Below the pieces are notes generated by a model, which saw only the letters and a program-made list of their open reading frames with translations, was not told the origin of the DNA and made no database searches. A stretch of 64,000 nucleotides of DNA from assembly GCA_963731265.1 (NCBI GenBank), contig CAVSUE010000001.1, positions 1,408,001-1,472,000 of the forward strand, in the 5' to 3' direction. Shown here piece after piece: positions 1 through 64,000 of the stretch (position 1 is the stretch's first letter; every line of letters begins with the position of its first letter). Source of the stretch: an uncultured Verrucomicrobiae bacterium (lineage in GTDB: Bacteria > Chlamydiota > Chlamydiia > Chlamydiales > Rhabdochlamydiaceae). The translations under genes were made by a program, and so were the position numbers.

Positions 1-1580
1 GCCGTACACAGCAAGGCCGCCGTGCATGCCCTTGAGGCATGGTCGGCAAATTCGATCGGTGCTCCCCAGAATGCCATGATTCCATCGCCTAAGAATTTGT
101 CAATCGTTCCATGGAAATCCAAAATAATCCGATTCATTTCATTGAAATACTCGCTCAATAAGGGAATCAGGACATCGATCGAATAGGTTTCCGCGATACC
201 TGTAAATCCCGCGACATCAGAGAAAAAGATCGTGATCTTTCTTTTTTTCCCTCCAAGAATAATTTCTTCGTTAGTCTGAAAAAGATCTTTCACAATTTCT
301 TTTGGCACATAGCGTGAAAAGGAGCGGATGACGCGGCGCATCGCAGCAATAGAATTATCGATGAGAAAAATTTCTTTGATGCTGGATTTAACTCTCACAT
401 TGCTATCGAGCTGGAGCTCGCTGATTTTATTGACTTCTTGAGCCAGAGTCACCATGGGAGTGGAAATGCGCTTGGCAAAATAGATAATGACCAAAGCGGA
501 AAGAAGGAGAATGCCGACGGTCAATATCAGGGCCTCCTGCTGCAGCAAAATCATCTGCCCCAAGAAATCTTTCAGGGGCGCGACGATGACGATCAACCAG
601 TCGCTGTTAAAAATGACGGGCGGCTTAGTGATATAGGCAAGATATTCCACCCCTTTGCTTTTAAAGATAAAACTGGGATTTTGCGGATTTGCTTTCGACA
701 GCCGAAAAATAGAAGCAACCAGCAGATTGGTGATACCCGACTCCCCTGAGGTCTCGGGGAGGGTGGGAGCGATGATTTTGCCTTGTGCATCGAGAATAAA
801 GGCTTTTCCTGTCCTACCGATCTTTTGATCCATTAAAAATTTGGACAGAAAAGTAAATGTTAGGTCCGCAGCGATGACTCCGAGAAGCTCCCCTTTGGAA
901 TCATAGATCGGATTAGAGATGGAAATCCCTCGTTCCGGGGTAGACTCGAAGGTGTAAAAGCCTGTCCAATAAAGGCCTTTGGATTCTACCGCCCCCTGAT
1001 ACCACGGCCGAGAGAGGGAATCGTGCCCCACGAGCCGCCGCGACTCCTCCCCAATTTCTTGAAATTGACTATTTAAATAATACCAATAGTCCATCGGCGG
1101 GCTCTGTAAGTTATCGAAATTTCTTAAAGCATATACCGTCCCACGAGGTAAAGGTTTTGAGGGGTCGGTTAAATAGCTTTTTTGCGGATTAAAAGATTGG
1201 TTAAGCGCCCCAAAATAGCTGCCATTGGGCAATCCGACATAAAAATTAGAAAAGTTATGGTTATTTTTGAGCACATTGAGCATAAACGCTACCAATGCCT
1301 TATTATTGATCGAAATTTCGCCAAGCGAGGGCGCCCACCCCGCCGTGACTGTCGCGACCCGGTCTGAATTGGCGGCAATCTCGGTAAATTTTTCTAAAAT
1401 GACATTAGTAAGCTCTTCAGCGGCTTTTCTCGAATAATGGATCACAATTTTGTAATCTCGGGAATAGGTGAACGAGAGGACGCATAGGAAGGAAACAGAA
1501 ATTAGAGAGAGAAACAACGTAAGAATCGTCATTTTGAAAGTGTGCGTGCGATTCTTCAGTTGAAGAAAAATACGTTTCAT
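1..1580 (-). CDS. Class III adenylate/guanylate cyclase with N-terminal TM, Cache-like sensor and HAMP region (3' end runs off the window)
   Basis: Not in the ORF track. Manual translation from ATG at 1580 (MKRIFLQLKN...) gives TM segments, 'RPWYQGA', and the cyclase motifs 'ITIFFSDVAGFT' and 'GTIDKFLGDGIMAFWGAP'. Confidence 0.9.
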   Translation of the reverse strand, partial: MKRIFLQLKNRTHTFKMTILTLFLSLISVSFLCVLSFTYSRDYKIVIHYSRKAAEELTNVILEKFTEIAANSDRVATVTAGWAPSLGEISINNKALVAFMLNVLKNNHNFSNFYVGLPNGSYFGALNQSFNPQKSYLTDPSKPLPRGTVYALRNFDNLQSPPMDYWYYLNSQFQEIGEESRRLVGHDSLSRPWYQGAVESKGLYWTGFYTFESTPERGISISNPIYDSKGELLGVIAADLTFTFLSKFLMDQKIGRTGKAFILDAQGKIIAPTLPETSGESGITNLLVASIFRLSKANPQNPSFIFKSKGVEYLAYITKPPVIFNSDWLIVIVAPLKDFLGQMILLQQEALILTVGILLLSALVIIYFAKRISTPMVTLAQEVNKISELQLDSNVRVKSSIKEIFLIDNSIAAMRRVIRSFSRYVPKEIVKDLFQTNEEIILGGKKRKITIFFSDVAGFTGIAETYSIDVLIPLLSEYFNEMNRIILDFHGTIDKFLGDGIMAFWGAPIEFADHASRACTAALLCT

Positions 1581-1652
1581 AGTTTGTTTGTGTTGAGTTC
1601 TAAACCTTATGTAAACAACAATGAGTATTTTTAACAGAAAAAAACTGACACC

Positions 1653-2690
1653 ATGAAGATTACTCTTTTAACTGTGCTTATCTCAACGTTTCTAACGACA
1701 ATTGGACTCTTTTCGGATTCGGAAGTGCTCCTTCCTATGGAATTTTACCAAATCCCCTTTGCAGAGGAGCAAAAAATCGTCCTTGGAGTCAAAGAAGTGC
1801 CCATCCGGGAGATGGACGCGCCCTATAACGCTGCTTTGACCAAAAGTGAGAACGGAGAATATCTTTTATTTTTTCGTTACGACATCAAAAAAAAAGGATC
1901 CTTTAATCACAATTATATCGCTGTTGTTGAATTGGATGAAAAATTAGGACAAAAATCAGACTTCAAAACTATCGATGTTCGAAGCGAATTCGCCAATGAC
2001 CCGCGAGTCATAAAAAACCATTCCCAATTCTTCCTCGTCTACAACGATACATTCTCTTCAAATCCCAAAGACAGGATCATGAAAATTGCCGAGATCGATC
2101 TAGTGGATTATCAACTGAAATACATCACGAGTCTTGATCGGCGTCTCAAATCAACAGAGAAAAATTGGGTTCCTTTTCATTTCGGTGGAGGAGCTTCTGA
2201 TGGGGTATGCTTCATTTATTCGATCCAACCGTACGATATTTTAAGATTGGAAAACCCTCGAGAAAATAACCTGAAAAAAGTAACGGAAATTTCCCAAATT
2301 AACACCTTTCCCTGGTTGTGGGGCCCCCCCCGCGGGGGCACTTCTGCTGAATTTGTCAATGGCGAGTACTTGACATTCTTCCATAGCTCATTCAAGGATT
2401 GGTATGGAAAGCGCTGGTACGCCATGGGAGCATTGACCTTTGAGAGCAAACCGCCTTTTAAAATTACCGCGGTTTCTCCTCATCCTATCCTTTTTGAAGG
2501 AATCTATAGTTCGCCCAATTTGAACGGGGCTTCCAGCAAGCTGCGCTGCATCTTTCCTAGCGGTCTTGTCCTCACGGAAGATGGCAAGATCCTCGTTTCT
2601 TGCGGAGAAAACGATTCATCCATCAAAATTATCACTTTCGATCAAGAGGCCCTTCTTAACAGCCTTATACCCGTGAACGAGTTGAATTAA
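1653..2690 (+). CDS. Exported five-bladed beta-propeller glycosidase/mannosyltransferase-like protein (GH130/GT91-like)
   Basis: Signal-peptide-like N-terminus; motifs YNAAL, NDPRV, EKNWVPF, RGGT, IFPSG and GEND. Confidence 0.55.
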   Translation: MKITLLTVLISTFLTTIGLFSDSEVLLPMEFYQIPFAEEQKIVLGVKEVPIREMDAPYNAALTKSENGEYLLFFRYDIKKKGSFNHNYIAVVELDEKLGQKSDFKTIDVRSEFANDPRVIKNHSQFFLVYNDTFSSNPKDRIMKIAEIDLVDYQLKYITSLDRRLKSTEKNWVPFHFGGGASDGVCFIYSIQPYDILRLENPRENNLKKVTEISQINTFPWLWGPPRGGTSAEFVNGEYLTFFHSSFKDWYGKRWYAMGALTFESKPPFKITAVSPHPILFEGIYSSPNLNGASSKLRCIFPSGLVLTEDGKILVSCGENDSSIKIITFDQEALLNSLIPVNELN

Positions 2691-2735
2691 TTGATTGAAA
2701 TCCCCTATCCTCCTTTTCTTTTTTAGGAGGGGCGT

Positions 2736-4229
2736 ATGACAACAGTAGCAATTATAGGAAGCGGACCTGCGGGCATTGTCGCCGCTAAAACAGCGGTGGA
2801 GTGCGGACTTATCCCCACCATTCTTGAAAAAAGCTCTCAACCCGGCGGAATCTGGCAGCCGAATACAGGTTCAACATGGGAGAGCATGCGTACAAATATT
2901 TCTCATTATACCTGCATGTTCTCGGATTTTGCCTGGAAAGGGTCCGTCCAAGACTTCCCGAATCAGCGAGAAGTGTTTGACTATCTTGGCGACTACATGA
3001 AAACCTTCAAGCTCGAGCAATATTTAAATCTCCACTCGAACGTCGAAACAGTCATTAAGGCGGGAAATGGCTGGCTGGTCGAATGGACAAAAGATGATTT
3101 ACACAAACGAAGCCAATGCTTTAATTGTGTGATCGTCGCTACGGGATTCTTCTCGAAAGCGGCCATGCCCTTCTCTATAGGAATTGAAAATTTCAAAGAG
3201 CGAGTCACCCACGCGAAAGACTACAAAACCCCTGAAACTTTTCGGGGCAAGGAAGTGGTGGTCATTGGAAGCGCTTTCAGCGGATGTGAGATCGCTGCAG
3301 AACTGACCTCTACCGCAAAACGGATCGTTCATGCGACATCACGAAAGTCGATGTATATTTTGCCAAGGTACCTTCCCGTTAAAGATTCTACACGCAAGGT
3401 TCCGGGCGACCTCGTTTTTTATAGCCGTGCCGCCCATTTGCGCTCCAAAGACGCACCGCCCGAAGAGGTAAATCAACGGAAGCACACTTGGCTGCGCAGC
3501 GTTAGCGAGCAAGAAAAACTTTGCCCTGAATTACAAGTGACGACTGAAAAGAAAAATCCTCCCTACGTCGTCATCTCAGACTCTTACGTCCAGGGAGTGC
3601 AGGAAAAACGGATTGAAATCAAGCATACCCGCATAGAATATGTCGTGGATGACGCCACTGTCCTTTTTACCGACGGGACCCAAATCAGAGCCGATGAGAT
3701 CATTTGCTGCACTGGCTACAAAACAGAGCTCCCCTTTCTGGATCCGGAAACCTTAGACGATATCGGCTTTCTCACGGATGATCCATTCCAACCTATGCTG
3801 CTACATAAAACGGTATTTCCGAGAAATAACCGAGGTCTTGCCTTTGTCGGGCTGTATCGAGGACCTTTCTTCGGGGTGATGGAACTACAAGCGAGATATG
3901 CTTGCTCTGCCTTTAGCGGCAAGATCCCGCTGCCCACGGAAGAAGAGATTAAATGGGGAGTCAAAGAGGAGCAGAGGATCCGAAACATGAGACCGAGGCC
4001 GCAATTTCCTCATGGGGACTATGTCGGACTATGCGAAGATTTGGCCAAGCAGATCGGCGTAGCGCCCGATCTCGAAGGCCTGAAAACAAGCAATCCTCCC
4101 CTGCACAAACAATTGCTCGAAGGTCCCTTCACTGTAGCTTCCTATCGGCTTTCAGAACTTGGCACTAAACGGGCCCTTGCTCTCAGGCACATCGAGCAAA
4201 TCAATCTCATAGCAGCAGGAACAGCTTAG
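2736..4229 (+). CDS. Flavin-containing monooxygenase (FMO family)
   Basis: Two Rossmann motifs (GSGPAG, GSAFSG), FMO fingerprint FxxxxxHxxxY (FKERVTHAKDY), ATG and CTGY motifs. Confidence 0.9.
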   Translation: MTTVAIIGSGPAGIVAAKTAVECGLIPTILEKSSQPGGIWQPNTGSTWESMRTNISHYTCMFSDFAWKGSVQDFPNQREVFDYLGDYMKTFKLEQYLNLHSNVETVIKAGNGWLVEWTKDDLHKRSQCFNCVIVATGFFSKAAMPFSIGIENFKERVTHAKDYKTPETFRGKEVVVIGSAFSGCEIAAELTSTAKRIVHATSRKSMYILPRYLPVKDSTRKVPGDLVFYSRAAHLRSKDAPPEEVNQRKHTWLRSVSEQEKLCPELQVTTEKKNPPYVVISDSYVQGVQEKRIEIKHTRIEYVVDDATVLFTDGTQIRADEIICCTGYKTELPFLDPETLDDIGFLTDDPFQPMLLHKTVFPRNNRGLAFVGLYRGPFFGVMELQARYACSAFSGKIPLPTEEEIKWGVKEEQRIRNMRPRPQFPHGDYVGLCEDLAKQIGVAPDLEGLKTSNPPLHKQLLEGPFTVASYRLSELGTKRALALRHIEQINLIAAGTA

Positions 4230-4392
4230 GGATTGTAAGAAAATAACTTTTACTGTTCTCGAGGGAAAAATCGATTCATCTCCCGACGATTTTTCCTTGC
4301 AGGGGTGACAAGAACACCTGCTGCGGAAAAATCCTCAAGATCTGAACCGTTTTTCTCCTCGGGAACTGTAAAATTTATTTCCTTACAACCCC
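4229..4392. mobile_element. 164-bp hairpin MITE with TTA target duplication between convergent genes
   Basis: Arms GGGATTGTAAGAAAATAA... and ...TTATTTCCTTACAACCCC form a long imperfect inverted repeat; TTA at 4226-4228 and 4393-4395. Confidence 0.75.
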
Positions 4393-4599
4393 TTAACGCC
4401 TTTTACTTACAATCAAACCGCCGCCTAAAACGACCAGGACGAGCCCTCCGACAATGTACCAAGTGGTGGTATCGGTGTACCGTCCTGTCAACTTCTCGAC
4501 GATTGCTTCATTGGCTTTATGTGTGGCGTTAATGCCAAAGGCTAATAAAAGGATGCCCGCTGCCAAAGCCGCGACCCCTATTATACGAAATAAATTCAT
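4393..4599 (-). CDS. Small two-TM membrane protein (DUF3185-like)
   Basis: MNLFRIIGVAALAAGILLLAFG...TGRYTDTTTWYIVGG; the upstream extension in the ORF track comes from the adjacent MITE. Confidence 0.75.
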   Translation of the reverse strand: MNLFRIIGVAALAAGILLLAFGINATHKANEAIVEKLTGRYTDTTTWYIVGGLVLVVLGGGLIVSKRR

Positions 4600-4622
4600 A
4601 GCTCTACCTTTAAAATCTAACC

Positions 4623-4881
4623 TATACCGGAAATGATTCAAAAGTTGGGAATTTGGCAAGGCGGTTGCGCAAATTTTTTATCTGGAGCAAGCGACCATTG
4701 TGCAAGCACAAGGCTCGAGATTCGTCTCGGCATGTTTGCCGCGAAGCGAGCCAACCGCTTGGCTCGCGTCTGATCTCGAGGTCAAGCGCGATGCAGCGCG
4801 CGAACGGGTTGAGTTGAAGACAAAAAATTTGCTGCATAGCCAACACAGCCCAAAACCACTTTTTGAGTCATTTTCAGTATA
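4623..4881. mobile_element. TATA-bounded palindromic MITE (~259 bp)
   Basis: Terminal IRs TATACCGGAAATGATTCAAAAGTTGG / CCACTTTTTGAGTCATTTTCAGTATA, with nested internal hairpins. Confidence 0.75.
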
Positions 4882-5046
4882 TATCTCGATTAATAATTTT
4901 TAACAACACGTTTCTGGACTGGTTGAAGAGCGGTATGGAAGAAAGATTAGAGATATCGACATTGAGCCCAACAAGCCTCTAGATTATTTTAGTTTATTTA
5001 ATCATTGGAAAAAGATTATAATCTTCGCCTGAAATACGAGGATTAT

Positions 5047-6351
5047 ATGGCTACAACTATTTCTAGATCAGTTTCATCCCATTCCACACTAGCCCAGTGC
5101 CACGACGCTATCTTGGTTGCCGCATTGCAATTGGATGGCAGAGGCGATATTTACGGAGCTCATGAGGTTGCTTTGCGCGTTCAAAAGCTGATGCCGCATG
5201 CAAAGGTGACATTCACGGTTCTAAAACCCCGTTTTACTGCTAGCGAGGCGTTCCTTTTTGGAGATAAAGAGTTTGTCGACATTTCTCAGATTCAACAGCA
5301 AGAGCACTGGGCAATCGAAGAAGAGTCCACAGTCCTGGAAACCCTCTCGACATTTAAGAAGATCATCGTTTTCCCCACATACCATGATTCGTTATTGCCT
5401 GAGGAAATCTTAAAGCGTCATCAAGATGTGATCAAACTGCGTGAGTATAGCGTGGGTTCTCCCAAACCAGGAATTGTTGTAGGTCCTACATACACACTTG
5501 GACTCGATCAATCTAAAGGAGAAAAAGGCGTTCTTCTGCCTGATGAGTGGAGCGAAGCGATTCCTCCTCGAATTGAACCATCACCTATTCAACGGCTCAC
5601 CCATTTGAAAAACGTGGAACCATCGTTGAGCAAGGCAATCTTCGGGACAGAGTTTTCTCAAAAGGCTGTCCAAAACTTTTCCGAATCATCCAAATTATAC
5701 TTGGGCTATTTTAGTCAAGGAGATGTATTTTTTTGTTTCATCAATGCCCTTTTGCTGACAAAACAGGGAAATTTGGTCATTTGTAATACTCAAAATAGAC
5801 CAGAAGGCCTCATGGACAATATCGAGGATACTTTAATTGAAAAGGGCTTTGGGCAAATGAATATCATCGAATTTTCAGATTCTATCCAATATACATCCGA
5901 TATCCAGAAACTTGGGGCTGAGAAGAAAACATGCACACTGATTTTTCGCCCTCTGTCTGCAATTGAAATGGATTCTATGCTGCGTGCTACAGAAGACGAG
6001 GCTTTGACAACAGGAGATCTGTCCCCTTTCAAATTCATGGCCTACCGCAAAACAATTCTCTATGATACCAGACAGCAAAAACATGAATCAGCTGAAGCGA
6101 TGATACAATTAGCTTCTCAATTCGATCCTCGTTTTAAAACGCTTCTTCCGATCGCATTTTTTGGAGCAGAAGAACCGAGCCAACGGGTCGATGTGACGGC
6201 ATTAGAGAAGGGAATGGCTAAGTTCATAATGGCCATGGATCAGGACACTTTGCTAAAAGAAAAATGGAACTCCTTTATCAATGAGGTCTTTTTAAAACAC
6301 GATTTCACCCCGCAACTGTCCCAGATTTTAGAAGAAAGAATTGTTCATTGA
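5047..6351 (+). CDS. Hypothetical protein, possibly GT-B glycosyltransferase fold, effector-like N-terminus
   Basis: Long ORF; Ser/Thr-rich start MATTISRSVSS; 'DGRGDIYGA' near the N-terminus and 'LTTGDLSPF' in the C-terminal half. Confidence 0.5.
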   Translation: MATTISRSVSSHSTLAQCHDAILVAALQLDGRGDIYGAHEVALRVQKLMPHAKVTFTVLKPRFTASEAFLFGDKEFVDISQIQQQEHWAIEEESTVLETLSTFKKIIVFPTYHDSLLPEEILKRHQDVIKLREYSVGSPKPGIVVGPTYTLGLDQSKGEKGVLLPDEWSEAIPPRIEPSPIQRLTHLKNVEPSLSKAIFGTEFSQKAVQNFSESSKLYLGYFSQGDVFFCFINALLLTKQGNLVICNTQNRPEGLMDNIEDTLIEKGFGQMNIIEFSDSIQYTSDIQKLGAEKKTCTLIFRPLSAIEMDSMLRATEDEALTTGDLSPFKFMAYRKTILYDTRQQKHESAEAMIQLASQFDPRFKTLLPIAFFGAEEPSQRVDVTALEKGMAKFIMAMDQDTLLKEKWNSFINEVFLKHDFTPQLSQILEERIVH

Positions 6352-6410
6352 TGAGAGTTGCTAAAAAAATATCTACTTTATAAACTCCACTTCGAGTTGA
6401 TACCCAGGTG

Positions 6411-6595
6411 TATACTGCTGACCCTTGAAAGTTATAGAAAATTTCAATTTCAGCGCTTCAATTTTTTGTTTGTTGAAGCAGGCCATGTGCAAGCACATGA
6501 TCGATGGAAACGAACAAAAAGGCCGTGGCAAACCACGGCCGTAAAGGAAGATGCTGAAGCAGAAATTTTCCTAACTTTCAAGTGGAAGTAGTATA
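6411..6595 (+). mobile_element. MITE family A, copy 1
   Basis: TATACTGCTGACCCTTGAAAGTTA...TAACTTTCAAGTGGAAGTAGTATA; near-identical reverse-complement copy at 58578-58744. Confidence 0.85.
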
Positions 6596-6596
6596 T

Positions 6597-7616
6597 ATGG
6601 CGAAAATGCGTGCGATGCAAGTGCCCCGTCCAAATGGCCCCTTCGAGCTCGTTGAAAGAGACATTCCAGAGCCTGGACCTGGAACTGTGAGAGTGAAAGT
6701 ACAAGCATGCGGTGTTTGCCACAGCGATGTCTTTGCTAAAGAAGGGCTGTTTCCAGGGATTCAATACCCTCGGGTTCCAGGCCATGAGGTCGCAGGAGTT
6801 ATCGACAGTATTAGCGCGGGGGTAGAAAACTGGAAAGTTGGGCAAAGAGTGGGAATCGGTTGGCACGGAGGCTACTGTTTCTATTGCAGCCCTTGCCGCC
6901 ATGGGGATTTCATCAACTGCACCAACATGAAGATTTGCGGGATTTCTTATGATGGCGGCTATGCAGATTACATGATTGCTCCCGTCACTGCCTTAGCGCT
7001 GATTCCAGATGCAATTTCACCCGTTGAAGCCGCTCCTTTGATGTGCGCAGGCATCACAACTTTTAATGCCTTGCGAAACAGTGGTGCTCGACCCGGCGCC
7101 CTCGTCGCGATCTTGGGCATCGGAGGCTTAGGCCATTTGGCCATCCAATTCGCCGTAAAAATGGGCTTCAAGACGTACGCGATAGCTCGCGGCAAAGACA
7201 AAGAAGCTCTAGCAAAAAAACTCGGCGCTCACCGCTACCTAGATAGCCAGTCTCAAAAAATTGGCGATGAGCTGCAACAAATGGGAGGGGCAAAAGTCTT
7301 GCTTTCAACAATTACCAACTCCAAAGCGATTCAAGAAGCGATGCCGGGTCTTTCCATCAACGGCAAACTCGTCATCGTCGGGGCGGCTCCGGAACCGTTA
7401 GAGGTCCCTCCGATGCTTCTCATTCGAGGCAAACGCACCATTTCCGGCTGGGCTTCCGGATCTTCGATCGATTCCGAAGAGACCATGTCGTTTTGCTCCC
7501 AAACTGGCGTTCGATCCATGAACGAAGTTTTTCCTCTCGAACGTGCAGCTGAAGCCTATGACTTGATGATGAGGGGCAAAGTGCGCTTCCGCGCGGTTCT
7601 CACTACGGGGAATTAA
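6597..7616 (+). CDS. Zinc-dependent alcohol dehydrogenase (MDR superfamily)
   Basis: CGVCHSD, GHEVAG, structural-Zn cluster CFYCSPC...C, and GIGGLG. Confidence 0.93.
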   Translation: MAKMRAMQVPRPNGPFELVERDIPEPGPGTVRVKVQACGVCHSDVFAKEGLFPGIQYPRVPGHEVAGVIDSISAGVENWKVGQRVGIGWHGGYCFYCSPCRHGDFINCTNMKICGISYDGGYADYMIAPVTALALIPDAISPVEAAPLMCAGITTFNALRNSGARPGALVAILGIGGLGHLAIQFAVKMGFKTYAIARGKDKEALAKKLGAHRYLDSQSQKIGDELQQMGGAKVLLSTITNSKAIQEAMPGLSINGKLVIVGAAPEPLEVPPMLLIRGKRTISGWASGSSIDSEETMSFCSQTGVRSMNEVFPLERAAEAYDLMMRGKVRFRAVLTTGN

Positions 7617-7930
7617 TAGCGTCCCCGATGACCTAAAAGACGGATATGACGTCGATCCATTAACTTTGCAGGTCACACGCAACAATCTCCGTTTTTTGCT
7701 CGATGCAAATCTTTTTGCTTTAATCGATCTTGTGGAAAAATGTAAAAATCCGAGCCACAATTTTTTTCCCGGCCCTGGCGGCGATTCATCGATCGTTCTA
7801 AGAAACGTTCTCTTATCGACAATAAAAAAACAGTCAGGAAGTTGTACGAAGATTTGTTATGAATTCTATTGAAGGATCTGGGCAAGCTCTTAAGCTCGTG
7901 AGCCCCCTTAAAGGGAATCGGCTTTAATGG

Positions 7931-8674
7931 TCACTCTTTCTTGAGGTGTTTTAAGATTTCGATCAGCTGTTCGTGCCGTTTTCCATGCAAGTCCAACATC
8001 TGTAGCTGAGAAAAAATTTGATCCGGAAAAGCGCTAGGGTGAATCCACCAATCTTCAAAGATGATCTCTTTATATTTAACATCCGCGCAAAGTAAATAAT
8101 AACCTAACGAAGAAAGAATCAATCTCTCCTTATTTCGATAATTATCCCCAAAACGATAAAAGTCGTGTTCAATGGTGATAATTTTGAAAGTGTAATTTTC
8201 AAATGGGATTCTTTGCAGCACTAATTCGTAGTTTCGATCAATATCTATAGAAAGATAATCGATGACAGGGGGAAAAGGGAGTAAAACAGCGTTATAATCT
8301 GCTTGCGTGGCGTCTTGGACAAGTAGTGGGTTCTTCCGTTTCGTAGACCACGCCTCTGCAAATCGATCGGTAATGTCGATACTGATTCCTTTCCAGCCGT
8401 GTTTGGCTTCGAAAAAGTAGCTGTTATTGACAAGAGTGGGAGTGGCCGCTCCGACCTCGAGATAATACCCGGGGTCTTGTTTGCCGAGTAGGTCGTAGAG
8501 GAGAAATTGAACAAATTGATCTTGAGAAGCTTGAGAGTAAAACATAGGCGTGTGTTGTTGTGCTTGCACGGGATGGACCGCACATAGAATTATTCCGAGG
8601 AAGAAAAAAAAAGGCTTCCACATGAATCGATGACAGGACCTTGAAATAGAATGTGTGGTTGTATGAATCATCAT
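7931..8674 (-). CDS. FkbM-like SAM-dependent methyltransferase with signal/TM segment
   Basis: YSQASQD, YYLEVGA, NNSYFFE, WKGISID, IDYLSIDID, ITIEHD, FEDWW; GGAGG RBS upstream of ATG 8674. Confidence 0.8.
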   Translation of the reverse strand: MMIHTTTHSISRSCHRFMWKPFFFFLGIILCAVHPVQAQQHTPMFYSQASQDQFVQFLLYDLLGKQDPGYYLEVGAATPTLVNNSYFFEAKHGWKGISIDITDRFAEAWSTKRKNPLLVQDATQADYNAVLLPFPPVIDYLSIDIDRNYELVLQRIPFENYTFKIITIEHDFYRFGDNYRNKERLILSSLGYYLLCADVKYKEIIFEDWWIHPSAFPDQIFSQLQMLDLHGKRHEQLIEILKHLKKE

Positions 8675-8843
8675 TGGACCCTCCGGATGCAACATATACA
8701 CGTGCGAGTCATAGACAAGTAGAGGGTGTCGTTGCTACCATCACTTTGGGGCAACTCTACATTGTGTATAGAATTTTATCTACGAAAAAACAGATCGAAT
8801 TTATAATCGCTTTTTTTTTGTAAAAAATGAAAGGAGCTTTCTT

Positions 8844-9177
8844 TTGAGACATGCATTGGCATTTATGTTGTATTTAATCGGTAGCGTCTTCCTCGATGTG
8901 CCAAGCTTTGCTTCTGGACACATTGCAAAAGCCAATGGAATTGAAATCTGGGATGCGCCAATTCAGCGCTCCCACGTTGATCATCTATGGCTCAGAGGAT
9001 CCGATCTTGCCCACGGAGGAGCGTTAAACTCAGCCATTCCGGGCTCTCAATCCCTTCAATGGAAGGATTGGGACATGTGCTGAACAGCTATTTTTATGAT
9101 TTAATCGTACGAGAATTGGCACCGCCATGCCGTTCCTAAGAATATAAAGATAAATTTAATGAATTCCAGCTCTTGAG
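8844..9177 (+). pseudogene. Internally deleted, frameshifted alpha/beta-hydrolase remnant
   Basis: N-terminal 'ANGIEIW' is joined directly to C-terminal pieces in shifting frames: 'APTLIIYGSEDPILP', 'SAIPGS' and 'MEGLGHVL'. Confidence 0.65.
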
Positions 9178-9492
9178 CGAGTGCCCGACACAGTCCAGAA
9201 GAGAGCCGTTCTTACTGAAACAAACAATATGATTTTTAACATGGAAATAATTTAATTTCATTCTTAAAGAAGAAGGCAGCCTTTGATTTTTAATGACTTA
9301 CTTTATTAATCATAATTTAAATAATTGACATTAATTAACTTTTATTTGATAATTTTGTTTATGAAACAATTTATATCTATAAAAAACACCTTCTTGTTCT
9401 CATTCTTCTCAGGCCGACGGCTATACGCCGGCTGCTAAATCCATTTTTTCAGCAATAATTAGTAAAATTTAAATTAAAAAAATAGGTGTACT

Positions 9493-10615
9493 ATGTCAAC
9501 AATTAATGGAAGTAGTTTATTATTTTTAAAAAATAAAATAGAAAACTTCAAAGATGCAAATGAAGCGTATAAGAAGTTCCACCTTCTCATCGCTTTGACT
9601 GAGGAAGCTTTTACTCATTTTCTAGAAGGGAAATTGGGCTGCTTCGATGCTTTGGTCGGAGAGAATGCCTGTGAGCTTAGAGCAGCTTATCTTTTAGATC
9701 TTGTCGATCAAGGTAAGGCCTTCAATGATACTTTGAAGGAAAAATTGAGGAAAGTTCAAGAGATTAAAGGAAAGATCATTAATTTCAAAGATCCTGCAAA
9801 TTACATAGAGGTAGGGGCCTTTTATCAAAAGAATGGGCTTGAGTTCGAACTTACACAAGATCAAACTTTCCTCATCCAATCCTACCTCCTCACAAAAACA
9901 AAGGTAACAGAAAAACAAGGGGAGAAATCAAACCCTTCTTTGCTTTGTTCCACGGTAGACATCGGGAAAAACTTCAGTAAAAACCTAATTAACGAAACAC
10001 AGAAGACCCTTTCCAAAGCTTCGGTCGCCTATATCCAAGACGAAGCGCAAAAGATCTCCGAATGCAAGCATCAGGAGATGCTAACTACTTTTACTGCAGA
10101 TTCGATGATCATGAAAGATAACACAGGTAAACTCGCTTTGCCTTGTTATTTTGCTTTGAAGACCGTCATATTGAGGATGTGGGAAAAAAAACAATTAATT
10201 TTATACAAAATTCATACCAATAGCTCAACAGCTCCCCTCTTTTTATTATTTGAGCCTTCAGAGTCTCATCGGCGTCTACCAGAGTACTAACATTCATCAG
10301 CATTTGGATAAGGCCGCTGCTGTTTGGGAAGGACAATCTGAAAGTTCAAAAGAGGAATTGCCATCCCTATTCCAGAAGTTAACTCCCATGGGAATTTTCG
10401 CAATGAATAATGCCCAACACCCCATGTTTTTTGGAAAAAACAAAAACAGCCCATCAGTTTGGAAATCCCCAAATGAATATCAGAAAAAAGCGATGCTAGA
10501 AGTGGCAGTTGCTCAGATTTTCTCTGACAAAACAGGTTGTCATTTAAAAAACAAAAAGGTTTTTCTACATGAACATAGCTTTTGCGATATGGTGAAAAAC
10601 CAAGTCAACGAGTAG
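9493..10615 (+). pseudogene. Hypothetical protein split by a +1 frameshift near 10260
   Basis: ORFs 9493-10290 and 10250-10615 overlap in adjacent frames and read as one continuous protein. Confidence 0.55.
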
Positions 10616-10632
10616 CAATTTTTCAGCGTTTA

Positions 10633-10663
10633 GAAGCAGTTAGGTTTTACGCCTAACTGCTTT
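10633..10663. terminator. Probable bidirectional terminator hairpin
   Basis: AAGCAGTTAGG-loop-CCTAACTGCTT between convergent genes. Confidence 0.55.
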
Positions 10664-11101
10664 TCATTCACGATGATCACTGTCAGAATAGATCTCTATC
10701 CCCTTACCCATCAAACAGTTGATCGTATGAGTGGCACCGATTGGCTTGAAGTTTTGAGGGTCATAATAAGTTGTGCGAATCGTGACAGCATTATCTGAAT
10801 GGAAGGTGTATTTGACGTATTCATAAATTGGATAACCTAAATGGTCGGAAAAATGCAGAAAGGAAGTCGCTACACGTTCGGAGGTTGCATCTGATGCAGG
10901 GATTAACATCATCACCGTAGGGGTCCAATATCCCACCGGCATGCCACATTTTCCCGTACATTCCTGAAGGTCCAACAGGATCACAAAACGATTTCCCGCA
11001 CGGATCGCGGATGTCAAATCTTGATAAGTTTGAATGGGTCCCGCAAAGACATTTAAGAATGCGGCGACCATGGCTAAACTCAGCAAAAAAATTTTCTTCA
11101 T
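10664..11101 (-). CDS. VirK family exported protein
   Basis: Signal peptide MKKIFLLSLAMVAAF; 'TYQDLTSAIRAG...LDLQEC', 'HFSDH...PIYEYVKY' pattern. Confidence 0.7.
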   Translation of the reverse strand: MKKIFLLSLAMVAAFLNVFAGPIQTYQDLTSAIRAGNRFVILLDLQECTGKCGMPVGYWTPTVMMLIPASDATSERVATSFLHFSDHLGYPIYEYVKYTFHSDNAVTIRTTYYDPQNFKPIGATHTINCLMGKGIEIYSDSDHRE

Positions 11102-11359
11102 GAAATTTTCTCCAATGAAACCTGCATTTACATGGAAACATCTACATTGAGGACAACGCCAAATCGAGCCAATCCAATACCCTAACAAACGAAAGCGCAT
11201 AATTCGAAAATTTCTTTCTCGCTGAAATGCTCTTTCAACACCTCTATGTAAACTTATCTTCCGTTGCCGTAAATAAAAATCTAGGAAAGCAATAAATTTT
11301 TGATTCCATTTTTTTTACATGCGTGGCAAAAGGAAATCATCACTGAAGGAGAGGGCCAA

Positions 11360-11707
11360 ATGAAGACTTTGCGCATTTTAGGTATCATAGTATTGATTGC
11401 AGGAATTGGTTGTATTTTCGGTTCCAATTATATTACCAATCAGGTGAACGAAGGAAAAATCAAAATTGAAAAAGGGCAAAAGACAGTCGATCAGAGCAAT
11501 AGTTTATTCTCTTCAAATCCGGTTACTAAACAAGTAGGTAAAGGATTGACCTCTTCTTCTCAAAAGAAGATCAACGCGGGCAAAGAACAAGTCTCCTACT
11601 ATGAACAAATGGCTGAGACACTGAAAATAGGCGGAATTGTGGGGATCATCGTAGGAGCTGGGTTAACCATTTTCAGTTTTTTTGGTCCACGCAAAAAGCT
11701 CCGCTAA
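11360..11707 (+). CDS. Two-TM hypothetical membrane protein
   Basis: GGAGAGGG RBS; hydrophobic helices at both ends. Confidence 0.7.
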   Translation: MKTLRILGIIVLIAGIGCIFGSNYITNQVNEGKIKIEKGQKTVDQSNSLFSSNPVTKQVGKGLTSSSQKKINAGKEQVSYYEQMAETLKIGGIVGIIVGAGLTIFSFFGPRKKLR

Positions 11708-11785
11708 AATGATCCTCTGCTGGCTGCGGCTTCGCCCAATCGATGTTCCTTAGCCAAAAAAAATGAACTGATTTTTTGGAGGACT

Positions 11786-11943
11786 TATATTGGCTGACGG
11801 TTGAAAGTTAGAGAAAATTTCGATTTTAGCGCTCCCATTTTTGTTGTTGGAGCAGATCATGCGCAATCACATGGTCGACAGAACAAACAAAAAGGCAGAA
11901 GATGCTCCAGCAGAAATTTTCATGAGTTTCAATTGGAAGCAGG
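11786..11943 (+). mobile_element. MITE family A, degenerate copy 2
   Basis: Colinear similarity to 6411-6595 (GCTGAC..TTGAAAGTTA..AGCGCT..AACAAAAAGGC..GAAGATGCT..GCAGAAATTTTC..TGGAAG). Confidence 0.7.
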
Positions 11944-11953
11944 GGAGAATGAT

Positions 11954-12415
11954 TTAGCGCGAGCCATGGTCTAGTGACTTTTCGCGAGCTGATTCTGAAA
12001 AATAATCTAGTGATCCACGTATTCTATCTAAAGAAGGCAAGGGGTTCAAAATTGATTCTTGCAGATAGTTTAAAATCCAAGTAACGAAATTTCCCTGAGA
12101 AAGCTGAGTATTGGTCTGACTGTAAAATTCATCAAGTTTTCGAATGATCCCTTTTGGAATTTCGGGATCGTATAAATTCAACGATATCCTTGCGATTTGC
12201 TGCGGTTCCATTCCATTGACAAACGCATTCAAAGAAACACTGTTATCTGTTGCCCAAGGGGACGAATTCACTCCCAGCGGTTCAATTACTCTAGTCCCCC
12301 AAAATGTGACCCTAGGTTGGGTGCTGTCCAAGATGTTTTTGAATTCCTCAAGTTGCCCGACACAACCTAGTGAATTGGTAGCCTCTATACGAGAGGTTAG
12401 TGTTGAATGTGGCAT
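11954..12415 (-). CDS. Hypothetical protein
   Basis: 153-aa ORF with an AT-rich upstream region; no recognised motif. Confidence 0.55.
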   Translation of the reverse strand: MPHSTLTSRIEATNSLGCVGQLEEFKNILDSTQPRVTFWGTRVIEPLGVNSSPWATDNSVSLNAFVNGMEPQQIARISLNLYDPEIPKGIIRKLDEFYSQTNTQLSQGNFVTWILNYLQESILNPLPSLDRIRGSLDYFSESAREKSLDHGSR

Positions 12416-12915
12416 GATATTTCCATTTATATACGCAATAAATGAATTATAACATTACTAACAATTAAAAACCAGAATAGATCATTAAATAAATAAATTT
12501 GAATTCCAACTGAAACTATTCTTAGGGCTGCAGTTTGTTATTTCATTTGGAAATAAAGAATTGGTTGGATAAAAATTTGGTTTCACACACAAAACATTCG
12601 CTGTAAATTTTTAACAAATCTCTATTCAGAGCCCAACGAAGACTTATCCTGTCCTTGAGTACAAGCAAATTTTACTAGGAAAACTAGGGAATTGAGAATA
12701 ATCGAGTTCAAGGGCAAGAAATTAGCAACTATGAATTTTCAAAGAAAGTGATCTGTTTATCATTTGATTCCAAGTGTGTATATCCATTCCTTGTTACTTT
12801 GACACATCAATAATTGAAAAATAAAGTTAGAAGTATTATCAATATATTTATTTTTAAAGAAATTATCTCCACATTTTAATATAGCTTAAGAAAAAGTAAT
12901 GTACAGAGGAAGGGT

Positions 12916-13455
12916 TTATGAAGCTTTTGGAATGACAGGCACAAAGCCTTTGATATCAGACATTGAAAAACCTTTGGGAAGGTCCTGCTGGGAGGCTTTA
13001 TGCCAGGGTATATTTTTTCCGAAGATCCACAGCTCACCCCGGACAATAAGATCATCGCCTTTAACCCAAAGTTCAGCATCATAGACTTTTCCTTTCTGGG
13101 GATCTATGATTTTACCTTTGTATTTGTCGGTTTCTTCTCCGTTATGTTTCTCTCTTTCTACATTATAGACAAAATCCATTCCGCAGTAAGGAGGATTCCC
13201 TACGACACCTGTCGCCTTCTCTCTTTTTTCGAGAATCGTGTCCTTGATCTTCCCGTCATCATCATATGTGGCTAGCATTCTTCCATAGTACTTGTCGTGA
13301 TATTTATAAATTGCTACGAGAGATCGAGGCTTGTCTGAGTGCTGATCTCTGCTTTTCCATAAGCCAGTGATGTCGTCTTGTCGTTCCGAACTGGTTGAAC
13401 AGGAAAACAGAATCAATGTTGCGCAAGAGAGAAATAATAACAGTGCTTTAATCAT
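12916..13455 (-). CDS. DUF2147 family lipoprotein
   Basis: Lipobox LFSC; GLWKS, 'GKIIDPQKGKVY', 'LIVRG'. Confidence 0.8.
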   Translation of the reverse strand: MIKALLLFLSCATLILFSCSTSSERQDDITGLWKSRDQHSDKPRSLVAIYKYHDKYYGRMLATYDDDGKIKDTILEKREKATGVVGNPPYCGMDFVYNVEREKHNGEETDKYKGKIIDPQKGKVYDAELWVKGDDLIVRGELWIFGKNIPWHKASQQDLPKGFSMSDIKGFVPVIPKAS

Positions 13456-13590
13456 AATCTATGGATACATGAAAAACGAGTGTATTGTCAATTAAAATGC
13501 GGAAAAATATTTTCAGGGAGGCTGAGGACCGTTCCCTGGACCGCTTTTTTTATCCTATATTTTATAGGAAGATTCCAGTTGACTAGAACG

Positions 13591-13986
13591 TTACGACAAT
13601 TTTTCGTGTTGCGAATCGCGAAAAAATTTAGCTATTCTTTTTTTCGTTACAATCCCTTGAGCTACTCCTAGAATGATTTCTTGGTACTCGGCATCAAAAA
13701 TGGCAAACCCTTTTTTACAATTCGAAGCAAAGAAAATCATCGCTGCCATTGAAGCGGTACGTTTATTACCATCTACAAATGGATGATTTTGAATAAGATG
13801 AAACAGATACGCCGCTGTTTTATCATAAATTCTACGATGTAAGTCCTTTCCCTCGAAACGTGCCTTTGGCATTTCTAAAGCGGATCTCAAAAGTCCTTCG
13901 TTTAGAATCCCCTTTCGTCCACCGTATTCATCAATTAAACTATCATGAACTTCAATAACATATTCATAAGTAATGTAACGAATCAC
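13591..13986 (-). CDS. doc: Doc/Fic family toxin (death-on-curing)
   Basis: HPFVDGNKRT Doc motif; 'LLRSALEMP'. Confidence 0.9.
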   Translation of the reverse strand: MIRYITYEYVIEVHDSLIDEYGGRKGILNEGLLRSALEMPKARFEGKDLHRRIYDKTAAYLFHLIQNHPFVDGNKRTASMAAMIFFASNCKKGFAIFDAEYQEIILGVAQGIVTKKRIAKFFRDSQHEKLS

Positions 13987-14213
13987 AAATCCGCCAAATT
14001 CTGCATAAGTTTTTTGTGTTTTTTATTTAGTTCTTTGAAATTTTCACGAAACTCATCATGTGTGGTATCCTGGACGGACTGGATAACCAATCCCCCGCTA
14101 GGGTTCACTGAAATTTGGAAAAGAGCATCTTCTGGAATTCCTGCAGCTTCTAAAATAGCTTTATCGACTACTATTGCACGGCTATTGCCATGCTTAATCA
14201 AGCGTTTTAGCAT
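13983..14213 (-). CDS. AbrB/MazE-fold antitoxin
   Basis: MLKRLIKHGNSRAIVVDK; 4-nt overlap with the toxin gene. Confidence 0.85.
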   Translation of the reverse strand: MLKRLIKHGNSRAIVVDKAILEAAGIPEDALFQISVNPSGGLVIQSVQDTTHDEFRENFKELNKKHKKLMQNLADL

Positions 14214-14636
14214 AATTACCCCTCCTTATCTCCGTATCCACAATGTTACTACGAAAATCACTTCGAAAACTACAGAATTGTGTAACTAATTGATTTTCAA
14301 GATATAGCGATCTTAGAGTAAGGCACGAGAAATGTCAGTGTACGGCTTGGGAGGGTTCGATCTGATGTTAAGGCGACGCATCAAAAACCGATTCATCAGG
14401 CTGTTTGATATATCAATACTTGTGATTGATAATTTATATTTGCATCTTTTAAGATGTTGTAATATCAATTATACAGCTGGAGGAATTTTGTGAGCTTGAC
14501 CTTGCCCCTCCAGTCGGACCACTCGCCCATAGAGGTTACGCGGTTATGACCTTGCCCCCTTTTTTGGTCCGGGCTAAATGCGAAAAATCGGGTTATTTTT
14601 TCTTGAGATTGCCCATTTCTCGAGATAAAGTTTAGC

Positions 14637-15497
14637 CTATACACACTCCAGTTTTGGACTAAAGTTTTCGAGCTCTCCGAAGCCCCGAGCATAGCCGCCA
14701 AATAGCTCGGCGAGGGGCGGGGAAGCGAGCCACTTGCTCGCCTCAGCGAACTCTCGGGGTGTTGCATTTTTTAACGAACTGTGAGGCCTTTGCTCATTGT
14801 AATCTATTCGCCATGCTTTTGCCTTCATCTGTGCGTCTTCTAGAGACAGGAACCAGTGCTGATTCAGGCATTCTTGGCGAAACCTGCTATTAAAACTCTC
14901 AATGAAAGCATTATCTGTAGGCTTTCCCGGCCTGGAAAAATCTAGCTTAATCCCTTGTCCGTAAGCCCATAAATCAAGCTCCTTTGAAATAAATTCTGGC
15001 CCATTATCCACTTTAATAGCTTCCGGTCGGCCATGCTCTTTAATCGCTTCTTCTAAAAAACGCACTACATCCGTTCCTTTGCATGAAACTCCCACTCCGA
15101 TCCCAGGGCTTTCCCTTGTAAAATTGTCCACGATCGTCAAAAACCGAATTCGGTGTCCGTTATACAGCTCATCTGAAACAAAATCCATACTCCAACACTC
15201 GTTCTTTTTCCCGGCTATTACTGGGTCTCTTCTCGTTTTAATACTAACTGTTCTTCTTGGAACTTTCAATCGCATTTGCAGGCTTTCCTTACAATACAGA
15301 CGGTAGATTCTTTTGTGGTTCACGGACCACCCTTCCCGCTGCAACAAAGTGTGAATCCGACGATAACCATAGCGTACACGGATTGATGCGATTTCTTTGA
15401 CCCGTTTAACTAAAAATGCCTGATCTCCTCGAATTGACTTGTAACGGTGCACAGATCGGCGAATATGCAGCACTGCACAAGCTCTTCTTTCGCTCAC
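14637..15497 (-). CDS. IS3 transposase OrfB (DDE/rve integrase core)
   Basis: [41 protein letters not shown]. Confidence 0.95.
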
Positions 15498-15547
15498 TCG
15501 ATGAACGAGAACTAGCTCTTTGACTAGTTCTCGTTGGAGAGCAGGCT

Positions 15548-15814
15548 TTAAAGCTTTTTTGAAAGCACCTCTTGCAGCATGTGTTTGTCTAGATTCAAAT
15601 CAGCTACAAGCTGCTTTAATCGACGATTTTCCTCTTCCAATTGTTTTAACCGTCGAAGTTCGGAAGGCATCAGCCCACCATATTTCTTCTTCCATTGGTA
15701 AAATGTTGCCTGCGAAATGCCAAGCTTGCGACAAATTTCGTCGATAATGGTTCCGTTTTCTGCCTGTTTCAAAGCGAAAACTATTTGCTCTTCCGTAAAT
15801 TTGCTTTTCTTCAT
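15548..15814 (-). CDS. IS3 transposase OrfA (HTH), ends in an A6G -1 frameshift site
   Basis: [11 protein letters not shown]...WKKKYGG...[16 protein letters not shown] on the minus strand at 15554-15560. Confidence 0.95.
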
Positions 15815-16583
15815 CGAAAATCCCTTTGTTTCTAAAAACTTCTAGAATGGGATTTTTCGCATTATTTTTGGACCATTTTTTGGGGAGCAGACCAAAGCTT
15901 AACCACCCAACCCTTCACTTCTGGCAAGAATGATGTCATTGCAGTTTCTGGAGAATCTGTTAAACAACCACTTTCCATACAAGATATCAGCAAAAAAATC
16001 TCTTCTATTGATGCCTCTCAAATTGAGCTTTTAGGCTATAATATTGCTGAACATGTCGCGAATAATTTAGGGCCCATTTGCAAAGCTCGCGTTGCGAAGC
16101 AAGTTATGCAAAAAAAAGGCCAGCAGAGCAACATGGATCAGCGCTTGACGATAATTCATGCAAAAATGGCAATGAATAGTGGGAATACCAAATTTCTCTC
16201 AGATACAGACTTTGTAAAATTTTGTCTTGCTGCGGCAACGTCTATTAAACCAATCATCACGGATTCTTTTTCTAGGCCAAACTGGTTTCTGGAATCCGGA
16301 ATACTCTTCGAGATTTCGGATTCGGATTTTGAACCAAGGGGCTTTCTAAGTGTTTCAGCGAGAAAGATCGGCATCGATCTCACCTCATGTGATGTTCCAA
16401 GTGAATATGCAATCTATTTAAAACTAGATAAAGATCTAATGTTGGAAAATCCGGAATTGGTTTTTGTGTTAATTGGAACCAGCGAAGGTGTTGTGATTTC
16501 AAGAAAAACATTCACTATTAAAGAGTTAGAACAACAATTTCATGACTCCTAGAGGAAAATCCAATTCTAGGAAACCTAAGTAA

Positions 16584-16727
16584 GTGAGCTGAAATATTTA
16601 TAATGAAATTCAAGGAGCTATTCACTGAGATTTCGCAGCGGACGGCGAAGGCAATGTTTGAACACAGGCCTGAGGAGACCGATGTGAAAGATCGCGAAAA
16701 GAACTTGAAGGTCATTATAAATCTTTA
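16584..16727 (+). mobile_element. MITE family B, short copy
   Basis: Shares GTGAGCTGAAATATTTA.. and GATGTGAAAGATCGCGAAAAGAACTTGAAGGTCATT with the reverse complement of 38537-38762. Confidence 0.8.
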
Positions 16728-16736
16728 AGCGAACTT

Positions 16737-16786
16737 TAGTGCCCCGATACAAAAATTTTTGGAATAATTTCTGCAACGGGGCACTA
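16737..16786. mobile_element. 50-bp mini-element with TAGTGCCCCG/CGGGGCACTA ends (IS630-like TA ends)
   Basis: Perfect 10-bp terminal IR; the same end CGGGGCACTA occurs at 28444-28453. Confidence 0.6.
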
Positions 16787-16996
16787 GGAAACAGCGGATT
16801 ACAAGTCCATCCCGCTTTCCTTAAACTACCGCAAGTTACAGTAGCTGACAGCAACCGCTATACTGTGTAAAAGCCCTTTTCATCCATGCCATTTTAAAGC
16901 CGTTTTTCATTCGCAGAGCAATTCCTGCATTCTGGCACAAATTCTTGACAACAAAAATTTTGTTATTGATAGTGTTGTATCCCGGAGGAATTACCT

Positions 16997-18732
16997 ATGA
17001 AAATCAAATTGATCACCCTCGTTTTAGTAACTGCTACAGTCAATCTTTTTGGCGGTCAACCTTATCGATGCAAACTGTCGGGAAACAAACTAGAGGCAGA
17101 CATCATAGTCATAGGTGGTGGAGCAGCTGGTTGCGTATTGATGAGCGAGCTATCAGAGAATGGTCGCTTTTCAGTATTAGGAATAGAGGCGGGGCTAAAT
17201 TTAACAAGTGATCCAGCAATAGAGGCTGTGGGTCTCCCAGCATTCCTATTGGCTGGGACAGGAAAGTACAAGTATTTTTGGCCAGGATGGAATCAAACCG
17301 TACCCATGCCAGGACTCAATGGACGAACAAGTGATTGGACAACAGGAATGGTGTTGGGCGGGGGCGCATCGATTAACGGATTATACTATGGTCGCGGGTC
17401 GAATGCGGTATACTCGCTTTGGGAAGTAGTTTCTGGCAGCAGCAATTGGAGTTTGGACAATATTCTGGCAACCTTCAAAGCTCTTGAGAACTACCAAGGA
17501 TTGACAATCACACCAGGGGCACGAGGAAACAACGGTCCTCTCAATGTGCTACAGACACCTACGGTGTCGCAGATAACAACAAACGTACTATTACCCGCGT
17601 CACAGGCAGCATTTCCAGGAATTCCAACTGTAGTGGACTATAATGATCCGAGTGTGGAGAACTGTATAGACCCTCGTGCTCAGTGGTTTATTGATCCTAC
17701 AGGCACCAAACGAGTGAGTAGCGCGACAGCATATTTAAATAGCTCGGTTATGACGCCAGAAGGTCAAGGAGTTAATGGACACACACTGTTTGTGCTCTTC
17801 GATTCCGTAGCTGTGAAAATAATATTTGACGACCATGGGCGTGCCAAAAAAGTAAAATATATCCAGGACGGCCAACTCTTGGAGGCACGGGCTCGGAAAG
17901 CCGTTGTTTTGGCGGGTGGCATCAACAGTAGCAAGTTGCTACAGCTTTCGGGCATAGGTCCGTCGCAAGCGCTGAAGAATGCAGGGATCAAGCCCGTTTT
18001 CATCAATGAAAACGTAGGAAAACATCTCCAAAACCATCCGCTCATCTTCATTACGTTGTCAGCAGATCCCTCACAGAATGGTATACCTCCTGGAGCACCG
18101 TATGCATTTACTATCCATAATGTCTACTTGCCAGTAGTGGCAAGGTATTGCAAGCGATCCGCGAATGCTACAGATTTTGTTCGAATACATACCGGCAATC
18201 CCACCATTACCACCGTTTGTAGCAATGGGATTTGAGCTTTTGAACCCATTGAGTGAGGGTAGTGTCACAATCCAAAGTGACAACTCATTTCAGATAGCCG
18301 CAGCTGACGACGGCTTTTACCAAAATCCTGTGGACCTGGAGAATATGAAGAATGCTGTCAAGTTCTATATTCGCAATCTGCTAACGCAACTAGCCAGCAT
18401 TGGCGGGGGTTACTATCAACCCATTCTAACTGACCCGATCAACTTAGTTATCTATTCAAGGTTATAGCGACGCAGCGGTTGAAGCGTACGTGAAAAATAA
18501 TAGCAATCTTTCACTGGATGTACACCACTTTACATCGCACTGTAAAATGGCTCCTCTGAACGCCGGAGGTGTGGTCGATGGCGATACACGTGTTTATGGC
18601 ACAAAGAACGTTTTTGTAGCGGATGACTCCATCTGTCCGGTGATTCCCGATATCAATACGGCAGCATCAGCTATGATGATCGGATTACGGAGCAGCCAAA
18701 TCATTAAACATGTCTTGCACAAAGAAAAATAA
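16997..18732 (+). pseudogene. GMC family oxidoreductase with two +1 frameshifts
   Basis: GGGAAG, LGGGASING, LLQLSGIGP, VGKHLQNH in ORF1; SEGSVTI in ORF2; HHFTSHCKM..GVVD..VADDS..NTAA in ORF3. Confidence 0.85.
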
Positions 18733-18748
18733 CAATGAGATCACCCTC

Positions 18749-19384
18749 ATGAAGAAAAATATACTGTTACTTTTAATGGCGCTCGTATTTTTCATGGCAG
18801 CTGATGCACAAGCCCATGAACGGTGTGCTGAAGTTGTTGATAAGGCAAATTTCTATGCCAAGATTTTGGGCGGTGCTAATTTCTTGCAAAACACTACATT
18901 CGAAGAAAACAAATCCACATATCAGGCAGGGTATATTGTTGCCGGTTCGTTGGGTTATTGTTGGCGTTATTATGGCTTGCATTTGGAAGGTGAATATGCT
19001 TTTAGAAAAAATGCCATAAGTAAAACCCATTTTGTTACAGAAGGTTTTTCCACGCAAGGACATGTCCAAACTTCCTCGTGCATGGCCAACTTATTATGGG
19101 ATTTGCTGGGGTGCGCATTTTGGAAAATCCAACCTTTTATTGGAGCTGGCATAGGCTATGATTTCCAACAGATGCATGCCTCAAATTCTCGTGTTGTTTT
19201 TCACCAAAAGTGGAACCGTTTTTCTTGGCAAGCGATGGCTGGGTTTGCCTATCCGATCTTCCGCAATACAGAGATCACCTTGGAATACAAATTCCATCAG
19301 GGAGGTCATTTCTATAACCAATCCGTCGGAGTTGGGCTCGTATATAAATTTGGCTTCTCAAGGCAGTGTTCGGGTCAAGCCTGA
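18749..19384 (+). CDS. Outer-membrane beta-barrel protein (OmpA/Opa-like)
   Basis: Signal peptide; GSLGY, LEGEY, MANLLWD, PFIGAGIGY, WQAMAG, LEYKF. Confidence 0.8.
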   Translation: MKKNILLLLMALVFFMAADAQAHERCAEVVDKANFYAKILGGANFLQNTTFEENKSTYQAGYIVAGSLGYCWRYYGLHLEGEYAFRKNAISKTHFVTEGFSTQGHVQTSSCMANLLWDLLGCAFWKIQPFIGAGIGYDFQQMHASNSRVVFHQKWNRFSWQAMAGFAYPIFRNTEITLEYKFHQGGHFYNQSVGVGLVYKFGFSRQCSGQA

Positions 19385-19458
19385 TCGAGTAGGAGAACGC
19401 TGATTCGCAAAAGTGACTATGTAATTCAATAGAAAAAAATCGTGAAGAGATTAATAGA

Positions 19459-19671
19459 TCATTTCTTGGGACGCTGTGTTTTGGGCTTTTTCTTACTCGC
19501 AGGCTTGATAGGGACAAGCTCATATCGATATGGCGGTTTGATTTCTACAATCTTGCCATCTCGAGCAAAAACAAGTGCGGTGCCCGTACGAACAGCAGTT
19601 TCAAAAGCTCTTTTAAAGCTTCTTGCATGCGCTTTTAGTATCATTTCATTGATCTCATCGTTCATAGGCAA
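19459..19671 (-). CDS. Small protein downstream of zeta-like ATPase (putative antitoxin)
   Basis: Overlaps the ATPase stop; 'LVFARDGKIVEI' resembles the small partners of these ATPases. Confidence 0.6.
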   Translation of the reverse strand: MPMNDEINEMILKAHARSFKRAFETAVRTGTALVFARDGKIVEIKPPYRYELVPIKPASKKKPKTQRPKK

Positions 19672-20242
19672 CCTTCTCTATCCTTTCCCAAATCACTTTA
19701 TCCAGGACTTCTAAGCTGCTGTTCATGTTTTTTCTAGCAACCATCCTTTTTAATGACTCTTCAGAAGAATTATCCATAATGAGAGCACTATCGGCAAGCG
19801 GCAGGTAGTGGACTACGAGATTCTTGAGTCCAGCATAATAGCGCCTTACGATAGCCTCTTTAGGAACATGATGGCCTCCCTGCTTTACCCTCTGGACTAC
19901 TCGCTTTACTGCTTGCTCAGGACTTGTAAGCCACAAAAAAGTGAGGCTGATTTCATATCCTTTTGATTTTGCAGCTTTTAGATGTTTTACATAATTGATT
20001 CCCGATGCCGTTGTTTCAAAGGCAAAGCTCTTATTATCTTCCAAAAGCTCTTTAAGTCTTTTCAACATCAATTTGCTCGCAGTTAAGGCCATACTTTCAG
20101 GATGTAAAGGGGCAAGCCCTCTGGCAATCTCATCAGCATTGATAAATTCGTAAAGCATCGTCTGACCAGCAGTTAACTCTAGGGTCATTGTAGTCTTACC
20201 GGCTCCATTGGGACCTGCGATCATCAAAATCTTTTTCGACAC
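19655..20242 (-). CDS. Zeta-toxin/AAA family P-loop ATPase
   Basis: IAGPNGAGKTT, FINADEIA, FAFETT, RVKQGGHHVP; probable GTG start at 20242. Confidence 0.85.
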   Translation of the reverse strand: MSKKILMIAGPNGAGKTTMTLELTAGQTMLYEFINADEIARGLAPLHPESMALTASKLMLKRLKELLEDNKSFAFETTASGINYVKHLKAAKSKGYEISLTFLWLTSPEQAVKRVVQRVKQGGHHVPKEAIVRRYYAGLKNLVVHYLPLADSALIMDNSSEESLKRMVARKNMNSSLEVLDKVIWERIEKVAYER

Positions 20243-20481
20243 GGACCTAAATCCCTCCACGATCCAAGATGGCACTTTCAGACAAAATAGGCAATGACCT
20301 TAAATCAACCTATATCGCCAAAGTCTACAGGGGAACGTAAATTTTTTCTAGAGATTCGTAGTAGTAGAAGGTGATTCATTTCAAGGCAGCGAGATTAGCA
20401 ATATTACGGCGTTTGCTACAGGAGGACTACCTCTGATCTCGCCTTCCCAAGGCTATTACATTCAACGGGATAAAATCACCT

Positions 20482-20563
20482 TATACCAATCGCAGCAAAT
20501 AACTTCCTATTTCGGCAGCTTTCACGCAGTTCAAATAGGAAGTTATTTGCTGCGATTGGCATT
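20482..20563. repeat. Short palindromic element with perfect 27-bp arms
   Basis: CCAATCGCAGCAAATAACTTCCTATTT ... AAATAGGAAGTTATTTGCTGCGATTGG, starting with TATAC like the other MITEs. Confidence 0.8.
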
Positions 20564-20734
20564 AATTGCTTTTATCAAAGGGTAGCGAATTAAAGAATTT
20601 GTTTTTACTTATGAACTTTTTCATTGTCGGGCAAAAAAATCACAGACAAAAAAAAATTGTGATAGGAGTAAAAGGTAATACCGTCTTACCCTGGGAATGG
20701 TCAAATGAAGGGAAAAACAAAAAAGAGAAGGCGT

Positions 20735-20986
20735 ATGACAACACAATCACGATACTCTTCAAGGCTGACCGCGAAGTTCCAAGCGACTATCCCCTTGGCG
20801 ATCCGGAAGCACTTACATCTAAAGAAAAAAGATGAGCTGGTCTATGAAATGCTGAGTGACGGGACCGTAGTCATAAGAAAGCAAACCCCTCTCGACCTGG
20901 AATATTTGAAAGCTATCGAATCAACCCTCGATGAATGGAACTCTGAAGATGACGAACGGGCATACAAACACTTACAAAATCTATGA
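20735..20986 (+). CDS. AbrB/MazE family antitoxin
   Basis: SRLTAKFQATIPLAIRKHL; C-terminal 'LDEWNSEDDERAY'. Confidence 0.85.
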   Translation: MTTQSRYSSRLTAKFQATIPLAIRKHLHLKKKDELVYEMLSDGTVVIRKQTPLDLEYLKAIESTLDEWNSEDDERAYKHLQNL

Positions 20987-21304
20987 AATCGTTGTAGTTC
21001 CTTTTCCGTTTACAGATCAAGCCGCGACCAAAATTAGACCAGCGCTCATTCTTTCGTCAGAGCTTTTTAATGCAAAAAACGGAAAAAGTATAATGGCGAT
21101 TGTCACTTCCAACACGGGAAAAGAATTGTGGCCAAATGACGTGCCAATAAATCATTTAGTGCCGACCGGCCTTAAAGAAAAATCACTCGTTCGCTTTAAA
21201 TGTTCAGGATTGATCACAGGGTCATTAAGACTCGCATTGGCTCTCTTCACGTCGAGGATGTCAAAGCGCTTAAAATGAGACTGAAGGAAGCCTTGGAGAT
21301 TTAG
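20949..21304 (+). pseudogene. PemK/MazF endoribonuclease toxin, frameshifted near 21200
   Basis: VVVPFPFTD..KIRPALILS..; the expected tail 'FRIDHRVIKTRIGSL..LKEALEI*' lies in another frame ending at 21304. Confidence 0.75.
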
Positions 21305-21576
21305 AAATTCCCACTCTTCCGCATCCGGTCAAATGACTGTTGGCTCAAGCCTCTCACATCGGGCATAAAAGGATGGAATATCCATTGAGCGCTGGCTTTC
21401 GCGTTTGACTTTCAGCTATTTAAAAGGAGCGAGTTTGTTTTTACCGTAATTTCAACGGAACAAGACACTCCAAATCGGTCCCCAAAGAAAGAACTTTGAA
21501 GACTCGTTTGGGTGATTTAAGGGGCGGAACTCCAAGCTCCGTTGGATTTCCGTTGTCTCCGGCAAGAGAACAGGAA

Positions 21577-21648
21577 CTCCGGATGCATGATTCGAACATG
21601 CGACCAATGGATTAACAGTCCACTGCTCTACCGCTGAGCTAATCCGGA
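21577..21648 (-). tRNA. tRNA-Asn (GTT)
   Basis: TCCGGATTAGCTCAGCGGTAGAGCAGTGGACTGTTAATCCATTGGTCGCATGTTCGAATCATGCATCCGGAG folds as a cloverleaf; CCA not encoded. Confidence 0.97.
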
Positions 21649-21764
21649 ACAGAAGTGACAATCTTATTCTATACGTGGATTTTCGGGCAATTCCTTAATA
21701 TCAAAGTGTCAGGTATAAAAAAATTTAACTATTTAATTTTATTGGGCGGGGTTATTCTCCCTTT

Positions 21765-23918
21765 ATGGAAGAAATTTACGGGTTCATCGACAGCATTGTC
21801 TTTACCGAAAGCGAGAAGGGATTCACCGTAGCTAGGCTGAAAGAGCCGAAAAAGAAGGACCCTACTTGCATTGTGGGAGTGATGCCTTCGGTTCAGCCAG
21901 GCGAGACGATCCACTGTAAGGGTATATGGAAAATCCACCCGGAATATGGTCAACAGTTTGAAGTCAAATCTTTTACTGTTCAAGCCCCGTCTGATTTGAT
22001 CGGCATTCAAAAATACCTTGAATCCGGGATGATCAAAGGAATTGGCCCGGTCTATGCAGAGAGGATCGTTAAAAGTTTTGGATTGGACACGCTTGAGATC
22101 ATCGACAAAACCCCTGATAGGCTTTTCGACGTGCCAGGGATCGGAGCCAAACGTGTGGAGAAGATCAAAGCTTGCTGGCACGACCAGCGATTGATCCGCG
22201 AGGTGATGATTTTTCTGCGGGGTCATGGGGTGAGTCCTTCTTATGCGCATAAGATCTTCAAAAATTATGGGGAAAAGAGCATTGAGAAGGTGCGCGCGAA
22301 CCCCTTCCAGCTTGCCAAGGAGATCCACGGGATTGGATTCAAGACTGCGGATTCGATTGCACAAGGGCTGGGCATCCCCCAGGACTCTTCTTGCCGCATT
22401 GATGCGGGCATAGAACACACGCTTTGGGAGCTTTCTAATGACGGTCATGTGTGTTATCCCTTGCAGGACCTAATTCCTGAAGTGGAGGAGATTTTGCAGG
22501 TTCCTAAAGAAGCGATTGAGAAAAGAGTTCAAGCGCTGATTGAAAAACAGGACCTAGTCAAAGAGAACGACAAGATCTGGGTCAAACCTCTGTTCTTGAC
22601 TGAGGTGGGGATCGCAAGGGAGCTAGCGCGATTAACAGAGTCTGTTTGCCGCCTTCGGTCCGTCGATGTCGAAAAAGCGCTGGAATGGGTGCAGAAGCAG
22701 TTGAAGATCGAGCTGGCTCCGGAACAGAAGACCGCAGTCGGCCAGGGCCTCAAAGAAAAGATCATGATCGTGACGGGTGGGCCTGGAACGGGCAAAAGCA
22801 CAATTACAAAGGCAATCCTCGGCATTTCGGAAAAACTCACGCAGCGGATTCTTTTGGCCGCGCCTACGGGAAGAGCAGCCAAGCGCATGACCGAAATTAC
22901 GGGGAAGAAGGCATCGACGATCCACAGTCTGCTCGAGTTCGATTTTAAGACAGGAAAATTCAAACGGAATAAAGACAATCCCCTGCAATGCGACCTCTTC
23001 ATCGTCGATGAAGCGAGCATGATCGACACACAGCTGATGAACCATTTGCTTAAAGCGATTCCGAGCGAAGCAAGAGTGGTTTTTATTGGAGATATCGATC
23101 AGCTTCCAAGCGTGGGGCCGGGAAATGTACTCAAGGACCTGATTCAATCGGAGCGAATTGGGGTCACTCAACTCAAGAAGATTTTTCGTCAAGCCGAGGG
23201 CTCCCTCATTGTGACGAACGCACACCGCATCAACCAAGGGGAATTCCCTGATATCTCCTACCATCCTGGAGGAGACTTTCAATTCATCGAAGCTGAAAAT
23301 CCTGACGATGTCGTGAAGATCGTGCTGGATTTGGTTGCTAGCCGCTTGCCTAAATCACATCGCTTCCATCGCTTCGACGATATTCAGGTCCTATCGCCCA
23401 TGAAGCGCGGACTGATCGGCAGCGAAAACCTCAACACAGTCCTCCAGCAGCAGCTCAATCCATCCCCGACTCCCCTTATTCGTTTCGGGCGCTGTTTTCA
23501 TATCGGCGATAAAGTGATGCAGATCAGGAACAATTATGAGAAGGAAGTCTATAACGGAGATGTGGGCAAAATCATTGAGATCGACTTGACCGATCAGACG
23601 ATGAAAGTGGGTTTTGACGGCAAGGTCGTGCCCTATGATTTCCTCGAAATCGACGAATTGATCCTTGCCTATGCTGTCTCCATCCACAAATACCAGGGCA
23701 GCGAGTGCCCTTGCGTGATCATCCCTGTTCACACCTCGCATTTCAAAATGCTGTTCCGCAATCTGCTCTACACGGGACTTACTCGCGGGAAGAAAAGAGT
23801 GGTTTTTGTGGGGACAAAAAAAGCGATCGCTATAGCAATCCGCAATGAAGAAGTCTTAAAACGGCATACGGGCCTAAAAGAAACGGTCTGTAAATTTATC
23901 CAAGGCGTTCGAGGATGA
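21765..23918 (+). CDS. recD2: ATP-dependent RecD-like DNA helicase
   Basis: GIGP HhH repeats, GGPGTGKS, APTGRAAKR, VDEASM, GDIDQLPSVG, SIHKYQGSE. Confidence 0.95.
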   Translation: MEEIYGFIDSIVFTESEKGFTVARLKEPKKKDPTCIVGVMPSVQPGETIHCKGIWKIHPEYGQQFEVKSFTVQAPSDLIGIQKYLESGMIKGIGPVYAERIVKSFGLDTLEIIDKTPDRLFDVPGIGAKRVEKIKACWHDQRLIREVMIFLRGHGVSPSYAHKIFKNYGEKSIEKVRANPFQLAKEIHGIGFKTADSIAQGLGIPQDSSCRIDAGIEHTLWELSNDGHVCYPLQDLIPEVEEILQVPKEAIEKRVQALIEKQDLVKENDKIWVKPLFLTEVGIARELARLTESVCRLRSVDVEKALEWVQKQLKIELAPEQKTAVGQGLKEKIMIVTGGPGTGKSTITKAILGISEKLTQRILLAAPTGRAAKRMTEITGKKASTIHSLLEFDFKTGKFKRNKDNPLQCDLFIVDEASMIDTQLMNHLLKAIPSEARVVFIGDIDQLPSVGPGNVLKDLIQSERIGVTQLKKIFRQAEGSLIVTNAHRINQGEFPDISYHPGGDFQFIEAENPDDVVKIVLDLVASRLPKSHRFHRFDDIQVLSPMKRGLIGSENLNTVLQQQLNPSPTPLIRFGRCFHIGDKVMQIRNNYEKEVYNGDVGKIIEIDLTDQTMKVGFDGKVVPYDFLEIDELILAYAVSIHKYQGSECPCVIIPVHTSHFKMLFRNLLYTGLTRGKKRVVFVGTKKAIAIAIRNEEVLKRHTGLKETVCKFIQGVRG

Positions 23919-24552
23919 GTTTAGCTTCTTTTTCATCGATCAAGACAAAGCGTTGAAGGCTTTGCTCATAACAATAGACATCGGCCTGCGCGATATCGAA
24001 CCACCAGCCATGAACGCGCAATTGCTTTTTCTCAACCCGTTCGCGGACAGAGGGGTAGCTGAGGATATGCTGCGTTTGTACGAGAACATTGACTTGCGAG
24101 AGTTGATTGTGCTCGGACAAAGAGGGATCGATCACGAATCCTTTGCGGACTTTGTTCAATGATTCTTCTGCGTATTTCAGCCAAGACTGTAAATGAGGGC
24201 AAGTCAGTTTTTCTACCCCTAGGGAAAGGGCTTGCATAGCGCCGCATTCCGAGTGGCCGCAAACAATGATGTCGGAGACATTTAACGCCATGACAGAAAA
24301 TTCAATGGCAGAAGGAACGCTGTTTTCCTGATCATTAGAATCGACAGGAGGAATCAAGTTGCCCATATTGCGGATCACAAACAGATCGCCGGGGTCTGTA
24401 GAGGCGAAAAGATTGGGAACGACACGGCTGTCGGAACACCCGATAAAAAGGACATCGGGCCTTTGTCCAAGAGCTAATTTGGCAAAAAGCGCTCTTTTTT
24501 CTTTTGTCAGCCCTTTTCTAAATTCGACGATGCCTTGAATGAGTTTCTTCAT
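23896..24552 (-). CDS. Beta-class carbonic anhydrase
   Basis: CSDSRV, RNMGN, CGHSECGAM. Confidence 0.93.
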   Translation of the reverse strand: MKKLIQGIVEFRKGLTKEKRALFAKLALGQRPDVLFIGCSDSRVVPNLFASTDPGDLFVIRNMGNLIPPVDSNDQENSVPSAIEFSVMALNVSDIIVCGHSECGAMQALSLGVEKLTCPHLQSWLKYAEESLNKVRKGFVIDPSLSEHNQLSQVNVLVQTQHILSYPSVRERVEKKQLRVHGWWFDIAQADVYCYEQSLQRFVLIDEKEAKLILERLG

Positions 24553-26589
24553 CTATAAAATTTCTGAGCCGGGTTGAGCCTGAGTAAAATTCGGCAATTC
24601 GAAGCCATCTACGGTTTCGGCTGCCAGGATCATGCCATTGCTTTCAAAACCCATTAGGACTGCGGGTTTGAGGTTGGCGACGATCGCGACATATTTGCCG
24701 ATAAGAGTGGAAGGATCTCCGATTTTTTCGCCGATCCCTGAGGCGATGGTACGCTGCTCGAAACCGAGATCCACAGTGAGCTTGAGAAGCTTTTTGCTTT
24801 TTGGAACCCGTTCAGCATGGAGGATTTTGGCAACGCGGAGATCGACTTTGCGCACATCGTCAATGGTGATTTGTTCTTTAGTCTGGACTTGAACAGGTTT
24901 TGTCTTGATTGTCATCTGGTGCAATTTCTCGATTTCTTTTTGCATGACATCATCTTCAATTTTAGTGAAGAGGGTTTTTGGTTCGGGCAAAGCTTGGCCG
25001 GAGAGAAGCATGGAGGTAGCCGTTTCATCCCATTTCGCATCGGAGAGCGCTGTTGAAAATCCCAGCATTTTCCAGACTTTCTCAGCAGATGACGGAATGA
25101 TGGGAAATGAGATCAACGCAAGCACCTTAATGCATTCAAGGCAGCAGGCAATAGTATTGGCCATGTCCTGATGCGTCATGGCGCTGCGTGCCGCAACCCA
25201 AGGCTTTTTCGCATCGAAATAAACGTTACCGAGCTGGGCCAGTTCCATGACGACCTGCGAAGCGCGGCGCAACCGGAAATGGGCATAAGCGTCGTCGGCT
25301 TCTTTGGCAAGGGCGTGGACCTTGTCCAAAAACTGCTGGTCTTGCTCATGCAGTTGTTTGGCCTCGGGAATTTTTCTTTCGCAATTGTTCTGGGCAAAAA
25401 CAAGAGTCCGATGGATGAGGTTCCCATATTTCCCGAGGAGTTCACTGTTACAGCGCGCTTGAAAATCTTTCCAGGTGAATTCAGAGTCTTGGGATTCCGG
25501 CGCGTTGGAGGCAATCGCAAAACGGATCTGATCGGCCGTGAATTGTTTAAAGAAAGATTCCAGATCGATGTACCAGCCTTCCGACTTGCTGAATTGCTTC
25601 CCCTCGAGATTGTAAAACTCGTTGGCAGGAAGCTCGTCAACGAGTTTGTAAGGAGTGTTCTGTCCCATGATCATGGCGGGAAAGAATACGGCGTGGAACG
25701 GTATATTGTCCTTTCCGATGAATTCGACATACTTTGTCTTGGGGTCGAGCCAGTAATCTTTCCACGCATCCGGCTTATGGTGCAGTTGGGCCCATTCCTG
25801 GGTGGCGGAAATGTAGCCGATGGGCGCATCGAACCAGACGTAGAGGACTTTCCCTTCGGCTCCCGGAATCGGCAGAGGAATCCCCCACTCCATATCCCGC
25901 GTGATCGCCCGCGGCTTCAATTCGTTGATGTATGTTTTGGCAAAATTGACGACGTTGCTTTTCCAATCTTTTTTGGAGATCCAATCGTTCAGTTTGTCTT
26001 TAAACAGGTCGAAGCGCATGAACCAGTGCTTGGTCGGTTTGCGTACAAGCGGTGCCCCTGTGAGCTTGGAACGGGGGTTGATGAGGTCGGTAGCCTCATA
26101 GCTTGCGCCGCATTTTTGGCACTCGTCCCCGCGCGCGCCCTGAAATCCACATTTTGGGCAAGTTCCCGTCACATACCGGTCGGCCAGAAACTTCTGATCG
26201 TTCTCGGAATAGAGCTGTTCGGTGATTTTTTCTTCGATATAGCCGTTGGCGAGCAGGTCCAGGAAAAATTGCTGAGTGATCTGCGTATGTCCTGGGGATG
26301 TCGTGCGAGAATAATGGTCGAAAGAAAAATCGAGCTGGGAGAAGAAATTCTTAATGATCCCATGGAATAGATCGACGTGCTCTTTTGGCGTTCTGCCTGC
26401 GAGCTCGGCACTCAAAGTGATGGCGATGCCGTATTCATCCGAGCCGCAAATATAAAGGACATCGCTGCCTTTCTGCCGCTGATATCGCGCATAGCAATCG
26501 CCCGGCAGGTAGGCGCCTGCGATGTGTCCGAAATGCAGCGGCCCGTTGGCATAGGGAAGGGCTGAAGTGATCAGGACTTTTTGACGCAC
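24553..26589 (-). CDS. metG: Methionine--tRNA ligase
   Basis: PYANGPLHFGH, Zn knuckle, GKDNIPFH, FSKS, C-terminal tRNA-binding OB domain. Confidence 0.97.
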   Translation of the reverse strand: MRQKVLITSALPYANGPLHFGHIAGAYLPGDCYARYQRQKGSDVLYICGSDEYGIAITLSAELAGRTPKEHVDLFHGIIKNFFSQLDFSFDHYSRTTSPGHTQITQQFFLDLLANGYIEEKITEQLYSENDQKFLADRYVTGTCPKCGFQGARGDECQKCGASYEATDLINPRSKLTGAPLVRKPTKHWFMRFDLFKDKLNDWISKKDWKSNVVNFAKTYINELKPRAITRDMEWGIPLPIPGAEGKVLYVWFDAPIGYISATQEWAQLHHKPDAWKDYWLDPKTKYVEFIGKDNIPFHAVFFPAMIMGQNTPYKLVDELPANEFYNLEGKQFSKSEGWYIDLESFFKQFTADQIRFAIASNAPESQDSEFTWKDFQARCNSELLGKYGNLIHRTLVFAQNNCERKIPEAKQLHEQDQQFLDKVHALAKEADDAYAHFRLRRASQVVMELAQLGNVYFDAKKPWVAARSAMTHQDMANTIACCLECIKVLALISFPIIPSSAEKVWKMLGFSTALSDAKWDETATSMLLSGQALPEPKTLFTKIEDDVMQKEIEKLHQMTIKTKPVQVQTKEQITIDDVRKVDLRVAKILHAERVPKSKKLLKLTVDLGFEQRTIASGIGEKIGDPSTLIGKYVAIVANLKPAVLMGFESNGMILAAETVDGFELPNFTQAQPGSEIL

Positions 26590-26591
26590 GG

Positions 26592-26837
26592 CTACACCTT
26601 TTCAGCGGGCACTGGCTCTTCTTCCTCTTCTTCCATTTTTTGGAGGTCGGCAAGATACTGTTCGCTGGGGTTGCGTCTGATTTCATTGAGCAATTTGGTC
26701 ATGGAGACCTCATGGCCTGATTTGATATAGAAACGCGCCAAACGGATCGCTTGGTTTGCCAGTTCGAAATTGTTCTTAAATAGTCCGCGGAGATTTTCAT
26801 TTGTCAGCAAATCTCTGGTCGTTTTGTATTCTTTCAT
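26592..26837 (-). CDS. rpoZ: Probable chlamydial-type RNA polymerase omega subunit
   Basis: Overlaps gmk (gmk-rpoZ linkage); 'LTNENL..LFKNNFELANQAI' resembles chlamydial omega proteins. Confidence 0.65.
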   Translation of the reverse strand: MKEYKTTRDLLTNENLRGLFKNNFELANQAIRLARFYIKSGHEVSMTKLLNEIRRNPSEQYLADLQKMEEEEEEPVPAEKV

Positions 26838-27439
26838 CTTTTCTCCTTTCTAATTCGATGCTCTTCCGCGATCACAATGCTGCGTAAAACCGCATAGGCC
26901 TGGTTCAAATTGTCGTTGACTATGTGGTAATCGTATTCGGCCATTTTTTCTATTTCCGCTTTAGCCCAAGAAAGTCGTTTTTGGATGGCTTCCATGCTTT
27001 CCGTCTTTCTTTTGACAAGTCTTTCTTTAAGCTCTTCAAGAGAGGGAGGGCTGATAAAAATATAAATGGCAGAAAAATTTTCTTTCTTTAGAAGCATGGC
27101 CCCCTGAGTATCAATGATCAGGAAGACGTGCTTGCCCGTTTTCTGCTGCTTGAGCACATGCTCTCGCGAAGTACCGTAATGATACCCGAAAACCTCGGCA
27201 TATTCAAGAAAATCCCCTTTTGCTACCTTATCGTTAAATTCTTTTTTTGAAAGGAAATAATAATCTTTACCGTCGACCTCGCCCGGCCTCAGAGCCCGCG
27301 TCGTGCAGGAGATGCTCTCGTATATGCAAGGAAATTCTTGAGAGAGCATCCGCACTAGGGTGGTCTTCCCCGTGCCCGCAGGCGCGCTCAGCACGAAGAC
27401 AAATCCTTTTGCGACATTTCCTAACAGTTTTTGCGTCAT
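26834..27439 (-). CDS. gmk: Guanylate kinase
   Basis: SAPAGTGKTT, TTRALRPGEVDGKDYYF, YGTS. Confidence 0.96.
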   Translation of the reverse strand: MTQKLLGNVAKGFVFVLSAPAGTGKTTLVRMLSQEFPCIYESISCTTRALRPGEVDGKDYYFLSKKEFNDKVAKGDFLEYAEVFGYHYGTSREHVLKQQKTGKHVFLIIDTQGAMLLKKENFSAIYIFISPPSLEELKERLVKRKTESMEAIQKRLSWAKAEIEKMAEYDYHIVNDNLNQAYAVLRSIVIAEEHRIRKEKR

Positions 27440-27443
27440 AACG

Positions 27444-28331
27444 TTATTCGATATTCTGCACCTGTTCGCGGATCTTGTCCAATTCGCTTTTCGTCTTGAT
27501 CACGTAAGAAGAAATTTCACTGTCCGCAGATTTGGATCCCAGCGTATTGATTTCGCGATGCATCTCCTGGGTCAAAAAATCCAAGGTCCTTCCTACAGCT
27601 TTTTCCTGAGAAGCGAGATGATGGCGAAACTGTTCGATATGCGCGCGCAGCCTGACAAGCTCTTCAGTGACATCCAATTTTTCAGCGAGCAGGGCGACCT
27701 CGCGCATGATCCTTTCTTCCGCTTCCCCATGCAGATGGCCGATTTCCTTCATCCGGTCAACAATTTTTTTTCGATAATGAACGAGCGGCAGTTCTTTTTT
27801 CATTTCCACGGCGGCGATGTTTTCTTCGATGATTTTCAACCGTTTTTGAATGTCCAGAGCCAGCGTCTTTCCTTCGGTCTCCTTCATTTTCATGAATTCT
27901 TGCAGGGCATCATCGACAAGGCCTTTTAGGGAAGCTCTGACCGCTTCCTCCTCTTCTTTCGTTTCAGCGGCGGGCATCATTTGCCATTGCGAAACTAAAA
28001 AAGAAAGGTCGACCACTTTTTCAGGTTCATAGCCAAGCTCTTTGGCGAGCTTATCCCAACCCTCTTTGAGCGTTTTGAGCTGAACAGCATAATTGGAGAA
28101 AAGCTTGCCGGATATCCCTTCGCTTTGCAAGTTCAGACGTACAGTGACCTGCCCGCGCTCGAGCCACTGGCTCATCCATTTCCGTATTTCGACATCGAAC
28201 TTCAGCAAATCTTTGGGCAAATAGAGGGACATGTCGAGCATCTTGCGATTGACCGAGTGGATTTCGATGACCAGCCTGCCCAGCGGAAAACTTGCACTGG
28301 CGCGGCTGTACGCGGTCATGCTTTTGATCAT
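27444..28331 (-). CDS. yicC: YicC/YloC family endoribonuclease
   Basis: MIKSMTAY, SVNRKMLD, GRTLDFLTQEMHREINTLGSK, IREQVQNIE. Confidence 0.93.
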   Translation of the reverse strand: MIKSMTAYSRASASFPLGRLVIEIHSVNRKMLDMSLYLPKDLLKFDVEIRKWMSQWLERGQVTVRLNLQSEGISGKLFSNYAVQLKTLKEGWDKLAKELGYEPEKVVDLSFLVSQWQMMPAAETKEEEEAVRASLKGLVDDALQEFMKMKETEGKTLALDIQKRLKIIEENIAAVEMKKELPLVHYRKKIVDRMKEIGHLHGEAEERIMREVALLAEKLDVTEELVRLRAHIEQFRHHLASQEKAVGRTLDFLTQEMHREINTLGSKSADSEISSYVIKTKSELDKIREQVQNIE

Positions 28332-28451
28332 GCTAGAGCCTCTAAAGAATTGTAAGATTTATAATGGATCCACCCTACCATGTCAAGCGATCGAGTAAAA
28401 AAGGAACCTATCTGCAAGGGAATCCTCAATGATCAAGCCCCAGCGGGGCAC

Positions 28452-28915
28452 TAGTGCTTCTTAAAGAAAGTTTTTAAAATAATCATTAGGCTAGTGTGGG
28501 ATATAGTTTTTTCAGTTTCACTCTTGCATCATCGGTCGTAAACTGCCAATTACACCCAACCTTATGTTCATTTCTTGCAGTTTCCCAAGCCTCGACCTCT
28601 TGGATGAGTTTTTCTTGGGAAGGTATTCTCTTGTTAAGACATTGTCTGGATAGAGCGCTAAATTCTATTTCCGCCATGTTTAACCAACTACCGTGTTTTG
28701 GCGTGTATTGAATATCAAGCTTATCGCTAATTCGTTTAGCTGTAGGTGGATCAAAATAGCTATACAGTGATGCGGGTGAATGCGTATTCAGATTGTCCAT
28801 AACGATGGTTACTTTCAAGGCGTCTGGGTATAACTCGTCTACAATAAACTTCATGCACTTTGCCCAGTCTATTTTTGTTCTTTGATCTGTTACTTTTACT
28901 ACTCTTTTTCCTTGC
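28452..28915 (-). mobile_element. IS630-family remnant (C-terminal DDE part plus right end)
   Basis: VMDNLNTH, YTPKHGSWLNMAEIE, WQFTTDDARVKLKKLYP; minus-strand end ...AAGAAGCACTA at 28452. Confidence 0.85.
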
Positions 28916-29238
28916 TGATCAATTCGAGGTACAATGCCGACGAACTGCCCTAAAGGAGCCATTTGTTTAGCGGTGAAGGTCCTGGGGTACATGAACTGGA
29001 AGTCTTCCTTGGCGGCGTTAACATCATGTCCATCAATAAGGGGGATTGATTCAGTGTCAAACAAGATAAACCAAATGCTGGGGTGTTGCATGGTATTATG
29101 CCATGCCTTGGATACGCTGGTGCAATGGATAACATCGGCAACCCCTAAGAATCGGAAGAGACGGCTCACAGTGTCGACACTGGGGCCCGGACCTGAAAAA
29201 AAGAACGGGTCAGATAAAGCATTTGCAACTTGTGACAT
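28486..29238 (-). CDS. Chimeric ORF: F-box-like N-terminus fused in frame to IS630 transposase C-terminus
   Basis: Residues ~20-60 (DTVSRLFRFLGVADVIHCTSVSKAWHNTMQHPSIW) match the F-box pattern; residues ~110-250 are IS630. Confidence 0.7.
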   Translation of the reverse strand: MSQVANALSDPFFFSGPGPSVDTVSRLFRFLGVADVIHCTSVSKAWHNTMQHPSIWFILFDTESIPLIDGHDVNAAKEDFQFMYPRTFTAKQMAPLGQFVGIVPRIDQQGKRVVKVTDQRTKIDWAKCMKFIVDELYPDALKVTIVMDNLNTHSPASLYSYFDPPTAKRISDKLDIQYTPKHGSWLNMAEIEFSALSRQCLNKRIPSQEKLIQEVEAWETARNEHKVGCNWQFTTDDARVKLKKLYPTLA

Positions 29239-29760
29239 ATGTTATTTTTTTATATTTTAATTAAGTCAATTTAAATAAAAAATAACATGAAATTAAATTT
29301 AAGTCAAATTAACCATTTTTTTGCAATTATTAGAAGTCAGGAAATTATTTATATCTATTCCCATTCGAAAAGCCCCAAACCTTCAAATTTTAAACCGTTT
29401 AATACCAACATCTTATGAAGTAACGAACTTCTTTTTTCAGCTAAACTGCAAATTATTTTCAAGGATTGGTATAAATATTGACTTAGGTATAAGGGATACC
29501 CCGACATACCGAAATGAGCTCAAAAGTAAGGTCTGGAGGACCTTCTTGGAGCGCAGCGAAACGGGCCGGAGGACGCCCTGAAATTGGGCCAGGCTTTGCG
29601 GGCGCGCCTGCTCCTGTTAGAAAAGAGCATGGAATTGCTCTTTTGCAAGAGGAGCAGACGCAACTTGAACAAGTTGTGCGATACAGGTGGGCTCAAATTA
29701 TGAACGCAAACTCTTAAATATCCTAATTACAATTCTTCAATTTAACCATAGGAGCATATT

Positions 29761-31083
29761 ATGGCAATTGAGAGCAGATATACAACTACCGCTGGCAAGC
29801 TTGCCATCGGACAAGAAGCAGAAAATCTTCTTACCTCGTTAAAAACAATCAAATATCAAGATCTTACTCCTGGAGGCAGGATATTCACTGATCCGGTAGC
29901 GGTGATGATCTCCCTCGAATTGGCTAAAGGGATCCTTGCTACCCTGTCCCGGTTAAGCGGGAAAGTGGATATTCGAGCATGCCGATGTATCGACAAGGCT
30001 CTTGAAAGAGCCAAGGAGAAGCTACAATTTACTGAGAAAGTGATGGAGTTTGTGTTGGATCAACAAGACGGCTCCGTGCCTATAAGCGCCTCACGAGATC
30101 CGAGGATCGAAAAAATTCTAGCTAAATTAGTGCAAATGCAACAAGCTCCCCCTCCTCTTGAAACTGAGCGTGCCTCCGTCTTCCAAAAACTGAATCGATA
30201 TTTTGAAAAGGCCGGGAGAGTTTATTGTGATCACTTACCAACAGAGATAGCTTTTGGACAAGCCATATCTATCATCGGCGAACTCAAGGTTCGGGTACTG
30301 CAAGGCGGTCCTCTGGTGTGCGTCTTTCAACATCAACTTCTGAGCAATAAGCATAATGTCCATTACGATGACCAGGCCAATGTCCATATATGCAAAAAAA
30401 TGGCCGGCGCTTCTTATTCGATCATTTATCTCAATATGTCTATGTTAGATCCATACGAGGGTGAAAGATTCAACGACGCTGCATTTGCACCGGTATGCGA
30501 GCTTCAGGCCCATGAATGGACAGCCAGATGGATCAAAGAAAATCCCTCGAAGAATACACTTTCTTTGAGTGACGCTCTAGGAGATTACTACGGCCAGTTT
30601 TTGATTGAAGTCCCTTTTACCGAGGCCATTCTTGCCAAAAGGCCCGAACTGAGCCAAGCGTGGCTTTCTTATTCCTCCGACGCTGATCAGAAAGAGATTC
30701 AAAGACAGCTTGACACCTTGATCGAGTTGAAGAACAGCGACAATAAACCTCTGGGCGTCTTCATTGAAATGGGATCTCAAACGTTTGCCATTGTTTTCCA
30801 TATTTCTGGCCGCATCTCTTTCTTCAATCCTTACGGATCCCAGAAAATGCTCCGGAATACTTTCTCGTATGAGGTCCATTTTGCCAATTCGGGACAAGCT
30901 GCCTCGTGCCTCGCAGCATTGACAGCAGAAATGGCGCCTGATGAACGAATCACGCTTAGGCCTTATCGCAACCGGGAAGGGAAATTTGAGACAGAGTCAA
31001 CCGATTCAAGTAGCGAAGAGGACAACAACTTTATCCATGACAACAACGAGTTGGAAAATGCACTTAAGGACTTCCTCTTTTAG
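29761..31083 (+). CDS. Hypothetical protein, paralogue 1 of tandem triplet
   Basis: AGGAG RBS; shared QEAENLL/ELAKG/DPRI motifs. Confidence 0.8.
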   Translation: MAIESRYTTTAGKLAIGQEAENLLTSLKTIKYQDLTPGGRIFTDPVAVMISLELAKGILATLSRLSGKVDIRACRCIDKALERAKEKLQFTEKVMEFVLDQQDGSVPISASRDPRIEKILAKLVQMQQAPPPLETERASVFQKLNRYFEKAGRVYCDHLPTEIAFGQAISIIGELKVRVLQGGPLVCVFQHQLLSNKHNVHYDDQANVHICKKMAGASYSIIYLNMSMLDPYEGERFNDAAFAPVCELQAHEWTARWIKENPSKNTLSLSDALGDYYGQFLIEVPFTEAILAKRPELSQAWLSYSSDADQKEIQRQLDTLIELKNSDNKPLGVFIEMGSQTFAIVFHISGRISFFNPYGSQKMLRNTFSYEVHFANSGQAASCLAALTAEMAPDERITLRPYRNREGKFETESTDSSSEEDNNFIHDNNELENALKDFLF

Positions 31084-31121
31084 AAACGGCTCCCGAGAGG
31101 GATGAGGGTGAGTCCACCCTT

Positions 31122-31289
31122 AGAGACTGACCACAAACTCAGCTTCTGTCGATTTTTGGGTTCTTTTGAGCCGCTTTTCGAATTCTTTTTGCGGGGGGTG
31201 TCAACTTGCGTATACCCCGCAAAAAGAATTCGAAAAGCGGCCCAAATAATCCCAAAAATCGACGAAGCGGGGGTTTGTGGTCAGTCTCT
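31122..31289. mobile_element. Near-perfect ~168-bp hairpin MITE with probable TTA duplication
   Basis: AGAGACTGACCACAAAC...GTTTGTGGTCAGTCTCT; inner arms GCCGCTTTTCGAATTCTTTTTGCGGGG / CCCCGCAAAAAGAATTCGAAAAGCGGC. Confidence 0.85.
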
Positions 31290-31366
31290 TATCCCCTCTT
31301 GACCTCAATTTAAATTCACATTATACACTTACAGCCTACATAACTTCTTTTAACGATAGAGAAAAT

Positions 31367-32608
31367 ATGGCCGCTGCGACCCCACTCGAAACGCAACTGG
31401 TAAAGCTCCTTACCGACACAAAATCCCAGTTAACTATGCTAAAAAAAGGGTGGTATAATCCAAATACGTTTAGTAGCATTCAAACAGCTACGCAAACTAC
31501 GAAAACCTTAGCAGCACAAATCGACGGCGACGCGCGAGAACGCCTGGATGAAATCATCCAAAAAATACAAAGAAAACTCGAATTCAGCGAACGAATCATC
31601 AAATTCTTAACGGAAGAACCGAAGACCTTAGATCCAAGAGTGGAAAAAATTGTGGGCAAAATCAACCAACAACCACTCCCGAATCACTTGCACGAGCTTG
31701 CAAAGGGGCAAGCTCGTCTTACCAAATGGCAAGAGAGGCTTGAACATATCGCCTTAGCGGCTCCAAACGAGGTAACAGCGAAAGCGCTACAAAAAGCCAG
31801 GCCCATTGTCAAGGGTCTGTCTTTGATCTGCGAAATAAAAAAAGAGAAAGCAGCGCTCTTTCCAGAACCGTCCTTGAAGCAGGATCCCGTTACAAAAAAC
31901 TACACTGTCCCAAGATGCCAATCGCCAATTGTTTTCGATGTTGTCAATGAAGCCACTGCCATTGAGCCAGTGGCAAGAGAAAAAATGGCATCTTTCCTTC
32001 TCTCCCTCCAAAAAATCATAGAGTCCCTTTCGCGAAAATCCGGTGATGGCTTTTTCCAGGCCCTAGAATCCACTGTCAACTGCATGGAATTCAGTCCTGC
32101 CGATCGAGAAGAGAAAAACTTCATCCAAAAGATCTGCGCCCATCTTTATTCTATTCAAAATAAGGAAACACCGGAAAAGATTGATAGAAAGGATCATTTT
32201 TGGGAAGTAAGGGCCTTCCTGTCCGATCATCTTTCGACGCAGGATCAAAAATTGCGCGCCGGGCAGCGGCTTCAGGTTGAGACACTGCTAAAGCTCATCC
32301 ATTTGGCCTTTGAGCGCGAGGGCAATGAACAGATGGGCCAGCTCGTCGATGCTTTGGAAAAAATCCAGTTAAATGCAAATGATTTGCCTCCTGGTAAAAA
32401 GAATGCCGCGCATTACCTTTTCGAGGCGCTGTATCATGCCCATGCGGATGCCCAGAAGGGAGAACTTTCTTTACAAAACCCCGATGATCAAAATTTCAAA
32501 AGCAATTTTGGAAGGGAAGCTTTTCAGGGCCTTGTGAAAATTCCCCTATGGATCCAACGGAAAGCCTACAAAGAAGTTTTCGAAGCATTTCAGAAAACCT
32601 GGGAGTGA
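31367..32608 (+). CDS. Hypothetical protein, paralogue 2 (shared N-domain, different C-domain)
   Basis: 'D..AR....I.K..RKLEF.E....F....LDPRVEKI' shared with its neighbours. Confidence 0.75.
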   Translation: MAAATPLETQLVKLLTDTKSQLTMLKKGWYNPNTFSSIQTATQTTKTLAAQIDGDARERLDEIIQKIQRKLEFSERIIKFLTEEPKTLDPRVEKIVGKINQQPLPNHLHELAKGQARLTKWQERLEHIALAAPNEVTAKALQKARPIVKGLSLICEIKKEKAALFPEPSLKQDPVTKNYTVPRCQSPIVFDVVNEATAIEPVAREKMASFLLSLQKIIESLSRKSGDGFFQALESTVNCMEFSPADREEKNFIQKICAHLYSIQNKETPEKIDRKDHFWEVRAFLSDHLSTQDQKLRAGQRLQVETLLKLIHLAFEREGNEQMGQLVDALEKIQLNANDLPPGKKNAAHYLFEALYHAHADAQKGELSLQNPDDQNFKSNFGREAFQGLVKIPLWIQRKAYKEVFEAFQKTWE

Positions 32609-32669
32609 GTTTTGACTTTATTTTTAAGGGCTCTTATCATTTTCGAAAGGTTAATTCGAGGAGAAAAAA

Positions 32670-33887
32670 TTGAGTACAGCCGTCCAGCTTAACCTTACAC
32701 ATGCCGTCGCACAAGAGGCAGAAAATCTTCTTTTTCAGGCAGGAATCCTCCGTGACCTGATTTTCACTACTGAAGAAACCCTAGTCGCTATCGAGTTGGC
32801 TAAAGGGTCTCTGAATACCCTGACCAATCTCTGCGCGAACTTGGACGAAGAAGCGCGTAAAAAGATTAAAGCACAGCTTCAAAAAACGGAAAAAAAGCTA
32901 GAGCTAGCCGAATTGAGGGTCGAATACGTGATACGCGGAAATGAAACGGGCTTGGACCCAAGAATCCAGAAAATCATGGCCAAAGTCCAAAGCAAATGTT
33001 CTGTCATTGCTGCGCAAACGCAAGATTCGCTGCCGATTTACACAAAGCTATTTGGTTGGCAGGAAAAGTTGGGTAACTTGCTGTTGGAAAACCACAACCC
33101 AACAACCACGCTTGCCATTAAAAAGGGGATCTCTTTGATCGATGACACCTACCTTCAAAGTCTGCAACAATCACCGCACTTCGTCGACTTCGAGTATTCA
33201 CTGTGCAGTGAGAATAACGACAAATATTACAAAAATCTGCCGGATCCTGCTAAATGCAAAAAAATGGCTTGCACCCGATTAGCAAAAAACTATCTCAATG
33301 TTGCTCTACGGGAATCCAAATACTATTTCATGGAAGAAGACGCCCACCTTTGGACAGCTGAGTTCATCCGAGTAAAAAGCCCGACCGATTTCATTTCTGT
33401 CGATGACATGTTTTCTTGCCGATTTGATCCTGATCTTCCTTTTAATTTTAGATTAGAGGCGGATGTATATCCCCTTATCGAAGTTCCCTTCTCCGAAGCA
33501 TTCCTCTCCAAATATCCAGAGATAAAGGACAACCTGATGTCTTATCCCCCTGATCCAGCGATCTCTTATAACAAAGAAGCTAGTGAAGCACAGATTGAAG
33601 GGAAGCTAGCTACATTGCTCCAATTGAAAGCTGAGCAAGGGCTTGAATCGATGGGCGCTTTCATGGAGATGGCTCCTCAAACCTTGGCGATTGTTTTCCA
33701 TTGCTCAAGTCGTATTTCAGTGTTCAATCCTTTAGGGGATCACGAAAAGGAAAATTACTATGAAGTCAATTTTGGCAATTTGAGACAAACCGCAGCTTTT
33801 CTGAAGAAGCGGACTGCTGAAATTGCCCCGCAACAGGCCATCGTGTTTAAGCCTTATTTCACTGCACCAGAGGCACCCGAACTATAA
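32670..33887 (+). CDS. Hypothetical protein, paralogue 3
   Basis: GAGGAG RBS with TTG start; full-length similarity to 29761-31083. Confidence 0.8.
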   Translation: MSTAVQLNLTHAVAQEAENLLFQAGILRDLIFTTEETLVAIELAKGSLNTLTNLCANLDEEARKKIKAQLQKTEKKLELAELRVEYVIRGNETGLDPRIQKIMAKVQSKCSVIAAQTQDSLPIYTKLFGWQEKLGNLLLENHNPTTTLAIKKGISLIDDTYLQSLQQSPHFVDFEYSLCSENNDKYYKNLPDPAKCKKMACTRLAKNYLNVALRESKYYFMEEDAHLWTAEFIRVKSPTDFISVDDMFSCRFDPDLPFNFRLEADVYPLIEVPFSEAFLSKYPEIKDNLMSYPPDPAISYNKEASEAQIEGKLATLLQLKAEQGLESMGAFMEMAPQTLAIVFHCSSRISVFNPLGDHEKENYYEVNFGNLRQTAAFLKKRTAEIAPQQAIVFKPYFTAPEAPEL

Positions 33888-33890
33888 ATT

Positions 33891-33914
33891 AAGTGGGCAG
33901 CCATCTGCCCACTT
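33891..33914. terminator. Hairpin between convergent genes
   Basis: AAGTGGGCAG-CCAT-CTGCCCACTT. Confidence 0.55.
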
Positions 33915-33916
33915 CT

Positions 33917-34597
33917 CTAGGAAAATTTTCCAAAAAGATCTAACTGCACTTCACTGGCAAAAAGCGATTTTAAGGGTTCGAAGCTCATCCGATGGATAGG
34001 GCAAGGCCCGTATTCTTGAATGGCCAGCAGATGTTCTTCTGTCGCATACCCTTTATGGGAAGCAAATTGGTACTGCGGCCATTGTTCATGATAAGCCAGC
34101 ATCAACTTGTCCCGCATTTCTTTGGCGATGATGGCGGCTGCCGCGATCGATTGAGAAAGGCTGTCCCCCTTGACGATAGCCTCCCCTGGAATGGGTGTTT
34201 GGGGCCGCTTATTTCCATCGATTAAAAGAAAATCGGGCTGTTGTTGAAGACGGGAAATGGCAATCGTCATCGCCAGAAGGCTTGCTTGGAGAATATTGAT
34301 ACGGTCGATTTCTTTGGCCTCGATGATCCCGATGCCGTATTCGATGTGAGGATGGGATAGAATCTTTTGATAGATGAGGGAGCGGGCGGACGGAAGCAGC
34401 TTTTTGCTGTCGTCGATCCCTTCGATGAGGGCGCCTTCAGGAAGGATGCAGGCTGCTGCGACGACGGGGCCTGCCAAGGGGCCTCTTCCGACTTCGTCGA
34501 GGCCTGCAATAACCCGAAAGCCTCGCTCTCGGGCATTGCGCTCGCAAGCCATCATCGCCGCTAATCGCTTCCGTTCTCGCTGAGAAAGCGCGCCCAT
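33917..34597 (-). CDS. rnhB: Ribonuclease HII
   Basis: GLDEVGRGPLAGPV, DSKKL, KGD, HKGY. Confidence 0.96.
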   Translation of the reverse strand: MGALSQRERKRLAAMMACERNARERGFRVIAGLDEVGRGPLAGPVVAAACILPEGALIEGIDDSKKLLPSARSLIYQKILSHPHIEYGIGIIEAKEIDRINILQASLLAMTIAISRLQQQPDFLLIDGNKRPQTPIPGEAIVKGDSLSQSIAAAAIIAKEMRDKLMLAYHEQWPQYQFASHKGYATEEHLLAIQEYGPCPIHRMSFEPLKSLFASEVQLDLFGKFS

Positions 34598-34615
34598 GAC
34601 GACTCGATCTAAATA

Positions 34616-35035
34616 TTACGTGGCGGGTTGATTTTCAGGAGCTTCGGTGTTGCCTTCTGTGATGGCGCGAGTTTCTTTCATTGGGCCGATGTGCTCTTGA
34701 ATTTTTGAGGCCTTTCCTGAAGTCCCTCGGAGATAGTAGAGTTTGCTTTTACGCACTTTGCCTGTTCTGGTGACTTCAATCTTGGCAATTTTTGGACTGT
34801 GGATCAAATAGACTCTTTCGATGCCTGCGCCGTAGGAGAATCGATAAAGGGCAACGGTCTCAGAAAGGCCACCGCCACGCCGGGCGATTACGGTCCCTGT
34901 AAAGATTTGGATACGCTCTTTGTCTCCTTCAATAATGCGTTGATGGATACTAATCGTATCCCCCACATGGAATTTGGGCAGATTATTCTTAAGCTGCTGC
35001 GCTTCAATTTCCTGAATCACTTGACACTGTTTCAT
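34616..35035 (-). CDS. rplS: 50S ribosomal protein L19
   Basis: F..GDT, ERIQIF.G, GKVRKSKLYYLR. Confidence 0.97.
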   Translation of the reverse strand: MKQCQVIQEIEAQQLKNNLPKFHVGDTISIHQRIIEGDKERIQIFTGTVIARRGGGLSETVALYRFSYGAGIERVYLIHSPKIAKIEVTRTGKVRKSKLYYLRGTSGKASKIQEHIGPMKETRAITEGNTEAPENQPAT

Positions 35036-35070
35036 GTTGCTTTCCTTTTTTTGTTTGAATTAACCAGTTC

Positions 35071-35198
35071 GGCTGATCATTACCCATATCTTCCGTTTCT
35101 GCTGCTTTCAGCTATGGGCTTCGCCATTTGGACCGCTTCGCTTCCATCTGGCTTTCTCCCCTCCCTCTAGAAACGGAACTTATGGGTAACGATCGGCC
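35071..35198 (-). mobile_element. MITE family C ('RYP' element), copy 1, with 5-bp TSD
   Basis: IRs GGCTGATCATTACCCATA / TATGGGTAACGATCGGCC; AGTTC at 35066-35070 and 35199-35203. Confidence 0.85.
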
Positions 35199-35857
35199 AG
35201 TTCGGGCCGCACACGCTTCGTTTTCTCGAGGCCTTTTTGGATGCGCCATTTTTCAATTTCTGCGTGGTGGCCGCTTTTTAACACTTCGGGCACTTCCTTC
35301 CCTTCGAAATTTTCCGGTCGTGTATAGGAAGGCCCTTCAAATATACCTTGTTGGAATGTTTCCAATTGCGCCGCTTCTACATGCCCCAGCACTCCCGGGA
35401 CAAAGCGCAGCGTTGCATCGACGACGACAATAGCGGCTAGACACCCATTGGTCAGAACATAGTCTCCAATGCTGATCTCCTCGTCGACCTCTTGTTCGAT
35501 CACCCGTTCATCGAGGCCTTCATAGTGGCCGCAGACCAGAATCAGATGAGGGAGCTTCGCCAATCTGGCTGCCGTTTCAGCGTCGAACACCTTTCCTTGC
35601 GGAGAAAGGTAGACCACATGGGAATCTTCCCTTTTCACATTGCGGATGGCCTGCGACGTCGGCCCAGGCATTAATACCATTCCCGGCCCTCCGCCATAAG
35701 GCCTGTCATCGACTTTACGGTGTTTGCCTTCTCCAAATTTTCGTATGTCGTGCAACCGGATATCGACGAGTCCTTTTTCTATTGCCCTTTTGATCATGCT
35801 GACTTTGAATGGACTTTCAAAGTATTCAGGGAATAGCGAAAGGATATCAACCTCCAT
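35180..35857 (-). CDS. trmD: tRNA (guanine37-N1)-methyltransferase
   Basis: VDDRPYGGGPGMV, CGHYEGLDER, SIGDYVL. Confidence 0.97.
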   Translation of the reverse strand: MEVDILSLFPEYFESPFKVSMIKRAIEKGLVDIRLHDIRKFGEGKHRKVDDRPYGGGPGMVLMPGPTSQAIRNVKREDSHVVYLSPQGKVFDAETAARLAKLPHLILVCGHYEGLDERVIEQEVDEEISIGDYVLTNGCLAAIVVVDATLRFVPGVLGHVEAAQLETFQQGIFEGPSYTRPENFEGKEVPEVLKSGHHAEIEKWRIQKGLEKTKRVRPELADRYP

Positions 35858-35858
35858 G

Positions 35859-36200
35859 CTATTTCTTAGCCGTCTTAGTCGCCGCTTTTTTCGTTTTTCT
35901 GCGCTTAGCAGTGTTTTTCACACGCCGCGCGTGCTCTTTGGCACGGATTTCTTTCATCACATCAGGCGCTACGCGTGCGATCAAACTTTGCGCGTTCGGC
36001 GTAATTTGCGCGCCTTGTCCGACCCAATAATGGATCCGTTCGATGTCGAGTTGAGAATCTGTCTTGTTGCTGAATGGGTTGTACCATCCGATCATTTCGA
36101 GGTATTTTCCATCGCGCGGATTGCGGATATCAGTGACGACAAGACGGTATGTTTGTCGATTGGTGCGTCCTTGTTGTCGCAAGCGAATTTTTAACGCCAT
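35859..36200 (-). CDS. rpsP: 30S ribosomal protein S16
   Basis: MALKIRLRQQG, PRDGKYLE. Confidence 0.97.
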   Translation of the reverse strand: MALKIRLRQQGRTNRQTYRLVVTDIRNPRDGKYLEMIGWYNPFSNKTDSQLDIERIHYWVGQGAQITPNAQSLIARVAPDVMKEIRAKEHARRVKNTAKRRKTKKAATKTAKK

Positions 36201-36224
36201 AAATGCATTTGTCTCCTGTATATT

Positions 36225-37604
36225 TTAAATATCCCACGGCATTTTGCCGCCGGCAAAGGGCATTTTTCCACCCATCATGCCGCCAAAGGGGTCTTTCCCT
36301 TTCTTCATTTGATTTTTGATGCCGGGCATCTCTTTGCAAAATTGTTTGAGCTTTTTAAACCCTTTGACCATCCGGTTGACATCGTCAATGGTTGTCCCGC
36401 TGCCCAGAGCGATCCTTCGTCTGCGGCTGGGAACCAGTTCCACCAATTCGGTTCTTTCTTTCATCGTCATCGAAGTGATCATCGCTTCGATTTTATTGAA
36501 CTCTTTCTCGTCAAAGTCCATGTCGCCGAGGTTAGACATGCCGGGCAGCATCTTGAGCAAACTTTTGAACGAGCCCATCCTCTTGACCATGGCCATTTGC
36601 TTTAAGTAATCATCGTAAGTGAAAGCTGCTTTGAGGATTTTTTTCTCGAGGGCCTTGCTCTCTTCTTCATCCATCGTCTCTTCAGCTTTGCGGACCAGGT
36701 TGATGACGTCGCCCATACCGAGGATGCGGTCAGCCATCGAGTGGGGATTAAATGGCTGGATATCGCCGATCTTTTCGCCGACACCTTCAAATTTTAACGG
36801 TTTCTTCGTCACTTCCCGAATCGAGATCGCCGCGCCGGCTCTCGCGCTTCCGTCGAGCATGGTCAAGATCGTGCCGGAAATCTGGACGTGCTTATCGAAT
36901 TCGACGGCCGTCTTCACAGCATCTTGGCCTGTGGCCGCGCTGGCAACAAATAGGATTTCGTGCGGCTGCACCGCGGATTTGATCTCGACGAGCTGCAGCA
37001 TCAATTCTTCATCGATGGCCAGGCGCCCAGCGGTATCGACAATCAGGGTGTCGTATCCTTCCGTTTTTGCTTTTTGCAACGCTTCTTTGGCGACGCGGAC
37101 AGGATTCTTCTCTCCTTCCATAGAAAAGACGGGGACATCGATTTGGGAGGCTAATTTCTTAAGCTGGTCGATGGCGGCCGGCCGTTGCAGGTCGCAGGCA
37201 GCCAGCAGGGTGCGCTTGTTGGGGTGTTTCTTTTGCAAATAGGCAGCGAGTTTCGCGCAATGGGTCGTCTTGCCGGAACCTTGCAGACCGCAGAGTAAAA
37301 TGACATGGGGCATGCCTTGCAGTGCCAGAACAGACTCTTCGGTTCCCATTAAAGCGACGAGTTCTTCGTGGACCAATTTGATGAATTGCTCCCCGGGAGA
37401 GACCGATTTGATCACGGCGTCGCCGACAGCTTTTTCTTTGACGCGTTTGACGAAATTGCTGGTCACGGAATAATTCACGTCGGCGTCGAGCAAGGCGAGA
37501 CGCACTTGCCTAACGGCATCGGAGATATTGTCTTCGGTGAGGGTCTTTTTCCCCATCAAACCTGAAAACATCTGCTGAAATTTTTCTGTAAGTGAACCAA
37601 ACAT
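36225..37604 (-). CDS. ffh: Signal recognition particle protein
   Basis: GLQGSGKTT, DTAGR, M domain. Confidence 0.97.
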   Translation of the reverse strand: MFGSLTEKFQQMFSGLMGKKTLTEDNISDAVRQVRLALLDADVNYSVTSNFVKRVKEKAVGDAVIKSVSPGEQFIKLVHEELVALMGTEESVLALQGMPHVILLCGLQGSGKTTHCAKLAAYLQKKHPNKRTLLAACDLQRPAAIDQLKKLASQIDVPVFSMEGEKNPVRVAKEALQKAKTEGYDTLIVDTAGRLAIDEELMLQLVEIKSAVQPHEILFVASAATGQDAVKTAVEFDKHVQISGTILTMLDGSARAGAAISIREVTKKPLKFEGVGEKIGDIQPFNPHSMADRILGMGDVINLVRKAEETMDEEESKALEKKILKAAFTYDDYLKQMAMVKRMGSFKSLLKMLPGMSNLGDMDFDEKEFNKIEAMITSMTMKERTELVELVPSRRRRIALGSGTTIDDVNRMVKGFKKLKQFCKEMPGIKNQMKKGKDPFGGMMGGKMPFAGGKMPWDI

Positions 37605-37689
37605 AATCAATAATTTACTTGCTTCGAATCGCTACCTGTCAAAGGCAGTATTCTTTTAAAAATTGTGACTTTATAGCATAGAGAGAAAC

Positions 37690-38532
37690 TTATTCAAATT
37701 CAAGGAAAAAGAAGCGGTCTTTACCCGCCCAATCTTTTTCCACGCGGGCGTTTTTCCAAGCATTGCCGGAAAACAGCTCTAAAACGGCTTCTCCTTGATT
37801 TCCGCCGATTTCAAAAAAAATCTTGGCATGGGGATGAAGGTAGTCTGGAAGCAACTCGGCAAGTCTTTGATAAAAGGACAAGCCGTCCACGCCGCCGATT
37901 AAAGCTTCTTGCGGTTCGAAGTCTTTGACGGAGCGATCCAGTGCAAGAAATTCTTTGGATGAAATGTAAGGAGGATTACAGAAAATAACGTCTGCTTTTC
38001 TACCTGCAAAGGCAGCGAGCAGGTCCCCTTTTAAAATTTCGACGTCAACCGAGTTTTTCTTCGCATTTCGAGAAGCAAATCCTAAAGCCTGATCGGAAAT
38101 GTCGGACAAACTGAGTTGTAAATGAGGGCAGGCTTTTTTTACTGCAATACCGATACAACCGGAACCTGTGCAAATGTCCCAGGCAGTCAACTCTCCCGAA
38201 GAGCGTAGTGATTTGCATGCCTGGTCCACTAAAATTTCTGTTTCGGGCCGTGGAATCAAAACGGCGGGCCCCACCTCAATCACACAATCATAAAACGACA
38301 CTTCCCCGGTCATGTATTCGATCGGCTCTCCTTTTCCTGCGCGGTTGAGAAAACCTCGCAGGATCTCGAGCTCCTTTTCTTGGACAGGCTGATCGTACTG
38401 CATGTAAAGATCGAGGCGCTTAAGCTTAAGGGCATGGGCAATGAGATCTTCGGCATCGCGGCGAGAGCGCGGACACCCTTTCTCTTTTAAAAATTGCGCG
38501 GAGAGACTCAAGATTTCGCTAACGGTTTTCAT
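37690..38532 (-). CDS. prmC: Release factor glutamine methyltransferase
   Basis: LIPRPETE, DICTGSG, NPPY. Confidence 0.96.
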   Translation of the reverse strand: MKTVSEILSLSAQFLKEKGCPRSRRDAEDLIAHALKLKRLDLYMQYDQPVQEKELEILRGFLNRAGKGEPIEYMTGEVSFYDCVIEVGPAVLIPRPETEILVDQACKSLRSSGELTAWDICTGSGCIGIAVKKACPHLQLSLSDISDQALGFASRNAKKNSVDVEILKGDLLAAFAGRKADVIFCNPPYISSKEFLALDRSVKDFEPQEALIGGVDGLSFYQRLAELLPDYLHPHAKIFFEIGGNQGEAVLELFSGNAWKNARVEKDWAGKDRFFFLEFE

Positions 38533-38536
38533 AGAC

Positions 38537-38762
38537 TAGTATTTACAATGACCTTCAAGTTCTTTTCGCGATCTTTCACATCAACCCTGCTGGTTCACAT
38601 TCGCTTACCTGATCCGCAACTGCACGGTTCACTGCGTTCACCTGCTCCTCACTACAAAGGTCTGTCGTGTCTCCTCCGTCATGTGTTCACATTGCCTGAG
38701 TTGTCTGCTGCGAAATCTCATCGAAAAGCTCATGGAATTTCATTGTAAATATTTCAGCTCAC
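38537..38762 (-). mobile_element. MITE family B, long copy, between prfA and prmC
   Basis: IR TATTTACAATGACCTTCAAG / ATTTCATTGTAAATA; matches 16584-16727 plus an extra internal segment. Confidence 0.8.
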
Positions 38763-39841
38763 ATACTTCTATCGCCGACAGCAGCGAGCTTTTCTTGGTA
38801 AAAATGGGCGACAAGGGGCTCGGTGAGTTCATCGAGCTGCCCATCCATGATGAGATTGAGTTTGTATAAGGTCAGATCGATCCGGTGGTCCGTGATTCGA
38901 TTTTGAGGAAAATTGTAGGTGCGTATCCGTTCGGACCGATCCCCTGTTCCCACTTGAGTGGAGCGCAAAGAGGCCATTTCTTTTTCGGCCTTGAAACGTT
39001 TTTCGTCAGCGATCTTGGCGATCAACAAACGCATCGCTTTTTCTTTGTTTTTGTGCTGGCTGCGCTCTTCTTGGCATGTGACGACGGTGCCGGTTGGAAT
39101 GTGCGTAATGCGGATCGCCGAATCGGTCGTGTTCACATGCTGGCCGCCAGCTCCTGAAGAGCGATACGTGTCAATTTTCAGCTCTTTTTCATCTAGGACG
39201 ACTTTTTCCTGTTCATCCGGCTCAAGCAGAACCGCAACGGTCACAGCAGAGGTGTGTACGCGGCCTTGCGCCTCTGTTTTTGGGACGCGTTGCACCCGAT
39301 GGGTGCCTGCTTCGTATTGCATTAGGCGGTAAACATTATGGCCGGAAAAGACCATCACATATTCTTTGAACCCCCCCTTTTCCGATTCTGCGCAAGAAAG
39401 CAGCTCGTACTTCCACCCCTTTTTATCGGCATACTGCTTATACATACGCACACAGTCGCCGACGAACAAAGCGGCTTCGTCCCCGCCTGTCCCGGCGCGG
39501 ATTTCTAGAATGAGATTACGGCTGTCGCGTGGATCGGGAGGAATGAGAAGAGACCCCAGCTGCTGGAGAATAGTGGCAATTTTCGCTTCAAGCGCGGGGA
39601 TTTCCTGACGGACGACTTCAAGAAACTCAGGATCTTTTTCTGTCTTGAGAAACTGCTGATTTTCTTCGAGCTGTTTCTTAAGCGACTCATAACGCTGCCA
39701 GTAGTCTTTGACTTCTCCCAGGTATGAGTGCTCCTGAGCAAGCTCGCGATACTGTTTTTGATCAGCGAGCACATCCGCTTGTCCAAGCAGCTCTTCGACT
39801 TTGGCGAATCGCTTCAAAAGTTTACGGATCTGCTCGTCCAT
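38759..39841 (-). CDS. prfA: Peptide chain release factor 1
   Basis: PKT specificity motif, [17 protein letters not shown]. Confidence 0.97.
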
Positions 39842-39847
39842 CTGTTC

Positions 39848-40180
39848 TTAGGAAGGTTTTTTCTTCGCTTTTTTCTCAACGGTCTTCTTGGAAGCTTTAT
39901 CTTCCTTAGATCCTTCCCCTTGCTCTTCTTTTTTCTCAGCTTTCTTTGCGTAACGTTTTACGAATTTGTCCACGCGGCCTTCAGAATCGATGAACTGATT
40001 GCTGCCTGTAAAGAAAGGATGGGAAGCAGAAGAGACAGGGACTTTGTAGACAGGATATTCTTTTCCTTCGTACAATTCTTTGTCTTTTGGCTGCAGCGTT
40101 GTGCCGCAAATAAAACGAAACCCTGTTGAAGAATCGACAAACAACACTTCCTGATATGGAGGATGTCCTTCTTTTTTCAT
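39848..40180 (-). CDS. rpmE2: 50S ribosomal protein L31 type B
   Basis: [27 protein letters not shown]. Confidence 0.95.
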
Positions 40181-40252
40181 ATCCTACTCCTTATAAATCG
40201 ATTGAAGTTACCAGTTAACCTTAAACCTTTTTAAAAAACAAGGGCTGATTTG

Positions 40253-40405
40253 AGAGGGTGCAACAAAATCTGTACCCGATGAAAAAATGCTGCGAAGCCA
40301 ATCTGCTTCGTTGGTCTGCTTCGACAACCCCATTCCATCGAGTCCTTGCATCTTAGCCTTCTGGCTATTTTTTCATTATGAGTACAGATTTTAATTACAC
40401 CCTCT
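40253..40405. mobile_element. Palindromic element (~153 bp)
   Basis: AGAGGGTGCAACAAAATCTGTAC..TGAAAAAAT / ATTTTTTCA..GTACAGATTTTAATTACACCCTCT; no clear TSD. Confidence 0.65.
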
Positions 40406-40417
40406 GTGAATAAAATT

Positions 40418-41716
40418 TTAAGAGGCCTTTTTTTCCTTCTCCTCAACCTTGGTTCCTTCTCTAATGAATGCCTCTAAAAGAGGAAAAGAATCGCACACAG
40501 TCCCAATGTCTAAAGTGACATCATTTCCACAAACATACAAACAAGTATGAAAATTTTCCTCCCCTGCTAAAAAAATATTTTTAGCTATGAAAGATGAAAC
40601 CTTTTCATCTCTTTCTGCAGAGAAGAGCGCTGTATTAGCAAGTGTTTTGGTTACATGATTGTGAGTTAGACGATCCAAGGAAATGGCATGATGTGCACGA
40701 GGATGCAAAGGAAAAGGATAAAAGCAGGCTCTATAGACTAATCCGCCTAAATCACTTAACTTCTTATGGTAATCCGAAGCAAAGCCGCCAGCCCCGGAAA
40801 AATAAAAATCTTTAACGGCCTCGATGATCATGACCTTTCGAGGAGGTCGTGAATTCAGAGGAAGGATTTCGGTTTGACTCTGAGTAGTTTCCCGCGCCCG
40901 TTTTTTTGGAATCTCGCTTTCAAAAAAATTCAACAGTCCTTGCTCTGGATCTGCGTCCCAGCCTGTGAGTTTCCCCGCTCCGTAAAGAAGATAATTCAGG
41001 GGAAAGAAATATTGAGCTGCAACTTTTTTCACAGAAGCCAGCCCTCGATTAATCACTATAGTCGATGGTACCGCTTCTCGATCCGAAGCCAGGGGTGAAG
41101 CCGTTCGAAAGCTGTCCCAGAATACATTTCCCAATGAGGCTGTGATTAAAGAATCCGCTTTCACTCCTTGATTTTGGAAAGCCTTTAAGACTTGAAGAGG
41201 GCTTTTGCTGAGTTCCTTTAAAGATAAAGGGTTCCATTTGCCAGGACTTCCTTCGACTTCTTCTTGATTTCCATAAAAACTAAACAAAATCAATTGAAGT
41301 TTTTTTTGGTTCACAGGTTGTTTTGAAACAAACGATCGCACAGTAAAAATTTTTGGGATGTCCCCATCTATGCGGATCTGGATATCGCGCATGGAAAAGT
41401 GAGATTGAATGAGTTCCACTTCGTTGGAACTTGAAGATGTGCGCGCAGTGAAGTTGCCTGTCACTTTCTTGGCAAGTTCATGGTCGAGGGCATGGAAATC
41501 ATCTGATTGAGTGTTCTGCTGACTGGATAAATTGAAATCTACGGGCAAAAAGAACGCATTTCTGAGTAGGATTCCCAACTTCTCTATCGGAGTGTCAAAT
41601 AAACTCCAGCACCGTCCCGCATGTTGTTGGCCTAGATCTTGAACGTCTCGATAAGTAATTGTAGATGGCAAACTTGTCAGTAGTGTGTTTCCTAGATCTA
41701 TCTGTCCAGTGCTCAT
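40418..41716 (-). CDS. Hypothetical protein, possible degenerate alpha/beta-hydrolase fold
   Basis: 432-aa ORF; 'FYGN', 'ITASLG', 'VINRG', 'KDFYF' and 'HH' in hydrolase-like order. Confidence 0.55.
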   Translation of the reverse strand: MSTGQIDLGNTLLTSLPSTITYRDVQDLGQQHAGRCWSLFDTPIEKLGILLRNAFFLPVDFNLSSQQNTQSDDFHALDHELAKKVTGNFTARTSSSSNEVELIQSHFSMRDIQIRIDGDIPKIFTVRSFVSKQPVNQKKLQLILFSFYGNQEEVEGSPGKWNPLSLKELSKSPLQVLKAFQNQGVKADSLITASLGNVFWDSFRTASPLASDREAVPSTIVINRGLASVKKVAAQYFFPLNYLLYGAGKLTGWDADPEQGLLNFFESEIPKKRARETTQSQTEILPLNSRPPRKVMIIEAVKDFYFSGAGGFASDYHKKLSDLGGLVYRACFYPFPLHPRAHHAISLDRLTHNHVTKTLANTALFSAERDEKVSSFIAKNIFLAGEENFHTCLYVCGNDVTLDIGTVCDSFPLLEAFIREGTKVEEKEKKAS

Positions 41717-41764
41717 TCCCTACTTCCATTCTGAGAAAGGGAAGAAGCATATTGAAACTAAAAT

Positions 41765-41992
41765 TTAATTGTCAAACTCGAAAGCCTTTTTTCTGGCGAG
41801 GTAGGCCATGCGTGCCGTAAGGAGGCCTTCCAGGACTCCTTCTTCGTAGCGAAAAAGAGGATGCTCCTCCAACTCAGGAAAATCGTTGGGCTGCAATAGA
41901 TCGTCAGGGGTAATGTTAGGGATAACCTGCTGCGCGAATTTCAAAAGTTTATTCCGCTGCAATGCTACAAGCTCGTCGAAAACCTTCTCCAT
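41765..41992 (-). CDS. Conserved chlamydial small hypothetical protein next to tadA
   Basis: 'PDDLLQPNDFPELEEHPLFRYEEGVL'; position matches the tadA neighbour in Chlamydia. Confidence 0.75.
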   Translation of the reverse strand: MEKVFDELVALQRNKLLKFAQQVIPNITPDDLLQPNDFPELEEHPLFRYEEGVLEGLLTARMAYLARKKAFEFDN

Positions 41993-42446
41993 TATGTTCC
42001 CTTCTCATTTTAAAAAATTCCCTCATCAATTGGGAGCATTGCTCTCTCAGGATTCCGGTGGTCGTGCGCAATCGGTGGATGGGATGCTCGATGTCCAAAA
42101 GATTGACCCAGCTTCCGTGCGCGCCGCATCGCAAATCGGGCGCGCCCCACACCAAACGGTTCAGCCTAGAGTGGATCATAGCCCCCGCACACATCGGACA
42201 CGGTTCCAGTGTACAATAGAGTGTGGCATCGAGCAGCCGCCAATTGGATAAAATCTCGGAGCCTTTTTTTATGCAGAGCAATTCTGCATGAGCGGTAGGA
42301 TCTGCAAGGGATTCGACGCGATTGTGTGCCCGCGCGATCACTTCATTCTTAACGACTAGGACAGCGCCGACGGGGACTTCTCCTTTAGCAAAACCCTTTT
42401 CGGCTTCCGCCAAAGCCTCGCTGATGAATTGCTCATCCAACTCCAA
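41949..42446 (-). CDS. tadA: tRNA adenosine(34) deaminase
   Basis: EVPVGA, AHAE, TLEPCPMC; probable TTG start. Confidence 0.94.
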   Translation of the reverse strand: MELDEQFISEALAEAEKGFAKGEVPVGAVLVVKNEVIARAHNRVESLADPTAHAELLCIKKGSEILSNWRLLDATLYCTLEPCPMCAGAMIHSRLNRLVWGAPDLRCGAHGSWVNLLDIEHPIHRLRTTTGILREQCSQLMREFFKMRREHNGEGFRRACSIAAE

Positions 42447-43116
42447 CAGGCTTGCCCCCTGCTTTTTTATGCAATTGCGCAATCTGTTTTTTCAATCCTT
42501 CGACATCTTGGAAGTACTTCCGCTCCGCGCCCTGCATTCTCTTTTCATATTTTTCTGTGAGCTTGCGGATCTCTTTTTCGTAGTGCTCTTTCACAGACTC
42601 AACAGAGGCGAATTTAAGCGTTTCTTCCTGCGGTTTCTCTGCAGCCTTTTCTGCAAGGGCGATTTCTCTGAGTTTGCTCAACTGCTCTTCAGTAAAAACA
42701 ACGGCATTCATAATGGCGAAAATATAAACCTTTCCTGCTCCAAATTGACTAATGGCTGTATTGAGTAGAAAAGAGCTCACGTCTTCAGGCAATGCTTCGA
42801 TCTCATCATATTTTGGATTGATTTTTGTAAGCTCTGCGACGAAAAACTGATAAAGCTCGCCGTTTTTCAAAACCCAACGGGCGGTGATCTTTTCCCCGAG
42901 CTCTTGATCCCCATCGGCGATATCTTTGAGATAGGCGGAGGACAATTCGTGGATCGTCAACTTGTCGAGAGGCCGTTTAGGGAAATGCTTGTTGACAAAA
43001 GCGGGATTTTTGAGTAAATGTTCATTGCGCAAGTCTTTTCGAATGGCCTGAAAAATGTCGGAAATCCAAGGCTGTAGCTTACTGAATTTCACTTGATAAG
43101 GATCTTCTTTAATCAT
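42433..43116 (-). CDS. Hypothetical protein with C-terminal coiled coil
   Basis: 227-aa ORF overlapping the tadA start. Confidence 0.75.
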   Translation of the reverse strand: MIKEDPYQVKFSKLQPWISDIFQAIRKDLRNEHLLKNPAFVNKHFPKRPLDKLTIHELSSAYLKDIADGDQELGEKITARWVLKNGELYQFFVAELTKINPKYDEIEALPEDVSSFLLNTAISQFGAGKVYIFAIMNAVVFTEEQLSKLREIALAEKAAEKPQEETLKFASVESVKEHYEKEIRKLTEKYEKRMQGAERKYFQDVEGLKKQIAQLHKKAGGKPVGVG

Positions 43117-43342
43117 TGCTTTACCTTATAATGTCGTGAAAAAATTTATGCTTATCTCGTCTAAAAGTCAATTGTTAAATGAGGCAATTTTTCTTTTAAA
43201 AGGCAGTGGCTCCTCAGCAAAACGAGAAAAACCGTTTTTCTGATTGATCCTATTGCGACGTTAAGGTACAATAAAGTCAATGTTTTACACTAAAGTTTGT
43301 CTACCTGTTTTTAACTCTCAATCACCGCGGGAGATTGTTTAA

Positions 43343-43612
43343 ATGTCTTTAGATAAAGGTACGAAGGAAGAAATTACCAAGAAGTTCCAACTTCATGAGA
43401 AAGACACCGGGTCGGCTGATGTTCAGATCGCAATCCTCACAGAACGGATTGCAGAGCTCACAGAACACCTCAAGCTCGCTCCAAAGGATCATAGCTCAAG
43501 ATTGGCTCTTCTTAAACTTGTCGGGCAGCGACGCAAATTGCTCGACTATCTCAATTCAACTGATACAAAACGCTATCAAAATTTAATTACACGCCTTAAC
43601 CTCCGTAAGTAA
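43343..43612 (+). CDS. rpsO: 30S ribosomal protein S15
   Basis: [27 protein letters not shown]. Confidence 0.97.
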
Positions 43613-43638
43613 AAACTTACCTTGAGGCCACGGCACCG

Positions 43639-43678
43639 AAAACCGCCAAGGGAATTTTTTCCTTTGGCGGTTTTTTTA
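43639..43678 (+). terminator. Intrinsic terminator after rpsO
   Basis: AAAACCGCCAAGGGA..TCCTTTGGCGG followed by a T-tract. Confidence 0.8.
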
Positions 43679-43853
43679 TTAAACCACAGCAAAAACATTA
43701 GTTGTCGCTATATCCCCGCCCCTGTTATATTCACTCGGTAATTTCAGGTTGGGTGGATGAAATGTCCATCTGTAAAGAGAACTTTATTTTCCTTGCAAAT
43801 GGCCAGTTCATCTCCAATCTGAAAGCAGTAAAATTTAAATTTGGAGTTATTGA

Positions 43854-45962
43854 ATGGAATTTCAACGTAAGAGCATCACTGTTTCTGTTGGCGGGCGAGA
43901 TATTACCTTTGAAACGGGAAAAGTCGCACGGCAAGCAGGAGGCTCAGTCATCGTTCGGTCCGGAGAGACCATCCTCCTCGGCACAGCCTGCTCCGCACCT
44001 CCTCCTTCGGAAAACACCGATTTTCTTCCTTTAAGAGTGGATTATCAGGAAAAATTTTCTTCCACCGGCAAAACGCTGGGCGGTTTCATTAAGCGCGAAG
44101 GTAGGCCCACAGAGAAAGAGGTCCTCACGTGTCGCCTCATCGATCGTCCGATTCGCCCGATGTTCCCGGACGGCTACTACAACGAAGTACAGCTCCTGGT
44201 CTATGTGCTTTCTTATGATGGAACACATTCGCCGGACCCCCTTGCGATCTGCGCTGCCTCCGCGGCCTTGGTAATTTCCGATATCCCTTTAGTCAAACCG
44301 ATCGGCGGCGTCCGCGTCGGCCTTATCGATGGCAATTTCATCGTCAACCCCACCATTGAGGAGCAAAAACGCTCCCGTTTAGACCTCATGTTAGCCGGTA
44401 CCGAAGATGCGATTTTAATGATCGAGGGCTATGCGGATTTTCTTTCTGAAGAACAGATCCTCGAAGCAGTCGAAGAAGGCCACCAGGCTATACGTAAAAT
44501 CTGCCAATCCTTAGGCGATTGGCAAAAAGAGATCGGCAAAACTAAAGTCGCCGAACACCTCCGCTTGCTTGCTCCTGAACTCGTGGAAGACGTTCATCAA
44601 TACGCCGCTGAGCGCATTGATAAGGCCCTTCGCGTTAAAGAAAAGCAGGTACGCGAAGAGACAATCAAAACGATCTCCGCCGAACTCGTCAAAAAATACA
44701 CCCCTGAAGGAGAAACAGCGCCAAAATACAAACTCAATGATGTTAAGGCGGCTCTCAAAAAAGTCCAATCCGACATCATGCGCAAAATGATCCTCAATGA
44801 AAACAAGCGCAGCGACGGCCGCACTTCAGACCAAATCCGCGCAATCGACATCGAAATGTCCTTTCTCCCGCGCACACACGGAAGCGCGTTATTCACACGC
44901 GGCGAGACGCAATCCATCTCCGTCTGTACGCTTGGCGGAGAGACCATGGCGCAGCGAGGAGAAAACCTCGAAGGCGAGTTGAACAACCGCTTCTATTTGC
45001 AATACTCATTTCCACCCTTTTCCGTCGGTGAAGTGGGCCGAATGGGGTCTGCGGGCCGCCGCGAAATCGGCCACGGCAAGCTCGCCGAGCGCTCTTTGTC
45101 AATGGTCATTCCGATGGCGGAGCATTTCCCCTATGTTATCCGCTTAGAGTCCAACATTACCGAGTCCAATGGATCTTCATCCATGGCCTCCGTCTGCGGC
45201 GGATGCCTTGCTCTGATGGATGCTGGTGTGCCGATCAAACGTCCCATCGCAGGCATTGCAATGGGCCTGATCCTCGAAGAAAATAAATATGCGATCCTCT
45301 CCGACATCCTCGGCGTCGAAGACGCTCTTGGGGACATGGACTTTAAAATCGCAGGCGATGCGCATGGAATTACAGCCTTCCAGCTCGATATCAAAGTCGA
45401 AGGGATCAACAAACAGATCATGCAAGCGGCCCTTGCCCAAGCGAAGCAGGGACGACTGCATATTTTGAGCAAAATGATTGAGATCTGTCCTAAGGCGAAA
45501 GAACATCTTTCGACTTATGCTCCTCGCATTGAGACCATCATGATCAAGCCGAGCAAGATCGGCATAGTCATTGGTCCAGGTGGCAAACAGATCCGTGCCA
45601 TCACAGAAGAAACAGGCGTTGAAATCGATATCGACGACAGCGGCCGGATCAGCATCGCGTCTACAGATAGCGCGGGTATGGAAAGGGCCAAAGAGATCAT
45701 TCACAACCTCACCGCTGATGTTGAAATCGGCAAGGTTTACAATGGCCGTGTTGTTTCCATCGTCGATTTTGGCTGCTTTGTCGAAATTTACGGCAAAGAA
45801 GGGCTATGCCACATCTCGGAATTGTCTCACACGCGCGTTCAAAAAGTCTCCGACGTTGTCAAAGAGGGGCAAATGCTCGAAGTGAAGGTCCTCGACATCA
45901 ACGACCGCGGACAGATTAAACTGAGCCATAAGGCCCTTCTCCCCGTTCCCCAAAGACAGTAG
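43854..45962 (+). CDS. pnp: Polyribonucleotide nucleotidyltransferase
   Basis: Two RNase PH domains, RREIGHG, GDMDFK, KH and S1 domains. Confidence 0.98.
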
Positions 45963-45971
45963 ACACTCAAT

Positions 45972-46011
45972 AAAACCTCTCTCGCATCACTGGATTCGAG
46001 AGAGGATTTTT
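45972..46011 (+). terminator. Terminator after pnp
   Basis: CCTCTCTCG..CGAGAGAGG-ATTTTT. Confidence 0.65.
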
Positions 46012-46139
46012 CGCTGAAGGCATTTCTTTCTTTAATCCGCTTATTCCTAATAGGTTGCGTTTTCAACGAGAAATTCGTTGAGAAACGAAACGCTCTTGAT
46101 TATAATTGTAGTTAAATAAAACTCTTTTTTGAGGAAAAC

Positions 46140-47057
46140 ATGGTTACACCCAATTATCTTACAGTTAAGTATTTTGACATTTACTCTTTAAATTATTCAC
46201 ATATTGAAGAGTTAAAAAAAGAGATCAGTTCATATCCTGCCCCGCTTCAACCAAAATTTCAAAATGCTTTTAATGCCGAGTCAATGAAAGAAAAGATTGA
46301 AAATGGAAAACAGGTTTACCAATCAATGTCGCCAATGATCTTACAACAAAGCGATGAGCAGAAACTAACGGAAGCATCCAGGGTAATGGCAAACTTTGTT
46401 AAAAACGCAAAGGAAGCGTCGGAGAATGCACAAGCGCTATTGAATCGCTGTGGAAATGTGGATCACTATCAGCTCCAACTTTTGGTCAATTATGTGTTAG
46501 GGATTGAAGATCTAGAAGGAATTTCTTGTACTGATTTAGTCAAGGAGAGATATTTTTCTGCGATGAAAAAGAGTGGATTTCTTGATACGCCATATTCCTC
46601 CCTCCAGCAGAAGCCTGTTTATCAACCTGGGCTTCTTGCGTCTGAATTTCTATCTCAGCACCCAGAAATTAAAACAATGACCCTTGCTTGCGGAGAAGCT
46701 GGATCAGCTTATCCTGGTTCCTGCTACTCTAGAAGGCCTGAGGATCATGCCCAAGAGTCTTTTACAATTGACAGCACCGGAGGGATGGGCCCACGTCTCG
46801 TTGACAATATGCATGATCCCGATCTTTGGAAATGCATTTCCAATGGACGATTTGAAAGAGTCTTCGATCATTCCATGGGGTATTTCCTTTTCAATGATCC
46901 TCAATCACAAAACACCATTGAGAATATCTATAGAGTCTTACAACAAGGCGGATGTTTGAAAATGGATCATTCTTTCGAGCCTAAACATGTCGAGATGCTG
47001 AAAACAGCTGGGTTTTTCATCGAGAATGAAAACGGAAAAATCGCAAAAAAACTTTAA
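46140..47057 (+). CDS. Hypothetical protein with C-terminal methyltransferase-like segment
   Basis: GAGGA RBS; 'TLACG', 'FERVF', 'IYRVLQQGG'. Confidence 0.55.
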   Translation: MVTPNYLTVKYFDIYSLNYSHIEELKKEISSYPAPLQPKFQNAFNAESMKEKIENGKQVYQSMSPMILQQSDEQKLTEASRVMANFVKNAKEASENAQALLNRCGNVDHYQLQLLVNYVLGIEDLEGISCTDLVKERYFSAMKKSGFLDTPYSSLQQKPVYQPGLLASEFLSQHPEIKTMTLACGEAGSAYPGSCYSRRPEDHAQESFTIDSTGGMGPRLVDNMHDPDLWKCISNGRFERVFDHSMGYFLFNDPQSQNTIENIYRVLQQGGCLKMDHSFEPKHVEMLKTAGFFIENENGKIAKKL

Positions 47058-47224
47058 AAAGTTTTTATTAACGTTGTCTTTTGTCCAAGTTATAAAGAAA
47101 ACGCGCAAAAAGCAGCGTAAACAGGATCGTGACCAGATAAGCCGGCTAGCAGCCAAGGACGGATGAAAACCTCTCTCGTTCGCTGGAGAGAGGTTTTCTT
47201 TTTTTACAGAGTCCATCCTCAAAG

Positions 47225-47749
47225 ATGCCCAATACAGGAATAAGTATGGAAACATTGTTTTGTAAGCTGCAGAAAAAGCTCACCTTCCTCTTCTGGAATT
47301 TATTTTTAATAAGGAATAAACCTGTGCTTAAAAAATCGGAAGAAAATAAAAAATGGATTAATGATATTGTTGAAGTTATGGCTCAATTTGGCAATCTTGC
47401 CTTTCAAAAAAAAGGTTGGGTTGAGGGAAAGACTAAGGCTATTGTCTCCTTCAATGAATCAATTTGCATGTTGTATGATGATTTGCATTTTTTAAGTTTT
47501 TTAAAAAACGATCTATCTCAATTTAGATTGAAAAACTCTTTAATAAAAAAAATGAAATTGTTCGACTCTTTAATCGATAAATGCATTGAACTTCATGGTG
47601 TATTTGACGAACCCAATATGATCTTGGATCCTGAATGGCATAAAGTCGTGTACTTAACTCAAAAAATTTTAAAGGACTTTGAATTGTTGGGATTTTTTGC
47701 TCCCGATCTTTCTCAGCCACCTTACGACTTTTCATCCCACTCACGCTAA
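47225..47749 (+). CDS. Hypothetical AT-rich protein (true start probably later)
   Basis: 'WVEG..SFNESICMLYDD..ILDPEWHKV' resembles immunity-type small proteins; weak. Confidence 0.5.
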   Translation: MPNTGISMETLFCKLQKKLTFLFWNLFLIRNKPVLKKSEENKKWINDIVEVMAQFGNLAFQKKGWVEGKTKAIVSFNESICMLYDDLHFLSFLKNDLSQFRLKNSLIKKMKLFDSLIDKCIELHGVFDEPNMILDPEWHKVVYLTQKILKDFELLGFFAPDLSQPPYDFSSHSR

Positions 47750-47791
47750 TTTATAATGTCTATCCCGAATTACGGGAGACGCTTTTCATTA

Positions 47792-49114
47792 TCACGCGAC
47801 GCCGATGGTGCGCAGATAGGCGCGGTAGCGGCAGTTTAAGTCGCCCACGGATGAACGGAAAGTCGCACTAAAGGGGGCCATTAGCTGCTCTTTGTGTTGG
47901 CGATGGCCGACGACAGCAGCATCATAGCGGGCTTTCGCTTCATTGTGCATTTGCGCACGTTCTCCTCTGACCCGGTTTTCCTCGGCATTGAGGCGGGTTC
48001 TCTCGACGATCCAGCGTGCATCGATGTTTGCAATTTGCAAACGTGCTTCGTTGTCGGCTGTCAACATGCTGACCTGAAGCTCATTGTTCTGCTGGTCGTA
48101 AAGGAGTTTATCTCGTGCTGAGAGATTGTTGTAAGGGATTTGCCCATTGCTCGTGATAGCGGCTACTGACCTGTCAAAACGCAGTTTCGCTTCAGTTTTA
48201 CGTTGGTTTGCAGTGCCTTGGATTGTTTGTCTTTCACGAACATGATTGAGCTCAAAGGCCTTTAAACTGCGCACGGCCCAATTGTCGTTATAATGCTGTT
48301 CCGCTCTGGAGCAATCGGATTGATAAGCACGCTGGAAGACTTCCGTGTTTGCTTTAAATTCTCGTTCGATGGGAGCAACCGCCGCACCGTAGTTCTCCTT
48401 AACCCCATCAAAATCCTTCTTAAGGTCTTTGATCCGCTGCATCTCTCCTGCTTCGACGAGATTGAATCTCTCCAATTTATCAAGAGGGTAAGTTTGAATG
48501 ATCTCCTCAAAAGTTTTTGCGGCAGTTTCGGCACGCCATTGCCCGCGCCATTCCGCAGGGGAAGGAACTTGGTGCTCAAATTGGCGATAAACGCACTGGG
48601 CGAGGTGTCGTTGGGCATTTTCATGAGCATGGATAATCTCGACCAAATTTTTTCCACGCATCTGTTCCCGATATTTTTCCGCAAATTGGTCGGTTGTGAG
48701 AATTCCCCAACGCAAGACACTGTTCCATCCATGCGCTTGCATCACTTGTTCAAAGCTCATGCGAGCAGCTTCGTTGCGAAACTTGACCATTTCTTCCGGA
48801 TTTTCATAGTCGTCGAACTGAAAGCTATACCAGAGAGCCCCAACGGAGGCTAAGATACAGGGAATAGCGATCAAACCCATGGGCCCGCTCACAGCGCCTA
48901 AGACTGCAGCAGTCGCTATCCCAAGGCCCCCTAACCCTGATCCAATACTTAAAAGGCGCATGCAAATGCGGGTGATTTCTACCGTGGTCAAGCCGCAGAA
49001 TTCTTTTTGCGTCATTCTCGACTGCCAAAAACTGTTAGAAGGTTGAGGGAGAACATTTGTTTGCGGAGCAGAAGCTGGATTACAATTTGAAGAACTAACT
49101 GGTTTAATTGACAT
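47792..49114 (-). CDS. Putative inclusion-membrane (Inc-like) T3SS effector with coiled coil
   Basis: S/P/N-rich N-terminus, ~45-aa bilobed hydrophobic stretch, long helical C-terminus. Confidence 0.65.
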   Translation of the reverse strand: MSIKPVSSSNCNPASAPQTNVLPQPSNSFWQSRMTQKEFCGLTTVEITRICMRLLSIGSGLGGLGIATAAVLGAVSGPMGLIAIPCILASVGALWYSFQFDDYENPEEMVKFRNEAARMSFEQVMQAHGWNSVLRWGILTTDQFAEKYREQMRGKNLVEIIHAHENAQRHLAQCVYRQFEHQVPSPAEWRGQWRAETAAKTFEEIIQTYPLDKLERFNLVEAGEMQRIKDLKKDFDGVKENYGAAVAPIEREFKANTEVFQRAYQSDCSRAEQHYNDNWAVRSLKAFELNHVRERQTIQGTANQRKTEAKLRFDRSVAAITSNGQIPYNNLSARDKLLYDQQNNELQVSMLTADNEARLQIANIDARWIVERTRLNAEENRVRGERAQMHNEAKARYDAAVVGHRQHKEQLMAPFSATFRSSVGDLNCRYRAYLRTIGVA

Positions 49115-49322
49115 AATGCCGCCAAAATAATAATTGCTTGAAATTTCAGGTATTATAATTGATTGCTAATAACAAAACAACTTTAATTAACCAAACCTTT
49201 AAATGTGAAAAGTTTTGTGTTTAAATATTTAATTAAAGAAGTATACTTATACTGGTGACAGTTGAACGTTAAATAAAATTTCAAGTGAAAGCTGGATATA
49301 CCCAAGAAACTTCAAATTTGGC

Positions 49323-52073
49323 TTAAATTTGCTGGGGGGCGGTGTCGTCAGGGACTGATGGAAGATCGCGGTCTGGGAGTTTTTCTGGGGGCGGCGGGGG
49401 CGTTTTACGCTGCAGGTCCTGAACATTCTTCAGGCGCTGTTTTTTCTTTTCCTGGTCGAATTTGCCATTCATGATCTCAAGGACGTCGTCGCGGTCGAGC
49501 GTTTCGAACTCAATGAGCATCTCGGTCATGAGTTGGACTTGCTGGCGGTTAGTTTCAATAATTTCCTTGGCACGCAGATGAGCTTCATTTAGGATCATAC
49601 GCACTTCTTTATCGATTTCCTCAGCAGTCGCATCTGAATACGATTTCTCGTGGTAGTTCGGCATGCCTAGATATTGCCCATTTTCGCTGCGCTCGTCGTA
49701 AGCGACGGCTCCCAATTTATCGGTCATCCCCCATTCGCAGACCATGCTGCGGACAAGGCGGGTCGCTTGGGTGATGTCCATTTGCGCGCCGCTGGAAATG
49801 TCGTCGACGAAGATTTCTTCGGCAACCCGACCACCCATGAGAACAGCCAGCTGGTCGAGGACTTCGCGCCTCCAGTAGCTCAAACGGTTCTTTTTCGGCA
49901 TAAAATGGGTTGCGCCAAGGGAAAGCCCTCTAGGAATAATTGTCACCTTATCCACGGGATCGGCATGTTTCACGCAGAGAGCGACGACAGCATGTCCTGA
50001 TTCGTGATAAGCTGTGGTGCGTTTTTCGTTCTGGTCGATCTCCAAACTGCGTCTTTCTTTCCCGTAACGAACTTTATCGCAAGCTTCTGCAGAATCCGAT
50101 CCAGTCACGGCTGAGCGCCCTTTACGGGCAGCCAGCAATGCGGCTTCGTTAAGAATATTGGCCAAATCTGCTCCCGAAGCGCCCGGAGTATTGCGGGCAA
50201 GATGCATGAGGTCGACAGAGGGGTCGAGCTTAATTTTGCGGGCATGCACTTTGAGGATCTCGTAACGGCCCTTGATGTCGGGGAGGTCGATGATGGTGCG
50301 GCGGTCAAAGCGGCCGGGGCGGAGCAAAGCTTTATCGAGGACATCCGGCCGGTTAGTGGCCGCGATCAGGATGACACCTTCGTTCGTATCGAATCCATCC
50401 ATCTCCACAAGAAGCTGGTTAAGCGTCTGTTCCCTTTCGTCATGGCCTCCGCCTATCCCGGAGCCGCGGTGGCGACCCACGGCATCGATCTCATCGATGA
50501 AGATGATGCAAGGCGCATGTTTTTTGGCTTGATCGAATAAATCGCGGATGCGGCTGGCGCCTACGCCGACGAACATCTCGACGAAGTCTGAGCCGGAAAT
50601 GAAGAAAAAGGGACGGTCGGCTTCACCGGCAATGGCTTTAGCGATCAGGGTCTTGCCTGTGCCGGGCGCGCCTACCATGAGGACGCCTTTGGGAATGCGG
50701 GCGCCTAACGCTGTAAATCGGGAAGGATCTTTCAAGAAATCGACAATTTCTTGGAGTTCTTCTTTGGCTTCATCACAGCCGGCCACATCTTTAAAGGTCA
50801 CCTTGTTGCGTTCCTTCGTCAGCATTTTAGCTGGAGATTTGCCGAAATTCATTGCGCTGTTGCCCACGCCTTTCATTTGCCGGGAGAATACGAAATAGAG
50901 CAATAGGACGACGAGGACAACAGGAAGAATGGTCAGCAGATAACTGAAATAATTCGGCGACGGCTCTTCGCTCTTAAATGTTTTTTCCAAGACGGCATTT
51001 CTAGGTTGGTCAGGGGCCTTGAATGACAAGGTTTTATTGGCGGGGAAGTTTTCCCATTCCTGTTTGGCCTGATTGAACCAATGCCCGAAAAGCTCTGGAT
51101 CCTGTTTTTCTAGCGCCCTTGTTGAAAGCTCCTGATTATTAAAATACCAGGTGGCAGTAGCGACGGCTTGGCGCGCTTTGTCAAGCTGGGCGCCATTTTT
51201 TTCCAATTCGTCATTGACATAGGCATATTGTTCAAGCTGGGCCTTATAATTGCGGACGCTTCGCAACTGGACGAGGCGGACGTTTTGCTGTTCTTTGTTG
51301 AGATCCGCTACGATTTCATCGAGAGAGAGCAGCGCGCTACGGTAAACGGAAATCTGTTCCTGGTTTCCTCGCTCGGAATTGACATTGGAAGCTTGGGCGA
51401 CTTCTTGCTCTAAGTTCTTGAGCTGCTGCTTCATGGCCTCATTGCCAATACCCAAAGCCGGTGATCGGAACCGTTCGATCAAGGTGAGCAGGTCTTTTCC
51501 GAAAGCATCGACAGCTGCAGGATTTGAATCGTGGGAGATGCCGGGGAATAATTTTTCCAGGTCGGCAAGGCTAGTAATTTCTTTGTCGGACAACCCCTTG
51601 ATGTAAACGGCGTTGTCTTTGTCGGAAGTATTATAGATCGGATCGACGACAAGGTATCCCCCTTTTGGGAGAGGCTGGCCGCTCAGATGAAGGAATAGGT
51701 CCGAGGCGTCCTTCACGCTGTGATTGGAAGCAGTCAACTCCTGTTCAAGGGAGCCTTTTTGCGACGAGAGCTCGTGGTTGCGATTGAGTAGCTCGAGATA
51801 ACGGTACCGTGCCTTGGCGTCATCGGATAAATTGTCTTTGAATTTGCCGCTGAAAGTAACGAGATTATCGTTTAGAGCAATTTTTCGGCTTTCTTCCTTC
51901 TGGACCAGGTCTAGATTCACGAGATGTTCGACCTGATGACTGAATGCGACCTTTCCCGTTTTATCGTTGTTAAAACTTTGAACGGTGAGAATAACTAAGA
52001 TCACTGCCAGCAGGAAGATGAAAAATCCGCCTGGAAAACCTCGTTTCGATTCCGGTTTCATATCATTACTCAT
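49323..52073 (-). CDS. ftsH: ATP-dependent zinc metalloprotease FtsH (chlamydial long periplasmic form)
   Basis: [30 protein letters not shown]. Confidence 0.98.
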
Positions 52074-52092
52074 ATTCTATTAACGAACCCCA

Positions 52093-52238
52093 GATGACAA
52101 ATTAAACCACTTGCCTGTGATTAAAGTAAAGAACATTCCCCCTTCAGGAAGTGGCAAAATTCCGAGAGCAGAACTCATCAGAATATCACTTTTCAGGGAG
52201 AGGCCCAACTTCTCAAACAGACACCCGGTTTCCTCATC
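52093..52238 (-). ncRNA. Candidate rod-shaped structured RNA (6S-like, or ftsH 5' leader)
   Basis: Nested pairings AAACC/GGTTT, TGTCTGT/ACAGGCA, a central bubble, AAGTG/CACTT, ATTCTGA/TCGGAAT, GAG/CTC; G-U pairs favour the minus strand. Confidence 0.45.
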
Positions 52239-52291
52239 ATAACAAAACAAGAATAATTTGTCCTATTTTTAATAAAAAAAATTACAAACCA

Positions 52292-53260
52292 CTAATTATA
52301 GTTTATCTTTTTATAAAACCATACGCATCCATTATTGATATTAAACTCCCCTTCCTTGCAATAAAATTTTTTCTGCGGCGCGCCTTGATTTAGGGCCCCA
52401 ACAATCCCTTCGATGATCTCACGGGACAAGGAAATCTTTTCTTGCTCCAACCAGCCTTTGAGTAAAAATTTTAATCGGATCGCCGGCATAGGAAGAACGG
52501 CAGTTAGATCCAGGCGGTCCCCGCTGATCGATTCCAGGATAGGCCTGTTCAAATCCTGGAAGTATTTCTTCAGCTCTTTCGCCTCCTCGCCCAATCGGCA
52601 GAGATTAGCCGCGATCTTTTTCCCAAAAGAGGCGGTGATCATCGGGAACAGCTCCTCCCGCATTTTTCCACGCAAAAACTTTAAACTTAGGTTGGTCGAG
52701 TCATCGAAGTAATTTAAATTTCTTTTAGACAGCCAATGGAGGATTTCCTTTTTTTCTGTGAACAGCAAAGGGCGCCAAACTTGCATTCGCTCAAGAGTAA
52801 TTTCTAAACAGAGTCCACTGAGGGAAAAAAGAGAAGCCCCTTCAAAGACGCGCTTTAAAACGGTTTCAGATTGATCCCCTGCATGGTGGCCAAGCAATAA
52901 AGCCTGCGCCCCTATTTCCGAATAAATCGTTTTGAAAAATTCCAACCTGTGCCGTCTTCCCTGTTCCTCTGTATTTCCGGGATGAAAATCACTTAATGAG
53001 AGTGAGTTAAGATGAAAAGGCAAGTTAAAAGCAGCCATTTCCCTTCGGATCGTTTCCCCTTCTTCTTCGCTTTCTTTTCGCCAGCCATGATCGATATGGG
53101 CGGCATGCAGCTCTAAAGAAAAAAAACGACGGCATTCGAGAAGCATATGGAGAAGAGCTTTAGAGTCTGGCCCGCCGGAATATCCGATTAAGAGGGGTTT
53201 GCCCGGAATGAGCCTGCCAGTTAAAAATTTCCTCAATTGCAGGAGCAATAGGTCTTTCAT
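52292..53260 (-). CDS. tilS: tRNA(Ile)-lysidine synthase
   Basis: SGGPDS, HIDHGWR, GHHAGDQSET, RPLL, D.TN. Confidence 0.95.
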   Translation of the reverse strand: MKDLLLLQLRKFLTGRLIPGKPLLIGYSGGPDSKALLHMLLECRRFFSLELHAAHIDHGWRKESEEEGETIRREMAAFNLPFHLNSLSLSDFHPGNTEEQGRRHRLEFFKTIYSEIGAQALLLGHHAGDQSETVLKRVFEGASLFSLSGLCLEITLERMQVWRPLLFTEKKEILHWLSKRNLNYFDDSTNLSLKFLRGKMREELFPMITASFGKKIAANLCRLGEEAKELKKYFQDLNRPILESISGDRLDLTAVLPMPAIRLKFLLKGWLEQEKISLSREIIEGIVGALNQGAPQKKFYCKEGEFNINNGCVWFYKKINYN

Positions 53261-53277
53261 AATGAATAGTGTAAACC

Positions 53278-53325
53278 AGCTTATCGTTACCCACAACCTC
53301 CGTTTCATGGGGGTAATGATCAGCT
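53278..53325 (+). mobile_element. MITE family C, 48-bp copy 2, with 5-bp TSD
   Basis: AGCTTATCGTTACCCA..GGGTAATGATCAGCT; AAACC at 53273-53277 and 53326-53330. Confidence 0.75.
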
Positions 53326-53403
53326 AAACCCGGCAAGGAAAAGATTCCCCTTTTTTCTTATGGTTTGAATCGCTTAAAATTACCTAAAAAATTAGGGAAG
53401 CAC

Positions 53404-54498
53404 ATGCCGCTTGTTTGGCGTTATCTCTTACGCAATTTTTTCCAGGTATTCCTCCTTTGCGTCGCTTCTTTCGTCAGCATCCTCATCGTTCTGCGCTTTC
53501 AGGATATCGCCCGTTTCGCCACTTCAGGGGCCCCCAAGCTCAAAGTCTTCCTGTTTACGCTCCTTCAAATCCCCCATATTCTGCCCATTGCTATTCCCGT
53601 CTCGGCTTTGATCGCAGCCATTCTTCTTTTTCAGCGCCTAAGCACAACCCACGAATTGACTGCTTTCCGCGCGTGCGGCCTGGGGTTGAAATCGTTGACA
53701 ACTCCCCTCTTTTTTGCAGGTTTGTTCCTGATGCTGGTCAATTTTACGATTGCGGGAGAACTTTCGCCGCGCTGCCGCGCCTATTCCAAGACTTTGATAT
53801 ACGAAATGGCGATGTCCAATCCCCTCTTCGTTCTCCAAAAAGAGAGCTTGATCAAATTAAAAAATGCATTTTTCGATATCGGCGTATTGAAGGCGAACCG
53901 CTATGCCGAAGAGGTCCTGCTCGTCGTCAAAAATTCTTCCAACGAGCGTTTGACGCTGATGTCGGCCAAACAGCTCACCTTGAAAGGAGATCTTCTTAAA
54001 GGGGAGCAAGTGGCCTTAATTTCAAGCATCGATCCGAAGAGAGAAGAGGGATTTGACCATCTTGTCATCGAGAATCAAGCGGAGATGATCACAAAAGCGT
54101 CGAATTTAAGCCAATTCCTGCAAAGCGCTGATTGGGCGATGAGTTACGAATATCTCCCCGTCAGGATGATCGTCGCACACGACTACATCGAAAAGCAGCG
54201 TTTTTCACTCGGCCGGAGCGCGAGGGAAGAAATTGCCCGCCGCATCTCCCTGTCTTTAGCGGCATTGACATTCACTTTAATCGGGACTGCCTTCGGAATG
54301 CAGATTAGCCGCAATCGCTCCAAAAAAGGGATCTGTTGGGCAATCGGCCTGGCAGCCTTTTATCTCGTCTGCTTTATCTCCGCCAAATCCCTTCGCCATA
54401 CGCCGCTGCTTTCGATCTCGATCTATCTGCTGCCCCATCCGATTATCCTATTCTTCTCATTGCGCGGTCTTAAAGCGATCCGCCAGGGAGTAGAATGA
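53404..54498 (+). CDS. lptF: LPS export permease LptF/LptG family
   Basis: WRYLL start, 'ELTAFRACG', 3+3 TM layout. Confidence 0.85.
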   Translation: MPLVWRYLLRNFFQVFLLCVASFVSILIVLRFQDIARFATSGAPKLKVFLFTLLQIPHILPIAIPVSALIAAILLFQRLSTTHELTAFRACGLGLKSLTTPLFFAGLFLMLVNFTIAGELSPRCRAYSKTLIYEMAMSNPLFVLQKESLIKLKNAFFDIGVLKANRYAEEVLLVVKNSSNERLTLMSAKQLTLKGDLLKGEQVALISSIDPKREEGFDHLVIENQAEMITKASNLSQFLQSADWAMSYEYLPVRMIVAHDYIEKQRFSLGRSAREEIARRISLSLAALTFTLIGTAFGMQISRNRSKKGICWAIGLAAFYLVCFISAKSLRHTPLLSISIYLLPHPIILFFSLRGLKAIRQGVE

Positions 54499-55577
54499 AG
54501 ATCTGGCAGCGGTATCTTTTAAGCGAAATTTTGAAGGTTTTTTTCCTGTTCTTGAGCTGCTTCTTTTTTCTCTACGCATTGATCGACTATTCGATGCATA
54601 TGCAGGATTTCTTCGCCAACAAGAGCGTTCAGATCTCCCACATCGCCGTTTATTATTTTTTCCATTTCGTCAAACGCGCCGATCTGCTCATCCCGCTAGC
54701 ATTGCTCATTTCTACGCTGAAGGTCCTTTTCTCCTTAAATTCCCGCGGCGAGCTCATCGCCTTGCAGTCCTCCGGCCTTCCCCGGAAAAAGATCCTCCGC
54801 CCTTTCTTTTTTATCGCGTTGCTATGCGTCCTTTTCAATTTGGCCAGTTCCGAGTTTCTTCTTCCCTCCAGCCTAAATTTTCTCGACCGCTTTCGAAGGG
54901 AGCACTTTAAACACCGCGATGAAGACCGCTATAAAGAACCCGTCCACGTGCTGCGGCTTAAGGACCATTCGAAAATTATCTATCAGACGGCCGATGCGGA
55001 CAAAAAAACGTTCCACGATGTGTTTTGGGTTCGCTCCGCCGATGAGATATGGCGCATCAAATCGTTGTCCATCGATCCGGAAAATCCCGTGGGCTTCTAC
55101 GTCGACCACCTTCAACGGAACAAAGAAGGCAATTTTGAAAAAGCGGAATCGTTTGAACAATACCGCTTTGCAAAATTCCGCTGGCAGCCCGATCCGACAG
55201 GCAAAGGATATACTCCGTTGGAAAACCGGCGGCTCAGCGAACTGATCGGCATGCTCATTCAAAAAACAAAGACGACCGCTTACGAATATCCTCAAGTGTT
55301 GACCCATGTCCTCTTCAAGCTCGCCATGCCTTTTCTCGCTCTGTTTGTCGTTGTTGCCGGAGCCCCCTTTTGCTTCCGCTATTCGCGGAATCTTCCGATT
55401 TTTATCACCTATGCCATTGCTCTATTCGGCTTTGTCGCCTTTTTTACTTTAATGGATGCCGCTGTGATCTTGGGAGAAAATCTTGTCGTCTCTCCCTATC
55501 TTGTCATTCTCAGCCCCATCATGCTGTGCGGAGCAGGATTTGGATGGAAATATTATCGAACATGTAAGGGTTTTTAA
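54495..55577 (+). CDS. lptG: LPS export permease LptF/LptG family
   Basis: MKIWQRYLL, 'GELIALQSSG'; ATGA overlap with the upstream gene. Confidence 0.85.
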   Translation: MKIWQRYLLSEILKVFFLFLSCFFFLYALIDYSMHMQDFFANKSVQISHIAVYYFFHFVKRADLLIPLALLISTLKVLFSLNSRGELIALQSSGLPRKKILRPFFFIALLCVLFNLASSEFLLPSSLNFLDRFRREHFKHRDEDRYKEPVHVLRLKDHSKIIYQTADADKKTFHDVFWVRSADEIWRIKSLSIDPENPVGFYVDHLQRNKEGNFEKAESFEQYRFAKFRWQPDPTGKGYTPLENRRLSELIGMLIQKTKTTAYEYPQVLTHVLFKLAMPFLALFVVVAGAPFCFRYSRNLPIFITYAIALFGFVAFFTLMDAAVILGENLVVSPYLVILSPIMLCGAGFGWKYYRTCKGF

Positions 55578-56372
55578 ATGAGTTCTACAAGCCAACTAGA
55601 GAATATCCCTTTAGCAGCCAGATATTGGAAATTCAAAGTCCTTCTCCTGTGCCATGTCATCGCCGCGCTACTCGTCGCCAGTTTATTTTGGCCCATCACA
55701 AAACCGTTTTGGAATACCATCGATGTGGCATTTTTTAAAATGGTGAATTCTACTCTCAAAGACCGCCCCCTCTGGCAGCTGTTTTGGGCTTGTGCCAATC
55801 ATAGACTTGCTGATTGGGTAGAAGATCTTTGCATCCTTGCCTTTTCCATCGCCCATGTGCGTAGCGCGCATCGCCATTTAAGGGCCCGCAAAATCTCCGA
55901 GCTACTCTTTTGCGTGCTCTGCATCGCGGCCACCCTCTATTTCGTCAACCGCATCCTTTTCCGCCATAACCTCGATATTCAACGCTTAAGCCCCACCCTT
56001 GTCGTAGAGGACAGTGTTCGCCTTTCCGATGAAATTACCTGGATGAAGATCAAAGACGATTCGTCCAAAAGCTTTCCCGGCGATCATGGAACGACGGCGT
56101 TACTCTTTGCTGCCAGTTTTTCTTTCATCGCGGGCTGGCGTTTGGGATTGTTTGCCTGTCTATATGCAGCATTTTTGTGTATGCCACGCCTAATCACGGG
56201 CGCCCATTGGCTCTCCGACGTCGTTGTCGGCAGCGGCGCGATCACCATCGTCTGTTTAAGCTGGGCCTTTTGCACCCCGTTGTTTACCCGGTTTACGGAT
56301 AGATGCGAGAAGTTTTTTAACTGGATAGGCAGCAAGATAAAAAAACTCTCTAACCCTAATCGTTATCCTTAG
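55578..56372 (+). CDS. PAP2-family membrane phosphatase/phosphotransferase, LpxT-like
   Basis: R.SPT, SFPGDHG, PRLITGAHWLSD. Confidence 0.8.
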   Translation: MSSTSQLENIPLAARYWKFKVLLLCHVIAALLVASLFWPITKPFWNTIDVAFFKMVNSTLKDRPLWQLFWACANHRLADWVEDLCILAFSIAHVRSAHRHLRARKISELLFCVLCIAATLYFVNRILFRHNLDIQRLSPTLVVEDSVRLSDEITWMKIKDDSSKSFPGDHGTTALLFAASFSFIAGWRLGLFACLYAAFLCMPRLITGAHWLSDVVVGSGAITIVCLSWAFCTPLFTRFTDRCEKFFNWIGSKIKKLSNPNRYP

Positions 56373-56461
56373 CTCCCTTTCTTGAGGTACGCGAGGTAAG
56401 CAGCTATGGGCGAGACAGAGGGTCCATAGGGCAAAGCCGTAGCCCCGGGTAATGATCAGGC
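56354..56461 (+). mobile_element. MITE family C, degenerate copy 3, with 5-bp TSD
   Basis: CCCTAATCGTTATCCTTAGCTCCCTTTCT..GGGTAATGATCAGGC; TCTAA at 56349-56353 and 56462-56466. Confidence 0.75.
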
Positions 56462-56462
56462 T

Positions 56463-56981
56463 CTAAGCCTGCCGCGTGAGATAAAACATTTTGATCTTTT
56501 GTGAGTGAAACTAATCCGCCACAACCCTCTTCACCACCTCCATCTCAAAAGGCTTGCGTGAACCCAGGCCTTAAGGCCTGGGATTAAGTTGGGGCCGCGC
56601 TTCATACTCGGCCCAACATTGTTTTTGAAAATACCCGGCCCTTAAGGGCCGGGTTTCCGCCAGAGGACGGATGAAAACACATCGAGATATGCATCCCCAT
56701 TCTTATCGACGAAATGGCCTGTGATGGGACTGGTTTCGATCAATTGGACTAAAGAATACCCTGCCTTGCTGAGGTCGTGCGTGGCAAAATGCTCTAAAAC
56801 AGGTTCCTCATACGACCCCATGTCGATTTTTTTCAGAGCGTTTTAAAGAATGACGCTAAATTTTCGCGGTTTGTAATTTCCTCACGGTTGCACCCTTGGC
56901 AATCAAGGATGAGATGATATCCCCGATATCCTCACTTTCTTGTAAAGATGGGCTTCTCCTGATTAGTAAAATTTCAGACAT
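56463..56981 (-). pseudogene. speD: S-adenosylmethionine decarboxylase proenzyme pseudogene
   Basis: Manual translation: GYHLILDCQGCN.../LKKIDM..HFATHDLSKAGYSLVQLIETSPITGHFVDKNGDAYLDVFS|CKPFEMEVVKRVVAD*FHSQKIKMFYLTRQA*; frameshift near 56835, internal TAG at 56511-56513, and an insertion. Confidence 0.85.
56558..56670 (-). mobile_element. 113-bp non-autonomous IS200/IS605-type palindrome element (PATE-like)
   Basis: Subterminal hairpins ACCCGGCCC-TTAA-GGGCCGGGT and CCCAGGCC-TTAA-GGCCTGGG; inserted 3' of TTCAT, ends in TCAC, no TSD. Confidence 0.8.
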
Positions 56982-57065
56982 TAGCAAAACGACATTTTCT
57001 CTCCACTAGAAGAATTTTGCCGGAGTTGATAAGCTGCCGAAATAGTTTTGCTTGAGGTGAAATTT

Positions 57066-58595
57066 ATGGCCAGCGCTTATGACAAATTGCATTCCTTATC
57101 GAAAACAATGGCTCTCATGGCTTCCGTGGAAGGGCTGCTGGATTGGGACCAGGAAACATTTATGCCCAGAGACGGTATCGAAATGCGTTCTCAGCAATCT
57201 GAAATTCTCGCGAGCCTTGTTCACCGGCAAAGAACGAGCAAACCTTTTGCCAAAGCGCTTGCTTCTCTCATCGATCTTGAAACAGGAGAGATCAAAGACG
57301 ATAGGCTGCCTCCCTCGCAAATCGCTGCACTGCGAGAATGGCGCCGTGATTATCTCAAAGCGATCAAACTGCCCAATGCCTTCGTTAAACAATTTGCCAA
57401 AACCACTTCGACAGCATGCCATGTGTGGAAAACAGCAAAAGAGCATAATGATTTTAAAACTTTTGCAAAGCATCTGGAAAAAGTGATCTCCTTAAACAGG
57501 AAAAAAGCAGATATTTTGGGCTTCACAGAACACCCCTACGATGCCTTGCTCGATTTATATGAGCCTGAAATGACGACCTCTTTTCTCACCCCCTTATTCA
57601 GCCGTTTGAAACTTCCTCTCACGCAGCTGATTAAAGACATCAGCGCAAAGACTCCTTTTCAGGAAGATTTTCTCTTTCGCCATTGCCCCAAACACAAGCA
57701 GCTCGATTTTTCGCATAAAATCTTACATAAAATGGGATTTCACCCCGCATCATCCAGGCTTGACGTTTCCGTTCATCCGTTTTGCAATGGAATGCATCCA
57801 AAAGACACGCGCATGACGACGAAGGTGCATCCCGAGAATATCATGACCTGCATCGGGGCGGTCCTGCACGAGGGCGGCCACGGCCTTTACAACATGAACT
57901 TAAATGTAGAACAGTTCGGCTCCCCTCTTTGCCAGCAGGTCTCGCTCGGCATCGATGAAAGTCAGTCCCGCTGGTGGGAGACTCTGATCGGACAAAGCTA
58001 TTTTTTCTGGCAGCACTTTTTCCCGCTCCTTCAAGAAGAATTACCCGAGCAATTCGGCGGCGTCCTTCTGGAAGACTTTTATCATGCGATCAATGCCGTC
58101 AAGCCAGGCTTCATCCGCATCGAGGCCGACGAAGTGACCTACAATCTTCATGTTATTGTTCGTTTCGAGCTCGAAAAAGCTCTGATTGAAGGCACGTTAA
58201 AAGTGAAAGAGATCCCCGATGCCTGGAATGCAAAAATGAGAGAATACTTAGGAATCAGCCCTGAATTCGACGGCCAAGGCTGTTTACAGGACATTCACTG
58301 GTCATTGGGATTCATTGGCTACTTTCCCACCTACACGCTCGGCAACCTCTACTCCGTCCAATTTTTCAATGCCTTCGAAAAGGCCCATCCCAATTGGAAA
58401 GAGCATTTGGCCAAAGGATCGCTCGATTTTATCCGCGATTGGCTCAAAGAAAATATCCACAAATATGGAAGACAGTTCACCCCTGGCGAACTCTGCCAAA
58501 GAGTCACCGGGAAAGCACTGAGCGAAGAACCCTACGTGTCCTATTTGAAAAAGAAATACGGGACACTCTATCGCTTATATACTGCTTCCACTTGA
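57066..58595 (+). CDS. M32 family carboxypeptidase (carboxypeptidase Taq-like)
   Basis: HPF, HEGGH, ESQSR, IRIEADE, QDIHW, GYFPTY. Confidence 0.95.
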   Translation: MASAYDKLHSLSKTMALMASVEGLLDWDQETFMPRDGIEMRSQQSEILASLVHRQRTSKPFAKALASLIDLETGEIKDDRLPPSQIAALREWRRDYLKAIKLPNAFVKQFAKTTSTACHVWKTAKEHNDFKTFAKHLEKVISLNRKKADILGFTEHPYDALLDLYEPEMTTSFLTPLFSRLKLPLTQLIKDISAKTPFQEDFLFRHCPKHKQLDFSHKILHKMGFHPASSRLDVSVHPFCNGMHPKDTRMTTKVHPENIMTCIGAVLHEGGHGLYNMNLNVEQFGSPLCQQVSLGIDESQSRWWETLIGQSYFFWQHFFPLLQEELPEQFGGVLLEDFYHAINAVKPGFIRIEADEVTYNLHVIVRFELEKALIEGTLKVKEIPDAWNAKMREYLGISPEFDGQGCLQDIHWSLGFIGYFPTYTLGNLYSVQFFNAFEKAHPNWKEHLAKGSLDFIRDWLKENIHKYGRQFTPGELCQRVTGKALSEEPYVSYLKKKYGTLYRLYTAST

Positions 58596-58744
58596 AAGTT
58601 AGCAAAATTTTCGCTTCAGCATCTTCATACGGCCTTTTTGTTCGTTTCCATCGATCATATGCCTGCACATTGTCTACTTCAACAAACAAAAAATTGAAGC
58701 GCTGAAATTGAAATTTTCTATAACTTTCAAGCGTCAGCAGTATA
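58578..58744 (-). mobile_element. MITE family A, copy 3
   Basis: Reverse complement of 6411-6595 without the extra internal hairpin; supplies the carboxypeptidase stop codon. Confidence 0.85.
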
Positions 58745-58753
58745 GACTACAAC

Positions 58754-58787
58754 AAAAAGCCCTAGAGATTTCTCTCTAGGGCCTTTT
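58754..58787. terminator. Bidirectional terminator
   Basis: AAAAAGCCCTAGAGA..TCTCTAGGGCCTTTT. Confidence 0.7.
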
Positions 58788-58810
58788 CAACGAGGAGGAA
58801 AATAGTAATC

Positions 58811-59203
58811 TTAGCGTTTGGAGAACTGGAAGCGCTTGCGGGCTCCGGCCAAACCGTATTTTTTGCGTTCTCTTTTGCGAGGATCGCGTGTGAGGAAGCC
58901 GAGGACTTTCAAATCGGCCCGGCGGTCTTTGTCTTCGAGAACTAGCGCGCGTGCAATGCCTAAGCGGGCCGCGATCATTTGTCCTTGGATGCCCCCTCCC
59001 TTGACGCGGATGAGGATGTCGTAGCGCTCAGGAGCAGAGACTTTCTGAATAGGAGCTAAAATCGCCATACGCTGCAGTTGAAGCGGGAAATACTCTTCGA
59101 ATTTCTTTCCGTTGACGAGGATCGTTCCTTTACCAGGGCGAAGGCGCACAGAGGCGACCGATGTTTTTCTTCTTCCTGTTCCAATGTTTTCTTGACCTTT
59201 CAT
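58811..59203 (-). CDS. rpsI: 30S ribosomal protein S9
   Basis: GTGRRK, GGG..GQ, FQFSKR. Confidence 0.97.
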
Positions 59204-59226
59204 AATTCCTTCTAGTTCGCTTTAAT

Positions 59227-59673
59227 TTAGATATTAACAGGGATCGGCGTCTGCGCTTTCATATCGTGCTTGTCGCCTGCAAAGATGCGTAATTTCTTCA
59301 TTTGCGCTTCGGACAAACGTGTCTTCGGCATCATCCCTTTGATCGCATGCCAAATGATGTAGTCGGGCTTTCTGCCGAGCATCGTACGATAAGGCACTTC
59401 GCGCATACCACTCATAGCGCCGGTGTGGTAGCGATAGATCTTTTGGGCTTCTTTAGCGCCGGTGACGACGATTTTTTCCGCATTGATGATGACGACCCCA
59501 TCCCCTGTATCAACGTGGGGGGTAAATTGCGGTTTGTGTTTCCCGCGTAGGATCTTAGCGACTTCTGCGGCAAACCGCCCTAAAGTTTTCCCCGTTGCAT
59601 CTAACAGGAGCCATTTTCGCATCGGAATGACTTCTTCTTTCGTCAGAAGGACGGTCGAATTTTTCTTTTTCAT
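59227..59673 (-). CDS. rplM: 50S ribosomal protein L13
   Basis: W.LLDA.GK.LGR, GKHKP.FTPHVD.GD. Confidence 0.97.
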   Translation of the reverse strand: MKKKNSTVLLTKEEVIPMRKWLLLDATGKTLGRFAAEVAKILRGKHKPQFTPHVDTGDGVVIINAEKIVVTGAKEAQKIYRYHTGAMSGMREVPYRTMLGRKPDYIIWHAIKGMMPKTRLSEAQMKKLRIFAGDKHDMKAQTPIPVNI

Positions 59674-59854
59674 GGAATAAGACCTTAAAAAATAGTTCAA
59701 TGATGTTTTTGTAAAGTAGAACTGCCAGTCTACTTTCTCCTTCATTTTTTTTCCAGAAATTTTAGGAGGACGTGGAGTTCTTGCCAAAAGAAGTTTTTTT
59801 GGGTAGACTTACTTCTCCTGGATTTAAAAAATATTTAACACAAAAAACCTCCCT

Positions 59855-61174
59855 ATGCGCGCATTAAAAACTTTTTTTATCCGCACCTACGGGTGCCAGA
59901 TGAATGAGCTCGATTCTGAAATCATGGTCGGGCAGCTGTTAAACCGGGGACTGACGAGGATCGATGACGAAAACGACGCCGACCTTCTCATTTTCAACAC
60001 CTGTTCGGTCCGAGACCTTGCTGAGAGGAAGGTTATGGGAAAGATCGGCCAACTCGGCAGAAGCCCCCATAAACGCTCGATCATCGGCGTCACCGGGTGC
60101 ATGGCGATGGCCAAGAAAGAGACGATCTTCCGCAAACTCCCCCATGTCGACTTTGTCGTCGGCACTAACAATATCAGCGAATTAAACGAAGTTCTTGACG
60201 AAGTACTGGTGTCGGGAAAGCAAATGATCCGGACGGATGACCAATTCGAAGAGAATTTGGACTATCTGATCGCCAAGCGGGACGATCCGGTGAAGGCTTA
60301 CGTGTCCATTATTCGGGGCTGCGATAAATTCTGCACCTACTGCGTCGTGCCTTATACTCGCGGACAGGAAGTTTCCCGTCCTCCCGCCAGCATTGTCGAA
60401 GAATGCCAGCGCCTTGTGGAGAACGGTTATAAAGAAATCACTTTACTCGGTCAAAACGTGAATAGCTACGGAAAAGACAAACCGGAATGGGGCTGCTTTT
60501 TCCACGACTTACTCTATCGCCTAGACAAAATCCCGGGCCTTGAGCGCGTGCGGTTCATGACCTCGCATCCCGTCGACATCACTCCCGAGCTGATGCAGGC
60601 CATACGCGACCTTCCTTCTGTTTGCGAATTTGTCCATTTTCCCATTCAGGCAGGGTCTAATCGTATCCTAAAGAAGATGCACCGTCTCTATACGGTGGAA
60701 AAATATTTGGAGAAGGTCGATCTGCTCCGGTCGATCGTTCCCGATGTTTCTCTCGGAACGGACATCATTGTCGGCTTTCCGACGGAGACCGAAGAAGAGT
60801 TTCAGCTGACATACGCTATTTTTAAACAGATCCGATATTCCGTTGCCTTCATTTTTGCTTATAGCGCTCGCAAAGGAACCCCAGCGTTCCGTTGGAAAGA
60901 TGACATTTCAGAAGAGGTCAAGCAAGACCGGCTGCAGCGGCTGCTCAACCTGCACAGCGAAATCTGCGCCGAAGAACGCCAGGCATTACTCGATGCAGAA
61001 GTGGAAATCCTGGTCGAGCGGCGCAATCGCGATGAAAAGCACCTAAAAGGGCGCACGCGCTGCTGGAAAAATGTGCTCTTCAAAGGCGATGATGCATTGA
61101 TCGGAACTTTGCAAACAATCAAAGTCACTGGTTTCAGCCATCAGACGTTGATTGGAGATCTTGTGGGGATTTGA
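59855..61174 (+). CDS. miaB: tRNA methylthiotransferase
   Basis: TYGCQMN, NTCSVR, GCDKFCTYCVVP, TRAM domain. Confidence 0.96.
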   Translation: MRALKTFFIRTYGCQMNELDSEIMVGQLLNRGLTRIDDENDADLLIFNTCSVRDLAERKVMGKIGQLGRSPHKRSIIGVTGCMAMAKKETIFRKLPHVDFVVGTNNISELNEVLDEVLVSGKQMIRTDDQFEENLDYLIAKRDDPVKAYVSIIRGCDKFCTYCVVPYTRGQEVSRPPASIVEECQRLVENGYKEITLLGQNVNSYGKDKPEWGCFFHDLLYRLDKIPGLERVRFMTSHPVDITPELMQAIRDLPSVCEFVHFPIQAGSNRILKKMHRLYTVEKYLEKVDLLRSIVPDVSLGTDIIVGFPTETEEEFQLTYAIFKQIRYSVAFIFAYSARKGTPAFRWKDDISEEVKQDRLQRLLNLHSEICAEERQALLDAEVEILVERRNRDEKHLKGRTRCWKNVLFKGDDALIGTLQTIKVTGFSHQTLIGDLVGI

Positions 61175-61233
61175 TCCCCTGGCCCCTTGGGAGGCCAGGT
61201 AGAATGAGAACCACGGATTTTTTCTCAATGAAC

Positions 61234-61797
61234 TTATTTCTTAAGAACTTTAGCAATTCCGAAGCCGGCTAAGAACCATCCGACGACAAGATCTACGATA
61301 TTGGTCAGAGCATAGCAAGCGGAAAAACTCCACCAATTCCAATCAGGTAGTTGACCTAAAATCCCCACACCCAGACCGAATAAGGTAACAAAACCGACTT
61401 GTTTCCTAAAAGGGAGGTTTTTGGTCTTCATCAGCATCCAAGTGACGATAAATGCGCCAATAATTTGTATGATCAACGAAATGAAGAAGGGAGCCAAGGT
61501 CATTTTGCCCATCCCCCTCTTACATACTGAAGCGAACACAAAAGGGCCTTTTTCCATCATTTTCATGCCATGCTCCATCTCATGTTGGGAAGTTCCCGCA
61601 TGGTAGGAGAATGTGTTAGGCAGAACATAGACACCGGAAACAGGAGTATTGCTCGAAATCGCATTTGCGACCTCAGACTCATTGGTAAATTTATTCAAAC
61701 ACCTCTGATGCCATGGAAAGACCATCCATGAGAACAATCCCCAGATGAAAACGATCAAGCCGCCGATCAAAGCGCACTTTAAGTGAGTTTTGGACAT
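61234..61797 (-). CDS. Four-TM membrane protein of unknown function
   Basis: GGLIVFIWG..SWMV.PWH, 'GVYVLP'; GGAG RBS. Confidence 0.75.
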   Translation of the reverse strand: MSKTHLKCALIGGLIVFIWGLFSWMVFPWHQRCLNKFTNESEVANAISSNTPVSGVYVLPNTFSYHAGTSQHEMEHGMKMMEKGPFVFASVCKRGMGKMTLAPFFISLIIQIIGAFIVTWMLMKTKNLPFRKQVGFVTLFGLGVGILGQLPDWNWWSFSACYALTNIVDLVVGWFLAGFGIAKVLKK

Positions 61798-61954
61798 ATG
61801 AATCTCCCTCGATATGTTTAGTTTACAAAATTTTGATATATTCTTTTTTTCATTTGTGTTCAAAAGGTTTTTTTCAAAAAATCCATTCCCTATCTGCAAA
61901 CGCAAGAAAATGTTATAATATAACTAATTGACGCTGTTTTTGTTAATTAAAATT

Positions 61955-62196
61955 TATACTACACCCAGCCAGTTTATGCGAATTTTGACTGGCTGGACTT
62001 TGCTGAATCGATCGGCCCGGTTCACGGCGTTCACCTGCTTTGCACTGCGTAAGTCCACCGGACTTTCTCGTGTCTCCGCAGCCCCGTCAGCCGTCCAGGT
62101 CTCTTCGGGAATGGTCTTTCTCGGACGGTCGTTTCGCTTCGATTTGGCTTTGTCTCGCTGAGTCAAAATTCGCATAACCTAACTGGGTGCAGTATA
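61955..62196. mobile_element. TATA-bounded MITE (~242 bp)
   Basis: TATACTACACCCAG..TTATGCGAATTTTGACT / AGTCAAAATTCGCATAA..CTGGGTGCAGTATA. Confidence 0.8.
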
Positions 62197-62198
62197 TT

Positions 62199-63146
62199 AT
62201 GAACAAAATTTCTCCACTCGACATCCGCGTAGCCGTCTTAGCCCACCCTTTAGTGGCCAAGGAGGATTCGGCTTCGGCTACGTTTTTCTTAAAACCCATC
62301 GCTCCTTACACGGGAGACGAACGAATTGTCTCTCTTTTCCAAAATAGCCCTAAACCCTCGATCGAGCTCAATCTGTCGAAGATTCCTCCTTTATTGAGAA
62401 AAGGACAGCTTGTTCTTTTGCGTGTTTTTGAAATTCTAAGAACTCTTCTCGAAAAAAAGGAAAAGTCGACCGTTTTGGACCACATCGCGCCTCCGCGCAT
62501 GCTGTTTGTTCCCCAGCTCCCCCATCCCCCCTTCCTAACCGCAAAGCCTCCCCGTTTCTTCTGGCACCCCGCCTATATTCTTCCTTCCGACGAATACGCT
62601 CCCAGCGGTTTAATGGCGGAAGCAAAAGAGGCCGCCCCGGTTGCCACACCCTTCTCTGCTGTGATTTGCGCCCACATCCGCCGCGCCCTGCCTAAAAAAG
62701 GAATTCTCAAGCAAGACTCAGACGGTTTTGTCTACCTGGAACTACCGGATGAGTTTATCACGGATCTTTTCCCACTGATCCATGATCGGGAATGTGAGGC
62801 TGTGCCGCTCTATCAAATTGAGCCCTCGCCCGCTCACATCGCTGTCGTACTCCCGGATGAATGGAGCCAAAAAAAAGGATGGGGCGACATCAAGGAAATA
62901 GACGAGTCGTTTTCGTTTGAGGTGAAGGGATTGAATTCTTTGAGGCCACAACGTTGGCCCGGCGTTGAAAAGGTCTATTTCCTGGAGATTGCAAGCCCCA
63001 GCCTTGATCGTTTGCGAGAACGTCTTCTGCTCCCTTCCCGCATCCGCGGGCATGCCTTCCATGTCGCCATCGCCTTTAAAAAAGCGAATGCGGCATTACC
63101 TCAGAAAGAAACTTACCGGCTTAACGTCAGCTGTTTTGCGGCTTGA
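62199..63146 (+). CDS. Hypothetical protein with C-terminal 2H-phosphoesterase-like domain
   Basis: Paired HxA motifs 'AHIAV' and 'FHVAI'; 'GFVYL'. Confidence 0.55.
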   Translation: MNKISPLDIRVAVLAHPLVAKEDSASATFFLKPIAPYTGDERIVSLFQNSPKPSIELNLSKIPPLLRKGQLVLLRVFEILRTLLEKKEKSTVLDHIAPPRMLFVPQLPHPPFLTAKPPRFFWHPAYILPSDEYAPSGLMAEAKEAAPVATPFSAVICAHIRRALPKKGILKQDSDGFVYLELPDEFITDLFPLIHDRECEAVPLYQIEPSPAHIAVVLPDEWSQKKGWGDIKEIDESFSFEVKGLNSLRPQRWPGVEKVYFLEIASPSLDRLRERLLLPSRIRGHAFHVAIAFKKANAALPQKETYRLNVSCFAA

Positions 63147-63369
63147 GCCCTTCAAGCATTACTCCGTTTTTCAGTCAGCTGGGCCCCCCCGCAATGTTAG
63201 GGTAAAGCGAACGATGCCTTTACGGGAAAAGTTAATTTTTACGGGGATGAGTTGTTAAAATAGGAGCGACTTGGTAGAGTAATAGTTACTTGGTTTACAA
63301 GAACTTATGCTTCACGGTGTTAATATCCTGGCTTAGAGAATGTTAAATTCACAGAAGGGAAGTTGTTAA

Positions 63370-64000
63370 ATGGTAGAGCCTGTATTCAAACATTATGATC
63401 TGGAACTCAAGGAGCCTCCTTTTGGGTCTCCCTTGACCGATCTAATCATTGACTTAAACCACCTCCGCAAGAAACGGCTAAGCGGAACGACCCCTGCCAG
63501 GGTGTTTTTTCAACTCAAGGGTATATTCCATATGTTGGAAAGCCTTGGTTCTGCACGTATTGAGGGTAATAATACGACCCTTCTCGAATATATCGAAACT
63601 AAGTTAGAAGAGAAATCGGACGTGTCTAGTGGAATCAAAGAAATTCAAAATATCGAAAATGCGATGGATTTCATTGAACAGAACGTCAAAAATCAACCTA
63701 TTACGAGAGCCTTCATTTGCGAAGTGCACAAGATGATTGTTGATGGATTGCCGCTGCCGCCAAAAGGTGAGGGAGACAGTAATCCTGGCAAATATAGGGA
63801 ATCCAATTTGCGTATCAATCATTCCATTCATTTACCTCCCGATTTCATACAGGTGAAAGATTACATGGCCGAGCTATTTGATTTTGTCAATAAAAGCGAT
63901 AGTCCGAAATACGATCTCCTGAAAACCGCTATTGCCCATCATCGTTTTGTCTGGATACACCCATTTGGTAATGGCAATGGCCGTACTGTCCGCTTGTTTA
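63370..64000 (+). CDS. Fic family protein (partial, runs off the window)
   Basis: Manual translation from ATG 63370: inhibitory motif SARIEGN and catalytic HPFGNGNGRT. Confidence 0.9.
   Translation, partial: MVEPVFKHYDLELKEPPFGSPLTDLIIDLNHLRKKRLSGTTPARVFFQLKGIFHMLESLGSARIEGNNTTLLEYIETKLEEKSDVSSGIKEIQNIENAMDFIEQNVKNQPITRAFICEVHKMIVDGLPLPPKGEGDSNPGKYRESNLRINHSIHLPPDFIQVKDYMAELFDFVNKSDSPKYDLLKTAIAHHRFVWIHPFGNGNGRTVRLF

Follow-up and report, generated by a model that had tools for sequence, protein, structure and literature searches.

A probable IS200/IS605-type mini-element in a decayed speD gene of an environmental chlamydia-like bacterium: its junctions, its relatives and its gene-start copies

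To understand what interrupts the gene of the S-adenosylmethionine decarboxylase proenzyme (speD) in an uncultured chlamydia-like bacterium, we asked where the 113-bp interruption begins and ends, to which kind of element it belongs, and what could have moved it. The window analysed here is a stretch of 64,000 nucleotides (C1:1408001-1472000) in an assembly of two contigs, C1 and C2, which together comprise 2,342,831 bp with 45.8% G+C. From the letters alone, the first-pass annotation had read the interruption as an IS200/IS605-type mini-element, pointing to its hairpins, the lack of an ORF and of a target duplication, its position 3' of TTCAT, and its end TCAC. Our analysis upholds this reading. 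Judged from sequence, positions 56558-56670 very probably belong to the IS200/IS605 family, as a non-autonomous element (PATE or MITE) of its IS608-like subgroup.

The active (top) strand of the mini-element is the minus strand of the window, and its parts are collected in Table 1. The two TTAA-centred hairpins and the third hairpin between them, which had been described before, were found at the positions given there. The mini-element has no terminal inverted repeats reaching its tips; subterminal hairpins are located at both ends and on the same strand. As single-stranded DNA, the region folds with -34.1 kcal/mol compared with -20.3 ± 2.95 kcal/mol in shuffled sequences (z = -4.69), and none of the 200 shuffles was as stable. 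The short hairpin at the left tip varies in its stem between genera, both arms changing to match in an alignment read by eye. As had been claimed, there is no ORF of at least 30 residues contained in the 113 bp. Two minus-strand ORFs (56602-56700 and 56642-56821) overlap the mini-element and extend into the flank, the latter being the cut speD frame. A permissive Rfam search of 56300-56950 returned three chance-level matches only (E = 0.18-0.93), far under the gathering scores, and a promoter and terminator scan of 56300-57000, mini-element included, found nothing.

Table 1. Features of the speD locus in the window (top strand of the mini-element = minus strand).
Feature	Position	Strand	Basis
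speD (S-adenosylmethionine decarboxylase proenzyme) pseudogene, cut by the mini-element	56463..56960	-	alignment with 6 sister-species genes
Very probable PATE, IS200/IS605-type, non-autonomous, 113 bp	56558..56670	-	40 full-length copies; boundaries from empty sites
Target / transposon-adjacent motif TTCAT, kept 5' of the left end	56671..56675	-	TTCAT in 38/46 copies
Left-end terminal mini-hairpin, top positions 1-14	56657..56670	-	sequence; cross-genus alignment
Left guide GAAA, adjoining the foot of the left hairpin on its 5' side, predicted to pair with TCAT	56654..56657	-	IS608 rule
Left-end hairpin, perfect palindrome, TTAA loop	56633..56654	-	96.5% of cells paired, 16 sequences
Middle hairpin; conserved loop with GAAG at 56600-56603	56589..56616	-	compensatory stem changes, loop/end covariation
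Canonical right-guide position, reads TAAT, misfit to TCAC (rule: GAAG)	56583..56586	-	alignments
Right-end hairpin, perfect palindrome, TTAA loop	56563..56582	-	inverted-repeat search, covariation alignment
Right terminal motif TTCAC (transposon-encoded motif), cleavage after the last C	56558..56562	-	copy ends, empty-site junctions

The host gene carries at least three lesions beyond the insertion. An A-run (about 56827-56835) has lost 1 nt, which throws the sequence out of frame, a TAT to TAG nonsense change at 56511-56513 lies 16 codons ahead of the ancestral stop codon (56463-56465), and the 5' end is deleted or diverged, with about 20 nt and the ATG lost relative to four relatives. Judged by these lesions, the mini-element is one insertion into a dead gene. 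In public sequencing data, no RNA run with this sequence was listed, and the one DNA run gave a single 194-nt contig over 56706-56899, which stops short of the mini-element.

Conservation alone cannot separate the target from the element, and we therefore sought empty sites. Removal of exactly 56558-56670 gives TTT TCA TGC AAG CCT TTT (F-S-C-K-P-F), and the speD genes of all six sister species read FSCKPF at the insertion point, aligned on both sides (...DVFSCKPF...). The speD gene of the window reads ...DVFS, followed by the mini-element and then CKPF..., and the Cys codon is restored only by the removal of these 113 bp. The proposal that this excision recovers F-S-C-K is thus borne out by the sister genes. 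The Cys codon requires the T of TTCAT, and a model with a 4-nt duplication would yield CGC (Arg) at this position. The pentanucleotide forms part of the speD codons TTT TCA T(GC), and in one sister genome (G004) speD has TTCAT at the same position without the mini-element.

A second informative copy (C1:927786-927897) is nested inside the first copy of a resident 1.7-kb IS. At the corresponding empty sites, in the second IS copy as well as in G002 and G003, TTCAT is followed directly by the right flank. G003 is also empty at the site C1:361512, and the tandem dimer at C2:65344-65566 and the copies at C2:70247 and C1:1237623 are all missing from it. Because the left flanks at the last three of these G003 sites lead directly into ATGA (ATGAA at the dimer and at C2:70247), the G preceding TGAA where a copy is present is part of the element and not of a duplicated target. 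Altogether, seven independent empty sites fit an insertion 3' of TTCAT, and four of them (speD, the tandem dimer, C2:70247 and C1:1237623) are discriminating and exclude a TTCA/TGAA duplication, so that the proposed insertion 3' of TTCAT without duplication stands. Two less clean sites were left out of this evidence in both directions. At C1:360015, G013 and G002 have three extra nucleotides at the junction (CAC in G013); at C1:378585, the 8-nt ATGAACCC immediately precedes ATGAATCC in G002, and the site is occupied in G013 by an unrelated element with inverted repeats. The copies examined lack counterparts at the same sites of the sister species, indicating that the family moved after the species had split.

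A BLASTN search of the 113-bp unit against its own assembly gave 83 alignments, 49 of which span at least 50 nt and 40 the full length; 38 of the full-length copies are 91-97% identical to the unit and the other two 75-81%. That copies should follow TTCAT was confirmed for 38 of the 46 that keep their left end (top strand). The remaining 5' flanks are TTTAT (two copies) and TTTAC, GTCAT, CACAT, TTGAT and TTCAC (one each), apart from one offset alignment. Among the 43 copies that keep the right end, the last five nucleotides are TTCAC in 32, TTCAT in 9, and ATCAT and TTCAG in one each, in agreement with the right end TCAC that had been read from the speD copy. The first base of the 3' flank is variable (T in 18, A in 11, G in 8 and C in 6 copies), and the second copy of the tandem dimer starts directly after the TTCAC of the first. 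Among subfamilies of the genus, 17 of 21 elements retain TCAT, and the target base at position -5 is variable.

The GC skew points to a terminus near C1:1.06 Mb and an origin near C2:0.18 Mb. On this map, 32 of 49 copies have their top strand on the lagging-strand template (p = 0.044), a weak bias overall; the share is 15 of 19 among copies away from gene starts and 14 of 27 among copies at gene starts. Beyond this genome, matches to the mini-element (E ≤ 1e-8) occur in 16 of 301 genomes drawn from the phylum and in 11 of 165 genera, and all 16 genomes belong to the same order. G013 has at least 41 matches of about 80% identity among the matches listed, nearly all to the mini-element and two to the speD flanks.

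Three other origins for the repeats have to be weighed against an IS200/IS605-type element. A cut-and-paste MITE would have terminal inverted repeats, a DDE transposase and a short TTCA/TGAA target duplication; such an element could account for the 30-nt inverted repeat of 77% identity formed by the two related palindromes, and for the TTCA present at both junctions. The inverted repeat, however, does not coincide with the junctions, lying 5 nt outside the one and 7 nt inside the other, and right ends (TTCAC, 32/43) differ from left flanks (TTCAT, 38/46). The 4-bp target duplication was rejected, since the base beside TGAA at the four discriminating empty sites is unlike what a duplication requires. 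We regard a DDE-type MITE as highly improbable. The GC-rich palindromes, the high copy number and the often intergenic location would also suit a REP/BIME-type repeat spread by a domesticated RAYT (TnpA-REP), which belongs to the same Y1 transposase family, or a static regulatory palindrome. Against this speak the fixed 113-bp unit of three hairpins with defined ends and a fixed 5' target, and the insertion of copies in coding sequence and in another IS, with the orthologous sites lacking them. Moreover, the only Y1 matches in the genome are two IS605-type tnpA genes beside tnpB, and the Pfam Y1_Tnp search found no solitary RAYT gene in it, nor any solitary Y1 gene flanked by the repeats. A RAYT-borne or static palindrome is thus very hard to reconcile with the data.

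The earlier annotation had itself named an IS607-type (serine recombinase) origin of the ends as an alternative that would count against it. The genome does contain an IS607-type element in five full and three partial copies, 2.2 kb long and encoding a 208-aa MerR-like/serine recombinase ORF and a 522-aa TnpB. Its ends share nothing with the mini-element, having neither TTAA hairpins nor a TTCAT flank, and an origin of the mini-element ends from it is scarcely conceivable. The IS200/IS605-type reading stands.

We propose that the mini-element would have moved as single-stranded DNA in a "peel and paste" manner, by a Y1 (HUH) TnpA supplied in trans. On the top strand, TnpA would have bound both hairpins with TTAA loops. 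Recognition of the target core TCAT would have fallen to the guide GAAA, which the element itself carries immediately 5' of the left hairpin, and that of the right cleavage site TCAC to a further guide, probably the loop-borne GAAG of the middle hairpin.

A candidate source of such a TnpA is resident in the genome. Pfam Y1_Tnp matches two loci (146.5 and 97.3 bits), at each of which tnpA adjoins a divergently oriented tnpB with OrfB_IS605 and Cas12f1-like_TNB matches. The two loci are copies, 94-97% identical, of one 1.7-kb element (C1:926562-928384 and C1:315819-317530). Among solved structures, that of the ISHp608 transposase is nearest to the resident TnpA (E = 9.9e-23). MAGs labelled Chlamydiae or Verrucomicrobia contain the most similar TnpAs outside this genome (88% identity), and relatives at 70-76% identity are found in Pasteurellaceae and other groups. 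Resident copies and multi-copy relatives start after TTTAT and end in GGTTCAA. Their ends have the same architecture as those of the mini-element and a different sequence, the loops being TTTA/TTTAG and the left stem containing a bulged T. TTTAT lies 5' of both resident tnpB elements and of 10 of 13 related copies, the other three having GTTAT, GCTTAT and, within a left end that has been rearranged, TTTAT.

At the sequence level, damage is apparent in both resident tnpA copies. The first has the nested mini-element exactly at its ATG, a 1-nt deletion in codon 6 that causes a frameshift, and HVQ in place of the HVH metal-binding motif, which is kept in 8 of 9 aligned TnpAs and whose histidines correspond to the metal-binding H64 and H66 of IS608 according to the accessible text of its report (PMC5934647). 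The second copy keeps HVH; 25 scrambled residues replace the conserved ...LWSPSYFAGSCG... stretch (LWSPSYF region). Mobilisation in trans is for this reason doubtful today, and the mini-element family is probably immobile at present. Y1_Tnp matches occur in 6 of 19 genomes of the genus, this one included, with a full-length, high-scoring copy only in G002; none was found in G013, whose assembly is 64% complete.

In the mini-element's own genome, we found neither a tnpA nor a tnpB flanked on both sides by the hairpins of the mini-element, and in the 19 genomes of the genus no tnpA with its ends. Eighty kept loci of TnpA relatives lacked the mini-element ends as well, showing only 13-21-nt matches to their own left hairpins; these loci are all other records, and the window's own may be left out of them. 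The idea that the lineage carries or carried a TnpA acting in trans has accordingly fared unevenly: two IS605-type tnpA/tnpB copies are present, with related but different ends and a TTTAT flank, and the apparent damage to both makes their present action on the mini-element doubtful. The further idea of a TnpB recognising a TTCAT motif finds no support here, given that no tnpA/tnpB with the mini-element hairpins was found; the resident tnpB is flanked by TTTAT, and the 522-aa TnpB belongs to the IS607-type element.

How the two ends may be read can be compared with IS608, for which the accessible text gives the cleavage sites and guides TTAC with AAAG (left) and TCAA with GAAT (right), A16 pairing with T-3 and A17 with T-4 (PMC5934647). 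From these two published pairs we derived the rule applied here, in which site position 2 is the partner of guide position 1, site 1 of guide 2, and site 4 of guide 4; the position-4 pairing is itself inferred. The resident IS obeys this rule at both ends (TTAT with AAAA, TCAA with GAAT), as does the mini-element at its left end (TCAT with GAAA). The T to C change of the target between the resident IS and the mini-element is matched by an A to G change of the guide, and the difference is therefore compensatory. An alignment of 15 elements from 13 genomes and several families of the order, 14 of them with a readable left end, was inspected by eye. Guide position 1 fits in 11 of the 14 elements across genera, with both states present, and misfits in three (G159b, G217 and G203). 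Two copies in G180 have TTTAT with AAGA and TTCAT with GAGA.

The right end departs from this scheme. TCAC predicts GAAG, and the four nucleotides before the right hairpin read TAAT, AAAT or CAAT; the gap between the right hairpin and TCAC is 1 nt in the mini-element as opposed to 4 nt in the resident IS. The canonical right-guide position thus has no fitting guide in the mini-element; a fit to TCAC is found instead in the GAAG that the middle hairpin carries in its loop. This loop, T-N-C-G-A-A-G, is conserved across all subfamilies and genera. In its stem, 96.1% of the cells pair (16 sequences), and five of the nine pairs of helix 2 have changed on both sides, with a covariation score of 0.193 compared with 0.066 ± 0.010 for shuffled alignments (reached by 0 of 500) and at most 0.084 for slid controls.

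Loop and end also vary together within the genome: GAAG accompanies the last four bases TCAC in 29 copies and TCAT, which is G-T compatible, in 6 copies plus one mis-parsed copy, and GAAA accompanies TCAT in 3 copies and TCAC in none. The three GAAA/TCAT copies form one clade, 3 of 113 positions off the family consensus. They differ from it in the element's last base, in the loop base, a change confined to the clade, and at position 9, where a polymorphism is common. Within the clade, these copies are non-independent of one another. In other genera, read by eye, GAAA occurs with TCAT in G233 (two copies) and G309 and once with TCAC (G244), and GAAG with TCAC in eight elements and with TCAT in one. 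Together, these patterns suggest that the right guide may be the GAAG of the middle-hairpin loop. Conservation of the loop could just as well reflect the stability of the hairpin, a role that brings the GCGAAGC-type mini-hairpin to mind.

Since TCAT is the complement of ATGA, many landing sites of the mini-element are start codons. In 27 of 46 copies, the flanking ATG opens an ORF of at least 80 residues. The genome contains 8001 ATGAA sites, of which 479 (6.0%) are ORF-initial, 732 intergenic and 6790 inside ORFs, a null model that derives from crude ORF calls and not from annotation. The binomial probability of the enrichment is p = 1.3e-21 against 6.0% and p = 0.0099 against 39.6% (479/1211, ORF-initial and intergenic sites combined). 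A Pfam scan of 18 of the 27 gene-start ORFs identified families in 15, and in six the domain profile starts within the first nine residues: NadD-like (cytidylyltransferase-like), FAD_binding_2, MPG, Pyr_redox_2, FtsW/RodA and epimerase. At the empty sites of G003, the same ATG stands behind a native leader. In G013, which has a different subfamily with independent insertions, 9 of 19 fetched copies are likewise located at gene starts (18 of the 19 could be anchored, and 7 ORFs reach the end of the 600 nt fetched).

Directly before the ATG, the mini-element brings GGAGGACGG in about two thirds of the copies, or else AGAGGACGG. The complement of the left tip is a Shine-Dalgarno sequence of the GGAGGACGG type adjoining the flanking ATGAA, and the speD copy has the AGAGGACGG variant. 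The GGAGG of the mini-element has a spacer of 4 nt, inside the peak of native genes (15, 15, 14 and 9 genes with GGAGG at spacers of 4, 5, 6 and 7), and the 16S tail carries CCTCC. With this sequence directly before the ATG, the gene-start copies would replace the native ribosome-binding site, and were at least tolerated. In other families of the order (G231, G203, G217 and G120, read by eye), the left tip has no Shine-Dalgarno-like complement, which makes this feature lineage-specific. A literature search of limited reach found no account of the mini-element family or of its start-codon habit.

These observations invite the reading that the host has adopted the family as a mobile 5' leader, kept for its strong ribosome-binding site and perhaps for RNA structure, which would extend the interpretation as a PATE and is not exclusive of it. 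The excess of copies at ORF-initial ATGs, the Pfam families behind them, the parallel in G013 and the native-like GGAGG spacer all argue for adoption. Survivorship, however, explains most of the enrichment, as insertions within genes do not persist. The crude ORF calls behind the null model, the lineage-specific tip, and the result that the scan found no promoter-like or terminator-like site in the mini-element also weigh against it. We consider adoption by the host a serious possibility, falling slightly short of even. The composite proposal that the PATE family offers both a portable ribosome-binding site and a right site read by GAAG in an internal hairpin loop is more tentative and, as a whole, rather doubtful. 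Such a portable ribosome-binding site would slot between a gene's leader and its ATG, and thereby capture translation initiation, even that of housekeeping genes; the genes involved comprise those for FtsW/RodA, NadD-like, PyrF and TruA-like proteins as well as the partner's own tnpA.

Taken alone, the mini-element is an ordinary small transposon in a dead gene. What it adds is a well-documented PATE family in environmental chlamydia-like bacteria, one whose junctions are known to the base and for which natural empty sites are numerous. The paired changes of guide (AAAA to GAAA) and target (TTAT to TCAT) would represent a natural retargeting of interest for work on IS200/IS605 elements and TnpB, and a loop-borne right guide, if true, would widen the rules of cleavage-site choice that are used for engineering targeting. 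With a target complementary to the start codon and an element-borne Shine-Dalgarno sequence, a transposon can sit at position -1 of essential genes, and the gene-start copies may illustrate how simply translation initiation can be rewired by mobile DNA.

Among known systems, ISDra2 and its short derivatives from Deinococcus radiodurans have the pentanucleotide target TTGAT, transpose as single strands and prefer the lagging-strand template. The mini-element shares a pentanucleotide target and, presumably, single-strand transposition, may share the lagging-strand preference, its own strand bias being weak overall, and differs in its target and ends; to our knowledge, ISDra2 has no association with start codons. 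REP/BIME repeats with their RAYT resemble the mini-element in the Y1-family enzyme and in being high-copy palindromic repeats, but, in the accessible part of the source, REPs are of smaller size, have no fixed structure with two ends and are tied to a solitary RAYT gene (PMC8266576).

The transposase of IS608 from Helicobacter pylori (2a6m, 2vjv) is homologous to the resident TnpA (E = 9.9e-23). As far as the accessible text goes, IS608 and the resident 1.7-kb IS share tnpA and tnpB, subterminal hairpins, a 4-nt guide 5' of the left hairpin and the right end TCAA/GAAT (PMC5934647). They differ in that tnpA and tnpB are divergent in the resident IS, and in their targets, TTAC for IS608 compared with TTAT for the resident IS and TCAT for the mini-element (PMC5934647). 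The mini-element also differs from IS608 by a right end with a 1-nt linker and without a fitting guide at the hairpin foot (PMC5934647).

A parallel in kind comes from the IS605-family elements of Geobacillus, for which Meers et al. (2023) described covarying DNA guides and PATE-like gene-less copies (PMC10055086). In Geobacillus stearothermophilus, the target is TTCAT for ISGst5 and TTTAT for ISGst2, and the wild-type right motif is TTCAC (PMC10055086). The available part of that article names one candidate tnpA for all ISGst elements, active in excision and transposition assays, on the basis that elements with different motifs share similar ends (PMC10055086). The mini-element and these elements are alike as gene-less IS200/IS605 derivatives in tens of copies, and the adjacent motifs TTCAT and TTTAT, the right motif TTCAC and the covariation of motif and guide recur in both (PMC10055086). 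These parallels assign the mini-element to an already known kind. It differs in belonging to another phylum, its nearest named records being MAGs labelled Chlamydiae, Parachlamydiales or Verrucomicrobiae, and in its 113 bp, which are too short for an omega-RNA scaffold and matched no Rfam family. Its right guide would lie off the canonical place, in a comparison that covers the ISGst motifs (PMC10055086), and its left tip encodes a Shine-Dalgarno complement.

The IS605-type element resident in G000, the genome of the window, carries tnpA and tnpB, and tnpA looks damaged in both copies: one shows a frameshift together with HVQ in place of the metal-binding motif HVH, and the other a scrambled stretch of 25 residues. 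The ATG of one tnpA is the exact site of a mini-element copy. The IS607-type element, encoding a 522-aa TnpB and a 208-aa MerR-like/serine recombinase ORF, is present in five full copies (the tabulated one and four others) and three partial ones, with identities of 96–99%.

Several lesions mark speD, the gene interrupted by the mini-element in the window, as a pseudogene. The region of its start codon has either been lost or diverged, one nucleotide is deleted from an A-run at about 56827-56835, and TAG stands in place of TAT at 56511-56513; six sister species retain an intact speD. The GC skew of the whole G000 assembly suggests a single chromosome, in which contig C2 links one end of C1 to the other; it places the origin at about C2:0.18 Mb and the terminus at about C1:1.06 Mb.

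Coordinates of the features in G000 (speD in window coordinates)
Feature	Location	Strand	Remark
speD pseudogene	56463-56960	minus	several lesions
IS605-type tnpA/tnpB element, 1.7 kb	C1:926562-928384; C1:315819-317530		two copies; loci L045, L046
IS607-type element, 2.2 kb	C1:1472674-1474883		674 nt past the window's right end
Mini-element pair	C1:1280456-1280713; C1:1281272-1281535		mutually inverted
Mini-elements without right hairpin	C1:1247965; C1:1319789; C2:93111; C2:127594
Short repeat family, ~165 bp	C1:377091-377256		locus L065, 17592-17757
Short repeat family, ~210 bp	C1:372582-372797		locus L065, 13083-13298

Each copy of the inverted mini-element pair is split by an extra insert of ~145–155 bp, the two inserts having sequence in common and occupying the identical position within the element, immediately interior to the right hairpin; each copy also adjoins the ATG of a 242-aa ORF, the two ORFs being divergent. 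In the four copies without a right hairpin, the left end is still present, as is the middle hairpin; the breakpoints of these copies fall close together, at positions 23-33 of the bottom strand.

Among the related genomes, the ~165-bp repeat, which immediately adjoins a mini-element copy in G000, is multicopy in G001 and G013, with a single copy in each of G002 and G004, and the ~210-bp repeat has copies in G002, G003 and G013. At the start codon carrying a mini-element in G000 (C1:378585), G013 has an unrelated ~165-bp insert with terminal inverted repeats (locus L075, C4:454300-454650), and G002 has the 8-nt ATGAACCC immediately preceding ATGAATCC. This start-codon site may be a hot spot or hold a footprint.
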